Below are positions 1-64,000 of a stretch of 64,000 nt of DNA, piece by piece. Numbering within the stretch: the first letter of the stretch is position 1; the number at the start of each line of letters is the position of its first letter. The stretch lies in NCBI GenBank assembly GCA_963765495.1, contig CAVXWP010000016.1, positions 192,001-256,000 of the forward strand, given 5' to 3'. The position numbers and the translations under genes were made by a program. The notes under the pieces are model-generated. The model was given only the letters and a program-made list of their open reading frames with translations, did not search any database and had not been told where the DNA came from. This stretch comes from Blastocatellia bacterium. Lineage in GTDB: Bacteria; Acidobacteriota; Blastocatellia; UBA7656.

Positions 1-23
1 CATCCTTTCAATCGGCTTCGCCC

Positions 24-770
24 TCAGTGCTGCTTCTGCCGCCAGAGCCACGCCCCGCCTTTTACCCCGCACTCGTTAGAGACTATCTTGATGTCGGGCG
101 GCAGCTTGAAATCGAGCTTGCTGGCGTTGCCGCCTCCGATATAGAGCTTGTCGAAATTTGTCAGGATTCGGAGATTTTCTATGGCCTTCTGCACGCGGCG
201 ATTCCATTTCTTGCGGCCTATCTTCTTCAAGGCTCTGGCTCCGAGTTGCTCGTCATAGGACTGCTCTTTGCGGAAAGGCGTATGCGAGATTTCAAGGTGC
301 GGCCCCAGTTGACCCTCTACGAAAAGGGCTGAACCAAACCCGGTTCCGAGCGTTATGACCATCTCGACGCCCTCGCCTCCGATGGCTCCGAGCCCCTGCA
401 TATCGGCATCGTTTACGGCGCGCACGGGTTTCCCGAGGCGAGCGGAAAGCTCGCCCGCCAGATCGAACCCTCTTAAAATTTCAGTCCCGAGATTAGGCGC
501 GGTAATGATCTTTCCATTGCGCACGACGCCGGGAAATCCGACCGACACCATATCATAATTCTGGAGCGGCTCTACAAGCTCGACCAGTTTCTCAAGCAGA
601 ACCTCGGGCAGGCAAGGGTGCGGGGTCTTGATCCTGACGCGCTCGGTCGTCATCTCGCCTTCGGAATTCAAAATAGCCGCTTTTAGTCCAGACCCTCCAA
701 TATCAATAGCCAGAATGCCGGTATCGGGTTGCTCCTGATCTTCAGATACCGACTGTTGTTTTGTAGCCAT
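24..770 (-). CDS. ROK-family sugar kinase (polyphosphate/ATP glucokinase-like)
   Basis: IDIGGS phosphate-1 motif, VGFPG, NDADMQG, TLGTGFGSA; last visible gene of the pentose-phosphate cluster. Confidence 0.85.
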   Translation of the reverse strand: MATKQQSVSEDQEQPDTGILAIDIGGSGLKAAILNSEGEMTTERVRIKTPHPCLPEVLLEKLVELVEPLQNYDMVSVGFPGVVRNGKIITAPNLGTEILRGFDLAGELSARLGKPVRAVNDADMQGLGAIGGEGVEMVITLGTGFGSALFVEGQLGPHLEISHTPFRKEQSYDEQLGARALKKIGRKKWNRRVQKAIENLRILTNFDKLYIGGGNASKLDFKLPPDIKIVSNECGVKGGAWLWRQKQH

Positions 771-813
771 AGATTCTCCTTTCAGATTTCAGCGGCCGAA
801 TCCGGTTGTTCTG

Positions 814-2262
814 TCATTTCAGTATAGATTCGGCCCATTCGGTATGTAAGTGCCCCCGTTCGGGATGATCTACGCGCTCGTATGTGTGAGCGCCAAAATA
901 ATCTCGTTGCGCCTGCGTAAGATTTTGCGGCAGGTTGGCCGTGCGATAACTGTCAAAGTAGGCAAGGCTCGCCGACATCGCGGGCACAGGAATGCCCATA
1001 TTCACAGCCGTCTTTACGGCGAATCGCCAGTTAGCCTGAGACGATTGTATCCATCGGTTGAACTCGTCGTCTTGCAGCAGGTTGGGCAAATCCGGGCGGC
1101 GATTGTATGCGTTCATGATCGAGTCCAGGAATCGAGCGCGGATGATACACCCGCCTTTCCATATGCGCGCCATCTCGCTCAGGTTTACATCCCAGTTGTA
1201 CTCCTCAGACCCCCTGCGAATCAGGTTCAACCCTTGCGCGTAAGAGCAAATCTTTGACGCATAGAGCGCGTCGCGAACGGCGGTGATGAGTTTCGCCCGG
1301 TCACTTCGCGAGCGGCTCGTGCGCGGGCCTTTGATCTTTTTGCTCGCGATAACGCGCTCTTCTTTTATGCTCGAAAGCACGCGCGCGTCCAGCGCGGCGG
1401 CAATCGTAGGGATAGGTATTCCGAAATCGAGCGCCACCTGCGCCGTCCACTTGCCCGTGCCTTTCTGTTCGGCCTTGTCGAGCACGAGGTCAACGAGCGG
1501 ATTGCCGGTCTCTTCGTCTCTTGCTCGGAAAATCTTTGCGGTTATTTCAATCAGGAATGATTCGAGAAGCCCTTCGTTCCACTGCTCGAACACTTCGGCG
1601 AGTTCCGAAGCATTCATCCCGAGCCCGCGTCGAAGCATGTCGTAGGCTTCGGCGATCAACTGCATGTCGCCGTATTCGATGCCGTTGTGAACCATCTTGA
1701 CGAAATGGCCCGCGCCGTCCGGTCCGACGTATGTCACGCAGGGCCCCGAATCGGTCTTTGCCGCAATCGCTTCAAAGATATTGCGGACGTGCTCATATGC
1801 CTCGCGCGCCCCGCCGGGCATAAGCGAGGGTCCGTGGCGAGCGCCTTCTTCGCCGCCCGATACGCCCGACCCGAAGAAGTTCAAGCCCTCTTCACGAAGA
1901 GCGGCCTCGCGTCGCTGGGTGTCTTTAAAAAACGAGTTCCCGCCGTCAATCAGGATGTCGCCTTCGTCGAGCAACGATTTGATGTTGGCGATTGTAATGT
2001 CAACCGGCCCGCCCGCTTTGATCATCATCATTATACGGCGCGGTCGTTCGAGCGCGTCCGCGAAATCCGCGAGCGTCTTCGTGCCGATCAACTGTTTTTC
2101 CTGATTCTCGCTTATGAAACTGTCAACCCATTCGGGTTCGAGGTTCCAGACCGTAACCGGGAACCCGTGCTCTTCTACGTTCAAGGCGAGGTTTCGGCCC
2201 ATAACGCCGAGACCTATCATGCCGAATTGCCCCTGTTTTGCTTTGGCTAAACTCGTTGACAT
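814..2262 (-). CDS. gnd: NADP-dependent 6-phosphogluconate dehydrogenase, decarboxylating
   Basis: GLGVMG Rossmann motif, GVSGGEEGA, KMVHNGIEY, QKGTGKWT, QAQRDYFGAH; start placed at ATG 2262. Confidence 0.97.
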   Translation of the reverse strand: MSTSLAKAKQGQFGMIGLGVMGRNLALNVEEHGFPVTVWNLEPEWVDSFISENQEKQLIGTKTLADFADALERPRRIMMMIKAGGPVDITIANIKSLLDEGDILIDGGNSFFKDTQRREAALREEGLNFFGSGVSGGEEGARHGPSLMPGGAREAYEHVRNIFEAIAAKTDSGPCVTYVGPDGAGHFVKMVHNGIEYGDMQLIAEAYDMLRRGLGMNASELAEVFEQWNEGLLESFLIEITAKIFRARDEETGNPLVDLVLDKAEQKGTGKWTAQVALDFGIPIPTIAAALDARVLSSIKEERVIASKKIKGPRTSRSRSDRAKLITAVRDALYASKICSYAQGLNLIRRGSEEYNWDVNLSEMARIWKGGCIIRARFLDSIMNAYNRRPDLPNLLQDDEFNRWIQSSQANWRFAVKTAVNMGIPVPAMSASLAYFDSYRTANLPQNLTQAQRDYFGAHTYERVDHPERGHLHTEWAESILK

Positions 2263-2288
2263 CTCTGTTTTCTCCCTCTCGCCCGGAT

Positions 2289-3107
2289 TCAAATTCCGGC
2301 TGATTGATATGCGCCCAGTACGTGTTTTTCGATCCCACGCGCCCAGCCTTCGTCGTCGTTGGAACTCGTGGTGCGGTTAGCCTGCGCGCGCACTTCGTCT
2401 ACGGCCTGTCCCATGGCTATGCTGAGGGCGGCCTCCCTGAACATCTCCACATCGTTTGGCCCGTCGCCAATGACGGCTATCTGCTCGGTCGGTATCCCAA
2501 AGACCTCAGACAACCGGACGATGACATTGCCTTTGTGCCAGCCGTAGGATGTTACATCAAGAAAGCGCGGCTTGGAACGCGATGCCGACACTTTGGCGTC
2601 GAGGTCGGCAAGCACGCGCTCTTCGGCGATGGCGACAAGCTCAGGCTTGCCGACCACGGTCAGCTTGTTGAGCGGTCCTGCTATTACTCGATTGTAGTCT
2701 TCCATATTTGGGCTGAAGCCCGACGTATGCTCTTCACGGTCCACAAAGGGGGTGCGCTCAGAGGCATACCATTCGGATTCGTCATAAAGCCAGACGCCGA
2801 TTCCAAGATCATCCGCTATCGCTTTTATGTGAGCGATCGTATCAGGCTCTATCTTTTTGCTTGCCATGACCTCCCCGTCAGATGTGATTACGAGCGCGCC
2901 GTTGAAGGCGGCAAAAGGCGAGTGAAGGTTGAGCGATTCGGCAAGCGGGCGGATGCTGCGCGGCGGGCGCGAACTGGCGAGCGAAAGCTTTATGCCCCGC
3001 TCGTACAGTTTCGCCGCCGTCTCCTTTGTGCGCTGAGTTATTTCGTGATTGGAAGTGATGAGTGTGCCATCAATGTCGGAAACGACAAGCGCGATATTAT
3101 TAGGCAT
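2289..3107 (-). CDS. Cof-type HAD-IIB hydrolase
   Basis: SDIDGTL motif I, ASSR, GDGPND motif IV; start placed at ATG 3107. Confidence 0.9.
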   Translation of the reverse strand: MPNNIALVVSDIDGTLITSNHEITQRTKETAAKLYERGIKLSLASSRPPRSIRPLAESLNLHSPFAAFNGALVITSDGEVMASKKIEPDTIAHIKAIADDLGIGVWLYDESEWYASERTPFVDREEHTSGFSPNMEDYNRVIAGPLNKLTVVGKPELVAIAEERVLADLDAKVSASRSKPRFLDVTSYGWHKGNVIVRLSEVFGIPTEQIAVIGDGPNDVEMFREAALSIAMGQAVDEVRAQANRTTSSNDDEGWARGIEKHVLGAYQSAGI

Positions 3108-3129
3108 AAGTTTTATCCTGCGGTCGAAA

Positions 3130-3224
3130 CGTGATGCGTGATCGGTGACGCGTGATTTACCGGACTTGCAAGTCTGGTAACCTTGCGGTCTGGCCAAAAA
3201 TCACGCGTCACGCGTCACCGATCA
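3130..3224. repeat. Inverted pair of 7-mer tandem repeats (CGTGAYG / CRTCACG)
   Basis: cgtgatgcgtgatcggtgacgcgtgattt ... aaatcacgcgtcacgcgtcaccgatca. Confidence 0.75.
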
Positions 3225-3262
3225 ATCTTAAATTCATTTTCACCAGCCTCTGACGGTCAGAT

Positions 3263-6181
3263 TCACCCGGCCTGCCCCGCCACGATTGGAAGCCCGTTCT
3301 GAACTATCTCTAAAATGGCCTTGAGCCCGGCCTCGGCATCCGTTCCCAGGTGAACGCGAATCGCCCTGCGATTGCGGCTCGCAAGCGAGTGGAAATCTCC
3401 GAGCGCCTGCGCCTGCTTGAGCACGCCGAACGTATAAGGCTCGCCCGGTATGGGCACATCCTTCTTCGCATCCGCAGTCAATTGAAGGAAGACCCCGCTT
3501 GCAGGCCCCCCCTTGTGCAATTGCCCTGTCGAATGCAGGAAGCGCGGGCCGTAACCTGTCGTGGTCGCAACTTTGAGCGCGTCGCGCAGATGCACGCGAA
3601 TCGCCTGAATCGCCGCCTCGTGTTCGGCGCTCTCTTGAATGTAATCGCATAAAGCGACGTAATCTCCTTCGCCCGCCCGTTTCAAATGAGCCACGATAAA
3701 GTCTGCAATCGAAAGACCTGCTCCAAGCTCTTGAATCGTGTCGCTGCTTGCAAGCGCAGTCAGCCCCCTTCCCTGTGCGGCTTCATCCTGTTCAGGGAGC
3801 GCGCCGTTGGTTTTATATTCTTCGAGCAAGTGACGTGTGTTGTCTTTGCTCTCCTGAACATTCGGCTGATCGAAGGCATCTATCCCGATTATCACCCCGG
3901 CTATGGCCGTCGAAAGCTCCCATACGTAAAACTCTTCGCCGAGATCGAGCGCGTCGTGAAGCGTACGGCGAACCACCGGATGGCCTGCTCCTTCCAGCGC
4001 CCGAAGCTTTGCATCGGTGTCGGGATCGGGCGGTCCCACACTGATATGCACAAAGAGCCGGTCATTGCCGTAAACCGAGGGCGCTCCAAGCGGCTCGCCC
4101 GCGATTGGTATAATGCCCTTGCCTTCTTTCCCCGTGCTTTCGGCTATCAACTGCTCGACCCAGAGCCCGAGCGATGAAATTTCAGGCGAGGTCGAAAGCG
4201 TCAGCTTATCGCGTCCGGCATCCGCGCAAACGCCCAGAATAGTGCCGAGCCTCACGGCCGGATTATCGGCGGCCGGGATGTAGTGGGCGCAGGCGTGAAC
4301 GGCGCGGTCGGCGCGGTCGAGAAGGGCTTTGAATCCAAACCCTTGCAAGGCCGCCGGCACCATGCCGAAATAGGTTAGCGCCGAATAACGCCCGCCTATG
4401 TCTGCCGGGTTCAGGAAGATTCGACGGAAGCCGTCGCCTTTGGCCATCTGCTCCATCAGTGTGTCCGGGTCGGTTATGGCGATGAAGTTTTCGCCCGCCC
4501 GCTCTCCCTTGATCCGGCGCACGCGATCAAAGAAGTATTTGTAAAAGACAAGCGGCTCGGTTGTCGTACCCGACTTGCTCGACACGATAAAGAGCGTATG
4601 CTCCATATCAATCCGGCTTTCAAAATCCGCCACCGTATCGGGGTCTGTGCTGTCGAGCACGTGTAGCTGCGGATAGTCTTCGCGTTTGCCGAATGTGCGG
4701 CGGAAGACTTCCGGGCAGAGACTGCTGCCGCCCATGCCTAAAAGCATTACGTGAGTAAACCCGTCGCCGCGCACGCGGTCGGCAAAAGCCGAAAGCTCGT
4801 CTGAGGCTTCAAGCATCTGGTCCACAACCGTTACCCACCCGAGAGCATTCTTGATGATCTTCTTATGCTGTTCGTCATCCTTCCACAGGGTCGCGTCTTT
4901 GTTCCAGATGCGGCGTACCCACTGCTCTTTTTCGGCTCGCTGAATCGCCCCCTGCACCTCCTCACCGTAGGCTCCAAGCGTCGCGGTCTGGCGTTCGAGC
5001 AGTCCGCTTGTGATGGCCGCCTGCTTTGAAGATATGCTGCCGATCAAGCCGCGAAATGCGTCAATAAATGCCTGGACCGCTTCCTCCTGTAATTTGCGCG
5101 TAACATCTTTGAGGTCGATTCCGATCTCGGTCAGCTTGTTGATAACGGCTCGCGCCCCGTCCACATCTTCTTCGAGGCTGAGGCGTGACTTGCCGTGATC
5201 GCGAAAGGCTGTGAAGGTGGCCGGAGGCACGGTGTTGACCGTTTTCGGCCCGATCAACTCCTCTACGTAATAGACGTCGCTGTAGGCGGGATTCTTTGTC
5301 CCGGTGCTTGCCCAAAGAGGCCGCTGGACCTGAGCGCCGCCCGCCCGCAGTTTTTCGAACCGCTCGCTTTCAAAGAGTTCTTTGAATCGCCGATAAAGCA
5401 GTTTCGTATTTGCAATCGCCGCCTTGCCAAGTAGCGCGGAAAGCGTGGCTTTCTCTTCTTCATCGCTTGAGCGGCGAATGCGGAATTCGAGTTGATTGTC
5501 TACGGCAGTGTCGACGCGGCTGACGAACACGGATGCGACCGAGGCTACGTGATCGAGAGGATCGCCTGCGGCGGCTCTCTCTTCAAGTCCGCTGATATAG
5601 GCTTCGGCCACTTCATCATAAGTCTCCTGAGAAAAGATCAGCGTGACGTTTATGTTTATGCCTGCGGCGATCAGGGCCTTGATTGCCGGGATGCCTTCCT
5701 TTGTGCCCGGAACTTTTATCATCGCGTTCCTGCGGTCGAGCGCCGCCCATAACCGCTTGGCCTCGGCTATCGTGCCTTCGGTGTCTTCGGCAAGTAACGG
5801 CGATACTTCGAGGCTCACGTATCCGTCTATCCTGTCGGTCATCGCATAGACGGGCGCGAACAGATCGGTGGTTCGCTGTATGTCTTCGATCACCAGAGCC
5901 TCATAGATCTCCTGCACATCCCTGCCTTCGGCTATAAGCCCGCGCATCGATTCGTCGTAGTCTGTGCTTCCGGCAATGGCTTTCTCGAAGATGGCCGGGT
6001 TCGAGGTTACGCCGCGCAGATCGTCTCCGCCGACTTTCTGCATAAGGTTCGATGTTACACCTTTAGGCAGACCGCCGATTTTGCGGGCAAGGTCGCCCGT
6101 ATCAATAAGGGCGCGGCGGATATTGTCATACCAGATGCTTTGCCCGAGCTTCTGTAGTTCGACCAGTGGATTCTCGCTCAT
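3263..6181 (-). CDS. Bifunctional transaldolase / phosphoglucose isomerase
   Basis: N-terminal GVTSNPAIF, MIKVP, NVTLIFS, WASTGTKNP; C-terminal GMGGSSL, SSKSGTT, IGGRYSAL, EQLIAESTGK, DQPNVQESK. Confidence 0.95.
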   Translation of the reverse strand: MSENPLVELQKLGQSIWYDNIRRALIDTGDLARKIGGLPKGVTSNLMQKVGGDDLRGVTSNPAIFEKAIAGSTDYDESMRGLIAEGRDVQEIYEALVIEDIQRTTDLFAPVYAMTDRIDGYVSLEVSPLLAEDTEGTIAEAKRLWAALDRRNAMIKVPGTKEGIPAIKALIAAGININVTLIFSQETYDEVAEAYISGLEERAAAGDPLDHVASVASVFVSRVDTAVDNQLEFRIRRSSDEEEKATLSALLGKAAIANTKLLYRRFKELFESERFEKLRAGGAQVQRPLWASTGTKNPAYSDVYYVEELIGPKTVNTVPPATFTAFRDHGKSRLSLEEDVDGARAVINKLTEIGIDLKDVTRKLQEEAVQAFIDAFRGLIGSISSKQAAITSGLLERQTATLGAYGEEVQGAIQRAEKEQWVRRIWNKDATLWKDDEQHKKIIKNALGWVTVVDQMLEASDELSAFADRVRGDGFTHVMLLGMGGSSLCPEVFRRTFGKREDYPQLHVLDSTDPDTVADFESRIDMEHTLFIVSSKSGTTTEPLVFYKYFFDRVRRIKGERAGENFIAITDPDTLMEQMAKGDGFRRIFLNPADIGGRYSALTYFGMVPAALQGFGFKALLDRADRAVHACAHYIPAADNPAVRLGTILGVCADAGRDKLTLSTSPEISSLGLWVEQLIAESTGKEGKGIIPIAGEPLGAPSVYGNDRLFVHISVGPPDPDTDAKLRALEGAGHPVVRRTLHDALDLGEEFYVWELSTAIAGVIIGIDAFDQPNVQESKDNTRHLLEEYKTNGALPEQDEAAQGRGLTALASSDTIQELGAGLSIADFIVAHLKRAGEGDYVALCDYIQESAEHEAAIQAIRVHLRDALKVATTTGYGPRFLHSTGQLHKGGPASGVFLQLTADAKKDVPIPGEPYTFGVLKQAQALGDFHSLASRNRRAIRVHLGTDAEAGLKAILEIVQNGLPIVAGQAG

Positions 6182-6235
6182 AAGTCCTCCTCCTGCTGAC
6201 TGTTCTGAATGGTGAAAAGTTGAATCGTTCGACTA

Positions 6236-8296
6236 CTACGACTGCTGCGCCTTGACTCGTTCTATTGAGGCGCGAGCTTCGGCCACGACATTCTCGACAG
6301 TAAAGCCGAACTGTTTGAGCAATTCCTTGAGCGGGGCCGACGCGCCGAAATCGCGTCGCGCGATTATGCCGCCGTCAATGCCTACATACCGGCGCCAGCC
6401 CAGACTCGAACCGGCTTCGATTGCCACGCGCGCGCGCACCCCTGGCGGAAGCACGCTTGCGCGGTACTCCTCCGGCTGCCGCTCGAATATTTCATAGCTC
6501 GGTATGCTGACTACGCGAGACTTGATCCCTTCGGATGTAAGTTGCTCGTGAGCCGCCATACACCATTGAAGTTCGCTGCCTGTGCCCATCAGTATGACAT
6601 CCGGGGTCCCATCGGAATCGGCGACGATATAGGCACCCTTATGCACGCCTTCGGCCGAGCCGTATTTCTCGCGGTCAATGGTCGGAAGCGGCTGGCGGCT
6701 GAGTATGAGCGCAACGGGGTGATGTTTCTCGGTCATTATGAAGCGCCAGGCCTGGGCCACTTCGTTGCCGTCGGCGGGGCGCAGCACGATCAGTTGCGGA
6801 ATGGCGCGCAAGGAGATCAGATGTTCGATAGGCTGGTGAGTGGGTCCGTCTTCGCCTACGCCGATTGAATCGTGCGTAAAAATATAGGTGACGGGCAATT
6901 CCATAAGCGATGATAGCCGTATCGAAGCGCGCATGTAATCGGAGAAGATCAGGAAGCCCGATCCGTAAGCGCGCAGTTTGGCAAGCCCCATCCCGTTTAC
7001 CATCGAGCCCATAGCGTGTTCGCGAATTCCGAAGTGGAAATTGCGGCCCGAATAATCGTTTGCCTCGAAGTCTCCGCCATCGTTTAGACGGGTCTTGGTC
7101 GAAGGGGCAAGGTCGGCTGCGCCTCCGATGAGCCACGGCACATTTTTGGCGATGGCGTTGAGGACCTTCGCGCTCGCGTCGCGTCCGGCCACGCCTTTTT
7201 CATCGGTCGGGAAAACGGGGATGTCTTTGTCCCAGCCTTCGGGCAGATTGCCCGCCTGCATGGTTTCCCATTCCGAGGCAAGCTCGGGGTGCGCCTCTTT
7301 ATAAGCGGCGAATCGTTCGCTCCATTCGGCCTCGGCCTTCGCGCCACGATCTATGGCTCCCTGTGTCATGTATTGCGTGGTCTCGTCAGGCACGAGGAAT
7401 TTGGCATCGGGCGGCCAGCCGTAACGCTGCTTGGTTAATCGGATCTCTTCTTCGCCAAGCGGCTCGCCGTGCGCGGCTGATGTGTCCTGTTTGTTTGGCG
7501 CGCCCCAGGCGATGTGGCTGTCTACGATGATGAGCGTCGGGCGCTCGGTCTCTTTTTCGGCGGTGCGAAGCGCTTGATCCAGAAGTTCGAGATCGTTTGC
7601 ATCGCCTACGCGCAGAACGTTCCAGTGATAAGACATGAAGCGCGTGCCAACGTCGTCGCTAAATGCGAGCGCCGTATTTCCTTCGATGGTGATGTGGTTG
7701 TTGTCGTAAATCCAGACAAGATTACTGAGCTTTAGATGACCTGCAAGCGATGCCGCTTCCTGAGAGATGCCTTCCATCATGCAGCCGTCGCCCGCGATGG
7801 CATAGACGCGGTGATCGACTATCTCGTGGCCGGGGCGGTTATAGCGAGCCGCAAGCCATCGCTCGGCTATGGCCATGCCTACCGATGTAGCCACGCCCTG
7901 ACCGAGCGGGCCTGTGGTCGTCTCTATGCCCGGGGTCAATCCGTATTCGGGGTGGCCCGGCGTGAGCGATCCCCACTGGCGAAACCGCTTCAGCTCTTCG
8001 AGCGGAAGATCGTAACCCGACAGGTGAAGCATCGAGTAGAGCAGCATGGAGGCGTGGCCGGCCGAAAGCACAAAGCGGTCACGGTTTGGCCATTGCGGAT
8101 TGCGCGGGTTGTGGCGCAGGAAGCGATCCCACAAAACGTAGGCAACCGGCGCAAGCGCCATCGGAGTTCCGGGATGCCCGGAATTGGCCTGCTGCACCCC
8201 GTCCATCGCAAGCGTTCTTATAGTGTTTATACAAAGCTCGTCGAGCCTCTTATCATGGCTCGCGGAATCGTCGGCCGGCTTCATAGCATGACTCAT
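6236..8296 (-). CDS. tkt: Transketolase
   Basis: [25 protein letters not shown] motif, [16 protein letters not shown]; AAGGAG precedes ATG 8296. Confidence 0.97.
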
Positions 8297-8431
8297 AATA
8301 TCTATTTCTCCTTTTCCCAAGTATCATCACCCGCAGGTGTACTAATGAGAGGATTATTTCTCGACTGGCAGCCGTTCGGGCGGGCCGGACGGTTGCCGAA
8401 TTTCTGTCTGCGATGCTGATCGGCGCAGTCT

Positions 8432-8668
8432 CTATTCGGAGATGTCTTGAACAGTTTCGGATTTTGCGATCAACTCCTGCTCGGCCTGCAACCAATCATC
8501 AAGAGCGCTGCCGTGCGCGTCCCCACGCGCCATATAAATCTCGTAAGCTCGCCCGGCTATCGCTTCTTGCGCGGGATAGTTTTCGATGGCGGTCTCATCC
8601 GTTGCCGAAGAAGAAATCTCTTCGATTATACTGCTCTCTTTTTCTTCGCCTCTTGCTGTTTCTGCCAT
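8432..8668 (-). CDS. DUF2934-like small acidic protein
   Basis: IAGRAYEIYMARG..HGSALDDWLQAEQEL pattern; strong RBS GAGGAGG. Confidence 0.8.
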   Translation of the reverse strand: MAETARGEEKESSIIEEISSSATDETAIENYPAQEAIAGRAYEIYMARGDAHGSALDDWLQAEQELIAKSETVQDISE

Positions 8669-9022
8669 GGTGGCTCCCTCCTCACATTACAAATTCCCTA
8701 TGAGGGTTTTCCCTTTGGCCTGCTCGATTGAAGGGGTATCGAAGTGAAAGTGCTGCCTCCAGGAAGTCCAAAACCATTATGACTTATCCTTACTTACCTG
8801 ACGCGGAGTACGCCCTGACACAAAAAATATTATGATGGGAAACCGCCTTCAGCAGATGCCGCGAGATTATACCTTTTGAACAATTAAGTCAACAAAAAGC
8901 AGCGAAAAACGATGTCACGGTGAGGTGCTTCACAAAGTTTTCAGCTTGAAAGAAAACGCGAAGTGAGGTGAATGGCAACGGGCGTCTCTTCGGGCCATAT
9001 TCAGCATATCTTCGGTCCTGTT

Positions 9023-11725
9023 TCAGTCTCTCCATTCGTCTATCAATGAGGCCACGAGGCCGGTCCATCCGGTCTGGTGCGATGCGCCTATGCCTGCGCC
9101 GCTATCGCCGTGAAAGAACTCGTAAAAAAGAATATAATCGCGCCAGTGCGGGTCTTCTTGAAACTTGGGCGTCCCGCCGTAAACGGCTCGCCTGCCATCC
9201 TGGTCTCTCGTAAATATATTGATCATGCGGTTGGCTATACCCTCGGCCATCTCGGATAGAGTCACCTTTCGACCTTCGTCACCCGGCACAGCCACGCTGA
9301 AACTCGGGCCGTAGGCCTTGCCCAGTTTTCTGAGCGACTCGATGATCAAAAAGGTGGTCGGGAACCAGACAGGCCCGCGCCAGTTTGAATTCCCGCCCTT
9401 GATCTTATTGTCGGATTCGGCAGGCTCATAACGCACTTCGTTCGACCCGTAAATGAAAGGGTTGTGCTCGTGGAATTTCGACATGCTCCGAATCCCGTAA
9501 TCGGACAGGAATTCGTTCGGATCATAGAGTCGCTCAAGTATCCGCTTCATTTGATTGTCGTCTACTATCGCAAGGACATAGACATCCATATCGTCGTGCT
9601 TTATCAAATGGCAGCACCGCTGCACTATATCCTGCCGGTTTCTGACAAACCATTCGAGGTTGGACTGGAATTCGGCAAAGGGCTTTATCCAGTCCACTTC
9701 AAGCCGCTCGATTGCATAAATGGGGATAAGCCCGACCAGCGAGCGAACGCGGAACTTGTGAAAGCTTCCGTCCGGGTACCTGAGCACATCATAAAAGAAA
9801 CCGTCTCGCTCGTCCCACAAAGAGTAATCCCGCCCGCCCATGTGTTTCATCGCAGCGCCCACATAGATGTAGTGCTGGAAAAATTTCGTAGCCAGGCTCT
9901 CGTATACTTTATTCTCTTTGGCGAGTTCGAGCGCGATCCGCATGAGGTTCTGACAAAACATCCCCATCCAGCCCGTGGCGTCGGACTGTTCGAGCTTTAC
10001 GCCGCCCGGCAGTTTCTCGCTGCGGTCGATGACGGTGATGTTGTCGAGACCGAGGAATCCGCCTTCAAAGACGTTGTTACCTTCGCTGTCTACCTTGTTG
10101 ACCCACCACGCGAAATTTATAAGCAGCTTGTGAAAACATTTCTCAAGCCAGGCGCGGTCGGCCACGCCCGATCTTATGCGGTCCATGTTGTAGACACGCC
10201 AGCAGGCCCACGCGTGAACGGGCGGATTCAGATCCGAAAACTCCCACTCATAGGCCGGAATCTGTCCGTTGGGATGCTGGAACTGCTCGAATAGCATCAG
10301 CCATAGCTGCTCTTTTGCAAATTCGCCGTCAACAAGCGCAAGCGCCACACAATGAAATGCGAGGTCCCAGGCGGCAAACCACGGGTACTCCCACTTATCG
10401 GGCATCGAAAGTATCCGCATAGAGTTCAAATGACGCCAGTGAGCATTTCGAATATTTTGGCGCGATTCGGGCGGGGGGAAATTCGGATTATCGCCCTCAA
10501 GCCAGACGTCTACGTCGAACAGGTAGCTCTGTTTTGTCCAGAGCAATCCGGCGAACGCCTGCCGCTGGATTCGCCGCTCGTCTTCGCTCGCCTTTGCCGG
10601 ATGAATCGTCGCGTAAAACTCGTCGGCTTCCTCCCGTTGCCTCTCGACTATTTCGTCAACCTCACCAACAGCCGCATCCAGAGCCTCGGGAGCAAGTCTC
10701 AGCCTTATGACCACCGACCCGCCCGCAGGCACCATGCGCTCGTATCTGAGGCAGGCTTTCGTTCCTTCATTTGCCGGATTTGTCGCCTCTTCGCCGTCGA
10801 CTATGCGACGGTGGAACGCGTCCTTGACGTAAGGCTTGTTATTTACGGCCTGCGGCCCGTAGAGACGCTGGTTATTGCTCTCGTTATAGGTGAACATCAC
10901 TTCCGCGCCCGCTTCGGCGTAAAGGAACCGCTCGCCAAGGCGGTATTCAAACGGAAGGTTTGGAAGCATCTTTGCGGTTGAATCATCGGCCACGAGGCTT
11001 ATAAAGCCCTCGCCCGACGGACCCACGCGGATTTCAGGCTCCGGGCCGGGCGGATCGGTCCACGCCCAGGTGTTGCGAAACCACAGGTGCGGAATTATTT
11101 GAAGCATTGCTGCTTCCGGGCCGCGATTGAAGGCTTCGATTCGGATGGAGATATCGTCGGGCGAACTCTTTGCGTACTCTACAAAGACATCGAAATACCT
11201 GTCTTCATCGAATATGCCCGTATCGAGCAATTCGTATTCAAGCCCGCGCCCGCCCCGGCTGCGGTTCTCTTCGACGAGATGAGCGTAGGGGTACTCCGAC
11301 TGCGGATACTTGTAAAGATATTTCATGTAGGAGTGCGTAGGAGTGCTGTCGAGGTAGAAGTAATAATCCTTCACGTCCTCGCCGTGATTGGCTTCGCCCG
11401 GGGTGAGACCAAAAGGGCGCTCTTTCAATATGGGGTCGCGCCCGTTCCAGAGCGCAAGCGCGAAGGCCAGCAACTGGTAGCGATCCGAGATTCCGGCCAG
11501 CCCGTCTTCACCCCATCTGTATGTCTTGCTTCGGGCCTGGTCGTGCGTCAGGTAATCCCATGCACCGCCGTTCGGGCTATAATCTTCGCGCACAGTACCC
11601 CAGGCCCGCTCACTCAGGTACGGACCCCAGCGTCTCCAGGGAGGAATACCGCCGCCGGACTTCTGTTTTAATCTTTCGTGTTCTTTGGTTTGAGCAGGAG
11701 TCTCTTTCGCCTGATTATTTTCCAT
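9023..11725 (-). CDS. MGH1-like / GH63-type (alpha/alpha)6 glycoside hydrolase
   Basis: [58 protein letters not shown]. Confidence 0.88.
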
Positions 11726-11768
11726 TGATCCTCGATGACGGAAGAAGGAAGGGATGAAGCATTTCAGG

Positions 11769-11893
11769 AGGGATGAGGGATGAGGGATGAAAAGGATTTT
11801 CAGGGATTCCCTGATAACAGCTTGAGTCGCTTTTCACCGAGTCCTCTCGCCACAATCCTTTTCATCCCTCATCCCTCATCCCTTATCCCTTAT
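11769..11893. repeat. Inverted 7-mer tandem repeat hairpin (AGGGATG)n ... (CATCCCT)n
   Basis: agggatgagggatgagggatgaaaaggatt ... aatccttttcatccctcatccctcatccct; overlaps the PP2C stop codon. Confidence 0.8.
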
Positions 11894-13273
11894 CGTATAC
11901 TCCACACGGCTGACAGGCGCTGTTGCATCAGGGGCGTTCTGTTGTTCCATGTGGGGCTTATAGTAGTAATAGTAATAAAAGAAAAAGGCGGCTCCGGCCA
12001 GAAGCAGCAACGATATAAAGGCTATAACGAAGATCGCCGTGTAATTCCTCCTTTTGGGCAACAACGGTTTTGAAACCGTTACCGGACGTTGGGCTTCCGT
12101 TTGCGGTGGGGCCTGCTGCACGGGTACGGGCTGAGTGGGGATGGATTCCTGATCCACAGTTGCCGGGGAGCCTGCGATTGCCGTCGAAGAGAGGAGCGCG
12201 GTTTCCGGCGAACTGCCTGAGGTTTCCGTAGCCAGTTCCCGCGTGCTCCGGTCTTGCGAGTCTGCCTCCGGGGATTCAACAGGCGATTGAGATTTTAATG
12301 CCTGCATCACCATCGTTGTGGGCGGGGCTGCTGATTCGGAAGGCTTGGGCGGCTCGTAATGGGCGGCAAGCCCGGAAGCTTTTTCGCTCAGATAATCTTC
12401 ACTTATGGCCATGAAGCTTCCGGTGATCGAGTTGGTGTCGGTGGCCGTGTGCAGCGCTTCCCCGTCGAATCGGGCTACGATGACCGTTATGTTGTCTTCG
12501 CCGCCCCGTTCGTTGGCAATCTCTACGAGTCGGCGGCAGGCGATGGTCAGACTGTCGGATTTTTCGACTATCTCGCGCATCTCGGGGGCTTTGATCTTGT
12601 TCGACAGCCCGTCGCTACAAACCAAAAGCGAGTCGTTGCGAAAGAGTTTGACGCCCGTGAGCGCGACCTTGACGGTCGGCTGAGTTCCGAGCGCCTGCAT
12701 TATGACATTCTGAGGCACGGAGCCGATCTGATCGGGCTGTATGGCTCCCGAATCGACGAGCATCTGGGCGAGAGACTGATCCTTGGTGAGTTGTTTGATC
12801 TGTGAGCCTCTCACCAGATAAGCGCGGGAATCACCTACCTGCGCGATATATGCGACCGTGTCGTGCGCAAGCACCGCCGTAAGAGTTGCGCCCATTCCAG
12901 AGAGTTCCGGGTTTTGCTGCGCGTGGTTCCATATGCGCTCGTTGGCGATCTCGGTCGCCATTCTGAGGCTGTCGGAGATGTTCAAATCGAGAGGCATCTC
13001 CATCAGAGAGTCTCGAATGGTCGTCACCGCAAGTTCTGAGGCTATCTCACCGGCGACAGCTCCGCCCATGCCGTCGGAAACAACCATGAGGCTTCCTCGT
13101 TCGCCTATGCGATGTTTGCTCATATCGGGTCCAAGCCCAACGTTGCCTGTAGTCAGGTCGGCGACCAGAAAGGCATCTTCGTTTCCGCTGCGTTGCATCC
13201 CTATATCTGTTCGAGCAAATACATGGAGTTGTATGTCATTCATCGGCGGTCTTAAAGATGTAGCCACGTACAT
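11876..13273 (-). CDS. PP2C (Stp1/PrpC-like) Ser/Thr phosphatase with C-terminal TM helix
   Basis: RSGNED, SDGMGG, VGDSRAY, CSDGL, GGEDNIT; Pro/Ser-rich linker then hydrophobic helix; start approximate. Confidence 0.92.
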   Translation of the reverse strand: MYVATSLRPPMNDIQLHVFARTDIGMQRSGNEDAFLVADLTTGNVGLGPDMSKHRIGERGSLMVVSDGMGGAVAGEIASELAVTTIRDSLMEMPLDLNISDSLRMATEIANERIWNHAQQNPELSGMGATLTAVLAHDTVAYIAQVGDSRAYLVRGSQIKQLTKDQSLAQMLVDSGAIQPDQIGSVPQNVIMQALGTQPTVKVALTGVKLFRNDSLLVCSDGLSNKIKAPEMREIVEKSDSLTIACRRLVEIANERGGEDNITVIVARFDGEALHTATDTNSITGSFMAISEDYLSEKASGLAAHYEPPKPSESAAPPTTMVMQALKSQSPVESPEADSQDRSTRELATETSGSSPETALLSSTAIAGSPATVDQESIPTQPVPVQQAPPQTEAQRPVTVSKPLLPKRRNYTAIFVIAFISLLLLAGAAFFFYYYYYYKPHMEQQNAPDATAPVSRVEYTIRDKG

Positions 13274-13301
13274 CCCCTCCAAAGTTTCAGTAGCAATGCG
13301 C

Positions 13302-14399
13302 CTAAACCTCAAAACGAAATAGCTGTTTGCCAATAAGGATCATATCCCCGGGCTTTAGTTCTACCTCGCCTTTGATCCGAATAAAGGAGCCGTTGCGGCT
13401 GCCTTCATCTGTAAGTATAAATGAGGAGCCGCGCTGCACGATGCGAGCGTGTCGGCCCGACATGAAGCCGTCGTGCGGGAAAGAGATATCGCCAGCGGTC
13501 CGGCCTATCACCGTATCGTCTTTCAGTTCATATATCTCTCCCTGCTGGCCTCCCTCCATTATAAGATGAAGTCGGCCCTTTGGCTGCGCGGCAACCGAAG
13601 ACATTACTATAGTTTTGGCCACAGTCATAGGCGAACCGCAGGCGGCGCAAAATGAACTGCCGGGGTTGTTCTGATGACTGCACTGCGGACAGGGCACGGT
13701 CCCCTTGGCCGGAGGTGGCACGGATTGGCCTATCACGGTTTCCATGCCTCTTCCGGGCGGCTTATCGGCAGGCGGTTGAGAAGCGATAGTAGCACGCCCC
13801 TGTGTAATCTCATCATCCCTGACAGGCGTGCGTTCTACGACTGTGGGCTTCCCCGGCGGAAATCTCGGATCGGATACGGGTATTTGATTTGGAACCGTTG
13901 TCTTCCCGTGTTGGTACGGATCGTTTGCGGGCGGGCGCTGCGCGGGCGGCGACACCGGAGTGTTAGCCCTCTCTTCCATCGGCTGATTTGGTCTCAGTTG
14001 CGGCTGGTCCATAACCGTCGCCTGCCCCGGTTGAAATCTGGGATCATTTATAGGAGTTTGAGCGATGACGGTTCTCTGTTCCTCTTGAGCGCGCTGCTGT
14101 CCTGGGGGCGGAGAGATCGGAGCCGATTGCTGAAGCTTGCTCCCGCACTGCTGACAGAAGGCCCATCCCATTTCATTCATGGTCTGGCAGGTCGGGCACT
14201 GAATTCCCTGCGAATTTGACGAACCCGATTCGGATTGCCCGGAATTCTGTCCCGAGAAGACCACCGTAGGCGGCAGCGAGTCGGCTCTTTCCGGGCGCGG
14301 GCCGCCCGGCATGCTGGCCGCGCCCAGAGGGGTCGCGCACATGCGGCAGACCATAGCGGTCGGTTTGTTCTCAGCACCACACTTAGGACAGGTAATCAT
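13302..14399 (-). CDS. Zinc-ribbon + FHA domain protein
   Basis: Three CxxC..CxxC ribbons, Pro/Gln-rich linkers, C-terminal IGR..SGRHA..SRNG FHA motifs; upstream of PP2C. Confidence 0.9.
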   Translation of the reverse strand: MITCPKCGAENKPTAMVCRMCATPLGAASMPGGPRPERADSLPPTVVFSGQNSGQSESGSSNSQGIQCPTCQTMNEMGWAFCQQCGSKLQQSAPISPPPGQQRAQEEQRTVIAQTPINDPRFQPGQATVMDQPQLRPNQPMEERANTPVSPPAQRPPANDPYQHGKTTVPNQIPVSDPRFPPGKPTVVERTPVRDDEITQGRATIASQPPADKPPGRGMETVIGQSVPPPAKGTVPCPQCSHQNNPGSSFCAACGSPMTVAKTIVMSSVAAQPKGRLHLIMEGGQQGEIYELKDDTVIGRTAGDISFPHDGFMSGRHARIVQRGSSFILTDEGSRNGSFIRIKGEVELKPGDMILIGKQLFRFEV

Positions 14400-14931
14400 T
14401 TTATAAGCACTCCTTAGATCATTGCCAGCCTAGCCATTATACGAAAAGGCAAACTTTATGAAAACATGAAAGTCATAGCAAAGCCATAGCAATGATTCCA
14501 TCGTAATAATCCATTTTATAGAATATATGCTATTTATTAAAGACTCCCAGATGTTAGCCAAGAATACAACGAAGCCGTGGATGAAGCAAGCGTGATTCTG
14601 AAACTACCTCTCATATGAATCCGCATTTACAAAGGCACTCCTTAAAGGGCTGTGATCGGGCATAAACGGTCATACTCGTTTCGGCAATCGCTATTTCCCG
14701 ATTATCTGCGCCCCCATTCGGTTTAAGAGACCAGTAAAGTCAGGGGCATTCGATTTTCAGGCAGTTGTTTGCTTATTCGGCAGCCCCCCTTTCTTCTGCC
14801 AGAGCCGAATGGTCCGAGAGTTAATGAAGAATTAATGATGAAGAATTAGAATAGTGATATTGCCTCTTACGGCGGTGTCGGGGCAAACCAATTCCAGAAA
14901 AGATGCGGTATATGTACAAGGAGGAAAATGC

Positions 14932-16050
14932 ATGAGGCAAAGTACCCGTACTGAAAAACTCAAAGGCTTCTTCACAGGAACAACCTTACTCGTCTTCGGT
15001 TTTGCCCCGGTCGTCACCTGGCTACAAGGACCGGAGAATTCCAAGGATAAAGCCGGTATAAAGGCGTCTTCGAATATGTCCGCTCCCGCAGTCGCAACCG
15101 TCTCGGCAATAGTTGAAACGGCTCCGGTCCCACATCCTGAGGATGCAGCCGATGATCCTGCCATCTGGATCAATCCTCTGGACCCGTCCAGAAGCACTAT
15201 AATCGGAACCGATAAGCAGGGCGGGCTTGGCGTATACGATCTCGATGGAAAAGAGATTCAATATGTGCCTGCCGGACGAGTCGACAATGTCGATATTCGC
15301 TCAGGCTTTCCGCTCTCGGGGCAGGCGGTGGATGTCGTCACGGCAAGCAACCGCACCAACAATACCATAGCGATCTACAAGGTTAATCCTTCTACGCGTA
15401 TGCTCGAAGAAGCGGCTGCTCGCCCTATAGAAACAGTCCTGGCTTACGGCGCTTGCATGTATCGAAGCGCGAAGACAAACAAATACTATTACTTCGTCAC
15501 AAGCAAGACCGGAGTGGTCGAACAGTGGGAATTGTTTGATAACAATAAGGGGAAGATTGACGCCAGAAAAGCGCGCAGTTTCAAGGTCGGGGGCAAGATA
15601 GAAGGCTGTGTGGCAGACGACGAACTCGATTATTTCTATGTGTCTGAAGAAGTATTAGGCATATGGAAATACGGCGCGGAACCCGACGCGGGCGAAGATC
15701 GCGCTATCGTGGACAGAGCGGGAGGGGGAGGACCCCTTGTTGCCGATATAGAAGGGCTGGCAATCGCCTATGGCAAAAATGGAACCGGCTATCTGATCGC
15801 TTCAAGTCAGGGCGACAACTCTTTTGCGATCTATCGCCGCGAAGGCAAAAACGAGTTTGTCAAATCATTCAGAATCGTCGCGGGCAAACAGACGGATGGC
15901 GTTGAAGAGACCGACGGCATTGATGTGACTACATTAAATCTGGGGCCGCGTTTCCCCTCGGGTCTCTTCGTAGCTCAGGACGGGATCAATGATAACGGCA
16001 ACCAGAATTTCAAGCTCGTCCCCTGGAATACGATCATAGAAGACAGATAA
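14932..16050 (+). CDS. Beta-propeller 3-phytase
   Basis: [44 protein letters not shown]; GGAGG precedes ATG 14932. Confidence 0.92.
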
Positions 16051-16105
16051 ATCTGACTCGCTTTAAGGCGCAGAGGACAAATCAAACGGAATACGAATCA
16101 AAGTA

Positions 16106-16141
16106 TAAGGCTCCGCTCCTAACTGTGGGAGCGGGGCCTTA
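16106..16141. terminator. Stem-loop between convergent genes
   Basis: taaggctccgctcc-N8-ggagcggggcctta. Confidence 0.6.
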
Positions 16142-16210
16142 TTACATGGGGCCTTATTACATGGGGCCTTGTTATATTGGCGCGCTTATATTGGCGCGAA
16201 AACTGGCGCG
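16133..16210. repeat. Degenerating 15-bp tandem repeat
   Basis: ggggccttattacat x2, ggggccttgttatat, then tggcgcg repeats. Confidence 0.7.
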
Positions 16211-16237
16211 CACCGATGAGCAATCAGAGCCGGTAGA

Positions 16238-17359
16238 TTATCTGGCCTGTTGACCGACCGAAGACTTCAACTCGTTGATCTTTTGAATTATGCGAGTCGA
16301 AAACCCGCTGATTTCATCCGGGGTTGCTCCGGCGGCCTTGAAGGCATCTCGTATCTGCTTATCAGAAAGCTGGCCGATTATCCCTGCAAACCATCTGGCA
16401 TGCTCGACCGGGACCGATTCCAGTGACGCAGACATCTTGCCCGAATAGTGCAGCTTTATTTTATTGCCCGAAACCCTGTCGATAAATGCCTGCTTGCTGA
16501 AATCTTTCAAATCCCATTTCGTATGAGAAAAGTATCCGCCCGATTTGCCGAGCGTGCCGCCCCAATCCGACACGATATACCAGTCCTTCACATTGTCGTC
16601 GTCGTCATACATTCCAAGAACATTGTTGTTGTCCGTCTTGGCGTCCCAGTTATTGAGAAGCACGATCAGGATTGCCAGCCCGGAAAGCTCCTTTGAACCG
16701 GCGAAAGGATTCCTGTCCCAAGACCACCTGACATTGCGCCGGGCTATCGAGTCGGGGCGCTTCTCAAACATCGCGTTTGTAAACGACCCGTCCGAGCCTA
16801 TAAACCTCTTTGCCCTGCCAAGCCCGGTCACCCCCGAAACCTTGCCGGAGGGAACAAAATAGCTCTCTTCAACCATATAGCCCGCGGCCCAGACGATACG
16901 GCTGGCGGCGACCTCGGCATTCACCTCTTCATCAAATTTCACATTCCATTTAACGCCGTCCGCATCAATCACTTTGATCTTCGGATTCGTCCCCGTAACA
17001 TCCTCTTTTTCAAAGGTAAAAGGAGGCTTGGGCGTAAGGTCCGGTCCGCCTATACCCCAGAAGAGGTCAAGCTGCGATATGTCGCCGCGATCCTCCCACA
17101 AAGCGGGAACGCCGTTTTCCGTAGGCGCTTCCGAATCTTCTCCCTTGTGCTTTTTCCCCTTTTTGCCTTTCTTGCCTTTCTTGCCTTTCTTATCCTTTTT
17201 CTGGATCGCTGTGAAGGCCGTCGCGCCGTTGGAATCGCCGGTCTTTATCCTCGACCTGCCTTCAACCGAAACGGGGGCGAACCCGACGGAGCCAATCATT
17301 AGGATCAAAGCAAGGATAGCCGACCCAAACCCTGAATTCTTGAATATGTTGATTCTCAT
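16238..17359 (-). CDS. Secreted hypothetical protein, possible atypical kinase-like fold
   Basis: Signal peptide, Lys-rich (KKG)n tract, GTNPK..WNVK, NNWDAKTDNN, SDWGG; AAGGAG precedes ATG 17359. Confidence 0.65.
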   Translation of the reverse strand: MRINIFKNSGFGSAILALILMIGSVGFAPVSVEGRSRIKTGDSNGATAFTAIQKKDKKGKKGKKGKKGKKHKGEDSEAPTENGVPALWEDRGDISQLDLFWGIGGPDLTPKPPFTFEKEDVTGTNPKIKVIDADGVKWNVKFDEEVNAEVAASRIVWAAGYMVEESYFVPSGKVSGVTGLGRAKRFIGSDGSFTNAMFEKRPDSIARRNVRWSWDRNPFAGSKELSGLAILIVLLNNWDAKTDNNNVLGMYDDDDNVKDWYIVSDWGGTLGKSGGYFSHTKWDLKDFSKQAFIDRVSGNKIKLHYSGKMSASLESVPVEHARWFAGIIGQLSDKQIRDAFKAAGATPDEISGFSTRIIQKINELKSSVGQQAR

Positions 17360-17613
17360 AAGTAACTCCTTCATTCCTTGTACGAAAGCCCAACCCTTAA
17401 GGGATTTGACCGAAAGGCGAATCAATTCTTGCGAGAGGCGGGATTCGCCGTTTCCTTACCCACTGCTCATCGCTTTTGATAGCGGATCGTTTAGCTGAGA
17501 CTAACCCGAGTGAGAGTCATTAAGAAATTTCAAACATGCCGAGTGGAAAAGATAAACCCACTTCTGCGGGGTGTCAAATACTTCTTCGATTTGGAGGCGG
17601 GCGGGTCGAAGGT

Positions 17614-18306
17614 TTATGACCCCCGGCTGATTCGGCCGTGGCCGTTGGTCTTCGCGCGTTCCTGTATACGCAATCGTTCGTCGTATTCGGCGAGCGCCGT
17701 TGTGACATAGCTCCTGAGTCTGGTGAGCCGCAATCTTGTAGAGGTCATTTCAAGCAATCGCTGTTTACGGTCGTTATCAATCGGCAGGGCCGAAGAGACG
17801 AGCAGCGAAAAGGCTTCGGGGTCGTCCGGCAGTTCCTGTGTGATGGGAGCGCCCAGTTCATTCAAAGTCTGAGCCGCGGCCAGAAATTTTTTACACGTCT
17901 CGGTCAGGTCTTCAAACAAGCGGTCGCTTGCGTCGTCAGGTTCCAGATCATCTATAAACGGCTCGACCTTTGCTATCAGGAAAGGCTCCACCTGATCAAA
18001 CTTGAGCAGGCGGTATCTGATTTCGCCAATCGAAACCAGATTCATCCGGCCTTCTTCTACGGGCACTAAGGCTTCGATCCTGGCTATCGTTCCTATGCTT
18101 CCTATATCGGGCGGGGTTTCGGCACCTACGTCGGCGTCCTTGCGATAGGAGAGTCCGAATCTCGCGCCGTTTTCCATCGCATAGCGCACCATCGCCTTAT
18201 AGCGTTCCTCGAATATGTGAAGCGGCAGGATTGCGCCGGGAAACAGCACGGTTGAAAGCGGAAATACGGCTATCGGTTCCGGCTCATTTATAGAATCTAA
18301 TTCCAT
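17614..18306 (-). CDS. LON peptidase substrate-binding domain protein
   Basis: VFPLSTVLFPGAILPLHIFEERY, RKQRLLE. Confidence 0.88.
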   Translation of the reverse strand: MELDSINEPEPIAVFPLSTVLFPGAILPLHIFEERYKAMVRYAMENGARFGLSYRKDADVGAETPPDIGSIGTIARIEALVPVEEGRMNLVSIGEIRYRLLKFDQVEPFLIAKVEPFIDDLEPDDASDRLFEDLTETCKKFLAAAQTLNELGAPITQELPDDPEAFSLLVSSALPIDNDRKQRLLEMTSTRLRLTRLRSYVTTALAEYDERLRIQERAKTNGHGRISRGS

Positions 18307-18426
18307 GACACAAATTATAGCATCCAATATGTGCGCCGCTAAGATGAAGTCGTTATGAAAGCGGTCGCCGCCGCCCCCTCTTCGCCCGAAAGCCTCTTTC
18401 GTAAAGAAGAAACCTGACCGGAACGG

Positions 18427-19689
18427 ATGAGCATTCACGTCTGGACGCAGGCAGTTATGCTCGGCTATAGTGATTTGACAGATCTGCATCGAAAGCTGAG
18501 GCATCCGTTGGCTCAGAGACGGCAAATATCGCTAGTTTTTCGCGATTCTCAGGCGAATAATTCTGACGATCAGAACTCGGCAGGATACAGCCACCTGTCG
18601 GAATCAAAATCGAAGACCCCGGCGAAAATCTCAGACGCCCTTAACTTGAAGGGCGTGCTTGTCTTTGTAATATGTATTCTGTTAAGCGGTTGCCGTTCGC
18701 CGGTAACAAACGCCGGGCAATCCATCGAATTCACAAGGGTTCCCGAGGCTTCCGAAGGCGGTTCGGATAAACTCGAAACCATTGAGGGCCGCGCTCTCGG
18801 CGCGCGCGCCGGACAGAAGATCGTTCTGTTTGCAAGGAGCGGCGTATGGTGGGTGCAGCCCTTCGCTGACCAGCCCTTCACAACCATTCAACCGGATTCG
18901 ACATGGAAAAGCCCGACACACCTTGGAACAGAGTACGCCGCCCTGCTTGTCGAATCGGGATACCAACCACAGCCAACTATGGATTCGCTGCCGACAGAAG
19001 GCGGTTCGGTCGTCGCCGTAGCAGTTGCGAAAGGCGAAGATCCTCCGCCCTCAAAGACGCTTCACTTCAGCGGGTATGAATGGAGGGTCCGCAGCACCGC
19101 AAGCGAGCGCGGCGGCAAGCTCAATACCTATGACCCTGCCAACGCCTGGATCGATGCAAACGGGTTTCTGCATCTTCGGGTAACTCAACGCTCCGGCCAG
19201 TGGACCTGCGCGGAAGTGCAGCTCACGCGCAGTCTCGGATATGGAACATATCTGTTTAAAGTGCGTGACACATCTCATCTTGAGCCCGCCGCGGTTCTTG
19301 GGCTGTTTACGTGGGATGGATCGGTGGCAGATCAGAATCACCGCGAAATAGACATTGAGATCACCCGCTGGGGAGACCCCGCAAGCAAAAACGCGCAGTA
19401 TGTGATCCAGCCTTATTATGTGCCTGCCAATGTTGACCGCTTTATGATACCGGCCGGGACATTTACCCATTCATTTCATTGGGAGCCGGGGCGGGTGGCA
19501 TTCAAAACCGTTCCTGCCAACTCGGACGATGCCGGATCACGCCCCATTTCCCGGCATGACTTTACCTCCGGGGTTCCTTCCCCGGGTGGCGAATCGATTC
19601 ATATCAATCTGTATGCCTTCGACAACCCAAAAAATCCTCTGCAAAATGATGCGGAGGTCGTCATTGAAAAATTCGAATACCTGCCCTGA
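18427..19689 (+). CDS. Lipoprotein with C-terminal GH16-like domain
   Basis: Lipobox LLSGC (true start probably near 18646), LGYGTY, EIDIE (ExDxE) motif. Confidence 0.7.
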   Translation: MSIHVWTQAVMLGYSDLTDLHRKLRHPLAQRRQISLVFRDSQANNSDDQNSAGYSHLSESKSKTPAKISDALNLKGVLVFVICILLSGCRSPVTNAGQSIEFTRVPEASEGGSDKLETIEGRALGARAGQKIVLFARSGVWWVQPFADQPFTTIQPDSTWKSPTHLGTEYAALLVESGYQPQPTMDSLPTEGGSVVAVAVAKGEDPPPSKTLHFSGYEWRVRSTASERGGKLNTYDPANAWIDANGFLHLRVTQRSGQWTCAEVQLTRSLGYGTYLFKVRDTSHLEPAAVLGLFTWDGSVADQNHREIDIEITRWGDPASKNAQYVIQPYYVPANVDRFMIPAGTFTHSFHWEPGRVAFKTVPANSDDAGSRPISRHDFTSGVPSPGGESIHINLYAFDNPKNPLQNDAEVVIEKFEYLP

Positions 19690-22600
19690 CCCGCGGGTTA
19701 AACACAAACAGGTTAGCCATCGCCTGAGACTCGGATTGCTGATAGGGTTTCTGGCGGTCCTGGCCTGCTGCGTCAACCGGGGCTATGCGATTGATCCAAA
19801 CAGAATGATGTCGCAGTACATACGCGATCAGTGGGGAACCGAAAAAGGATTTCCAGGCGGACTGGTTTACGCCATCACTCAGACGCCGGACGGCTATCTG
19901 TGGGTCGGAGCAGAGAAAGGGCTCGTTCGTTTCGACGGATTGAATTTCCATCTTTTCCAGCACGCGAATACGCCATCCCTGCCCGCAGGTCCCGTTCTCG
20001 GTCTGACGGCCGATGATGAGGGGAATCTGTGGATACGGATGCGAAGCCCGAATCTGCTGCGGTATCGCGACGGTAAATTTGTAGATATCCTGCCCGAACT
20101 CGAGCGACCGGAAGTCCACATCACAGCCATGTGCAAAGGGAAAGACGGGGAGATTCTGATTTCGGGACTCGTAAACGGCCCCCTCAGATACAGCGAAGGA
20201 AGGTTTGTAAAACTCGCATCCCTGGCCGGGCTGCCAAACTTTCTGGTCATCTCGATGGCGGAAACACCCGACGGCGACATATGGATGGGGACGCGCGATG
20301 CCGGTCTGTTTCGTCTGAGCGGGGGAACGGTTTCCGCGATTACAAAGGGGTTGCCTGACCGCAAGATCAACTCTCTTCTGCCGGATGGCGATAGAGATCT
20401 GTGGGTCGGCACGGACAACGGGATAGTGCAGGCGCGCTGGAACGGAACCGAGATGACAGGGTCGGGTGTGTCGGCGTCTCTCGATAATACTCAGGCTCTT
20501 GCTATGATCAGGGATCGCGAATCGAATATCTGGATCGGCACGGCCTCGCGAGGGCTTTTGCGGCTCAACACGAGCGGCATAAATTCACTCGAAGAGCACG
20601 GCAGGGCGGTGACCGCATTGTTTGAAGATCGGGAAGGAAATATCTGGGTAGGGAGCGCACAGGGAATCGAGCGATTGCGTGACAGCGTGTTTACGACATA
20701 TTTGCCTTCCGACGGCCTGCCCTCGGAAAGCAGCGGTCCCGTCTACGCCGACTCGGAAGGCCGCACATGGTTTGCTCCTTCAAGCGGTGGGCTCTACTGG
20801 ATAAAAGGGAACCGGATCGGGCGAGTAAGCGACGCGGGGCTGGATAAAGATGTGGTTTATTCGATAGCGGGCGGCAAAGGCGAATTGTGGGTCGGCAGGC
20901 AACGCGGCGGGCTGACCTGTCTGCGACCTGACGGGGAATCGTTCACGACCGAAACTTACACGCAGGCGGAAGGACTCGCTCAAAACAGCGTTTACGCGGT
21001 TCAGAAAAATCGTGACGGAACGGTGTGGGCCGGGACTCTTAGCGGTGGCGTGAGCCGATTTAAAGACGGCAAATTCACAACCTACACAAACGCGCAGGGA
21101 CTCGCCTCAAACACTGTCGCTTCGATTGTGGAAGCAAGCGACGGAACTATGTGGTTCGCAACGCCAAACGGGTTGAGCGCGATGTCGAATGATCGCTGGC
21201 AGGTCTATACGACCCGGGACCGCCTGCCTTCGGAAAACGTAAACTGCCTCCTTGAAGACTCAGCCGGCGTTCTATGGATAGGGACCGACGACGGCCTCGC
21301 CTTCCTCAGTTCAGGCCGTATCCAGCCCCTTTCCGAAGTCCCTGCCCTATTGCACGAACACATTCTGGGGGTTGCCGAAGACAGAAACGGATCGCTGTGG
21401 ATAGCGACTTCAAATCATGTGTTACGCGTAGACCGTGACAGGCTGCTCGGCGGACGGCTGGGCGACGAAGATATACACGAGTACGGGATTGCAGACGGTC
21501 TGGCCGGTATCGAAGGCGTAAAGCGGGACCGTACCGTCATAGCCGACCCGCTCGGGAGTATATGGTTTTCCATGAATCGCGGTCTTTCGGTAGTCAATCC
21601 GGCGCGGGCGATGACCAATTCAGCCCCGGCGAGAGTTGACGTTCAGGCGATTTCAGCCGACGGAGACCCTGTTGAGATGCAAGACCCCGTTCACATTCCG
21701 GCCGCTCGTCAGAGAATCACCTTCAGCTTTGTGGGTCTGAGCCTTTCGATTCCCGAACGGATCCGATTCCGTTATACGCTCGATGGATTCGATCACGGCT
21801 GGAGCGCGCCGGTCGCAACGCGCGAAGCCGTCTACACAAATCTCAGCCCGGGTTCGTATCGCTTCCGCGTGATGGCCTGTAACAGCAACGGTCTCTGGAA
21901 CGGGCCTGAAACCGTGATCGGGTTTGAAATAGAGCCGTTGTTCTGGCAGACCTGGTGGTTTCGGCTCGCGGGTGTAGCGGCTGCGGTGCTTGCGGCGCTG
22001 GCCTGGTATCAATTGCGCATGCGCCAGCTGGCCAGACAGCTTAATCTCCGCTTTGAAGAACGGCTCGCGGAGCGAACGCGCATCGCGCAGGAGCTTCACG
22101 ATACGCTGTTGCAGGGTTTTATCAGCGCAAATATGCAGCTTCACGTAGCGGCCGATCACCTGCCCGAGGATTCAAAAGCAAAGCCTATGCTCGGACGTGT
22201 TCTGCAATTGATGGGGCACGTAATAGAAGATGGCAGAAACGCGGTTCGCGGTCTGCGCTCATCTGAGAGCAACACCTGCGATCTGGAACAGGCATTTTCC
22301 CGAATCCAGCAGGAACTGGCCATCCACGAGCAGATGGGGTTTCGCGTAATCGTCGAGGGCCGCTCCCGGTCGCTTCACCCGATCATCCGCGATGAAGTCT
22401 ATCGCATAGGGCGCGAGGCACTGGTAAATGCGTTCCGCCACTCGCGGGCAAAGAGCATCGAAGTCGAACTGGAATATGCGGCCAACCACCTGCGCCTTCT
22501 CGTCCGAGATGACGGCTGCGGGATTGACCAGCAGGTGCTGCGGTCAGGACGAGATGGGCATTGGGGGCTTTCAGGAATGCGCGAACGGGCCGAAGGGATC

Positions 22601-22774
22601 GGCGCCAGGCTCAGTGTCTGGAGCCGCGCCTCGGCCGGGACGGAGGTCGAACTCTCCGTCCCCGGACATATAGCCTTTCAGTTTCAGCCTCCCGCGCAAT
22701 CATCAGGATGGTTTGCCAGATTGTATACACGAAAAGCCGGGCTTCGGAAGCTCGGAAGAGAGAACGATAAATGA
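19529..22774 (+). CDS. Sensor histidine kinase (Reg_prop propellers, Y_Y_Y, HisKA_3, HATPase)
   Basis: Repeated D..G.LW.GT..GL units, YTNLSPGSYRFRV, TM, ERTRIAQELHD, DDGCG, GLSGMRER; true start probably 19646-19736. Confidence 0.92.
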   Translation: MPDHAPFPGMTLPPGFLPRVANRFISICMPSTTQKILCKMMRRSSLKNSNTCPDPRVKHKQVSHRLRLGLLIGFLAVLACCVNRGYAIDPNRMMSQYIRDQWGTEKGFPGGLVYAITQTPDGYLWVGAEKGLVRFDGLNFHLFQHANTPSLPAGPVLGLTADDEGNLWIRMRSPNLLRYRDGKFVDILPELERPEVHITAMCKGKDGEILISGLVNGPLRYSEGRFVKLASLAGLPNFLVISMAETPDGDIWMGTRDAGLFRLSGGTVSAITKGLPDRKINSLLPDGDRDLWVGTDNGIVQARWNGTEMTGSGVSASLDNTQALAMIRDRESNIWIGTASRGLLRLNTSGINSLEEHGRAVTALFEDREGNIWVGSAQGIERLRDSVFTTYLPSDGLPSESSGPVYADSEGRTWFAPSSGGLYWIKGNRIGRVSDAGLDKDVVYSIAGGKGELWVGRQRGGLTCLRPDGESFTTETYTQAEGLAQNSVYAVQKNRDGTVWAGTLSGGVSRFKDGKFTTYTNAQGLASNTVASIVEASDGTMWFATPNGLSAMSNDRWQVYTTRDRLPSENVNCLLEDSAGVLWIGTDDGLAFLSSGRIQPLSEVPALLHEHILGVAEDRNGSLWIATSNHVLRVDRDRLLGGRLGDEDIHEYGIADGLAGIEGVKRDRTVIADPLGSIWFSMNRGLSVVNPARAMTNSAPARVDVQAISADGDPVEMQDPVHIPAARQRITFSFVGLSLSIPERIRFRYTLDGFDHGWSAPVATREAVYTNLSPGSYRFRVMACNSNGLWNGPETVIGFEIEPLFWQTWWFRLAGVAAAVLAALAWYQLRMRQLARQLNLRFEERLAERTRIAQELHDTLLQGFISANMQLHVAADHLPEDSKAKPMLGRVLQLMGHVIEDGRNAVRGLRSSESNTCDLEQAFSRIQQELAIHEQMGFRVIVEGRSRSLHPIIRDEVYRIGREALVNAFRHSRAKSIEVELEYAANHLRLLVRDDGCGIDQQVLRSGRDGHWGLSGMRERAEGIGARLSVWSRASAGTEVELSVPGHIAFQFQPPAQSSGWFARLYTRKAGLRKLGRENDK

Positions 22775-23400
22775 GCACCCCCACTACCATACGCATCCTC
22801 TGTGTTGACGACCACCCCCTGCTGCGCGAGGGAATCGCCGCCATCATAAACAATGAACCGGATATGCTGCTTGTGGGCGAAGCCGCTACAGGCTGCGAGG
22901 CCATTGAAAAGTTTCGAGAGCACAAGCCTGACATCACCCTCATGGACCTGAGACTCCCCGACATGAGCGGGATTGATTCGTTGATTGCCATCAGGACGGA
23001 ATTTCCCGAAGCCAGCATCATCATGTTGACAACCTTCGAAGGCGATGTGGAAATCCGCCGCGCTCTCGAGGCGGGAGCACGCGGCTATATGCTCAAGAGC
23101 ATGCCTCCAAAGGAACTGGTAGAAGTGATACAGCAGGCGCACGCGGGAAAGAAGCGTATCCCCGCCGAGGTAGCGGCGCATCTGGCCGAGTACTTCGGCG
23201 ATGATGCCCTGACCGAGCGCGAGATAGAGGTACTCCGACTCGTCGCCGAGGGAAACCGCAATCGCGACATCGCAGAACGGCTCTTTATCTCGGAGGAGAC
23301 GGTCAAGGTCCACGTCAAACACGTCATGGAAAAGCTCGCGGCCAACGACCGCACGCAGGCGGTTGCCATAGCCATACGCCGTGGAATAATCCAATTGTGA
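22771..23400 (+). CDS. NarL/FixJ-family response regulator
   Basis: VDDH, LMDL phosphoacceptor, LTERE..ETVKVH LuxR HTH; abuts kinase stop. Confidence 0.95.
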   Translation: MSTPTTIRILCVDDHPLLREGIAAIINNEPDMLLVGEAATGCEAIEKFREHKPDITLMDLRLPDMSGIDSLIAIRTEFPEASIIMLTTFEGDVEIRRALEAGARGYMLKSMPPKELVEVIQQAHAGKKRIPAEVAAHLAEYFGDDALTEREIEVLRLVAEGNRNRDIAERLFISEETVKVHVKHVMEKLAANDRTQAVAIAIRRGIIQL

Positions 23401-23548
23401 AGCCCACAATTCTCCTTGCTGAATAAAATACTCAGGAAGTGGTCAGAAAAGATACCACGATCTAGGGATTCGCGCCGGGTCTCTATACATTATCATTCTG
23501 CCGTCAGATACGTGTATGAATACCAAAAAGACATGAAGGAGATGCAGA

Positions 23549-23971
23549 CTGCAAAGGCTATTTTCCACTTTTCCGGGCGGGTGGCCTGGCACAGGTTTGC
23601 TGCTGTTGCGAGCCGGGGTCGGAGCGACAGCGGTCGTCCAGGGAGGCATCTATCTGGCTGACCACAGCAATCCTGCACCGGCAATCTGGGCAATCGGCCT
23701 GCTTGCGGTCACAGGCGGCGTTCTGCTTCTGATCGGATTCCTGACGCCCGCTGCCGGTATCCTGATAGGGTTGGGCAGCCTGAGCCACGCGCTTCGCTGG
23801 CTTCCTGCTTCGACTCCGAATCTGTTCGACACTCCGTTGTCAATTATCTTTGTGATCATTATGGCCGCGGCACTTGTCTTTCTCGGCCCGGGAGCCTTTT
23901 CGCTCGATTCCCGTTTGTTCGGACGCCGCGAGATTATAATTCCTCACGCCTCCAGTTCTCCAAAACCCTGA
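23549..23971 (+). CDS. DoxX-like membrane protein, probable CTG start
   Basis: GAAGGAG-N7-CTG CAA AGG CTA TTT TCC gives (M)QRLFSTFPGGWPGTGLLLLR; C-terminal GPGAFSLD. Confidence 0.7.
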   Translation: MQRLFSTFPGGWPGTGLLLLRAGVGATAVVQGGIYLADHSNPAPAIWAIGLLAVTGGVLLLIGFLTPAAGILIGLGSLSHALRWLPASTPNLFDTPLSIIFVIIMAAALVFLGPGAFSLDSRLFGRREIIIPHASSSPKP

Positions 23972-24083
23972 TCTGACAATCGATCATCTTCTGATATTCG
24001 AAAACGAAGCCCGGCAGTTCTCGATTACCAACCCGCACGTTCTCAGCAGTAGTACAAAAAATATTCGAGACTGAAGTCGTCAT

Positions 24084-24569
24084 TCAAATGGACTGGAACA
24101 AGATTGGGCGAACACGCTCGCGCAAACGCTGAAGTTCGCTTGCATTGTGGCGAAGGAGATCGTGTTCCCATGTTATATCAGTTTCTTCGCGGCAATCCCT
24201 GGCCAACTCTGAACCGATGGTTTCGTAAGAGCCGAGAGCGGTCTTGAGGTCTTCGGGTTCTGTCCAGGTGCCCAGAATAAAGACCCTGTCAGTCAAATCA
24301 GCTGGAACGGTGGCCTTCGCAGCATCCCCTCTATCTTGCCTACCATCAAAGTCAACCAACAGAACCATAAATCGATTAGGATATCGTTGCATTTCACTAA
24401 CATGCTCCGATTTGAAAAGACTCAGTACATTATGCCAGCCACCTGCCACCCGCAGCACTTGCATCTGCCGGGTCGAGTTAATCTCCAGATGAAAGCCGTT
24501 CGCCAACTCGCGATTGGCATCATCTTCGGGAAGCACATAAATGTGTGGCTTATTCTTGTTGACGCTCAT
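24084..24569 (-). CDS. Hypothetical protein, TOPRIM-like (ATPase partner)
   Basis: VLPEDD and LLVDFD acidic motifs; ATGA overlap with upstream ATPase. Confidence 0.6.
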   Translation of the reverse strand: MSVNKNKPHIYVLPEDDANRELANGFHLEINSTRQMQVLRVAGGWHNVLSLFKSEHVSEMQRYPNRFMVLLVDFDGRQDRGDAAKATVPADLTDRVFILGTWTEPEDLKTALGSYETIGSELARDCREETDITWEHDLLRHNASELQRLRERVRPILFQSI

Positions 24570-25675
24570 GGTTCTATATCGCCACGAATAAGCGCGCTGA
24601 TAAGATCCCCGTTGTATTGGATGTCGTTTAACGGCTTGATGCGCGTAGGCTCAAGATGGTTATCCCTATAAAGAACAAATGTATTCTCGTCAGAAAAACG
24701 GCTGATCGCCTCTGGATTGTGCGAGGTCGCGATGAACTGGCCGCCGGATTGGAACGCTTTGCGAAGAGCCAATACAAAGTGTCCAACCTCATCCAGCGCA
24801 AGATAGTTGTCCGGCTCATCCCAAAAACAAAGCACCGGGCCGTATGCATAGTTCGCGGCGAGCACCAGGGCGCATATAGTGAAGCATTTCTCGCCGTCGG
24901 AAAGAGATTCGAAAGGGATGGTCAGACTTCCTTGAGTATTGGAAAAATGGACAGAAAGGCTTCGAGAATCTTTGCCTACCATCGGATTTCTGATGTCCTT
25001 CAGGTCGGGCATCACTTGCTTGAGATATTCATCAATTCTGGCATAAGCGGCTGGTGCGTAAGCGAGCAAACCTGAAAACCACTCGCCAAAGTCGGTGACC
25101 TGAATATTCGGCCACAGCGTCTCTTTTTCGGAGTCCCCTGGGATCAAACTGGGTATTGGCCGAAGGATGAGCATACGAGCGAGCCACTCCTTAAATATAA
25201 AAAGAGGAGCGTTCCTCGACTCTTCCTGAACTATCGGCAGAGCCACCAGTTGCAAGTTTACAGGGAAATTCGCCTCCTGCCTCCCGTTTGTTTTTGCAAG
25301 CCGCATCCGGCCCTGTTTTCGGGAGTAGACGGGCGTGCCGTCAATTGCGAGGTTCTCTTCAAGTACGACTGGTTCTTTGGCCGACCCCTGAATTCTAAAA
25401 GCGATGACATACTCGTATATCTTGGCGTCCAGATCGACCTCGATTTCAAATCGCATAGGCACGTCTACGCGCTCGCGAGTGAAATCACTCGACTTAATAA
25501 GGTCGCCTACCTTGTTCGTACCTCTGGCGATTCTCTGTAGAACTTCCAGCGCGAGCCCAATTGCTGTCTTGCCTGTGCCATTTTTCCCAATTAGCAGGAT
25601 GGACGAGTGGCCTGAGACTGGTAGCTCGAAGTTTTCCAGGGACCGGAAATTATGAATGTAAAACCGACGTATCAC
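24566..25675 (-). CDS. AAA_21/ABC-type ATPase (no TM domain)
   Basis: NFRSL, GKNGTGKT, LSDGEK, WDEPDNYL, TSHNP; GTG start at 25675. Confidence 0.88.
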   Translation of the reverse strand: MIRRFYIHNFRSLENFELPVSGHSSILLIGKNGTGKTAIGLALEVLQRIARGTNKVGDLIKSSDFTRERVDVPMRFEIEVDLDAKIYEYVIAFRIQGSAKEPVVLEENLAIDGTPVYSRKQGRMRLAKTNGRQEANFPVNLQLVALPIVQEESRNAPLFIFKEWLARMLILRPIPSLIPGDSEKETLWPNIQVTDFGEWFSGLLAYAPAAYARIDEYLKQVMPDLKDIRNPMVGKDSRSLSVHFSNTQGSLTIPFESLSDGEKCFTICALVLAANYAYGPVLCFWDEPDNYLALDEVGHFVLALRKAFQSGGQFIATSHNPEAISRFSDENTFVLYRDNHLEPTRIKPLNDIQYNGDLISALIRGDIEP

Positions 25676-25964
25676 AAATGGATGATACTGCGCATCTGAG
25701 GGCAGGCTCAACCGGAATGTTACATTTTCCTGCCTGGACACACCGGCTATGAATTCCATCACACAAGGGCTTATCAAATAATTCTTGATTACCACGATGG
25801 TGGTAGAAAAAAAACATTCGATCTCGTGATGTTTTATTTGCCCGCCTGCTTCATAGTGTGAGTCGAGGGGAACGATGAAGCTAGAGCGATCAATGGATTC
25901 ACCCAACTGCACAGGCAGGACCGGATGAAAAGAATTTCAAACTGATTAGCGAGGGAGACGCGTC

Positions 25965-26441
25965 ATGCTAAAGACTTTCACTTTGATACACGTCGTGATA
26001 AGCCTGATTGGGATCGGCTCTGGACTGGTAGTCTTATTCGGATTGCTCACCGGGAAACGATTCAACGGCTGGACGGCACTTTTTCTGGCAACCACTGTGG
26101 CGACGAGCGTAACCGGGTTTGGCTTTCCATTCCATAAACTCTTACCGTCACATATAGTCGGCATCATATCGCTCGTGGTGCTTGGGGCTGCAATCCTTGC
26201 GCGCTACGTTTATCACATGACAGGCGCGTGGCGATGGATATATGTGGTCGGCGCTATGATAGCCCTTTATCTGAATGTCTTTGTCGCGCTCGTGCAGGCA
26301 TTTCAGAAAATACCCGGCCTGAAAGCGGTGGCTCCGACGCAATCCGAACTACCGTTTTTGCTCACGCAGATAATCGTTCTGACGCTTTTCGTAGCGCTTG
26401 CCGTTATGGCTACAAAAAGGTTTCGAATCGCTCGCGCCTGA
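25965..26441 (+). CDS. Multi-pass membrane hypothetical protein
   Basis: About five hydrophobic helices, GAGGGAG RBS. Confidence 0.75.
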   Translation: MLKTFTLIHVVISLIGIGSGLVVLFGLLTGKRFNGWTALFLATTVATSVTGFGFPFHKLLPSHIVGIISLVVLGAAILARYVYHMTGAWRWIYVVGAMIALYLNVFVALVQAFQKIPGLKAVAPTQSELPFLLTQIIVLTLFVALAVMATKRFRIARA

Positions 26442-26540
26442 TCTTCAGGCAGAGAGCCTTCACCCGGTCGTCACCAGAGCGAGAGGCTTTCGGCGGGTCG
26501 TTTTTCTAAGAATAAAGCACTGATTTCAAAAGGAGACAAC

Positions 26541-27296
26541 ATGTCCACAAACGGAAAGAAACTCACAGGCAAGGTCGCCGTCGTAACCGGCGCGTCGAAA
26601 GGCATAGGAGCAGCCATAGCCACAAATCTGGCCGACGAAGGCGCGGCTGTCGTCGTCAACTACGCCTCAAGCAAAGAGGGGGCTGATCGCGTTGTCAGCC
26701 AAATCACAGCCAGAGGCGGGAAGGCCGTAGCCGTGCAGGCAAACGTAGCCAATAAGACCGATATTGCGCGTCTGTTTTCAGCCACGGAAAAAGAATTCGG
26801 AAAGGTTGACATTCTGGTCAATAACGCCGGTGTTTATGAGATGTGGCCCATCGAGCAAATTACCGAAGAGCATTTTCACAAACAATTTGATCTGAATGTG
26901 CTCGGCCTGATTCTCACCGTTCAGGAAGCAATAAAGCACTTCGGTCCAGAGGGCGGAAGCATTATCAATCTCAGTTCGATAGTGAGCACGTTGAGCCCCG
27001 CCAATGCCCCGGTCTACAGCGCCACAAAGGCGGCGGTTGACGCCTTGACGAGGTCGTTTGCAAAAGAACTGGCGTCGCGGAAAATTCGCGTCAATTCCAT
27101 CAACCCGGGAATGATTGAAACGGAGGGCGTGCATTCGACGGGATTTATAGACCTGCGCGCGACTTTCGAAGCGATCACCCCGCTCGGTCGCATCGGCCAA
27201 CCGCAGGACATCGCGCCTGCGGCGGTCTTCCTCGCTTCCGCAGATTCGGCGTGGATGACAGGCGAAACCATGTTTATCACGGGCGGCTTGCGTTGA
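26541..27296 (+). CDS. SDR oxidoreductase
   Basis: TGASKGIG, NNAG, YSATK. Confidence 0.93.
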   Translation: MSTNGKKLTGKVAVVTGASKGIGAAIATNLADEGAAVVVNYASSKEGADRVVSQITARGGKAVAVQANVANKTDIARLFSATEKEFGKVDILVNNAGVYEMWPIEQITEEHFHKQFDLNVLGLILTVQEAIKHFGPEGGSIINLSSIVSTLSPANAPVYSATKAAVDALTRSFAKELASRKIRVNSINPGMIETEGVHSTGFIDLRATFEAITPLGRIGQPQDIAPAAVFLASADSAWMTGETMFITGGLR

Positions 27297-27318
27297 CCCT
27301 CTAAAGGTAGGAACTACT

Positions 27319-27780
27319 ATGACACTTCTGTTTGCTTTTCTGATAGGACTGTTTACGGGGTTGCGCTCGCTCACGCCACCAGCGGTGACTGCGTGGGCCG
27401 CGTATCTGGGATGGCTGAAACTCGACCGCCCGCTCTCTTTAATCGGCACGCTTCCTTCGGTAATAATCCTCACCTTGCTCGCAGTCATAGAGCTTGTGGC
27501 CGACAAGCTGCCGAAAACACCCAGCCGCACAGCGCCTCCGGGGCTGATCGCGCGGATCGTTATGGGCTCGCTCGCAGGCGCGTGCGTTGCCGCAGCCGCC
27601 GGGCAGGGCGCTGTTCCCGGCATTCTGCTTGGCGCTCTGGGCGCTGTTGTGGGATGTTTCGGAGGCTATCAGGCACGTAAGCGACTCGTCAAAGCGCTCG
27701 GCACACCCGACCTCTATATCGCCCTGCTTGAAGACATCGTAACCATTGGCGGCAGCCTCTGGATCGTTTCGCGGTTTTGA
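27319..27780 (+). CDS. DUF4126-like membrane protein
   Basis: GLRSLTP, ELVADKLPKTPSR, ALLED. Confidence 0.7.
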   Translation: MTLLFAFLIGLFTGLRSLTPPAVTAWAAYLGWLKLDRPLSLIGTLPSVIILTLLAVIELVADKLPKTPSRTAPPGLIARIVMGSLAGACVAAAAGQGAVPGILLGALGAVVGCFGGYQARKRLVKALGTPDLYIALLEDIVTIGGSLWIVSRF

Positions 27781-27906
27781 GCATCCCTTAGATATCAGGG
27801 GGCGAAAGACCTGTTTGATCGATTGAGGCTTGCCGCTTTTATAAACACAGGTGAAAACCACAAGATGAGCACATATACAAGATGAGCACATACAAAGGAG
27901 ATTCTT

Positions 27907-28899
27907 ATGTCAGATAATAAACAACCCGTTCTTGAACCGGCGACCCGCGCATTCATTGACGCCGTCAACGCGCAGGGAGGGACCCCGCTTTATGAGCTTC
28001 CCTACGCCGACGCCCGTCAGGTGCTGGAAAACGCGCAGAAGATAGAGGTCAACAAATTACCGGCCGATGTCGAAGAGCACGTTCTGCCGGTTGGCCCTGA
28101 CGGAGAGGTTTCGGTTCGCATTTACCGCCCGAAGGGGGCCGAAGGGCTTCTGCCTGTCGTGATGTATTTCCACGGCGGCGGCTGGATTTTGGGCAGCAAA
28201 GAGACGCACGACAGACTGCTGCGCGATCTGGTCAACGGGACCGAGGCGGCTTTCGTTTTTGTAAACTACACGCCCTCGCCCGAAGCGCAGTTTCCAGTGC
28301 CGCTCGAAGAGTGCTACGCGGCGACAAAATACATAGGCGAGCACGGCGATCAGTTTGGCTTTGATACCGGCAGGCTTGCTGTGGCCGGTGACAGCGCAGG
28401 CGGAGACTTGTGCGCAGTGGTCACGCATCTTGCCAAAGAGCGCGGAGGCCCGGCGATTCGTTATCAGGTGCTTCTCTATCCGGTGACCGATGGAAGCCTC
28501 TCTCAGAAATCCTATGAAGAGTTTGCAGAAGGTCTGTGGCTGTCGCGGGCTGCGATGGCATGGTTCTGGGACGCATACGCTCCCAATCTGGAAGACCGCA
28601 AGAAGAGCACGGCATCACCTCTACAGGCGACAGAAGAGCAGTTAAAGGGACTGCCTCCGGCGCTCATCATCGTAGACGAAAACGACATTCTGCGTGATGA
28701 AGGCGAAGAGTACGCAAGAAAGCTTATGAAGGCGGGCGTTGAGGTGACGGCGTTGCGGGCTCTTGCGACCCTTCACGATTTCGCGATGTTAAATGCTTTA
28801 GCCAATACGCCCGCAACCAGACTCGTCGTCGAACTGGCTTCGGAAAAGCTCAGATCCGCACTTGCGAGTGACGCTCGAACCACGGCAGCCGGGAAATAG
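27907..28899 (+). CDS. HSL-family (family IV) alpha/beta hydrolase
   Basis: HGGGW, GDSAGG, DILRDEG, HDF. Confidence 0.92.
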   Translation: MSDNKQPVLEPATRAFIDAVNAQGGTPLYELPYADARQVLENAQKIEVNKLPADVEEHVLPVGPDGEVSVRIYRPKGAEGLLPVVMYFHGGGWILGSKETHDRLLRDLVNGTEAAFVFVNYTPSPEAQFPVPLEECYAATKYIGEHGDQFGFDTGRLAVAGDSAGGDLCAVVTHLAKERGGPAIRYQVLLYPVTDGSLSQKSYEEFAEGLWLSRAAMAWFWDAYAPNLEDRKKSTASPLQATEEQLKGLPPALIIVDENDILRDEGEEYARKLMKAGVEVTALRALATLHDFAMLNALANTPATRLVVELASEKLRSALASDARTTAAGK

Positions 28900-28968
28900 T
28901 GTCAACCGAAAGCGCCGAACGGAATAATAACCGGGGGACGGGGCATTAATGATCTGGGGGAATAAATC

Positions 28969-29622
28969 ATGAATATCGTCTCGATCAATGTGGGGCTGCC
29001 TCGCGAGGTCGTCTGGAAAGGTAAAAAGGTTGTGACCGGCATCTTCAAGGAGCCGGTCGCTGGAAACCTGCGTCTGCGCGCACTCAATTTCGACGGCGAC
29101 AGGCAGGCCGATTTATCGGTTCACGGCGGGCCGGAAAAAGCGGTCTACGCATATCCGGCGGAGCATTACGACTTCTGGCGAAGCGAATTGCCCGATATGA
29201 AACTGCCCTGGGGAATGTTTGGCGAGAATTTGACCACGACAGGTCTTGATGAAAGTGACCTCAACATCGGAGATCAGTTCCGCATCGGCTCGGCTGTCGT
29301 CAGGGTCACGCAGCCGCGAATGCCTTGCTACAAGCTCGCATTGAAATTCGGGCGTGACGACATCCTCAAGCGATTTCTCGATAGCGGACTAACCGGCTTT
29401 TACTTTGCCGTTCTGAAAGAGGGTGAAGTAAAAGCCGGTGACTCCATCGAACTGGTCGAGCGTGATTCGAGCGGTGTCACGGTGGCAGATATAACTCGAT
29501 TGTACGCGTTTGAGAAAAACAACCTGGACCTGTTGCGGCGAGCTATAAAGGTCGAAGCATTACCTGAAAGCTGGCGGGGTTACTTCGAGCACCGGCTTGA
29601 GAAAATCTCATCAGATCAGTAA
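28969..29622 (+). CDS. MOSC domain protein (YiiM-like)
   Basis: GDRQAD..HGG..KAV, FGENL, QPRMPCYKL, TGFY. Confidence 0.9.
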   Translation: MNIVSINVGLPREVVWKGKKVVTGIFKEPVAGNLRLRALNFDGDRQADLSVHGGPEKAVYAYPAEHYDFWRSELPDMKLPWGMFGENLTTTGLDESDLNIGDQFRIGSAVVRVTQPRMPCYKLALKFGRDDILKRFLDSGLTGFYFAVLKEGEVKAGDSIELVERDSSGVTVADITRLYAFEKNNLDLLRRAIKVEALPESWRGYFEHRLEKISSDQ

Positions 29623-29678
29623 AGGCCATCTTAATTACGATAAGAAGCGGCACAAGAATTCATAAAAGGAGCAACACG

Positions 29679-30422
29679 ATGGAGAAAGCACTTACAGGAA
29701 AGGTTGTGCTTGTGACAGGCGGGTCGCGCGGCATAGGTAGGGCGATAGCCGAACGGCTGGCCGATGAAGGAGCGACGGTCGCCATCACATACGTCAATGG
29801 AAAAGAGAAGGCCGAAGAGGTTGTGCTCGCAATCCTTGCGGCGGGCGGGCGGGCGCGGGCCATCCGCGCTGACAGCGCAGACGCGGAGGCGGTCAGAAGC
29901 GCCGTTGCCGAGACGGTTCAAGCCTTTGACCGTCTGGATGTGCTGGTCAACAACGCGGGGATAGCAAAGATTGCGCCGCTTGACGAGTTTTCTCTCGACG
30001 ACTTTGACCGCATGATTTCTGTAAACGTCCGGGGCGTCTTTGCCGCCGCCAAGGAAGCATCCCGTCATATGGGTGAAGGCGGGCGCATCATCACGATAGG
30101 CAGCGTCAACGCCGGGTTCATGCCTTTCGCAGGCGGCAGCGTCTATGCCATGACAAAGGCCGCGGTTGCCGGTCTTACGCGCGGGCTGGCGCGCGACCTG
30201 GGGCCGCGCGGAATCACGGTCAACAACGTACAACCGGGCCCGGTTGACACCGACATGAACCCCGAGGACGGGCCGTTTGCCCCCACCTTGAAAGGTCTGA
30301 TCGCCGTAGGACGCTACGGCCGGGACAAGGAAATAGCCGGGCTGGTCGCCTATCTCGCCAGCCCCGAAGCCGGATACATCACAGGCGCGAGCCTCACCAT
30401 AGACGGCGGCTTCAGCGCCTGA
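29679..30422 (+). CDS. SDR oxidoreductase
   Basis: TGGSRGIG, NNAG, YAMTK, PGPVDTDMNP. Confidence 0.92.
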   Translation: MEKALTGKVVLVTGGSRGIGRAIAERLADEGATVAITYVNGKEKAEEVVLAILAAGGRARAIRADSADAEAVRSAVAETVQAFDRLDVLVNNAGIAKIAPLDEFSLDDFDRMISVNVRGVFAAAKEASRHMGEGGRIITIGSVNAGFMPFAGGSVYAMTKAAVAGLTRGLARDLGPRGITVNNVQPGPVDTDMNPEDGPFAPTLKGLIAVGRYGRDKEIAGLVAYLASPEAGYITGASLTIDGGFSA

Positions 30423-30479
30423 TCGCTTTCGATATGAATTTATAGTTTCTGGTAAGAACGCTCAATAAGGAGTGACAGA

Positions 30480-30539
30480 GTGTCAAAGAGACTCGCGGGA
30501 AAAATCGCAGTCGTCAATAACTCAGCAGGTTCGAATTGA
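30480..30539 (+). pseudogene. 5' remnant of an SDR gene
   Basis: AAGGAG then GTG: MSKRLAGKIAVV, diverging before TGxxxGIG and stopping after 19 aa. Confidence 0.55.
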
Positions 30540-30692
30540 CCTGATCCTGATGCGTGGCGGTGATTCCATGCGGCGCTCCAGGATAGTAGATGTCCTTCGC
30601 GCGGCTCATAAGCCGCGCGAATTCTCAGCCTTCTCTTATTCAGTAACGTCTGCATTTCTCATTCGGTAATTGGCCCTCAGCGCATTCCGGCC

Positions 30693-31148
30693 TCATTTCA
30701 CCGGCACGAGTATCGGAGCCCCTTTGTCCTTGACCAAGATGGCCAATATTTTTGCCGGCCTGGTGTCGCTTGCGTTTCGGCCAACGACGTGAATATCATC
30801 GGGACCCTCGTAAAAGGTCTGTCCCGGTGTGAGCGTCACTTCTTGTCCGCCTTTCACTTGCATGACAACCGAGCCTTCCAGCACGTAAATAAATCCGTGC
30901 GCATTGTGCTTGTGCACGGGGTCTGCTCCACCCGGCGGAAACTCCACGGTAATCATCGAGACTTCCTTACCTGGAATGTCCGCCAGAGTTTTCGACATCA
31001 GCGTCACCACGTCAGGCTGTTGGGCTTTCGCCGTGCTGCTCGCGAGCCAAAGCGCAAGCGTTGAAATTAGACCGACAGCCATCAATGCAGCAAGGGTGCG
31101 CGTGACCTTATTGGTCATTGTCGTGATTCGTTTCTCTCTGCTTAACAT
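30693..31148 (-). CDS. Secreted cupin domain protein
   Basis: Signal peptide, HKH..YVLEG, TFYE..H. Confidence 0.85.
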   Translation of the reverse strand: MLSREKRITTMTNKVTRTLAALMAVGLISTLALWLASSTAKAQQPDVVTLMSKTLADIPGKEVSMITVEFPPGGADPVHKHNAHGFIYVLEGSVVMQVKGGQEVTLTPGQTFYEGPDDIHVVGRNASDTRPAKILAILVKDKGAPILVPVK

Positions 31149-31219
31149 AGCTTTTCTCCTTTCTGAGTTCGTCGGCTTCGCAATCTGAAACCTGCTGATG
31201 TATATCCATCCAATCACGG

Positions 31220-32227
31220 TTACTCAGGCCGCAGGTATTTCTTCAGTTCTGCGGCTGCATGTTCGAACAGGGAACGAACTGCCGGTTCCGTCGCTAAAGC
31301 ATTCAACAATCCGAAGTCGTGGATCATGCCGTTGTAACGCACAGTGGTGACCTTAACACCCGCTACGTCCAGCTTGCGGCCGTATGCTTCGCCTTCGTCG
31401 CGCAGGATATCGCTTTCCGCGACCTGGATCAGTGCCGGAGGCAGTCCCTTCAGTTGTTCGATCGATGCTTGCAAGGGCGATGCATAGATTTCTTTGCGTT
31501 GTTGAGGGTCAGTCGTGTAGAGGTCATACATCCACTTCATCAACGGCGTAGTGAGGAAACGCTTCTCGCCAAATTGTTTGTAAGACTCTGTCTCGAAATC
31601 GGCATCCACAATCGGCCACATCATTATCTGAAGTTTGATTTCCGGGCCGCCGTGTTCCTTAGCCTTCAGCGCGGTCACCGCGGTCATATTGCCGCCGACG
31701 CTGTTGCCCACGACAGCGAGGTTTTTCCCGTCCACCCCGATCTCCTCGCCGTGTTCGGCTACCCATTTAGTGGCTGCAAAGATTTCGTTTATCGCTTGCG
31801 GATATCTGGCGTCAGGGGTGCGCGTGTAGTTGACGAAGACTCCGGCAAAGCCTGTGAGGACAACAAGGTCCCGTACCATCCGCTTGTGTGTCGGGTAATC
31901 GCCCAGCACCCAGCCCCCGCCATGAATGAAGATGAAGACAGGCAGCTTACCTTCGACTCCTTCCGGGCGCACGATGTTCAGTTTGATCGTGTAACCATCA
32001 GCCGAGATCGTCTTCTCCAACTCCTCAATGCCTGAAAGATCTACCGGAACGGATGCCTGCGCCTGAGCCAGCACTTCACGTGCTTCAAGCGGAGGCAGGC
32101 TCTCAATCGGCGGCCCGCCTGAAGAATTCAAGACTTTCAAGAATGCCTTCACCCCGCTTGAAAGACGCGGATCAATTGCAACTTCCAATGGTTTTTCTCG
32201 CTCTAAATTTGTTGTACTGCTCATCAT
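31220..32227 (-). CDS. HSL-family alpha/beta hydrolase
   Basis: HGGGW, GNSVGG, DILRDEG, HDF. Confidence 0.92.
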   Translation of the reverse strand: MMSSTTNLEREKPLEVAIDPRLSSGVKAFLKVLNSSGGPPIESLPPLEAREVLAQAQASVPVDLSGIEELEKTISADGYTIKLNIVRPEGVEGKLPVFIFIHGGGWVLGDYPTHKRMVRDLVVLTGFAGVFVNYTRTPDARYPQAINEIFAATKWVAEHGEEIGVDGKNLAVVGNSVGGNMTAVTALKAKEHGGPEIKLQIMMWPIVDADFETESYKQFGEKRFLTTPLMKWMYDLYTTDPQQRKEIYASPLQASIEQLKGLPPALIQVAESDILRDEGEAYGRKLDVAGVKVTTVRYNGMIHDFGLLNALATEPAVRSLFEHAAAELKKYLRPE

Positions 32228-32287
32228 CCCTCCTTTTCTGTAAACAAGTTGTCGGATATTTTGCCTTCGCAGAGAGACTCATCTTTC

Positions 32288-32797
32288 TCAAGAAGGCCGC
32301 TTTAAGGTGACGTGCTCACGATGATCCGGTCGGCTGATGGCGACGACCGGCGGTGAAGTCAGAATGATGATTTGCGTGCGCGGGCTGACCGGCTTGATCT
32401 GGCGGACCGCTTCGCCTGCTCCGATTCCAGGCATCATCAGATCCATTGACGCGACATCGGGCGCACATTCCTGACAAAGCGCCACCGCCTCTTCCCCTGA
32501 CGAAGCCTCGACCACGATCTTGAATTCAGGTTGTGTAGCCAGGAAAGCTGGCAAGCCCTGCCGCACGACGAGATGATCATTCGCCATAATCACTCTGATC
32601 TTTTCGATGGATGTGCCAGTATCTCGATCTACATCTGTTTCGCTTATCGGTTTATCATCCATTGAGAGATTCGACGTGGGTTCGGCCATTTGGCTCGCGC
32701 CACAGTAGCGACAGTACCTGAAGTTTGCCGTTACCTCGCCGCCGCACGTGCGACAACTCCTGATCTCCAGCGTCGGCATCTGATCAAATGTGTTCAT
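32288..32797 (-). pseudogene. Zinc ribbon fused to truncated receiver domain
   Basis: CRTC..CRYC then IRVIMANDH..MDLMMP..ILTS; REC domain ends before the conserved Lys. Confidence 0.55.
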
Positions 32798-32834
32798 AAT
32801 CCGCCTTCTGGGCTTTGCTCCGCATCCTGGCCTT

Positions 32835-33599
32835 TCAGCGATAACTTACGCCTGCGGCATGGGGCCGGTTGAGCCAGTCCTCGAAATGTGTCGAGCCGAT
32901 GCGCGGGTTATCGCCGGGGGTGAGGCTGTGATCGTTCACCTCTAAGCCGAAGTAGAGCGCGTGGTCGTCTGTAATCACCCTCCGTTCGTCTCGGGTTGCG
33001 CTCAAGAATCGGCGGACGAATTCGTCGAGCTGTAGCCGGTCGGGGCCTGCCAGTTCGATTGTGCCGTTCAATGGTTCTGCGACTGCGACCTCGGCCAGTG
33101 CAGCAGCGACGTCATCTGATACGATGGGCTGGAAAAGGGCAGATGGCAACCGAACCGTTTGCCCGTCAGTTGCTGATTGAGCGATGGCGCTCGCGAACTC
33201 GAAGAATTGCGTTGCACGGATAATCGTATAGGGGATACCGGATGCCTTGATCAGGTTTTCTTGAGCCATTTTCGCGCGGAAGTAACCGCTCGCAAGAAGG
33301 CGATCAGTGCCGACAACCGACAGCGCAACGTGATGTCTCACGCCAGCGGCGTCCTCCGCGGCAAAGATGTTACGCCCTGCCGTCTCGAAAAACTCCAGAG
33401 ATTTGTCGTCAAAGGAAGGCGAGTTCGCCACGTCGACGACGACCTGAGCGCCCGTAAGCGCTTCAGCCAGCCCCTCACCGGTCAGGATATTGACGCCCGA
33501 GGAGGGTGATGCCGCCACGACCTCATTTCCTTGCTGACGAAGGTTTCTCACAACCTTTGTTCCGATAAGCCCGCTGCCGCCGATAACTACGATTTTCAT
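32835..33599 (-). CDS. NmrA/YbjT-like NAD(P)-binding protein
   Basis: GGSGLIG, YFRAK, RATQF. Confidence 0.88.
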   Translation of the reverse strand: MKIVVIGGSGLIGTKVVRNLRQQGNEVVAASPSSGVNILTGEGLAEALTGAQVVVDVANSPSFDDKSLEFFETAGRNIFAAEDAAGVRHHVALSVVGTDRLLASGYFRAKMAQENLIKASGIPYTIIRATQFFEFASAIAQSATDGQTVRLPSALFQPIVSDDVAAALAEVAVAEPLNGTIELAGPDRLQLDEFVRRFLSATRDERRVITDDHALYFGLEVNDHSLTPGDNPRIGSTHFEDWLNRPHAAGVSYR

Positions 33600-33652
33600 T
33601 TTTGTATCCTACCTTTCCTTTCAATTTCGGATGAGGCGGCTCGTACCGCCGC

Positions 33653-33916
33653 CTAACGTGATTGTTCTCTGTTAAGCCACTCCCTCAGAAAGGGGGGACA
33701 ATTTCTAAGCTCGATGCCTCTCATCTCGCACACTGCGAGGTAACTCACCACATCGCGATCAACGAGCGTGAGTTCGCTCAGATCAATTGATACTCGACCG
33801 CCTTCGCGCGCAATCAGTTCTTCGATTGTGCTCACGTGTTCTGATTGAATATGTCCGGCTACACGCAAGACGATTCTTCCTTCCTCACCAGCAAGCTGTT
33901 CGATTTTGCAAATCAT
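33653..33916 (-). CDS. Small STAS-like protein
   Basis: LRVAG..IDLSELTLVD..V..L, followed by LRNCPPFLREW; lies behind a sigma54 promoter. Confidence 0.6.
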   Translation of the reverse strand: MICKIEQLAGEEGRIVLRVAGHIQSEHVSTIEELIAREGGRVSIDLSELTLVDRDVVSYLAVCEMRGIELRNCPPFLREWLNREQSR

Positions 33917-33996
33917 TGGCATCGCCTGCCCAAACAACACACTGGCGCGGCTTGTATCCTCCACAGTTGCATTCGCCAGCTTGCGCCATATGGATG

Positions 33997-34012
33997 TGCA
34001 AGTTGGAAGCCA
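33997..34012 (-). promoter_or_regulatory. Sigma54 -24/-12 promoter
   Basis: Minus strand TGGCTTCCAACTTGCA (GG-N10-GC), just downstream of a GAFTGA activator gene. Confidence 0.75.
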
Positions 34013-34058
34013 TTCGCAAACTTTTGAAAAGAAAGAGGTGAGGGGTCAGAAGTCCTTT

Positions 34059-34090
34059 GTGAATTTCGTGAAAGTCGTGAAAACGGTGAA
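34059..34090. repeat. Four GTGAA repeats at 9-bp period (candidate activator site)
   Basis: gtgaatttcgtgaaagtcgtgaaaacggtgaa. Confidence 0.5.
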
Positions 34091-34113
34091 TTACACGAGT
34101 CGCGGAGAAAGAC

Positions 34114-36990
34114 TCAACCGAGCTTGAAGCGTCGCTTGCTGATCTTCAGTTTCTTAATGCGAGAGTCGAGGGTTGAGGGCGGTATTCCAAGTCTGGCGGC
34201 TGCTCCTTTCGGCCCTGATACCCGCCCCCGGCATTCGGCGAGCGCGGCCTCAATGATCTGCCGTTCATCGTTGGAATCCTCGGTAGCAGCCTCGGGTGCC
34301 GCTTCCCACCTGGTCGGGTTGCTGGCCCGTGACAACCAGGATTCGTCTACGCAGAAGGTATCGTCAGAACAGACGATCACCGATCTTTCAACTACATTCT
34401 GCAACTCGCGGATGTTGCCCGGCCAGTCGTAGGTTTGAAATTGCTTCAGCGTTTGTTTGTCGATCTTTGTGAAACTCTTGCCCACTGCTCTTGCATAACG
34501 ATGGACAAAGTATTCAAGCAACATGGGCACATCTTCCCTGCGCTGTCGTAGCGGCGGTACCTCGATTGGAAACACGTTAAAACGATAGAAGAGGTCGGAG
34601 CGAAAAGTTCCCGCCGCGATGGAGGCTTCTAAGTTGCGATTCGTTGCGACGATGATGCGGACGTCTACCTTAATGCGATCTTTGCCGCCAACTCGCTCGA
34701 ATTCTCGCTCTTGCAGCGCTCTAAGAAGCGCGACTTGTGTATCTAGAGGCAATTCGCCGACTTCGTCAAGAAATATAGTCCCCTTGTCTGCCGATTCAAA
34801 CCGGCCAATTCGCCGCTGGACTGCGCCGGTGAATGCTCCCTTTTCGTGGCCAAATAACTCGGAAGCGATAAGCGAGGGGGCAAGCGCCGCGCAGTTCACG
34901 CTGACAAAGGCTCGCTGCGCGCGCGGAGACTGCTTATGAATGGCGCGTGCAATCAGTTCCTTCCCTGTGCCTGTCTCGCCGGTAATGAGAACGGTGGAAT
35001 TAGTCGGAGCAACCTTGGCGACACGTGACAGGAGGGCGTTCAAGGCTGGCGAAGAGCCTACGATCTCTTCGAACATCGAGACGCGATCCACCTCTTCCCG
35101 CAACGCCACGTTTTCCTTCTGAAGCTGATCCTTGAGCGCCTGAATCTCAGCAAACGCTCTTTCCAGCTTCTCCCGAGCCTGCACCTGTTCGGTGACTTCC
35201 ATCGTCGTTCCGACAATCTCGACGAGGTCGCCAGCTTCGTTCAAAACCGGATGGCCAATCGAGTGATTGTGCTTGATAGTGCCGTCGAGAAGAACGATTC
35301 GGTAGTCTGCTTTGTAGTCAATCTTGAGGGCCACGCTTCTTTCAAAGAGATCTTGAACCATCTTCCGATCTTCGGGATGAACCCGATCAAACCAGAACTC
35401 AAGATTGGACGTCTCCTCATCCGGCTTGATGTCGAATCGCTGCAATACTTCGGGCGAGACAGTAAATTTCCCGGACGTAGCATTGAATCTAAAGCTACCC
35501 GTTCGAGTCAGTGCCTGCATTTCCAGTAAATGGGCTTCGTTCTCGCGGAGCTTTTCCTCGACTTGTTTTCGCGCTTCGATATCGGCACGCAGGGCTTCCT
35601 CAGCCCGCTTTTGGTCCTCGACATCATTGAGCAAGAAGTACCATCGGATTATCCGGCCATTTTCATCCCGAAGCGGAAGACCTCGTACATTGAACCAGCG
35701 GTACCCGTGAACACCGAGTAGACGCTGAGCGATTTCGTAGGGAACTCCGGTTTCTATAGAGCGGCGCCACATTGCTAAGACGTGATCGCGATCATCGGGA
35801 TGGATGAGAGGCGCCCAATCTTTCAACTCTTCGGCAGTCTTGCCAAAGAAGTCTGAGATTGGCTGATTTACAAATTCGACCTCTCCGGCTGTATTCATGG
35901 TGGCGATCAGACCGGGAAGGCTGTCAATCATCAGGCGAAGGTTGTGTTCGCTTGCGCGGAGTACATCCTCGACGTGCTTGCGCTCGATACCCTGAGCGAT
36001 GCCATCAGCAATGAAAGCAAGGGTGTCGAGTGTGCTCTGCATCAGAACTTTCTTGGAGAACATGCCCATAACGCCAACAATCCGATCCTCAACAACAAGA
36101 GGATAGCCAGCAAAGGAGATCATCCCCTCATTCCTTGCCCACTCCTTGTTGTGAATCCGAGGATCGTTTGGGACATCATTAGTCAAATGGGCTTTTCTTT
36201 CTCGCGCAATGAGACCGATCTTAAATTGGCCAAAAGGGATTCGACTGTAAAGGCCATCCAGACGGGTGTACATCCCGGCGCTCGCCTGCAACTCCAAATA
36301 GAGCCCATCACCGTTAAGCGTCCAGATACGCGCAAAGGCCGCGTCAAGGTGGCGCACCATTGCTTCGGCGCATGCATGCAACATTTGATTCAAAGTATCT
36401 TTACGCGCCAGAGCCATACCGACTTCTACACGGACAGCATCAAGGCGCACGCGCTCTGCCATTGAATCAAGCAACGCTTGCTCTGCGCGCCTCTTGTCTT
36501 CGAGATCGGTGTTCGTTCCGTACCACTTGACGACCTTCCCGGATTCATCACACAGCGGATTTCCGCGAAAAAGAAACCACCGGTACTCCCCATCAAAGCG
36601 GCGAAAACGGCCCTCTACTTCAAACGCCTGCGCCAAATTTACGGCTTCCTGAAATACCCCCAACACCCGGGGAAGATCGTCGGGATGAATAGCAGTTTTC
36701 CATCTCCAGTCCAGAGCTTGTTCCTGGGTGAGGCCGGTGTATTCCAGCCAGCGCTGATTGAAGAAATCGACGGAGCCATCTGGACGAGCAGACCAGGCCA
36801 GGGTGGGGATGGTATCGACTACAAGGCAAATGTCCTGCAGGCGTTCAGGCTGGCCAGCGGAAGGCACCTGTGCTGTACATGCTTTAGCTTCCATAGGACC
36901 CCTCGCTCCCGATTGTAAAGCATTCCACAGGTGTGCATTGGTTTCAAGTTGCATCCGTCTATTAATTTTAGTCGCGTGCGAAACTACCAA
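34114..36990 (-). CDS. Sigma54-dependent activator (PAS-GAF-PAS-PAS-AAA-HTH)
   Basis: GETGTGKE, ELFGHEKGAFTGA, FLDEVGE, WPGNIREL; HPDD PAS motifs; start uncertain. Confidence 0.93.
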   Translation of the reverse strand: MVVSHATKINRRMQLETNAHLWNALQSGARGPMEAKACTAQVPSAGQPERLQDICLVVDTIPTLAWSARPDGSVDFFNQRWLEYTGLTQEQALDWRWKTAIHPDDLPRVLGVFQEAVNLAQAFEVEGRFRRFDGEYRWFLFRGNPLCDESGKVVKWYGTNTDLEDKRRAEQALLDSMAERVRLDAVRVEVGMALARKDTLNQMLHACAEAMVRHLDAAFARIWTLNGDGLYLELQASAGMYTRLDGLYSRIPFGQFKIGLIARERKAHLTNDVPNDPRIHNKEWARNEGMISFAGYPLVVEDRIVGVMGMFSKKVLMQSTLDTLAFIADGIAQGIERKHVEDVLRASEHNLRLMIDSLPGLIATMNTAGEVEFVNQPISDFFGKTAEELKDWAPLIHPDDRDHVLAMWRRSIETGVPYEIAQRLLGVHGYRWFNVRGLPLRDENGRIIRWYFLLNDVEDQKRAEEALRADIEARKQVEEKLRENEAHLLEMQALTRTGSFRFNATSGKFTVSPEVLQRFDIKPDEETSNLEFWFDRVHPEDRKMVQDLFERSVALKIDYKADYRIVLLDGTIKHNHSIGHPVLNEAGDLVEIVGTTMEVTEQVQAREKLERAFAEIQALKDQLQKENVALREEVDRVSMFEEIVGSSPALNALLSRVAKVAPTNSTVLITGETGTGKELIARAIHKQSPRAQRAFVSVNCAALAPSLIASELFGHEKGAFTGAVQRRIGRFESADKGTIFLDEVGELPLDTQVALLRALQEREFERVGGKDRIKVDVRIIVATNRNLEASIAAGTFRSDLFYRFNVFPIEVPPLRQRREDVPMLLEYFVHRYARAVGKSFTKIDKQTLKQFQTYDWPGNIRELQNVVERSVIVCSDDTFCVDESWLSRASNPTRWEAAPEAATEDSNDERQIIEAALAECRGRVSGPKGAAARLGIPPSTLDSRIKKLKISKRRFKLG

Positions 36991-37089
36991 AAGCTTTTAG
37001 ATATTCTATTGACCCGTTTGATGAAAATAGCGCGCGCGAAAAAGTGAATGATTGACTGTGAAAATGGGCTGTGCTACTTTCGAGTAAAG

Positions 37090-37914
37090 ATGATAACCGG
37101 ATTTAACACCGACGTTCAGCACGAGGGATGCCTCTATCATGTGCAAACCGAAGATGGAGGCGAGGGACATCCCTTTCTTGAATCCCTTGTATATATCGGT
37201 GGAACGATTATCGCCAAAAAGAGCACGCCCTACACCGAACAGTTGAGCCGGGGCGCGACCGAAGAAGTAATCGCCGGGCTGCTCAAACGGCAGCATCAGG
37301 TGATTATAGCGGCGATAAAGGCCGGACGTATCGAAGATCTCGCCCGTCATTACTCGGCCAAAATGTCGGAGGCGGAAAAACCGCCGGTCGCAATTGTCGC
37401 TCCTCTTCTACCGTCGGCGGAATCACCCGGTCTGAGAGAGAGCGCAACCGCCGATTCACCCGCCCTTGACGCCCTGCCGAGAACGACCGAGATGCTTTCA
37501 TCCGCCGTTGCCGGCCCGGTAAGGCCCGCTGTGCCGCCCAAAGCACCGCGCGCCGGTAAGAGCGGCATGCTTGACCTCAACGAAGTCATAGCCGATTACC
37601 TGAAACGCAATTCCGAACAGGCCAGGCTCGACCTCAAGGTGCTTACACCGAGCGGTTTCACGGCCGGGAAGACAATCACCTTAAACGTCCAGGTCTTCTA
37701 CGGCGTAAACCCCGAATCGCAGGCCGTGGTCACGGTCAAAGTGATAGGCACGGCCTTTCGCCCACAGGTCTTTATGGGGCGGGCGGGCCACGACGGCATA
37801 GCCGGGTTCAACCTCACCCTGCCTTCGTTTAGCACCGGCACCGCCGCTATCGTCATCGAAGCGCAGTCGAGCCGGGGCCGGGGCGAGCTGAAGCACCTGA
37901 TCCGAAGAGCATAA
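37090..37914 (+). CDS. Conserved hypothetical protein
   Basis: MITGFNTDV..YHVQTED N-terminus; co-oriented upstream of thiS. Confidence 0.7.
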   Translation: MITGFNTDVQHEGCLYHVQTEDGGEGHPFLESLVYIGGTIIAKKSTPYTEQLSRGATEEVIAGLLKRQHQVIIAAIKAGRIEDLARHYSAKMSEAEKPPVAIVAPLLPSAESPGLRESATADSPALDALPRTTEMLSSAVAGPVRPAVPPKAPRAGKSGMLDLNEVIADYLKRNSEQARLDLKVLTPSGFTAGKTITLNVQVFYGVNPESQAVVTVKVIGTAFRPQVFMGRAGHDGIAGFNLTLPSFSTGTAAIVIEAQSSRGRGELKHLIRRA

Positions 37915-37958
37915 TCTGAATCTCCGCCTGAGTGTGCCGCGCCAAAGGAGGAACCCCC

Positions 37959-38165
37959 TTGACCATAATCGTGAATGGAGAAGAGACCGAAATAGCAGAA
38001 GGGCTGGCTGTAGCCGATCTGATAACATCACTCGACCTGAAACCCGAACGCCTCGCCGTCGAAGTGAACCGTAAAATAATCAGACGCGCCCGCTGGGACT
38101 CGACATCTCTTTCGGAAGGTGACAAAGTAGAGATTGTGCATTTCGTAGGCGGGGGCCGCACCTAG
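37959..38165 (+). CDS. thiS: Sulfur carrier protein ThiS
   Basis: AVEVN, GDKVEIVHFVGGG; AGGAGG precedes TTG. Confidence 0.92.
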   Translation: MTIIVNGEETEIAEGLAVADLITSLDLKPERLAVEVNRKIIRRARWDSTSLSEGDKVEIVHFVGGGRT

Positions 38166-38209
38166 CGCCGTCGCGCATTTTATTTGCGACCGTTTGAAGG
38201 GCTTTATAA

Positions 38210-39004
38210 ATGGATTATCAAGTTTCTGACTCTTTCGTTATAGCCGGACGCGAGTTCAAATCGCGTTTGATTCTGGGCACTGGAAAATATGAGAGCTTCG
38301 ACCTGATGGTCAAATCGCTTGAAGCCTCGGGCACAGATATGGTTACGGTGGCCGTGCGCCGGGTCAATATCAGCGACCGTTCGAAAGAATCTCTGCTCGA
38401 TCACATCGACCCGAAAAAATATCATCTGCTTCCGAACACCGCCGGGTGTTACTCGGCCGAAGAGGCAGTTCGCACGGCGATGCTGGCGCGAGAGGCGCTC
38501 GATACACCCTGGGTCAAGCTTGAAGTCATAGGCGATGAGAAGACCCTCTTTCCCGATAACGAGGGATTGCTTTCGGCAACGCGCGAACTGGTGCGTGAAG
38601 GCTTCATCGTGTTGCCTTATCTGAACGACGATCTCATCGTCGCCCGCAGGCTGATCGATGCGGGCGCAGCTTGTATCATGCCGCTTGCGGCTCCAATCGG
38701 ATCGGGCCTCGGTATACAAAATTTCACAAACCTTCGCATACTCAGGGAGATGGTGCGCGAGGTGCCCCTGATCGTAGACGCGGGCGTAGGCACGGCATCC
38801 GACGCGACGCTTGCGATGGAGATGGGCGTTGACGGCATCCTGATGAACACAGGAATAGCGGGCGCTCGAAATCCCGTGGCGATGGGCGAAGCCATGAAGT
38901 GCGCCGTGCGCGCGGGCCGGCTCGCATATCTTGCGGGACGCATACCCAGAAAACTCTATGCTACGGCGTCGAGTCCCGTCGAAGGTTTGATCAGTAATTC
39001 GTGA
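38210..39004 (+). CDS. thiG: Thiazole synthase
   Basis: [37 protein letters not shown]. Confidence 0.97.
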
Positions 39005-39087
39005 TGCGTGATGCGTGACTTTAGAAGTAGCTGACCGATAACAGATACTCACCTGTCTGAAAACTACAGATCACGCATCACGCATCA
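39000..39087. repeat. Inverted 7-mer tandem repeat (CGTGATG / CATCACG)
   Basis: cgtgatgcgtgatgcgtga ... tcacgcatcacgcatca. Confidence 0.75.
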
Positions 39088-39093
39088 GACGCT

Positions 39094-39726
39094 ATGGCTT
39101 GTGACACAAAGTTAGAAACCGATCTGCTTCGCTCGGGCCAAAAGCTTATCGCGGGTGCCGACGAAGTCGGGCGCGGCGCTCTGGCGGGCCCTGTGGTAGC
39201 CGCCGCGGTCATATTGAATCTGGAAGACGTGCCCGAGGGGATTAATGACTCCAAGAAGCTCTCCCGCGCCGCTCGCGAACGGCTGGTCATCGAAATCGAG
39301 CGCCGCGCGATCTCGTTTTTTGTCGCCCGCATAGAGCCCGATGAGATAGACCGCATAAACATTCACAGGGCATCGCTTCGGGCCATGGCCCTCGCAGTAA
39401 AAGCATTGCAACCCGGTCCGGCTTATGTTTTAATAGACGGCAAACATAAGCTCCCCCATTTGGACTGCCCCCAATCGGCCATTGTTAAAGGTGATAGCCT
39501 TTCGGTCTCAATCGCCGCAGCATCAATTTTGGCAAAGGTAGCGCGCGACCGCTGGATGAGCGAATATGATGACGAGTACCCCGGTTACGGTTTCCGAAGA
39601 CACGTCGGCTATGCCACGCGCCTGCATCAGGAGGCCATTGCCCGTCTCGGCCCGTCACTCATCCATCGAAGGAGTTTTCAAGGCGTGCGGTCCTATCAAC
39701 CCCTGCTTGATCTCGGCGTCGAATAA
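39094..39726 (+). CDS. rnhB: Ribonuclease HII
   Basis: GADEVGRGALAGPV, DSKKL, KGDS..SIAAASILAKV.RD, HRRSF. Confidence 0.96.
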   Translation: MACDTKLETDLLRSGQKLIAGADEVGRGALAGPVVAAAVILNLEDVPEGINDSKKLSRAARERLVIEIERRAISFFVARIEPDEIDRINIHRASLRAMALAVKALQPGPAYVLIDGKHKLPHLDCPQSAIVKGDSLSVSIAAASILAKVARDRWMSEYDDEYPGYGFRRHVGYATRLHQEAIARLGPSLIHRRSFQGVRSYQPLLDLGVE

Positions 39727-39861
39727 CAGAGTGCTTATGTCGCTTATGATATGAATCATCGCAAGCCTCGGGCTTGCGCTCCCCGTACAATTTGAGCACC
39801 CCGCGACTGCCCCCAAGGCAAAGAGAAGAGGAGTCAGGAGGCCTTAGCCTCGGGAGGGCTT

Positions 39862-42800
39862 ATGTCCTTAAATAAGTCTAAATCTTTACGCACCGCAGAA
39901 AAATACGTCCTTCAAGGCAAGATACCGGCCGCAATTGATGAGTATCGCAAGGTTGTTGATGCCGATCCGGCCGATCTCACAACGATCAACACTTTAGGCG
40001 ACCTTTATGTGCGCGCGGGCAAAATACAGGATGCAATAAATAATTTCTCTCGTATCGCGGAGAGCTATCGCGAATCGGGCTTCACATTGAAGGCGATCGC
40101 AATGCTCAAGAAAATATCCAAGCTCGATCCTACAAATGTCGAGACCTCGATGAAGCTTGCGAATCTTTATTCGCAACAGGGTCTGCTTGTCGAAGCCCGT
40201 CAGCAATACCTACAGGTGGCCGACTCTTACGCGCGAGCCGGACAGACCAGAAAGGCGCTCGAAGCTTATCAAAAGATTGCCGACCTCGACCCGTCCAACA
40301 CAAGCGTGCGGATGAAGCTTGGAGAGATATATTCGCGCGAAGCGATGATGGATCAGGCGCACGAATCTTTCCTGACGGCGGGCGCGGAATTTCTGCGCAA
40401 AGGCGATATGGAACAGGCCCTCAATGCCAACCTCAAAGCCATCTCTATAAACCCCGAAAGCCGTCAGGGGCTTACGGCCATCGCCACCATCTACACACAG
40501 ATGGGTCAGGCCGACCGCGCCATCAACATACTCTGCGATGCATTCGAATCAAACCCCGGCGATGTGGAACTGCTGACCATACTCGGTCGCACATATCTCT
40601 CGGCCGGTTTGATGGATGAAGCGGAGCGAACCTTCCTGAGCCTCGTAGAACTCGACCGCAATCGCTATCACTACCTGCTTGAGGTAGGCCGAAAGTTTCT
40701 TGAGATGGGCGAGCTTGACCGCTCGGCCGAGCAGATAGACGGCTGCCTCGACGTGCTGATCGCAAAGCGGGAAGAGGACAAGGCAATAGACTTTCTCCGC
40801 CGCGTGCTCGACCGCGACATGAATCATATAGGCTCGCTCAAGAGAATGGGGCAGATTTTTCTGCGCATACGCGAAGACCATAACCTGATCGCCACGCTCA
40901 ATTCTCTGGTCGAAGCCTCGATGCGCAAGGGTGAGGACGCGGAAGCCATAGAGGCTCTCAAAGAGCTTGCGCGACTTGAGCCGGACGAGCCCATGCACAG
41001 GCAACGGCTCTACAACCTCGGGGTGCAGGATATAGTGGAAGGTGATTCGCCCGACGTAATCCGCGCCACCGGGCCGCTCGATTTTCAGTCCGCAGCTTTT
41101 GACGACACCTTCGTCATCCGGCAAATCTCTGAGGCCGAGATACTGGCCGGGCACGGACAGGTTGATCACGCCGTCACGATACTGCGCGAGATACTCAACC
41201 ACGCGCCGGAAAATGTTCAGGTCCACCTCAAGCTCAAGGATATATATCTGCGCGCGGGAATCATGGACAACGCCGCCTCGGAGTGTCTTGAACTGGCCCG
41301 CATACACGAAGCGCGAGGCGAGTCTGCCCGAGCGAGTGATTACCTGGCCGAGGCTCGTCAGCTCAACCCCTTGATTGATGAATCTTCTCTCACGGCTAAT
41401 AATCAGGTTGCCGGGTGGTCTGGCAATGACGCAAATAGCTTCCACTCAGCCAGCCACAATGATCCGTTTATGAATGATCTGCACGGGGAAGAATCGGATG
41501 AACAGGAACCCGAAGGATTCGATCTGGCCGGCTATCAGACCGGCTCGCTCGGGTCGGGCAGTTTCGTGACCGTCCCCGAAGACGCGGCTCACTCCAACGG
41601 ACACGGCGGGTCGGATTTCAACAGAGAGACCGGATCGGGAGCCTCCGGCAACCAGGTCTTCCGCTATAGCGACACTCTCATCGGCGGACGCGATGAAATG
41701 CCGGAGGGCACAAGCATGATAGCCGATATGGTGTTCAACTCGACGGGCAATCTGCCCTCCGACACCATGACGCGCGTGCTGCGCGATGAACTCGAAGGCG
41801 TAGACTTTTATATAGCTCAAGGCTATCTTGAGATCGCCGAAGACACCCTCAACAGATTGCGCGAAGAACACGGCGATCATCCTGAGATCATGTCTCGGTA
41901 TAAACATTTCGGTGTGCTCGCAAACCAGCCCGAGATATTTGAAAAAGAAGAGGTCAAACGGGAGGCGAACGAAGCGATCAAGCCTGCCCCGGCTCAAACG
42001 GATTCCGGGTCTTCCGGGTTCCAGACCGTTACAGGCGACACCGGCCAGACAGGCTTTAATTCTTTTGATCAGCAAGTGGCTATGGCGCTTGAAGACGAAC
42101 TTGAGGAAGAGGCAGGCCCGGGCGGATTCGAAATCAGCATTCCGCAATCGCCCGCTGAGAGCGAGCGAAAGCATTTCGCGCCTATGATGATAACCAAAGA
42201 ATCCGGCCTGCTTGACCCGGACTTGCTGGTCCAGGTTAACACCAGCGATCTGTCGAAAAGCAAAGTACCTGATATGAGCGAGCCGGTGAGTAAACCGGTC
42301 AGCGAGCCGGTTAGTGAACCGGTCAGCGAGCCGGTCAGCGAGCCTGTTAATAACAGGGCGCTCGACACAAGCGATTTGCTCAATGACACGGCTTTCGATC
42401 CGTTGAGAGCGCCGACCGGCGGTTTGCCCTCCATCCCTCATGCGCCTATGGGTACGGGCGATTTGATGGCAGCAATCGTATCCGATTTCGATTCCTCTTT
42501 CGACGCGATCAAGGGTGAATCCGGCATCTTGCCTTCTGACGATGAGACACCCGAAGCCGAACCCCTTCAGGCAACCGAGCAGATGGAAGAGGTTCTTAAG
42601 ACATCGGAAGCGACCGGGTTGCCCGCTGCGGAAGTGATCGGAGACGATTTACAGGAAATATTCGAAGAGTTGAGCGAAAACTCGACCGAGCTTGAAAGTC
42701 CGCTCGATTACGAAACCCATTACAGTCTTGGTCTCGCCTACAAAGACATGGACCTTTTCGACGAAGCGATAGAGCAATTTCAGCACGCCTTCCGCCTGGC

Positions 42801-43096
42801 AAAATTCGAAGAGGCCCACGCAAACTATATGCAGTGCTGTCATATGCTTGGCGTATGTTTCAATCGAAAGGCCATGCCGAAGGTGGCCATCATGTGGTTC
42901 CAGCGAGGCATGAGAGTGCCGGGCCGCACCGAAGACGAGTATCAGGCAATGAGATATGAAGTAGGCCCTGTGCCACGAGGCCATAGGCGATATTGATAAG
43001 GCGCTCGATATCTTCAGCGAGGTTTACGGCATAGATGTAAACTACAGGCTCGCGGGCGACAAGATAAAGCAGTTGCAGTCGTCAAAGGACGCATGA
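39862..43096 (+). CDS. Large TPR protein with acidic linker; +1 frameshift near 42967
   Basis: N- and C-terminal TPR arrays; removing one C in ggccc extends the last TPR (LCHEAIGDIDKALDIFSEVY...) to TGA 43096. Confidence 0.85.
42277..42348 (+). repeat. Intragenic 12-bp repeat encoding (SEPV)6
   Basis: SEPV SKPV SEPV SEPV SEPV SEPV. Confidence 0.85.
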
Positions 43097-43205
43097 ATGA
43101 TAAGTGATGCGATCTGGCGTGATGAGTGATGCGTGATTTGCAGATGGTGCTAATATCTACTCTCCGGTTCACCTTCACGAATCACGCATCACTCATCACT
43201 TATTT
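43097..43205. repeat. Inverted 7-mer repeat hairpin
   Basis: gtgatgagtgatgcgtgatt ... aatcacgcatcactcatcac. Confidence 0.75.
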
Positions 43206-43562
43206 ATGTCTGCCAAGCTAACAATAATATTCTTCATACTGATCTGTTTCGAGATCGGGGCGTTACTCGTCATTCTGCCCTGGCTAAACTATCCTTCCTG
43301 GAACGAGAACTATTTGCTGGTGCTTGCCTCTGAGCGATTGCACTCGCCCGCGCTTGCCCGCGTGATGACGAGCGGATATGCGCGAGGCGCGGTTACAGGT
43401 CTCGGCCTGCTAAACATTTTGCTGGGACTCTGGGAGATCAGAAATTTTAAGAAGACTGCTCGCGCTTTTCAGATAGAATGGCAGAGTGAAGAACCCGTTA
43501 TCGAGCCGCTCCCTGATATATCTGATAACCGACCGGCGAATGCTGCCCCCGGCGATAGATAA
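43206..43562 (+). CDS. Small membrane hypothetical protein
   Basis: Two TM segments, LPW..W.EN, RGAVTGLG..N. Confidence 0.65.
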   Translation: MSAKLTIIFFILICFEIGALLVILPWLNYPSWNENYLLVLASERLHSPALARVMTSGYARGAVTGLGLLNILLGLWEIRNFKKTARAFQIEWQSEEPVIEPLPDISDNRPANAAPGDR

Positions 43563-44191
43563 AACAGAGAGAGAAAACCGACAGAGAAAAAGCCCGACAG
43601 AGAAAAGCCCGACAGAGAAAACCGGCCTCGCATCACTTTTAGATTTCATCGAACGCGCCCTCCGAGCCGGAGTGAATATGGTCCAGATTCGCGAGCGCGA
43701 TCTTTCGGCCCGCCGGTTGTTTTCTCTGACCGAAGCGGTTGTAAAAATCGCCCGCAACTACAACACTCGCGTGCTCGTAAACGACCGCGCAGACATAGCG
43801 GCCACCACAGGCGCGGGCGTACACCTTACTACACGTTCAATAAAACCCGATGTCGTGCGAAGCGTCTTTGGATCGGAGATGTTGATAGGCGTGTCTACGC
43901 ATTCGCTCGAAGAGGCCGTCGCGGCAGAAAAAGGCGGAGCAGACTTCATAGTCTTCGGCCCTGTTTTTGAGACGGAGAGCAAGAAAATATACGGCCCGCC
44001 CGTAGGTCTTGAGGCACTGGCCGAGGTCACGGCCCGGTTAAGTATTCCGGTGCTCGCGCTCGGAGGAATAAAGCTTTCCAATTTCAGGGAGGCGCTCGAG
44101 AGCGGGGCCGCAGGCATCGCCGCAATATCGTTATTTACAGGGGCAAGCGATCTCAGAAAGCGTCATGCGGATTATCAAAACGCGCATTTGA
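43486..44191 (+). CDS. thiE: Thiamine-phosphate synthase; +1 frameshift near 44155
   Basis: YLITD, QIRE, VNDR.D, GVHL, STHS, GPVFET.SK, ALGGI; the duplicate 3' end at 54520 lacks the extra A. Confidence 0.9.
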
Positions 44192-44582
44192 GAACGGGGC
44201 CAGATAACCGACAGGGTCACACGCAACCGGATTGCACCGTGCTCTATAGTTGCACACTGGTGCTGCCGAAACGAGGTTGCTGCGCAAGGTCCAGGTCCAG
44301 GCCTGCAAAGTCCTGGCGAGCCGCGCCGTCGAGTATGTAAACCTCCCGGCGTACGTTGCCGCAGGTGACAGGCCAGACCTCGCTTTCCAACGGCTCGCCC
44401 GCAGGCGTTGCTATTTTGTAATTGCCCCGAGCATCGGTCAGGGCGGCATAGTCAACGCCATTCTGGCGCAATTTCACCAGCGCGCCTTCAACCGTGAGCC
44501 TGCTCGTATCGGTGACCTTGCCTTCGACAACTGGCTGTCCCACGCAGGCAACCGGCCCTGCATAGGCGAAAATAAGGGTCTT
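44031..44582. repeat. Diverged direct repeat A (other copy at 54520-55069)
   Basis: thiE 3' end plus the 3' end of the 54722-55969 gene recur with many third-position differences. Confidence 0.9.
44244..44582 (-). pseudogene. 3' fragment of an allele of the 54722-55969 gene
   Basis: GQPVVEGKVTDT..GALVKLRQN..DYAALTDARGNYKIATPAGE; truncated at 44582. Confidence 0.85.
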
Positions 44583-44589
44583 ACTGAAA

Positions 44590-44712
44590 TTCGAATTGCG
44601 CTATGAAGTCCAGGAAGGGCTCAACGTCGTTGAACGTTGGAATGGCGCTAACGAGTTCATCTGTTATGGACGACAAGGCGTCTTCGCCACCAATAGCCGC
44701 GCGCAACAGGAG
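44590..44712 (+). mobile_element. Tn3-family transposase fragment
   Basis: ELRYEVQEGLNVVERWNGANEFICYGRQG..TN...QE resembles the Tn3 DDE C-terminal motif. Confidence 0.7.
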
Positions 44713-45392
44713 ATGGCGAGGAAACTGGTTCGGCTGCTGCGGCCAGTGCACCCGGACTATTCTTACTTGAAGAAAGTCTTTCAGCACACCCGCGAACTGC
44801 TCCAAGTACGGCCCGGCAAAGTGGAGAAGCGCTTACCGGAGTTGCTGACGGATGAGGAACTATTGGCGTTTTACGAAGCGGTCTGGAACGCTCGCCAGCC
44901 CGTCCATATGGTGATGATCAAGTTGCTGATCTTCACCGGAGTCAGAAACGCCGAACTCGCTAGTGTGCGCCTGAAAGATGTGGACCTCAACAACTGTCAA
45001 CTGCGGATCGAGCAAGGCAAGGGGAAGAAGGATCGTAACGTGCTGTTTCCGAAAAGCTTTCGTGGCGAGTTGGCGCAATATCTGGGCAGCCAGAAAGAGA
45101 AAAGGCGACTCATCTGTTCGAGTCGAATCGCTTCCAGCCGTACTCGACGCGCCGCATTCGGCAGATCGTCAAGCAGTATGCGCTTGAAGCCGGCATTGAG
45201 AAGCGCGTCTATCCACACTTGTTCCGGCACCAAATCATCACCTATCTGAGCAAACGAGGAATCATCAGTCCGAAACTGCAACTGCTAAGTGGGCATGTAG
45301 AAGAAAAAAGTCTGGCGATCTATCGCGATCTAGCCTTGTCAGATGTGGCGGGTGAATATGAAGAGGCGATGCGGACGTTTCCGGTCCGGTAA
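44713..45392 (+). pseudogene. Tyrosine recombinase with frameshift near 45100
   Basis: GVRNAE, GKGKKDR; shifted frame continues YPHLFRH..LSGH..IYRD to TAA 45392. Confidence 0.85.
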
Positions 45393-45429
45393 GAAGGTGC
45401 TTGTTGGGTCTTATCGCAGCTTCCCTCCT

Positions 45430-45576
45430 GTACGTCCTTAAAGCTTTTCGTACCTCTTTGGAGACGTAGCGGGCTTGATCGTAGGTAAGATGATATTTTC
45501 GCCGGAGCTTTGTTGTTGTTGAGATGAGCTCTTTGAGGCTTTTTTGAGATTTCGCTTTCGCGGATGGAGTACGCAT
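45430..45576 (-). pseudogene. Possible 5' remnant of a second recombinase gene
   Basis: AGGAAA-free short ORF start MRTPS..KYHLTYDQARYVSKEVRKAL, recalled as a recombinase N-terminus; unverified. Confidence 0.35.
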
Positions 45577-47184
45577 AAGTAGGCCTTTTCAGGCTACTAC
45601 TTACCTGAAAAGCTGTCAAATCGGCTCGATAATTTCGCACTCCAGGCATTCTGCGAAATGATTTCTTTTGGTCTCCTTCCTTTCTCTGATGGTGAGGAAG
45701 CCGCATTCTAATGTCTCAACGGAAGTTTTCGACCAGCATTAGGCTGCCGTTGTGAGATCCCTCCGCTTGGGTAAAGAGGATGGAGCGACGATCGGGCGAA
45801 ACCGCAAAACTGTTAGAGAGGTTTTCTTCCTTCATCCCGGCGATCTTCGTAAGCTTGCTAGTCCGGTGTGTGGCAAAATTGAAGAAGCAAATACCAATGT
45901 CATTCTTCGCCCATGGGCAAAGGAAATAAATACCATCGCTCACTACGGCCCAATAGCGCGACATTCCCAGTGAATTGCAGGACTCACAAACCAGGGTTTC
46001 CTCGCCGCCCTCTATTGGTACACGCCAAAAGCCATTGAAGCGCTCCTTAGTGTAATAGACAAACCTGCCATCAGTTGACTCGAAAGCCGCCAATCCACCG
46101 TGCCTGGTTAGCTGCACGGCCCCGCCTCCCTGGGCTGGCATTTTCCACAGCTGATAATCTCCACTGCGCCTGGAAGCGAAGTAAATCCACTGCCCATCTC
46201 TGGACCAGCTCGGAATATTGTCATCGGCAGCATCGGTAGTGAGGCGGCGCGGTGGGCCACCTTCGGCGCTGGCCACGTAAATGTTCCAGTCACCATTTGC
46301 TTGACAGTCGAAAGCGATCTGCCGTCCATCGGGAGACCAGTGTGGGCTTCCTGCCCACTCGCTCAGGAAGGTGAATTGAGCCGGGTTTGAACCATCGCTA
46401 TTGCATGTCCATATCTCCGAGAACCCGGAGCGATCGCTCGCGAAGGCGACTCTTTGGCCATCAGAAGAGAATTGAGGGTCACGCTCGCCTTCCGTCGATG
46501 AGACGAAACCTACCGGTAGACTAGGCTGGCCTGTTGAAGCTGGTAGCTCAAGGCGGTAGATGCTTAACTTACCACCCCATTGGGTGTAGGCCAGGCGATG
46601 CCCTCTACTAGAAACGGCTACGGAAAACGCTCTGTCTCCGCCCACTGCAAGACGCTCGGGAGTGCCACCGACAATGGGAATTCTCCACAAGGCGCTATGG
46701 GAGATCGGGCTGGCGAGACGACTCGACGAGAAGATGATTTCACGGCCATCCGGAGTCCAGGCCGCTCTATCGATGTGCGCATTATCGAAGGTCAGCCGTT
46801 TGGGCTGGCCGCCCGTTATGGGCACCAGATAGAGATCTCCCAATCCTGTAGTGTCGACAGTTGTGTGGCGCACAAAGGCCAGCGTCTGACTATCTGGAGA
46901 GAAGACTGGAGAGGAATCTCCTGCAGACTGCGCGGGCGGAGATGTCAGAGTGCGCCTTTCTCCCGTCTCCAGCGAAAACAAGAGAATGCCGGCAGGGTCC
47001 TCCTGTGAGACTCGGTGCGAGGACGCGATGAACTTGCCATCAAGAGACCAGTCGAGTGTAGGCCACAAGTGCCAATTAACAGGACCTGCTCTGAAAATAA
47101 AAGGGGTGCTAAATGTTGATAACGAGTAGATGAAGACAAACAACTCCGAGCCTGTGCGATATTACTTCTGCACAGCTTCATCAA

Positions 47185-47329
47185 ACTGGTTGTCGGTAGG
47201 GCATTGGTTAATAAGCATGAGTCTGCTCTACGTGCTCAAAGGCAACAATTCGGGGTACCAGAAATATGCCCAGGTCAAACTGCTATACAGGCTCGAAGCA
47301 CCAAGGACCGTTCGACCTTCATACCGACA
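47185..47329 (-). ncRNA. Bridge RNA 2 (predicted; ends approximate)
   Basis: Scaffold shared with 48676-48820, compensatory stems, right guides complementary to CTGCTAT and CTGCTCT. Confidence 0.75.
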
Positions 47330-47335
47330 TACAAA

Positions 47336-47364
47336 ATTCTATCATGGCTCTCACACATTTTCAT
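47336..47364 (-). promoter_or_regulatory. Sigma70-like promoter for bridge RNA 2
   Basis: ATGAAA-N17-TAGAAT with extended TG; same geometry at 48828-48856. Confidence 0.55.
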
Positions 47365-47424
47365 CATTCGAAGGTGAGCCGCAGGCTCATGATGAACTGC
47401 TATGAAAATAAGAGTAGGTGTTGA

Positions 47425-48663
47425 TCAGGCAGCTTGCTCGACCTCTTCAACAGTTACTCTCAAGCCCGTCCCCTCAAGCTGTCGGATTAATCTTCGCCGC
47501 TGCTTCTCTACATTCCTTTTGTCCAGATAATCTACTCCCAACTCTTTGTAACCGGCTCTCTCTTCTAAGACGTGATATACAATCACAAGTATCGAATGTG
47601 CTATTGCTACCAGCGCCTTCTTCTTCCCCATTCTCTTGACCAGCCTTTTGTACTTCGCTGCAAGGAAACAATCCTTCTGATGCGTTGCTGCCCAGGCTGC
47701 CTGCACAAGGGCTGCTTTTAGATAGCTATTGCCCTTTTGGGTTCTTCCACTCTTTCGTTTTCCTGCCGATTGATTATTACTGGGACAGATCGAAGCCCAA
47801 CTTGAGAGATTCTTGTCTGTTGGGAAGCAGCTCATATCTACTCCAATCTCAGAGACAATGATCTGGGCTAAGGTCTTTGCGACTCCTGGAATAGAATCGA
47901 GAAGCTCAACAGCTTGCTTAACAAAAGGGTCTGGGGAAGTTTCGACCTCCTGGCTGATCTTCTCTTCAACCCTCTTAATAGAGGATTCAACCGAGTCATA
48001 CTGATCGAGGAGTTCTTTAAGAATCCAGCGTTGGGCAGAAGTGAGGCGACCGTGCAAAGCACGCTTCAAGTCAGCCTTCTTACGCTTCATCCTCCGACGA
48101 GCAAGGTCGCTGATCTTGTCAGCATCGGTTTGACCATCAGCCAAAGCTCTCAGCATCAGCCTGCCGCTAACCCCCAAAGCATCACTAGCGACTTGAGCGA
48201 GCTTGATATTGGCGCTTTCAATCAACTTCTGAATGCGATTGGCAAGAGCAGTCTGCTCACGGATAAGGCTCTGGCGGTAGCGAGTCAAATCCCTGAGTTC
48301 ACGGATATGAGGAGGAGGGATAAAGCTGGGACGAAGCAGACCGTGACGAAGCAGGTCAGCAAGCCACTCACAATCCTTAACATCAGTCTTTCTGCCAGGA
48401 ACAGCTTTGACGTGGCGGGCATTAACCAAAATAACCTCCAGGGAGGATTCGAGGATATTGAAAACAGGCTTCCAGTAAACGCCAGTACTTTCAATAGCGA
48501 CGTGAGTGCAGCCTTGAGAAGTGAGCCAGTCGAGCAGGGCAAGCAAATCATCAGTCATGGTTGAGAAAGTGCGAACCTCTTTGTTGCCGTCAGTGATGAG
48601 GCAGGCGACAACGGTGCGAGCGTGAACATCAATACCACAGCAAGAGTTGTAAAGAATCTGCAT
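47425..48663 (-). CDS. IS110-family DEDD transposase/recombinase
   Basis: GIDVH, IESTGVYW, KTDVKD, SIPGV, QSAGK catalytic Ser; AAGGAG precedes ATG 48663. Confidence 0.96.
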   Translation of the reverse strand: MQILYNSCCGIDVHARTVVACLITDGNKEVRTFSTMTDDLLALLDWLTSQGCTHVAIESTGVYWKPVFNILESSLEVILVNARHVKAVPGRKTDVKDCEWLADLLRHGLLRPSFIPPPHIRELRDLTRYRQSLIREQTALANRIQKLIESANIKLAQVASDALGVSGRLMLRALADGQTDADKISDLARRRMKRKKADLKRALHGRLTSAQRWILKELLDQYDSVESSIKRVEEKISQEVETSPDPFVKQAVELLDSIPGVAKTLAQIIVSEIGVDMSCFPTDKNLSSWASICPSNNQSAGKRKSGRTQKGNSYLKAALVQAAWAATHQKDCFLAAKYKRLVKRMGKKKALVAIAHSILVIVYHVLEERAGYKELGVDYLDKRNVEKQRRRLIRQLEGTGLRVTVEEVEQAA

Positions 48664-48675
48664 GATAGAACTCCT

Positions 48676-48820
48676 TTCGGCATTGGCGGGGAGCCTCAAA
48701 ACAAAAGAGACTGCTATGCGTGCTCGAAGCAACAAGTTGTGATGCCTGAAAAGGCTCCCCAAGTCAAACTAACGACCGGGCTAAAGGCACCAAGGCCCGA
48801 CGACCTATCAGCCAATGACC
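48676..48820 (-). ncRNA. Bridge RNA 1 (predicted; ends approximate)
   Basis: GTCGGGCCT-TGG..GGTCGTTAG target loop and ..CATAGCAG donor loop match the element junctions. Confidence 0.8.
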
Positions 48821-48827
48821 AGAAGGA

Positions 48828-48856
48828 AGGATACATAAACTCTCAGACATTTTCAT
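48828..48856 (-). promoter_or_regulatory. Sigma70-like promoter for bridge RNA 1/transposase
   Basis: ATGAAA-N17-TATCCT. Confidence 0.45.
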
Positions 48857-49814
48857 CCGTCGTGAAGAAGCCTTGCTTCATGGATGCCTAACGAGAGTAA
48901 TTTGCGCTCAGTGCCGCCGGTTGCGGGCACGGTGAAGATGGTCCACTCTTTTTCCCAATTGCGCACAAAAGCGATTTGCTGACCATCGGGTGACCAAGTT
49001 GGATATAGGTCTAACCCTGGGAAGGTGGTAAGTCGCAATGCTCTTTCCCCACCGATTGATTTGACGTAGATGTCCCAGTTGTCGTTCTTCTCGCCGAACC
49101 AACGAAAGGCTATCTGGTTACCATCCGGCGAGAAAGCAGCGGCGTCATGGTCACCGATCTCGGTCGTGAAGGGTAGAACCTTCATCGGCGGCAGCGGGGG
49201 GACGAAATTATGCCGGGAAAAGTAGAGCCCTACTATGCTGCTGATGGCTAACAGCAACCCTATAGGCCATATGAAGGTCTTCGCCCGCCACCAAGGACGA
49301 CGGTACGAGGTTGAAGGCGCCTCGTTAGCAACGACTACGGCTTGTGGTGGGATCAATACCGTGTGTGGTAAGACGCCCTCTTCCGTTTCAGCAGTTGTCT
49401 CCTCTTCAATAATGACGCTTGCTCTGGTGAGTCTTTGCAATAACACCTCAGTCACTTCCTCCGTAAGCTCTCTCACGCTAGCCACAAATCGGTAGCCTCG
49501 CTTGGGAACCGTTTCAATGTATTGCGCAGTGTTCTTACTCTCACCCAAAGCCTTCCTCAGCGTCGAGATATTGTTGGCCAGATTGTGCTCTTCGACAAAG
49601 CTATCCGGCCATAGAGTCTTCAGCAGTTCCTCCTTTTCAACCAAGTGGCCGCGGCGCTCGACAAGCACCACGAGGGTTTCAAAGGCCCTCGGAGTCAGCG
49701 CCACAGGCCCGCCATCGCGCAAGAGCAGGTGTTCTGCGACGTCTAAGCGAAAAGGGCCGAATTCATATAAACACTTTGATTGATTTCTCATACCGCCTCT
49801 CCGAAGGTCTGGAG

Positions 49815-49858
49815 AATTTTTGGACACTTTTTGGATAACTTTCTGAAGACTTCCAAAC
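49815..49858. promoter_or_regulatory. ~11-bp period direct repeats upstream of the wHTH gene
   Basis: aatttttggac actttttggat a actttctgaag acttcc. Confidence 0.5.
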
Positions 49859-49985
49859 TGCCTTTCGATTACTGTCGTCCGCGAGGTGAACAATGACAGG
49901 AAGTGATGTTCAGTTCAGTAATCCTTGTGCTACCCGCATTGTACTGCAAAGCGGAGCGTGGGGCAAAACATTCGGAGGTGGGGTG

Positions 49986-50240
49986 ATGAGAAAGACGAGG
50001 ACCGAAATCAGAGTCGAGACATACGAGCTTTTAGCAATAAGAAAGCGCGGCGGGTTGGCGCAAGGCTGGTGTGAGCAATGTGCCAAGCTCGTTGGATTGA
50101 TCTCCCTGGAGGAGGCATTCCGAGCCGGTCTTGGCCAGAGTGCTGTTTATCGGCAGGTTGAGGCCGGTAGGCTCCACTTCATCGAACCGACCGGACCGTT
50201 ACGTTTCATTTGCCTGGACGGATTAAGGATTGACGACTGA
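49986..50240 (+). CDS. Small hypothetical protein divergent from the wHTH gene
   Basis: GGAGG RBS, WCEQC, YRQVEAGRLH..IC. Confidence 0.6.
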   Translation: MRKTRTEIRVETYELLAIRKRGGLAQGWCEQCAKLVGLISLEEAFRAGLGQSAVYRQVEAGRLHFIEPTGPLRFICLDGLRIDD

Positions 50241-50245
50241 GATGA

Positions 50246-50395
50246 TCATCCACAATTGGGAATGTCCGCTTCTATCAATAAAATGCGTCGCAGTTCTTGA
50301 TATACAATCGGCATCAACTTATCGAGCGCTGCCTTGTCGCCTCTCCTCCAGTCCACCAGCAGTTGAGTCAATTCACTTGTAGGAGGTGTTGTCAT
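50246..50395 (-). pseudogene. Truncated ECF sigma factor (TIGR02999-like N-terminus)
   Basis: Own translation: MTTPPTSELTQLLVDWRRGDKAALDKLMPIVYQELRRI, then unrelated sequence and stop. Confidence 0.75.
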
Positions 50396-50742
50396 ACCGG
50401 GCCATCCAGAAGCTTTGATGAGCAGCAGGCGGAGCCGATTATATCGCTTTCGCGCATCCCCAACTCAAAAAACCTGATCGGATGTGGGAATCTCCGCGCA
50501 GTTCCCGCCTAACATAGTGAGGGCAGGAAGATATTCACCTTAAACGAAGCGGGCTCATCACAATATAAGCAGGTGACCACCTCGGCAGTTGACTAGATCC
50601 AATCCGAAGTCGAGCGCCGACGCGAGTCTTAAGACCTGCACAAACGCTAACAAGACTGAGCAGACCACAAGCCAGGCTTCCCTGGTCATAAACCGGTGGT
50701 GTGCCTAAGCAGAGCTCGAACGGCTGCGCAAAAGGAGAGATC

Positions 50743-51483
50743 ATGTTTAAGAACGTCACCACACCTGCAATTCTATTCCTGATACTGACGACCGCCTCTA
50801 TCGCACAACCCAATAAGACCAACGTCTCCTTCGGTGGCGCAGGCACGTCGGCGCTTGCTTACTTTGGGAGGATTCCTCCTCAGAGCTTCGATAGATACCT
50901 TAAGAGCATCCGCCCCAACAAGCTTTCGCCCGAGTTAAAGGCCAGGCTCATCGCCATACTCCCGAAGCAGGATATAATCAGCCCGTCGGCTCAAGGGCGG
51001 GATAAATTGGCCTCTCTTGAGCCTATCCTTAAGTACTTTGACCGCAGCTCAGTCATTGACCTTAAGGTCATCAGAATGGGGCAGGCGGTGGTTCTATTCC
51101 TGGCAGGGGCTGCCATTTTGATTTCGGAGGAAGCTCTCGACCTGCTTACTGCAAAAGAATTGCAGGGAATAGTCGCTCACGAGCTGGGGCATGAGTATTT
51201 CTGGAATGAATTGCAGCAGGCTCGCCTGAACAAGCAATACGAAAAAATACAGGAGATAGAACTACGTTGCGACGGAATTGCTATTATCACGATGGAGCAG
51301 CTCGGACTTGACCCATTACACTTCATATCAGCGATAACTAAGATGACAAAAACGCACGGAGGTACGCTGCTAAATAAGGGGTACTACCCGCCTTTTGAAG
51401 AGCGGATCAGGTTCATCCATGCGATGATTGAAATGGTGAATTCGAGACGCGAAGTGTTTGGACCTCTCGTCAGCAAGAGTTAA
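50743..51483 (+). CDS. Secreted M48-like zinc metallopeptidase
   Basis: Signal peptide, ELQGIVAHELGHE, ELRCD, YPPFEERI. Confidence 0.75.
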   Translation: MFKNVTTPAILFLILTTASIAQPNKTNVSFGGAGTSALAYFGRIPPQSFDRYLKSIRPNKLSPELKARLIAILPKQDIISPSAQGRDKLASLEPILKYFDRSSVIDLKVIRMGQAVVLFLAGAAILISEEALDLLTAKELQGIVAHELGHEYFWNELQQARLNKQYEKIQEIELRCDGIAIITMEQLGLDPLHFISAITKMTKTHGGTLLNKGYYPPFEERIRFIHAMIEMVNSRREVFGPLVSKS

Positions 51484-51968
51484 AAGGGATTGGTGGTCGT
51501 CAATTGGAAGATGAATACGTATGGAGACGAAAGAATGACTATCCAGGTCCGATAGTCCAGCATTTGCTGTCGCACTATGACAATGACCTGACACACATTA
51601 TGACTCATCTGCTTAGTAGTATAACATCTTACCTAAACCGGGGCACAAACCTGCATTTCGTATTCTGCCTATTGCTGCTTAAGTCCTACAGTAAGTGGAT
51701 GACAACAGCAATGGATGAAAAGGGTCTAAATTTAATTGAGACGTGGTCATAAATTAAAACCTTTACATCTAGCAGTTAGAGGGTCTGACAAGACCGGCCG
51801 CAAGCTGTGTCAAATTATGTTACATCTGTAAATGTTGCATCTGGGCCTTAACTGTTTCTGAATTATGACCACGCCTCAATTAATTCCTGTTTTGCCTGGA
51901 TCACTCATTTTTCTCCTTAATCGTTCGATTTCTTCCCATTCGGGGGGTGCTTTGGAAGTGACTTGAAA

Positions 51969-52601
51969 CTACTTAACCTGCTCATATGTTCCCTCCATGA
52001 AAAACTTGTTCTGATCTAATGCGCTTTTGGTAGTGTAAAAGTCCACAGTCACAGAATCCTCATTAAATACCATCTTGATATAGCGACATCTGTCACCATC
52101 AAAGTTTGGAGCAGACAACAGACGAATGATGGTTCCGTCCTCATCCTCCGAAATAGTTTCGTATGCAGAACTTTGCCCGCTTCGCCAAGTGATCTTTTTT
52201 GAATTTCGATTTTCATACATCGTCATCCTCCCAAAACTCATATTAGAAGTACTGACCGGCTCCCACCGCGTAACTGAATCCTGAAAGATAGCGCAAAGGT
52301 CTGAATAACCAGTCCCGTTAAACTGATTTATCGCCGCCTCACCTTCCTCGCAGCTCGCCATCACAACAAAACCGAAACCTCTCGACCTTCCGGTTTCCTT
52401 ATCCTCACCGACTTCCGCACTCTCGACAGGGCCAGACTGTAAAAAAAGTTCACGCAACGTTTCGCTGCTAGTTTGAAAACTTAGATTGCCCACATATACC
52501 TTCATCTGCTCGGCTATTGGGTTTTGAGCTTCGGCAAAAGGCGCGTCGCCCGCGACCAGCACGATAAGCGAGATGATTACGATAAGCCCTATTTTCTTCA
52601 T
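51969..52601 (-). CDS. Signal peptide + RRM domain chimera
   Basis: MKKIGLIVIISLIVLVAG, RNP2 VYVGNL, RNP1 RGFGFV; unrelated AT-richer C-terminus. Confidence 0.65.
   Translation of the reverse strand: MKKIGLIVIISLIVLVAGDAPFAEAQNPIAEQMKVYVGNLSFQTSSETLRELFLQSGPVESAEVGEDKETGRSRGFGFVVMASCEEGEAAINQFNGTGYSDLCAIFQDSVTRWEPVSTSNMSFGRMTMYENRNSKKITWRSGQSSAYETISEDEDGTIIRLLSAPNFDGDRCRYIKMVFNEDSVTVDFYTTKSALDQNKFFMEGTYEQVK

Positions 52602-64000: not shown

Follow-up and report, generated by a model that had tools for sequence, protein, structure and literature searches.

In the genome of a Blastocatellia bacterium, a short element without a transposase gene (unit 2) stands in tandem with an IS110-family insertion sequence (unit 1). 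It is probably an IS110-type MITE with its own bridge RNA (RNA2), which would stack on the RD tips of resident elements by means of the RNA2 target loop. We put the probability of this reading at about 55%. The window, i.e., the whole stretch of DNA that was analysed, is 64,000 nucleotides long, and the tandem is inserted in a host gene as follows:

47086–47087, no strand: CT core at the junction of the host gene and unit 2 (sequence and empty-site contig)
47397–47398, no strand: CT core common to unit 2 and unit 1 (sequence)
48888–48889, no strand: CT core at the junction of unit 1 and the host gene (sequence and empty-site contig)
45716–47085, minus strand: C-terminal segment of the host gene split by the tandem, with PD40 beta-propeller repeats (domain search and restored frame)
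48890–49893, minus strand: N-terminal segment of the split host gene, with Trans_reg_C and PD40 (domain search and restored frame)

Both units begin with CTGCTnTGAAAATAA and are delimited by these CT dinucleotide cores. Removal of 47088–48889 in silico (1802 bp, both units) restores a single host frame of 798 aa, and a contig from another soil metagenome (run X3) represents the empty site, fusing 47084 to 48887 with 1802 bases absent. A sequence-only reading of this DNA had placed the unit boundaries here, and the restored frame and the empty site bear them out; the coordinates and motifs it reported are all present in the sequence.

Judged by its sequence, unit 1 (47397–48889) is an intact insertion sequence of the IS110 group of the IS110 family, its DEDD transposase gene preceded by a bridge RNA:

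47425–48663, minus strand: transposase, 412 aa (Pfam DEDD_Tnp_IS110 and Transposase_20)
47399–47413, plus strand: RD (transposase-distal) tip, GCTATGAAAATAAGA, identical across five copies
48681–48817, minus strand: RNA1, the bridge RNA of unit 1 (subfamily alignment)
48711–48718, minus strand: RNA1 right donor guide, CTGCTATG on the plus strand, equal to unit 1's own RD tip at 47397
48769–48777, minus strand: RNA1 right target guide, CTAACGACC on the plus strand (match to the right flank)
48793–48801, minus strand: RNA1 left target guide, GUCGGGCCU as RNA, positions 4–7 fitting the left flanks

The transposase scores 1e-34 with DEDD_Tnp_IS110 (PF01548) and 8e-21 with Transposase_20 (PF02371), and four intact identical copies of it occur in the genome. 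The non-coding leader (48666–48889, minus strand) lies upstream of tnp, and CT is found at both junctions. The tips have no terminal inverted repeats; sub-terminal ATGAAAAT boxes are present in inverted orientation. The RNA1 guides proposed earlier hold, with CTAACGA found at 48769 in RNA1 and at 48888 in the host flank, and CTGCTATG at 48711 and 47397. The right flank of unit-1 insertions is CT-AACGA in four of five cases and CT-AACAA, with one mismatch, in the fifth, and positions 4–7 of the left target guide agree with the left flanks, G[A/G]GC-CT, once a G-T wobble is permitted. As to the left donor guide and the LD tip, CAGGCAUC of RNA1 is complementary to the top and not to the bottom strand, and one alignment column only covaries with left-end position 1.

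The target of unit 1 is the integron attC box GCCTAAC. Unit 1 and two mini-elements (M1, a mini of about 95 bp derived from unit 1, and M2) are located at GCCTAACG boxes, GTTAGGC follows 78 nt further on in all five boxes examined, and the boxes form arrays beside three integron integrases. Here an IS110-group element with this target is seen to shape large chromosomal integron arrays. Assignment of unit 1 to the IS1111-attC group was considered and rejected, since insertion in attC fits that group and the position of the guide RNA, upstream of tnp rather than downstream, does not.

Unit 2 (47086–47398, 311 bp) is devoid of a transposase gene and retains a whole bridge RNA:

47088–47102, plus strand: RD tip, GCTCTGAAAATAAAA, the 'right end' in the RNA sense; identical in five of six copies, mutated in copy 5; matches the RNA2 donor guide
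47380–47396, plus strand: LD tip, ...GGCTCATGATGAA, the left end in the RNA sense (sequence and copies)
47152–47175, minus strand: hairpin CTGTGC-N12-GCACAG downstream of RNA2, a possible terminator; the G024 homologue keeps the stem and has a different loop
47192–47328, minus strand: RNA2, homologous to bridge RNAs, about 137 nt, with the outer stem GUCGGUA/UACCGAC (alignment and folds)
47223–47229, minus strand: RNA2 right donor guide, CTGCTCT on the plus strand, equal to unit 2's own RD tip at 47086–47092 (7/7)
47278–47286, minus strand: RNA2 right target guide, CTGCTAT on the plus strand (47280–47286), with the handshake dinucleotide (47278–47279); the guide equals the unit 1 RD tip at 47397–47403
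47304–47312, minus strand: RNA2 left target guide, AACGGUCCU as RNA, placed by homology in the subfamily alignment; partial fit to the observed left flanks
47336–47364, minus strand: promoter-like site for RNA2, ATGAAA, 17 nt, TAGAAT preceded by TG (sequence scan)

The genome holds six copies of unit 2 that are 99–100% identical. The sequence aligns with the leader of unit 1, and its sole long ORF (91 aa) is interrupted by stops in a homologue. The earlier description of unit 2 as a non-autonomous element agrees with this copy number, with the lack of a conserved ORF and with the full bridge RNA. Its RNA2 guides were likewise found where they had been indicated, CTGCTCT at 47223 and 47086 and CTGCTAT at 47280 and 47397. 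The handshake UU corresponds to the TT that starts the left end of unit 2 (LD end AA-CT), a rule obeyed at 86% and 93% for its two positions among 29 relatives. The left donor guide of RNA2 was not identified in the alignment with relatives.

RNA2 aligns over its full length with RNA1, with the RNA of an autonomous relative named IS-B (RNA-B) and with 31 further relatives; an Rfam search with RNA2 matched no family. The folds of the RNAs of unit 2 and of its homologue in another genus (G024) comprise an outer stem and two stem-loops, and RNAalifold recovers only the invariant target-loop stems. The G024 homologue has a promoter-like site with equal spacing (TATAGT), and its right donor guide also equals its own RD tip. 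A consensus terminator scan did not call the hairpin at 47152–47175. In a variant of unit 2 (X15), 13 of 14 differences fall in 47109–47186, one at 47342 and none in 47187–47341 (P ~5e-4), and the G024 homologue is 90–93% identical to unit 2 in the loop region and 67–80% elsewhere. These patterns show that the RNA part of unit 2 is conserved and point to constraint on it.

Five of the six unit-2 copies directly adjoin another IS110-type element at its RD tip, which reads CT-GCT[A/C]T; the resident is unit 1 twice, a mini-element of about 95 bp twice and unit 2 itself once. Unit 2 lies on unit 1 in the window (C16) and at C9:38962, and these two composites could descend from one that moved as a whole. 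One copy is seated on M1, which is itself in an attC site, and two copies stand in tandem on M2 at CT-AACGCC. In all stacks, the resident adjoins a canonical CT-AACG site and unit 2 is on the RD side of the resident. The genome has 14 bridge-RNA genes (six RNA2, five RNA1 and three RNA-B). Among its 15 RD tips, six carry a stacked element, namely unit 2 five times, IS-B once and unit 1 never. Elements with the GCTAT guide are thus stacked in 6/9 cases vs. 0/5 for unit 1 (Fisher 0.028, with copies that are not independent).

The right target guide of RNA2 fits three of the sites at 5/5 positions, two at 4/5 and one at 0/5, and the left guide fits in part. The site with no fit is that of the solo copy (C2:561273), which occupies an integron attC site, CT-AACGAGGAG, with the right flank AACGA. 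The proposal that unit 2 targets the end of an IS110 stands in so far as the right guide of RNA2 is the RD tip of unit 1 and five of six copies sit on RD tips; the solo attC copy and the non-IS site of the G024 homologue call for caution. The expectation that copies would always abut IS110s ending in CTGCTAT fails, given the solo copy, two copies on GCTCT tips and the G024 homologue inside a protein gene. IS-B has a right target guide, AUAGCAG, identical to that of RNA2, and the idea that this guide is specific to the satellite was therefore rejected. Two of three IS-B copies are at non-IS sites (CT-GTGGT and CT-GTTGC), where the fit requires G-T/U-G wobbles and one mismatch.

Relatives provide further sites at which the guides can be read. 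Among related bridge RNAs from many phyla, the right-target-guide 7-mer equals the left-end flank without mismatch in 25/41 and with at most one mismatch in 36/41 (some being copies of one IS). The chance of a given 5-nt guide matching a given flank is about 0.001, and the agreement at the guide positions, as read from these sequences, exceeds chance. The GGnCCT that both left guides were said to share with the host flank is present and weak as evidence, with only about 2–4 informative bases, because CCT is invariant throughout the subfamily. The G024 homologue, 79% identical to unit 2, occupies a non-IS site inside a protein gene, and its excision restores a frame of 418 aa. Its left guide AAUACUC-CU stands opposite the left flank GCTACTT-CT, and the right flank is CT-ACTAT; the guides appear to covary with the insertion site, which we count in favour of the preferred explanation. 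In a Chloroflexia MAG (L035), the left guide is the same as in relatives that target TTCGCCAACAG, a mini-element lodged in a TTCGCCAACAG target has a tip identical to the right guide CATAGCAG, and the element's own donor guide differs. In another relative (L046), a mini carries a full IS on its tip. Between the right target guide and the element's own donor guide there are 0–1 mismatches in 6/33 relatives vs. 41/1122 cross pairs.

The observed sequences, guide matches, copy distribution, empty site and RNA conservation can be joined in the following mechanism. RNA2 would be transcribed from an internal promoter, fold like the bridge RNAs of the subfamily and load onto a transposase that unit 1 or IS-B provides in trans. 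Its donor loop would read unit 2's own ends, and its target loop would pair with a left flank ...C-CT and a right flank GCTAT. Unit 1 and its mini-derivative both carry GCTAT as their RD tip in the genome; unit 2 and M2 carry GCTCT, one base off. Since the target loop would read RD tips, a unit-2 circle would enter where the host flank meets the resident's RD tip and so form stacks, and each insertion would regenerate a near-target because unit 2's own RD tip resembles the target. We infer that RNA2 is expressed, that unit 2 is mobilised in trans and that it actually uses these guides. A more general version is tentative: target loops of the subfamily, which is widespread, might repeatedly evolve to read resident RD tips ('donor-tip mimicry'), so that an occupied site stays or becomes a target, and elements like unit 2 might be true satellites that come with a guide RNA of their own, depend on others for the recombinase alone and home to a junction made by another IS110. 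True satellites of this kind would find a harmless landing site beside their helper.

The strongest alternative, a live one that we nonetheless regard as unlikely, is that stacking results from 'half-match' recombination by the donor loop. The circle would recombine with the LT-CT-RD junction of the resident through the similar RD tip, the target loop of RNA2 would be idle and its GCTAT guide would come from a parent resembling IS-B. For IS621, one preprint reports half-match and DBL-DBL reactions (bioRxiv 10.64898/2026.08.31.748434), and another ascribes tandem units beside IS110 to half-matches (bioRxiv 10.64898/2026.08.14.744561). The RD tips concerned are one base apart. In the two of five unit-2 stacks that are on GCTCT tips, and in an IS-B-like tandem on a metagenome contig (L086; donor guide 8/8, target guide 6/8), the better fit is that of the donor guide rather than the target guide. 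In addition, 41 G.CCTGCTAT sites are unoccupied, including six GTCCTGCTAT whose fit to RNA2 exceeds that of the occupied sites; with so many guide-matching sites empty, base pairing of the target loop alone fails to explain the preference for IS tips. However, the donor guide of unit 1 is perfect for GCTAT tips, yet none of its five copies is stacked. In L035 the donor guide (CAGATGAG) misfits the resident tip and the target guide fits 8/8, and the non-IS site of the G024 copy fits the target loop better than the donor guide.

It is less probable still that unit 2 hitch-hikes passively in the manner of MITEPpu9, moving only in composites with alternative ends or made in place, with RNA2 as a relic, a small regulatory RNA or a transposase decoy. 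ISPpu9 is described, in the accessible part of the report, as forming circles of tnp alone, tnp with ssr9 and ssr9 alone, with MITEPpu9 downstream of tnp in 5/7 copies (PMC12288879). Two identical composites of unit 2 and unit 1 exist in the genome under study, and a query with the IS110 transposase gave no match in G024 or G018, which is counted for this alternative because it suggests that the RNA can persist without a helper. Against it, unit 2 also adjoins M1, M2, itself and IS-B and occurs solo, the loop region is its best conserved part, and the donor guide and handshake bases track the ends of unit 2 rather than those of unit 1. That the tandem is an artefact of assembling repeated IS sequences in a metagenome-derived genome is highly improbable: the genome, in 17 contigs, is rich in repeats and the left loose end of one contig (X1; 1839 nt, depth 17.9) enters an IS-B end instead of the window's host flank, but the same contig crosses the unit 2/unit 1 junction and extends to 48894, a second locus with other flanks has an identical junction, and the empty site skips 1802 bases, the sum of both units.

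Programmable genome editors are being built from bridge recombinases, whose natural history is so far only partly worked out. If unit 2 stacks through its own target loop, it would be a natural element with only a bridge RNA and two short ends, demonstrating that guide and enzyme can exist in nature as separate mobile units, that target loops can be re-aimed at the junction of another element and that insertion can regenerate its own target. Target regeneration would account for stacked and tandem IS110 loci beyond imperfect 'half-matches' only. At about 310 bp, unit 2 would also be a natural test-bed for the donor, target and handshake rules.

Homing to mobile elements has parallels in the IS110 family. 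The terminal repeats of Tn21-family transposons are the target of IS4321/IS5075, which belong to the IS1111 group; the IS1111-attC group homes to integron attC sites. Both are autonomous ISs, and the guide RNA of the IS1111 group is downstream of tnp. Shared with the present case is homing by family members, either to attC or to another mobile element's ends; unlike in those autonomous elements, the RNA is upstream here and the homing element is non-autonomous. Unit 1 fits every testable feature of IS621, which has a CT core and a bridge RNA that works in trans, with a handshake dinucleotide after the right guides; in the accessible parts of the two papers, the IS621 elements bear a transposase and target REP sequences, and a natural element of bridge RNA plus ends is not described (PMC11208160, PMC11208158).

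The sequence-only reading knew of no description of such an arrangement, but the accessible portions of recent reports contain close precedents, namely ISPpu9/MITEPpu9, where MITEPpu9/ssr9 has the same architecture beside its IS (PMC12288879), and tandem non-coding units beside IS110 transposases (bioRxiv 10.64898/2026.08.14.744561). For the latter, non-coding repeat units (n = 468), tandem duplications of whole modules (n = 437) and re-insertion into occupied sites are reported; boundaries are attributed to one-sided donor matches, and insertion is said not to regenerate the target (bioRxiv 10.64898/2026.08.14.744561, bioRxiv 10.64898/2026.08.31.748434). Unlike these expansions as far as they are set out there, unit 2, L046, L059/L066 and L031 have a right target guide that resembles their own RD tip, so an occupied site would stay a target. 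MITEPpu9 of Pseudomonas putida KT2440 is a short transposase-less module (ssr9) with IS-like ends directly downstream of tnp, with solo and tandem copies too, and the authors call it a selfish hitch-hiker; ISPpu9 is also of the IS110 group, and its AG core in the transposase sense is CT on the other strand (PMC12288879). The MITEPpu9 ends closely copy those of the IS (A'/B' boxes, 1–3 mismatches), and its sRNA, being complementary to the antisense RNA of the 5'-leader, resembles the leader (PMC12288879). By its sequence features, unit 2 is an element of this type, having no transposase, ends like those of a co-resident IS110 and copies downstream of tnp, solo and in tandem. MITEPpu9 circles were demonstrated experimentally, whereas unit 2 is known from sequence alone; no guide logic is proposed for Ssr9, and the label bridge RNA does not appear, in the accessible part of that report (PMC12288879). 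What sets unit 2 apart from MITEPpu9 is a full bridge RNA: the donor guide and handshake bases are unit 2's own, and the target guide reads the same as the resident's tip.

The sequence-only reading had described two tandem units bounded by CT dinucleotides, and its coordinates were borne out when the sequence was re-read: the units lie head-to-tail at window 47086-48889. Unit 1 (47397-48889) is an intact IS110-family insertion sequence (IS). Unit 2 (47086-47398) has no transposase; against the leader of unit 1 it gives an alignment over the whole length, followed directly by an IS-like end.

Features of unit 1
47425-48663, minus strand: transposase ORF, 412 aa, with DEDD_Tnp_IS110 and Transposase_20 domains
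Upstream of the transposase ORF, minus strand (same strand): leader of about 220 nt

A coding potential of unit 2 was rejected, its sole long ORF (91 aa) having stops in a homologue. The pair is hosted by a Trans_reg_C/PD40 gene, in which removal of 1802 bp gives a single 798-aa frame, and a soil-metagenome contig from another study connects 47084 to 48887, i.e., represents the empty site in a relative. The window copy is an insertion within a gene, outside integron arrays. About 1.7 kb from the composite, tyrosine-recombinase/integrase-like ORFs are divided between two frames (window 44596-45392, contig C16:236773-237326) and show weak partial matches to the integron-integrase model. Inverted ATGAAAAT boxes stand close to both ends of unit 1, unit 2, the autonomous relative IS-B and most of their relatives, about 35 nt from the tip at LE and about 5 nt at RE (for example, window 47402-47409 and 48848-48856); the left-end box coincides with a -35-like element of the internal promoter.

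According to excerpts of two papers, the CT core is counted within each guide pairing in the IS110/IS621 scheme (PMC11208160), and each right guide is followed by two 'handshake' bases (PMC11208158). Unit 1 fits the bridge-RNA scheme with the plus strand of the window as 'top'. The right target guide of its bridge RNA (RNA1), CTAACGA(CC), matches the right flank CT-AACGA at four of the five unit-1 sites, the fifth being CT-AACAA, and the right donor guide CTGCTATG equals the element's own transposase-distal (RD) tip. Read in the transposase sense, the core is AG, like that of ISPpu9.

Scanning 185,579 species genomes with a pattern returned 61 stretches, about 45 of them bridge RNAs that belong to this subfamily and come from many phyla. 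The homologous right-target-guide 7-mer agrees with the left-end flank with no mismatch in 25 and with at most one in 36 of 41 cases, a set with sufficient upstream sequence that leaves out 3 chance hits and includes copies of one IS. The handshake rule also emerged from a blind column-by-offset scan, in which the dinucleotide following AG in the guide was the same as that opening the element's left end, with agreement of 86% and 93% at the two positions (29 elements). The rule is kept by the bridge RNAs of unit 2 (RNA2, UU/TT) and IS-B (RNA-B, CC/CC) and by a unit-2 homologue from another genus (G024, UU/TT), and is broken by RNA1 (UU vs. GC). The target-loop handshake UU of RNA1 (window 48767-48768) departs from the GC that starts its own left end (48886-48887) and fits the TT of the unit-2 end, a hint that unit 2 could be inserted at attC sites by means of RNA1. 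A left donor guide was sought by eye and by a column-by-offset covariation scan; one covarying column only turned up, and no guide was assigned. RNAalifold on a MAFFT alignment recovered invariant stems only, a crude stem search gave control values too near the observed ones to be useful, and the lone match in an Rfam scan of 46500-49500 was a sub-threshold chance lncRNA.

Unit 1 and two mini-elements of about 95 bp, M1 and M2, have as their canonical target the GCCTAAC box in attC sites of integrons. Since they insert in this box, unit 1 is, judging from its sites, an attC-targeting IS, which belongs to the IS110 group and not to the IS1111 group. Boxes of the form GCCTAACG[AC] number 167 in the genome, and each of the five examined has a GTTAGGC located 78 nt downstream; the boxes form large chromosomal cassette arrays, e.g., C2:1-30000, C2:560000-605000, C6:265000-277000 and C3:318000-326000.

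Integron integrases scoring above the TIGR02249 (NCBIfam) cut-off, each adjoining box arrays
C6:263576-264514: integron integrase
C17:4162-5100: integron integrase
C3:315777-316718: integron integrase

RNA2 has the appearance of a functional bridge RNA belonging to unit 2. Between its right donor guide, CTGCTCT, and that of RNA1, CTGCTAT, the difference is exactly the one between the unit-2 and unit-1 tips, and the handshake UU of RNA2 corresponds to the TT at the start of unit 2's own left end. A promoter-like site precedes it (ATGAAA, 17 nt, TAGAAT with TG before), with the same spacing in the G024 homologue, which is 79% identical to unit 2 overall and 90-93% identical in the loop region. 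On the minus strand, RNA2 would be expected to begin near 47329, about 7 nt past TAGAAT, and to finish close to a hairpin at 47152-47175. Contigs from four DNA runs were compared; a unit-2 variant in one of them, a sediment metagenome, carries 14 differences, 13 of them in 47109-47186 and the other at 47342, whereas the loops at 47187-47341 have none (P about 5e-4).

The whole genome has 14 bridge-RNA genes. Unit 2 is present in six copies (99-100% identity), unit 1 in five, one of them interrupted, and IS-B in three; IS-B and unit 1 are 68% identical at the nucleotide and 69% at the protein level.

Copies of unit 2 and their neighbours, in window orientation
C16 (window) and C9:38962: two copies, each with the unit-1 tip, CT-GCTATG..., after it
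One copy: followed by M1 (mini of about 95 bp with unit-1 tips, without RNA), M1 being at CT-AACGACGAATTC
Tandem pair: followed by M2 (second mini, tip GCTCT), M2 being at CT-AACGCC
Solo copy: GCGAGGGC-CT...CT-AACGAGGAG

In every stack the resident is the element beside the canonical site. An IS-B copy is stacked left of the unit-2 copy that adjoins M1. The genome has 15 RD tips, and six of them bear a stacked element, which is unit 2 in five cases, IS-B in one and unit 1 in none. Stacking is seen for 6/9 elements carrying the GCTAT guide vs. 0/5 for unit 1 (Fisher 0.028, with copies being non-independent events).

M1 (C9:30160-30254) and M2 (C9:46136-46220) have IS110-type RD tips, tips of the other (LD) end and a common core, CTAAGTTnTTGA, and contain neither a bridge RNA nor a gene; the tips of M1 are unit-1-like, and M2 combines a GCTCT tip with an IS-B-like LD tip. 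Unit 1 of the second composite (C9:39273-41861) is broken behind base 1140 by a foreign, T-rich stretch of about 1.1 kb. A distant third IS110-family transposase (C9:43507-44721, a 419-aa frame, 38% and 27% identity over two matched stretches) is found on the opposite strand, at a distance of about 0.8 kb from the two tandem unit-2 copies. The outermost copy of this pair (C9:45514-45530) has an altered RD tip, CT-TGCTCGG for CT-GCTCTG, and is possibly immobilised.

The right target guide of RNA2, CTGCTAT (47280), is identical to the unit 1 and M1 tips at 5/5 variable bases and to the unit 2 and M2 tips at 4/5. In its left guide, RNA2 retains the G-G-n-C-CU pattern of RNA1, in which CCU is invariant across the subfamily; against a left flank of the attC type, G[A/G]GC-CT, the fit is only partial. 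Taken together, the two guides are as expected of a loop directed at the 'left flank-CT-resident tip' junction. The earlier observation is confirmed, and its interpretation, that unit 2 is a non-autonomous element that borrows a recombinase and targets the junction of an inserted IS110, is partly supported: five of the six copies adjoin an IS110-type RD tip, but one copy sits alone at an attC site, the G024 homologue lies in a gene and the guide is shared with IS-B. Nor do unit-2 copies always adjoin CTGCTAT-ended IS110s, as the tandem pair stacks on GCTCT tips and one copy is solo.

The strongest alternative is that stacking proceeds by half-match (donor-loop) recombination, without the RNA2 target guide. 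According to excerpts of two preprints, such recombination has been reported for IS621 (bioRxiv 10.64898/2026.08.31.748434) and offered as a cause of tandem expansion (bioRxiv 10.64898/2026.08.14.744561). It accounts better than the target guide for two of the five stacks and for a metagenome contig (L086), where an IS-B-like copy stands immediately behind another copy's tip and transposase C-terminus. The genome also contains 41 empty G.CCTGCTAT sites, six of which match longer; therefore, a factor besides the target loop must favour IS tips, the candidates being the donor loop, additional tip recognition, or selection against insertions at other places. The autonomous IS-B has the AUAGCAG guide too, and in unit 2 this guide may simply be inherited. 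Two of the three IS-B copies are at CT-GTGGT and CT-GTTGC, which this guide fits only via wobble pairs and one mismatch. The solo unit-2 copy, whose flank is unlike the RNA2 guide, may be a leftover after loss of the resident or may have been inserted via the RNA1 target loop, whose UU fits unit 2. The insertion site of the G024 homologue agrees with the homologue's own left guide, UACU, and with its right flank, ACTAT, which speaks for guide use but not for IS-homing. A role of RNA2 as an 'excision helper' was dropped: its donor loop misfits the junction of unit 1 with the right flank.

Unit-2 DNA, searched against the family and order, gave G024 as its single full homologue along with two fragments, with just 5 genomes added at the order level; a unit-2-specific pattern had no match across metagenomes, and a second metagenome pattern gave 7 stretches, 3 of which are true bridge RNAs. 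At the L035 locus, from a Chloroflexia MAG, the left guide is as in relatives that target TTCGCCAACAG, and the right guide, CATAGCAG, equals the tip of a mini-element of about 110 bp sitting within that same TTCGCCAACAG target; its own donor guide, CAGATGAG, misfits the mini-element tip. By these guide matches, L035 is an independent case with a signature like that of unit 2. A search for the 3' end of the L035 element did not find it, and the sole basis for calling it bridge-RNA-only is the lack of a tblastn match in the 8-kb block. At another locus (L046), a mini's tip carries a full IS. Units of about 250 bp without a transposase occur at L059:3490-3710 and L066:3190-3420, where the unit end repeats the target and GTACCAG is found on either side. 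Together with L107:1470-1700, which is the start of L031, these are further transposase-less bridge-RNA units from other phyla. The target and donor guides of L031 are identical (GTGAGGCAG), and a PAS-GGDEF-HD gene follows this unit, whose right boundary is not defined. The right target guide agrees with the element's own donor guide with 0-1 mismatches in 6/33 elements vs. 41/1122 cross pairs (binomial 0.001, the lineages being partly related).

In excerpts of their preprint, Hu et al. described non-coding units and tandem modules adjoining IS110 transposases, attributed both to half-matches and stated that insertion regenerates no target (bioRxiv 10.64898/2026.08.14.744561). No paper found in a literature search of texts outside the supplements describes a bridge-RNA-only element whose target loop matches an IS tip. 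Unit 2 merits bench tests. As presented in excerpts of PMC12288879, which do not describe Ssr9 of the ISPpu9 system as a guide RNA, ISPpu9/MITEPpu9 is built in the same way as unit 1/unit 2, and its module-only circles have been demonstrated experimentally.

Follow-up and report, generated by a model that had tools for sequence, protein, structure and literature searches.

Two bridge RNA sequences on the minus strand of the window (the whole stretch of DNA analysed, 64,000 nucleotides) probably belong to two separate elements that stand head to tail inside a TolB-like gene: an IS110-family insertion sequence, here called IS A, and a 311-bp mini-element that has no transposase gene. An earlier note on this DNA had placed both RNAs inside one element, a reading that did not survive our search of the genome. 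Each of the two units occurs alone elsewhere, and the second RNA is therefore part of a separate transposase-less element. We consider this explanation, taken as a whole, to be probable, and below we weigh it against three others.

Layout of the interrupted gene and its insertions

The host gene is split into a 5′ part (48888..49791, minus strand), which encodes an OmpR-type winged-helix domain and PD40/TolB-like repeats (Pfam Trans_reg_C, 2.5e-18; PD40, 2e-15) and terminates in the target half ...CTCTCGTTAG, and a 3′ part (45716..47085, minus strand), which encodes PD40/TolB-like beta-propeller repeats (Pfam PD40, 1.6e-32). Deletion of 48887..47086 in silico fuses ...ERKLLSLG with PVNWHLWP... 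and restores the host reading frame.

IS A (48887..47397, minus strand; 1,491 bp with the AG core counted once) is an autonomous IS110-family element that consists of a left end with bridge RNA 1, a transposase gene, and the right end ...TTATTTTCATAGCAG. The gene (47425..48663, minus strand; 412 amino acids plus stop) matches PF01548 DEDD_Tnp_IS110 (1e-34), PF02371 Transposase_20 (8e-21), and NCBIfam NF033542, “IS110 family RNA-guided transposase” (311 bits, cut-off 140). Bridge RNA 1 (48672..48827, minus strand) lies 9 nt upstream of this DEDD transposase gene, the element context of an IS110-family bridge RNA, and was matched at 141.6 bits (E 1.7e-30) by R1, a covariance model that we built from six relatives. 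A search of the genome itself recovered five copies of IS A with 99.7 to 100% identity, one of them interrupted; in three places the element is solo.

The mini-element (47396..47086, minus strand) comprises the left end TTCATCATGAGCC..., bridge RNA 2 (47181..47339, minus strand), a conserved hairpin, and the right end ...TTATTTTCAGAGCAG. Bridge RNA 2 is a full-length match to R1 (84.5 bits, E 2.4e-17) and is a bridge RNA by its fold and guides, not by its gene context, as the 311-bp element has no recombinase gene. The hairpin (CTGTGC-N12-GCACAG, 47152..47175, minus strand) stands downstream of it; no T-run follows the hairpin, and a terminator scan was empty. An orthologue with 79% identity is present in a genome of another genus (G002), and between the G000 and G002 mini-elements the hairpin stems are identical and the loop differs.

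IS A usually targets integron attC sites, at their GTTAG|GC core. Four of its five copies, and one mini-element, sit at ...TCGTTAG|GC in a fixed place and orientation; this sequence is the end of a repeat of ~85 nt that starts with GCCTAAC and recurs in arrays, three of which adjoin integron integrase genes (TIGR02249, 475 to 487 bits, cut-off 265). The same arrays also contain two derivatives, of 89 and 87 bp, that consist of element ends only. The site in the TolB-like gene, CTCGTTAG|GTCC, is an attC look-alike. IS A would be an autonomous RNA-guided insertion sequence programmed for the attC core, and for the host genome the elements would be parasites of very large integron cassette arrays that occasionally knock out ordinary genes, as here.

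Scaffold and guides of the bridge RNAs

Both RNAs are ~150 nt long, and every motif that the earlier note had named on the minus strand is where it had been placed. The blocks AGGTCG, CTTGGTGC, AGTTTGAC, and TTGTTGC..GAGCACG are common to the two copies, which align pairwise with a mean column identity of 76% over 234 columns. CATTGGC/GCCAATG forms the outer stem of copy 1, TGTCGGTA/TACCGACA that of copy 2, and the second arm is GGGGAGCC/GGCTCCCC and GGGCAT/ATGCCC, respectively; single-sequence folds yield these stems in both copies (minimum free energies of −54.4 and −43.1 kcal/mol). When the copies were compared on a model-fitted alignment, 19 of the 31 modelled pairs were identical, 3 had changed on one side, 5 had changed on both sides and still paired, and 4 were unpaired in at least one copy. 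The observation that the stems differ in sequence yet keep pairing is confirmed.

The earlier note had itself named covariation among homologs as the check. Searching 92 sources with R1 gave 90 matches, 68 of them distinct. In the alignment of these 68 sequences, which is fitted to the R1 model itself, 94.5% of the cells are paired (73.1% when shuffled), two-sided changes occur in 26 of the 31 pairs, and the covariation score is 0.552 against 0.154 for shuffled alignments, a value that none of 500 shuffles reached; sliding the partners by 1 to 3 columns as a control gave scores of ≤0.111. Unconstrained single-sequence folds recovered at least 60% of the helix in 50 of the 68 sequences for P1, 51 for P3a, 40 for P2a, 35 for P2b, and only 8 for P3b. 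These results support, as modelled, a shared scaffold in the form of a three-way junction, with an outer stem and two arms that each contain an internal loop, and so they uphold the junction-type fold with both loops that had been suggested. They also support the assignment of the two sequences, from their letters, as probable IS110-family-type bridge RNAs with variable guides between conserved blocks. Rfam contributed no bridge-RNA family for 46500..49500, where the sole match at E ≤1 was a human lncRNA model (22.8 bits, cut-off 40), and no match for the related locus L002.

Three guides can be read in each RNA. Those of bridge RNA 1 are the right target guide TCGGGCCT (48800..48793), the left target guide GTCGTTAG (48776..48769), and the left donor guide CATAGCAG (48718..48711). 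The left target guide corresponds to the left flank (G/C)TCGTTAG and is identical to the left flank in three of the five IS A copies, the remaining flanks being CTCGTTAG and GTTGTTAG; the left donor guide equals IS A's own right end; and the right target guide predicts AGGCCC, where the flanks have AGGCTC or AGGCCC (G:T wobble). Those of bridge RNA 2 are AACGGTCCT (right target, 47312..47304), TATAGCAG (left target, 47287..47280), and TAGAGCAG (left donor, 47230..47223). Its left target guide agrees at 7 of 8 positions with the right end of IS A, CATAGCAG, and its left donor guide, also at 7 of 8, with the mini-element's own right end, CAGAGCAG. The right target guide predicts AG|GACCGT and fits its flanks weakly (GTCCTG, GCTCAT, GCCCTC, CCCGTC, TTCATC, and AGCCCA; at most 3 of 6 positions after the core).

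In bridge RNA 1, a 5′ segment of the target arm appears to pair with the top strand on the right side of the AG core and an 8-nt 3′ segment with the bottom strand on its left side, and an 8-nt segment of the donor arm matches the right end of IS A itself. Across the family, left target and left donor guides share their last two bases in 66 of the 68 distinct bridge RNAs (AG in 38, AA in 25, AC in 3). For 57 of these RNAs the donor word was located where the right end was expected, one mismatch being allowed, and in 54 of the 57 it is preceded by TTT and begins with C. In many relatives the bases just 5′ of TGGTGC are the reverse complement of the core plus right flank, and a diagonal shows in the pairing matrix; complementarity is clear, for example, in L013 (GUUGCCU with AGGCAAC), L063 (UCAGUCUU with AAGACTGA), L047 (with AACCCT), L041, L065, L074, and L075.

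For a right donor guide, we compared the 5′ side of the donor loop with the start of the left end, both visually and in a pairing matrix of 54 RNA/left-end pairs, and found no diagonal and no consistent complementarity or identity. A 7-nt identity in IS A, AGGCATC, was considered and rejected; it is not repeated in relatives and seems due to the conserved CAGGCACC block. The suggestion that the pair is a ready-made template for reprogramming thus stands in part, in that the guide positions are readable, and fails for the right donor guide, which was not located. The family-wide alignment does separate scaffold from guide positions for a type of bridge RNA with reversed guide order, AG, AA, or AC cores, and an enclosing stem. 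Ideal 14-nt targets, made by joining both target guides of each RNA, had no perfect match in the genome and 1, 2, and 1 matches with at most one mismatch, which is about chance, so no hidden preferred site accounts for the mini-element.

Both RNAs are preceded by ATGAAA-N17-TAnnnT, which the earlier note had read as a promoter. The motif is present at 48856..48851 with TATCCT at 48833..48828 (bridge RNA 1) and at 47364..47359 with TAGAAT at 47341..47336, with TG before the −10 (bridge RNA 2). Its promoter role is another matter, as the ATGAAA box appears to be the left copy of a subterminal inverted repeat found throughout the family. It lies within the left subterminal repeat of IS A, GATGAAAAT (48849..48857, minus strand), and within the same repeat of the mini-element (47365..47357; 47336..47365 with the predicted promoter, minus strand). 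The repeats of IS A, GATGAAAAT and ATTTTCAT, are 8 to 9 bp long and lie ~30 nt from the left end and across the right-end donor word within the last 13 nt. A [GT]GAAA[AG] motif occurs 29 to 37 nt from the left end in 42 of 53 relatives, and the mirror TTTC opens the 8-nt right-end word in 54 of 57; GATGAAAAT mirrors the ATTTTC(AT) of the right end and is kept also in relatives without a bridge RNA at the left end. Conservation of ATGAAA is thus no evidence for a promoter. The box with a 16- to 18-nt spacer and TAnnnT occurs in 18 of the 68 distinct relatives; elsewhere its distance to the RNA differs, and we therefore do not count it as promoter evidence. A promoter consensus scan picked only the mini-element's site (9 of 12 matches, with TG), the IS A site being absent from its list, and across the region it returned 2 sites where 1.6 ± 1.2 were expected, no excess over shuffles. 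The G002 mini-element keeps ATGAAA-17-TATAGT with TGn, though the surrounding left end is just 70% identical. Both RNAs may be expressed, as the earlier note supposed without a need for circularisation.

Copies, probable mobility, and possible origin of the mini-element

The mini-element has six copies in the genome, with 98.8 to 100% identity and in different contexts. Two of them follow IS A and a third follows an 89-bp remnant of it; a fourth stands by itself in an attC site, and the last two form a tandem pair. Five of the six directly follow an IS110-type right end, which is CATAGCAG in three (7 of 8 positions to the guide TATAGCAG) and CAGAGCAG in two (6 of 8); the remaining copy, C2:561274-561584, follows CTCGTTAG (2 of 8), which calls for a further step, for example the loss of IS A by excision. 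The two occurrences of the IS A plus mini-element pair have flanks that differ on both sides. By form, the mini-element would be a MITE-like satellite: it has no transposase gene, has IS A-like ends, is present in several copies, and is found behind its putative helper, alone, and in tandem. Its left end has the CATG-palindrome-GATGAAAAT layout of IS A, and 14 of its last 15 bases are identical to those of IS A. Outside the guide columns its scaffold has 61% identity to IS A and 59% to IS B, a further insertion sequence that is 68% identical to IS A.

No part of the mini-element aligned with the transposases of 80 fetched loci, and the only reading frame after the RNA bears, by eye, no resemblance to a transposase. 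Among the same 80 loci there was no full-length insertion sequence with a similar left end, just matches of 74 to 86% over the conserved RNA blocks, and a search of 150 related genomes for a parent yielded nothing beyond the G002 mini-element, a 3′ fragment of 108 nt in G038, and a match of 41 nt in G026. The donor guide of the G002 copy agrees with that copy's right end at 8 of 8 positions and the right target guide with the right flank at 6 of 8. Neither the IS A protein nor PF01548 found an IS110-type transposase in the G002 assembly, which is 98% complete in 160 contigs and in which repeats may be unassembled.

We propose that the mini-element is non-autonomous, reduced to its two ends, the hairpin, and a complete bridge RNA that carries guides of its own, and that it would have to borrow a transposase from elsewhere. 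IS A or IS B could supply it; use of their transposases by the mini-element is an assumption that we make from sequence. As the mini-element's left target guide fits IS A's right end, the mini-element would insert where that end meets the flank, which would explain the tandem. With right ends that differ at 1 base of 15, IS A and the mini-element may also travel together as a composite. Separate insertions of the two units, or one-sided “half-match” events like those described for other IS110 loci in the accessible part of a preprint (10.64898/2026.08.14.744561), could equally have produced the composite. If the mini-element is truly self-guided with a borrowed enzyme, it would be a natural bridge RNA that acts in trans with a transposase encoded elsewhere, and the helper would tolerate a scaffold just ~60% identical outside the guides, which is relevant to recombinase engineering.

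An unlikely alternative is that a third IS110 element left the 311-bp unit behind as an inert deletion remnant with a dead RNA. Its place behind IS A and its tandem copy would then stem from half-match recombination or local duplication driven by the RNA and enzyme of IS A, and not from guidance by bridge RNA 2. Decayed ends with a bridge RNA are indeed common: 8 of the best 17 model matches in related genomes have no transposase match within the locus (E 1e-5), 7 of these 8 also have no recognisable right end, and some retain just the first codons of the gene. The end-only derivatives of 89 and 87 bp in the same arrays and the poor fit of the mini-element's right target guide to its flanks point the same way, as do the tandem non-coding repeat units beside IS110 transposases that, in the available text of that preprint, keep left-donor matches only (10.64898/2026.08.14.744561). 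Against a remnant, however, stand six nearly identical copies in different contexts, two intact ends, and a full-length model match. Furthermore, between genera the RNA (120/140 identical positions) is better kept than the left end (47/67) or the spacer (62/89), with the changes concentrated in the guides, and it is the mini-element's target guide, not that of IS A, that matches the sequence behind which the mini-element sits. The last 16 bases of the right end are identical in G000 and G002 (16/16), and by eye the RNA differences lie mainly in the guides, in a hairpin loop of the RNA, and on the 3′ side of the donor loop, which is single-stranded.

Of the eight solo bridge RNAs in the relatives, seven proved on inspection to be shortened or decayed insertion sequences and not further mini-elements; a second match in L036 from a first motif search was a false positive, and the second RNAs in L031 and L056, again not mini-elements, proved to be an insertion sequence inserted in another and a second full copy.

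It is more doubtful still that the mini-element's RNA is mainly a regulator of IS A, whether a decoy that soaks up transposase, an antisense RNA, or a competitor, rather than a working guide. Bridge RNA 2 has the same conserved protein-facing blocks as bridge RNA 1, and there is a precedent in Ssr9 of ISPpu9, which, in the accessible portion of its report, is highly complementary to the antisense RNA Asr9, is suggested by the authors to modulate transposase translation, and is dispensable for ISPpu9 transposition (PMC12288879). A decoy, however, needs no guides that fit its own and its neighbor's right ends, and the mini-element has both (7 of 8 each), while the G002 donor guide fits its own right end perfectly. 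Regulator and guide roles can coexist in one RNA.

Finally, a single element with two bridge RNAs flanking its transposase gene is very improbable: the pair is found twice with 100% identity across the joint, and 26 ISfinder IS110/IS1111 entries have long non-coding regions on both sides (PMC11187229, in the part available), but IS A stops exactly at ...CATAGCAG in all three solo copies, and the downstream unit has left and right ends of its own, while four of its copies have no full-length IS A beside them. A mini-element behind an insertion sequence offers a simple explanation for such entries.

There is also a wider reading, which we regard as possible, though the odds are against it: bridge-RNA-only satellites, pared down to a guide RNA between two ends, may be a distinct way of life, with their own programming, a stolen enzyme, homing to the helper's right end, and joint travel, and the composites, in which guide RNAs flank the transposase gene on both sides, may be the missing intermediate in the move of the bridge RNA from left to right, from the IS110 to the IS1111 layout. 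Such a move between element ends was inferred but left unexplained by Durrant et al. (PMC11208160). In the same transposase family, one clade of relatives has its sole bridge RNA downstream, and the composite of IS A and mini-element suggests a testable route for guide RNA relocation between element ends.

Comparison with known systems

The closest known case is ISPpu9 with MITEPpu9/ssr9 of Pseudomonas putida KT2440. As reported in the accessible text of Pares-Guillen et al. 2025 (PMC12288879), ISPpu9 is likewise of the IS110 family and has an AG core dinucleotide, MITEPpu9 likewise occurs solo and in tandem, and minicircles showed both composite and separate mobility. In that text Ssr9 is cast as a regulator or hitch-hiker and is not presented as a bridge RNA that carries guides, whereas the mini-element's RNA is a full model match with readable target and donor guides, the target guide fitting the helper's right end. 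The targets also differ, being REP sequences there and attC sites here, in a comparison made by description and not by sequence. Our literature searches turned up no account of an element that lacks a transposase yet carries a complete bridge RNA with guides of its own; the supplements of PMC11187229 and PMC12288879 may hold cases. The expanded IS110 loci of Hu et al. (2026 preprint, 10.64898/2026.08.14.744561) share repeated insertion into occupied sites, tandem units beside a transposase module, and half-recognition-site boundaries, and in the portion available the units are not described as having bridge RNAs of their own.

Like the bridge RNA of IS621, the RNAs described here have two internal loops, for target and donor, the design there being a left bottom-strand and a right top-strand guide in each loop and the core dinucleotide in all guides, and bridge RNA 1 shares with that RNA a position upstream of a DEDD recombinase gene (Durrant et al. 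2024, PMC11208160; Hiraizumi et al. 2024, PMC11208158). The guide order is reversed: here the right target guide comes first, then a stem loop and the left target guide, whereas in IS621 a stem is followed by the left target guide, a stem loop, and the right target guide, so that our RNAs lack the guide order of the IS621-like, strictly defined IS110 group. AG, AA, or AC takes the place of CT as the core, the outer stem encloses both arms to give a three-way junction, and a right donor guide was not found in the 54-pair matrix.

The IS1111-attC group was reportedly the subject of work by Tetu and Holmes in 2008 and by Post and Hall in 2009. Subterminal inverted repeats are present in that group and, in a shorter form, in IS A. 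In the available part of Siddiquee et al. 2024 (PMC11187229), seekRNA elements of the group (ISKpn4, ISPst6) also insert at one end of the attC sites of integron cassettes, and the order of guides, with the top-strand complement before the bottom-strand match, is the one that we read here. The subterminal repeats of the group measure 7 to 17 bp, and 11 to 13 bp in Siddiquee et al. (PMC11187229); those of IS A, short and very unevenly placed, differ from the 7/3-bp extension geometry of IS1111. IS A also has its RNA upstream of the transposase gene, in contrast to the downstream position in the IS1111-attC group, and the downstream bridge RNA 2 is the other element's. Four relatives (L050, L051, L081, and L086) do have their RNA downstream, as in the IS1111 layout.

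Two units in an interrupted host gene

A minus-strand gene that starts at 49791 and encodes an OmpR-type winged-helix domain with TolB-like PD40 repeats (Pfam) breaks off after ...CTCTCGTTAG at 48888 and restarts at 47085 with GTCCTGTTAAT.... Fusing the halves through one AG gives ...ERKLLSLGPVNWHLWP... with the reading frame kept, and therefore the 1,802 bp between them (48887..47086) are inserted DNA. The single gene of the insert (48663..47425, minus strand) encodes a transposase with matches to DEDD_Tnp_IS110 (1e-34) and Transposase_20 (8e-21), which scores 311 bits (cut-off 140) against NCBIfam NF033542, “IS110 family RNA-guided transposase.” Bridge RNA 1 (48827..48672) lies upstream of this gene and bridge RNA 2 (47339..47181) downstream, both on the minus strand.

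An earlier note had placed both RNAs in one element, a view overturned by the genome's own copies. Searching the genome recovered 48894..47397 as three solo copies (99.9 to 100% identity) and one further copy split by a 1.1-kb insertion, and the stretch from about 47398 to 47086 by itself elsewhere. Read from the junctions, the former is IS A, an IS110-family element of 1,491 bp (48887..47397, minus strand; GCATCCATGAAGC...TTATTTTCATAGCAG), and the latter is a transposase-less unit of 311 bp, here called the mini (47396..47086, minus strand; TTCATCATGAGCC...TTATTTTCAGAGCAG). AG flanks each of them on both sides. TCGTTAG was considered as part of IS A and rejected, as the junctions put it in the target. 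The genome holds six copies of the mini (98.8 to 100% identity) and three of IS B, which is 68% identical to IS A.

Bridge RNA scaffold, guides, and the ATGAAA motif

The blocks that the earlier note described as shared by the two RNAs, and the stems that differ in sequence yet remain complementary, were all found in both copies. We fetched 80 loci encoding transposase relatives (42 to 74% identity, many phyla) and built a covariance model, R1, whose five-helix structure was written from an alignment of six close upstream regions; it comprises an outer stem (P1) and the outer and inner stems of a target arm (P2a, P2b) and a donor arm (P3a, P3b). Searching 92 sources with R1 gave 90 matches, 68 of them distinct. 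The covariation proposed to lie behind the common scaffold was borne out: in the alignment of the 68 sequences, which is fitted to its model and hence biased in favour of the fold, both sides change in 26 of 31 pairs, standard pairs fill 94.5% of cells (73.1% in shuffles), and covariation scores 0.552, a value reached by none of 500 shuffles (0.154 when shuffled). With partners shifted by 1 to 3 columns, the score is at most 0.111. Independently of the model, unconstrained single-sequence folds regained at least 60% of P1 in 50 of 68 sequences, P3a in 51, P2a in 40, P2b in 35, and P3b in 8. P3b (UGUUGC/GCACG) mirrors P2b (UGGUGC/GCCCG) exactly, and in many relatives hairpins that differ in length but have complementary arms are inserted at its tip; the case for P3b as a predicted helix rests mainly on this mirror and these hairpins. 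After bridge RNA 2 stands a further hairpin (CTGTGC-N12-GCACAG; 47152..47175, minus strand), of which the stems are kept and the loop is changed in G002, a related genome with a mini orthologue. Although no T-run comes after it, this hairpin may mark an end or serve in processing.

Two 8-nt words vary freely in the family alignment, one after GCCCG in the target arm and one after GCACG in the donor arm. Their final dinucleotide is common to both in 66 of 68 sequences (AG 38, AA 25, AC 3) and marks a shared core in the sense given for IS621 in the available part of Durrant et al. (PMC11208160). With one mismatch at most, 57 sequences have the donor word where the right end is expected (preceded by TTT and with an initial C in 54), and the target word adjoins the left end, with at most two mismatches, in 53 to 54 of those 57. 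In many relatives (e.g., L013, L041, L047, L063, L065, L074, and L075 among the fetched loci), the segment directly preceding UGGUGC equals the reverse complement of core and right flank together, and a pairing matrix of the two shows a blurred diagonal; no right donor guide was located in the matrix of RNA against left ends. The left target, left donor, and right target guides are GTCGTTAG, CATAGCAG, and UCGGGCCU in IS A; TATAGCAG, TAGAGCAG, and AACGGUCCU in the mini; and AATAGCAG, CATAGTAG, and UACAGCCU in IS B. The donor guides follow the elements' own right ends (IS A CATAGCAG, mini CAGAGCAG, IS B CATAGTAG), an agreement that we regard as a small covariation series. Left ends share a layout of N3-6, CATG, a palindrome, and GATGAAAAT, which may be read by the protein.

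The core of GATGAAAAT is ATGAAA, which the earlier note had taken as part of a promoter, ATGAAA-N17-TAnnnT, before each RNA. The motif is there, but ATGAAA is primarily a subterminal inverted repeat, since it is mirrored at the right end and kept without RNA: in 42 of 53 relatives the distance of GATGAAAAT from the left end is 29 to 37 nt, and the motif mirrors the right-end TTTC(AT), and is retained at other RNA distances in some relatives and in left ends without any RNA. A promoter scan, in which sites were no more numerous than in shuffles, lists the mini's version (TAGAAT, with TG in front). One observation speaks for a genuine promoter in the mini: inside a poorly conserved stretch, its G002 counterpart has retained the spacer of 17 nt together with a TGn-TATAGT −10. 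The accessible portions of two reports describe weak expression of the IS621 bridge RNA from chromosomal copies (PMC13626964) and a strong native promoter in ISPpu9 (PMC12288879).

Integron arrays and the position of the mini

In IS A copies, the left flank ends in a repeat of ~85 nt, GCCTAAC...GTTAG|GC, which recurs a great many times in arrays on contigs C2 (1-55 and 560-605 kb), C3 (317-326 kb), C6 (265-277 kb), C9 (4-48 kb), C12 (211-213 kb), and C17 (0-4 kb). Three arrays adjoin integron integrase genes (C6:263576-264514, C17:4162-5100, and C3:315777-316718; 475 to 487 bits on TIGR02249, cut-off 265). Judging from sequence, these repeats are attC sites. The cassette arrays of this genome are very large and are the main home of its IS110-type elements. 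Within the window, 44773..45326 and 53385..53924 give weak, below-cut-off matches (51 to 59 bits) to the integron integrase model, within its tyrosine-recombinase part; by eye, the former falls in a broken-integrase-like stretch that closely follows the interrupted host gene. Because its flanks are attC repeats, IS A behaves like the attC-targeting IS1111 relatives named in the parts of PMC11187229 and PMC11208160 available. The window site, CTCGTTAG|GTCC, resembles the attC core and agrees with the IS A guides (7/8 on the left; AGGTCC versus AGGCCC on the right) far better than with those of the mini, and so IS A, or a composite of the two, was probably the first to arrive.

Several other units stand on C9. 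The 1.1-kb insertion that splits one IS A copy within its transposase gene (C9:40412-41507) has an A-rich low-complexity end. Two single-copy, end-only derivatives of 89 and 87 bp (C9:30166-30254 and C9:46134-46220) consist of a left end with palindrome and GATGAAAAT, ~30 nt of common spacer, and a right end (CATAGCAG in one, CAGAGCAG in the other), each in an attC site with a mini directly behind. One attC site (C9:30079-32055) holds three stacked units, the 89-bp IS A remnant, a mini, and IS B, with GCTTGCG after the last. A fourth IS110-type left end, also in an attC site (C9:33480-33701), has an intact target arm (guide TGCGTTAG) and a donor arm interrupted by an IS3-like element, at whose start a reading frame resembling IS3-family OrfA was recognised by eye. 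Among the fetched loci, L031:1323-1923, from another genome, holds an IS within an IS: a second IS110-type element, with other guides, interrupts the first one's transposase gene after ~200 nt.

The mini copies lie behind IS A (in the window and at C9:38962-39272), between the 89-bp remnant and IS B, in tandem behind the 87-bp remnant (two copies), and solo within an attC site. The left target guide of the mini agrees with the right end of IS A at 7/8 positions and with that of the mini itself at 6/8, and five of six copies stand directly behind such an IS110-type right-end word. The sixth is preceded by TCGTTAG, a position that would follow from excision of an IS A in front. IS B has a target guide of the same kind, and one of its three copies lies behind a mini. 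The main rival to homing of the mini on IS A is that any IS110 unit adds itself at an occupied site by a one-sided match, as the available parts of preprints by Hu et al. (10.64898/2026.08.14.744561) and Xie et al. describe at other IS110 loci. Plain decay as the source of the mini is countered by the persistence of its lineage, with a 79%-identical copy in G002, from another genus of the same family.

The G002 mini is a full R1 match (80.7 bits), identical to that of the window's genome at 120/140 positions in the RNA, 47/67 in the left end, 62/89 in the spacer, and 16/16 in the right end; on inspection by eye, the changes in the RNA are concentrated in the guides, one hairpin loop, and the unpaired 3' strand of the donor loop. 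Its donor guide fits the right end at 8/8 positions and its right target guide the flank at 6/8. Neither of two queries found an IS110-type transposase in G002; either the mini there is an orphan copy or the assembly has a gap. Across 150 genomes (the window's own and 149 relatives), 17 relatives had one R1 match each, nine adjoining a transposase gene and eight not, and among those eight only G002 retained a right end. Solo bridge RNAs in other genomes thus appear to be mostly wrecks.

RNA relocation and known systems

At four fetched loci (L050, L051, L081, and L086; transposase identity 47 to 50%), the sole bridge RNA is encoded immediately after the gene and ahead of the right end. Fold and guide logic are the same, target and donor guides match flanks and ends, and the left ends keep CATG-palindrome-GATGAAAAT with the RNA absent. 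L050, L051, and L081 group together as a clade with support 99 amid upstream-RNA rows in a FastTree phylogeny of 67 transposases, which is midpoint rooted and omits L086 (split match) and rows with stops or short matches. A composite of the IS A-plus-mini type is, speculatively, a plausible intermediate for relocation of the bridge RNA downstream.

The guide order is the same as in the IS1111-family seekRNAs in the available text of Siddiquee et al. (PMC11187229). The closest known arrangement to IS A with its mini, as far as the sources at hand extend, is ISPpu9 with MITEPpu9/ssr9. What seems to be new, on the sequence evidence, is a satellite RNA readable as a complete bridge RNA, a target guide in the mini directed at the right end of its helper, and a mini lineage retained across genera.
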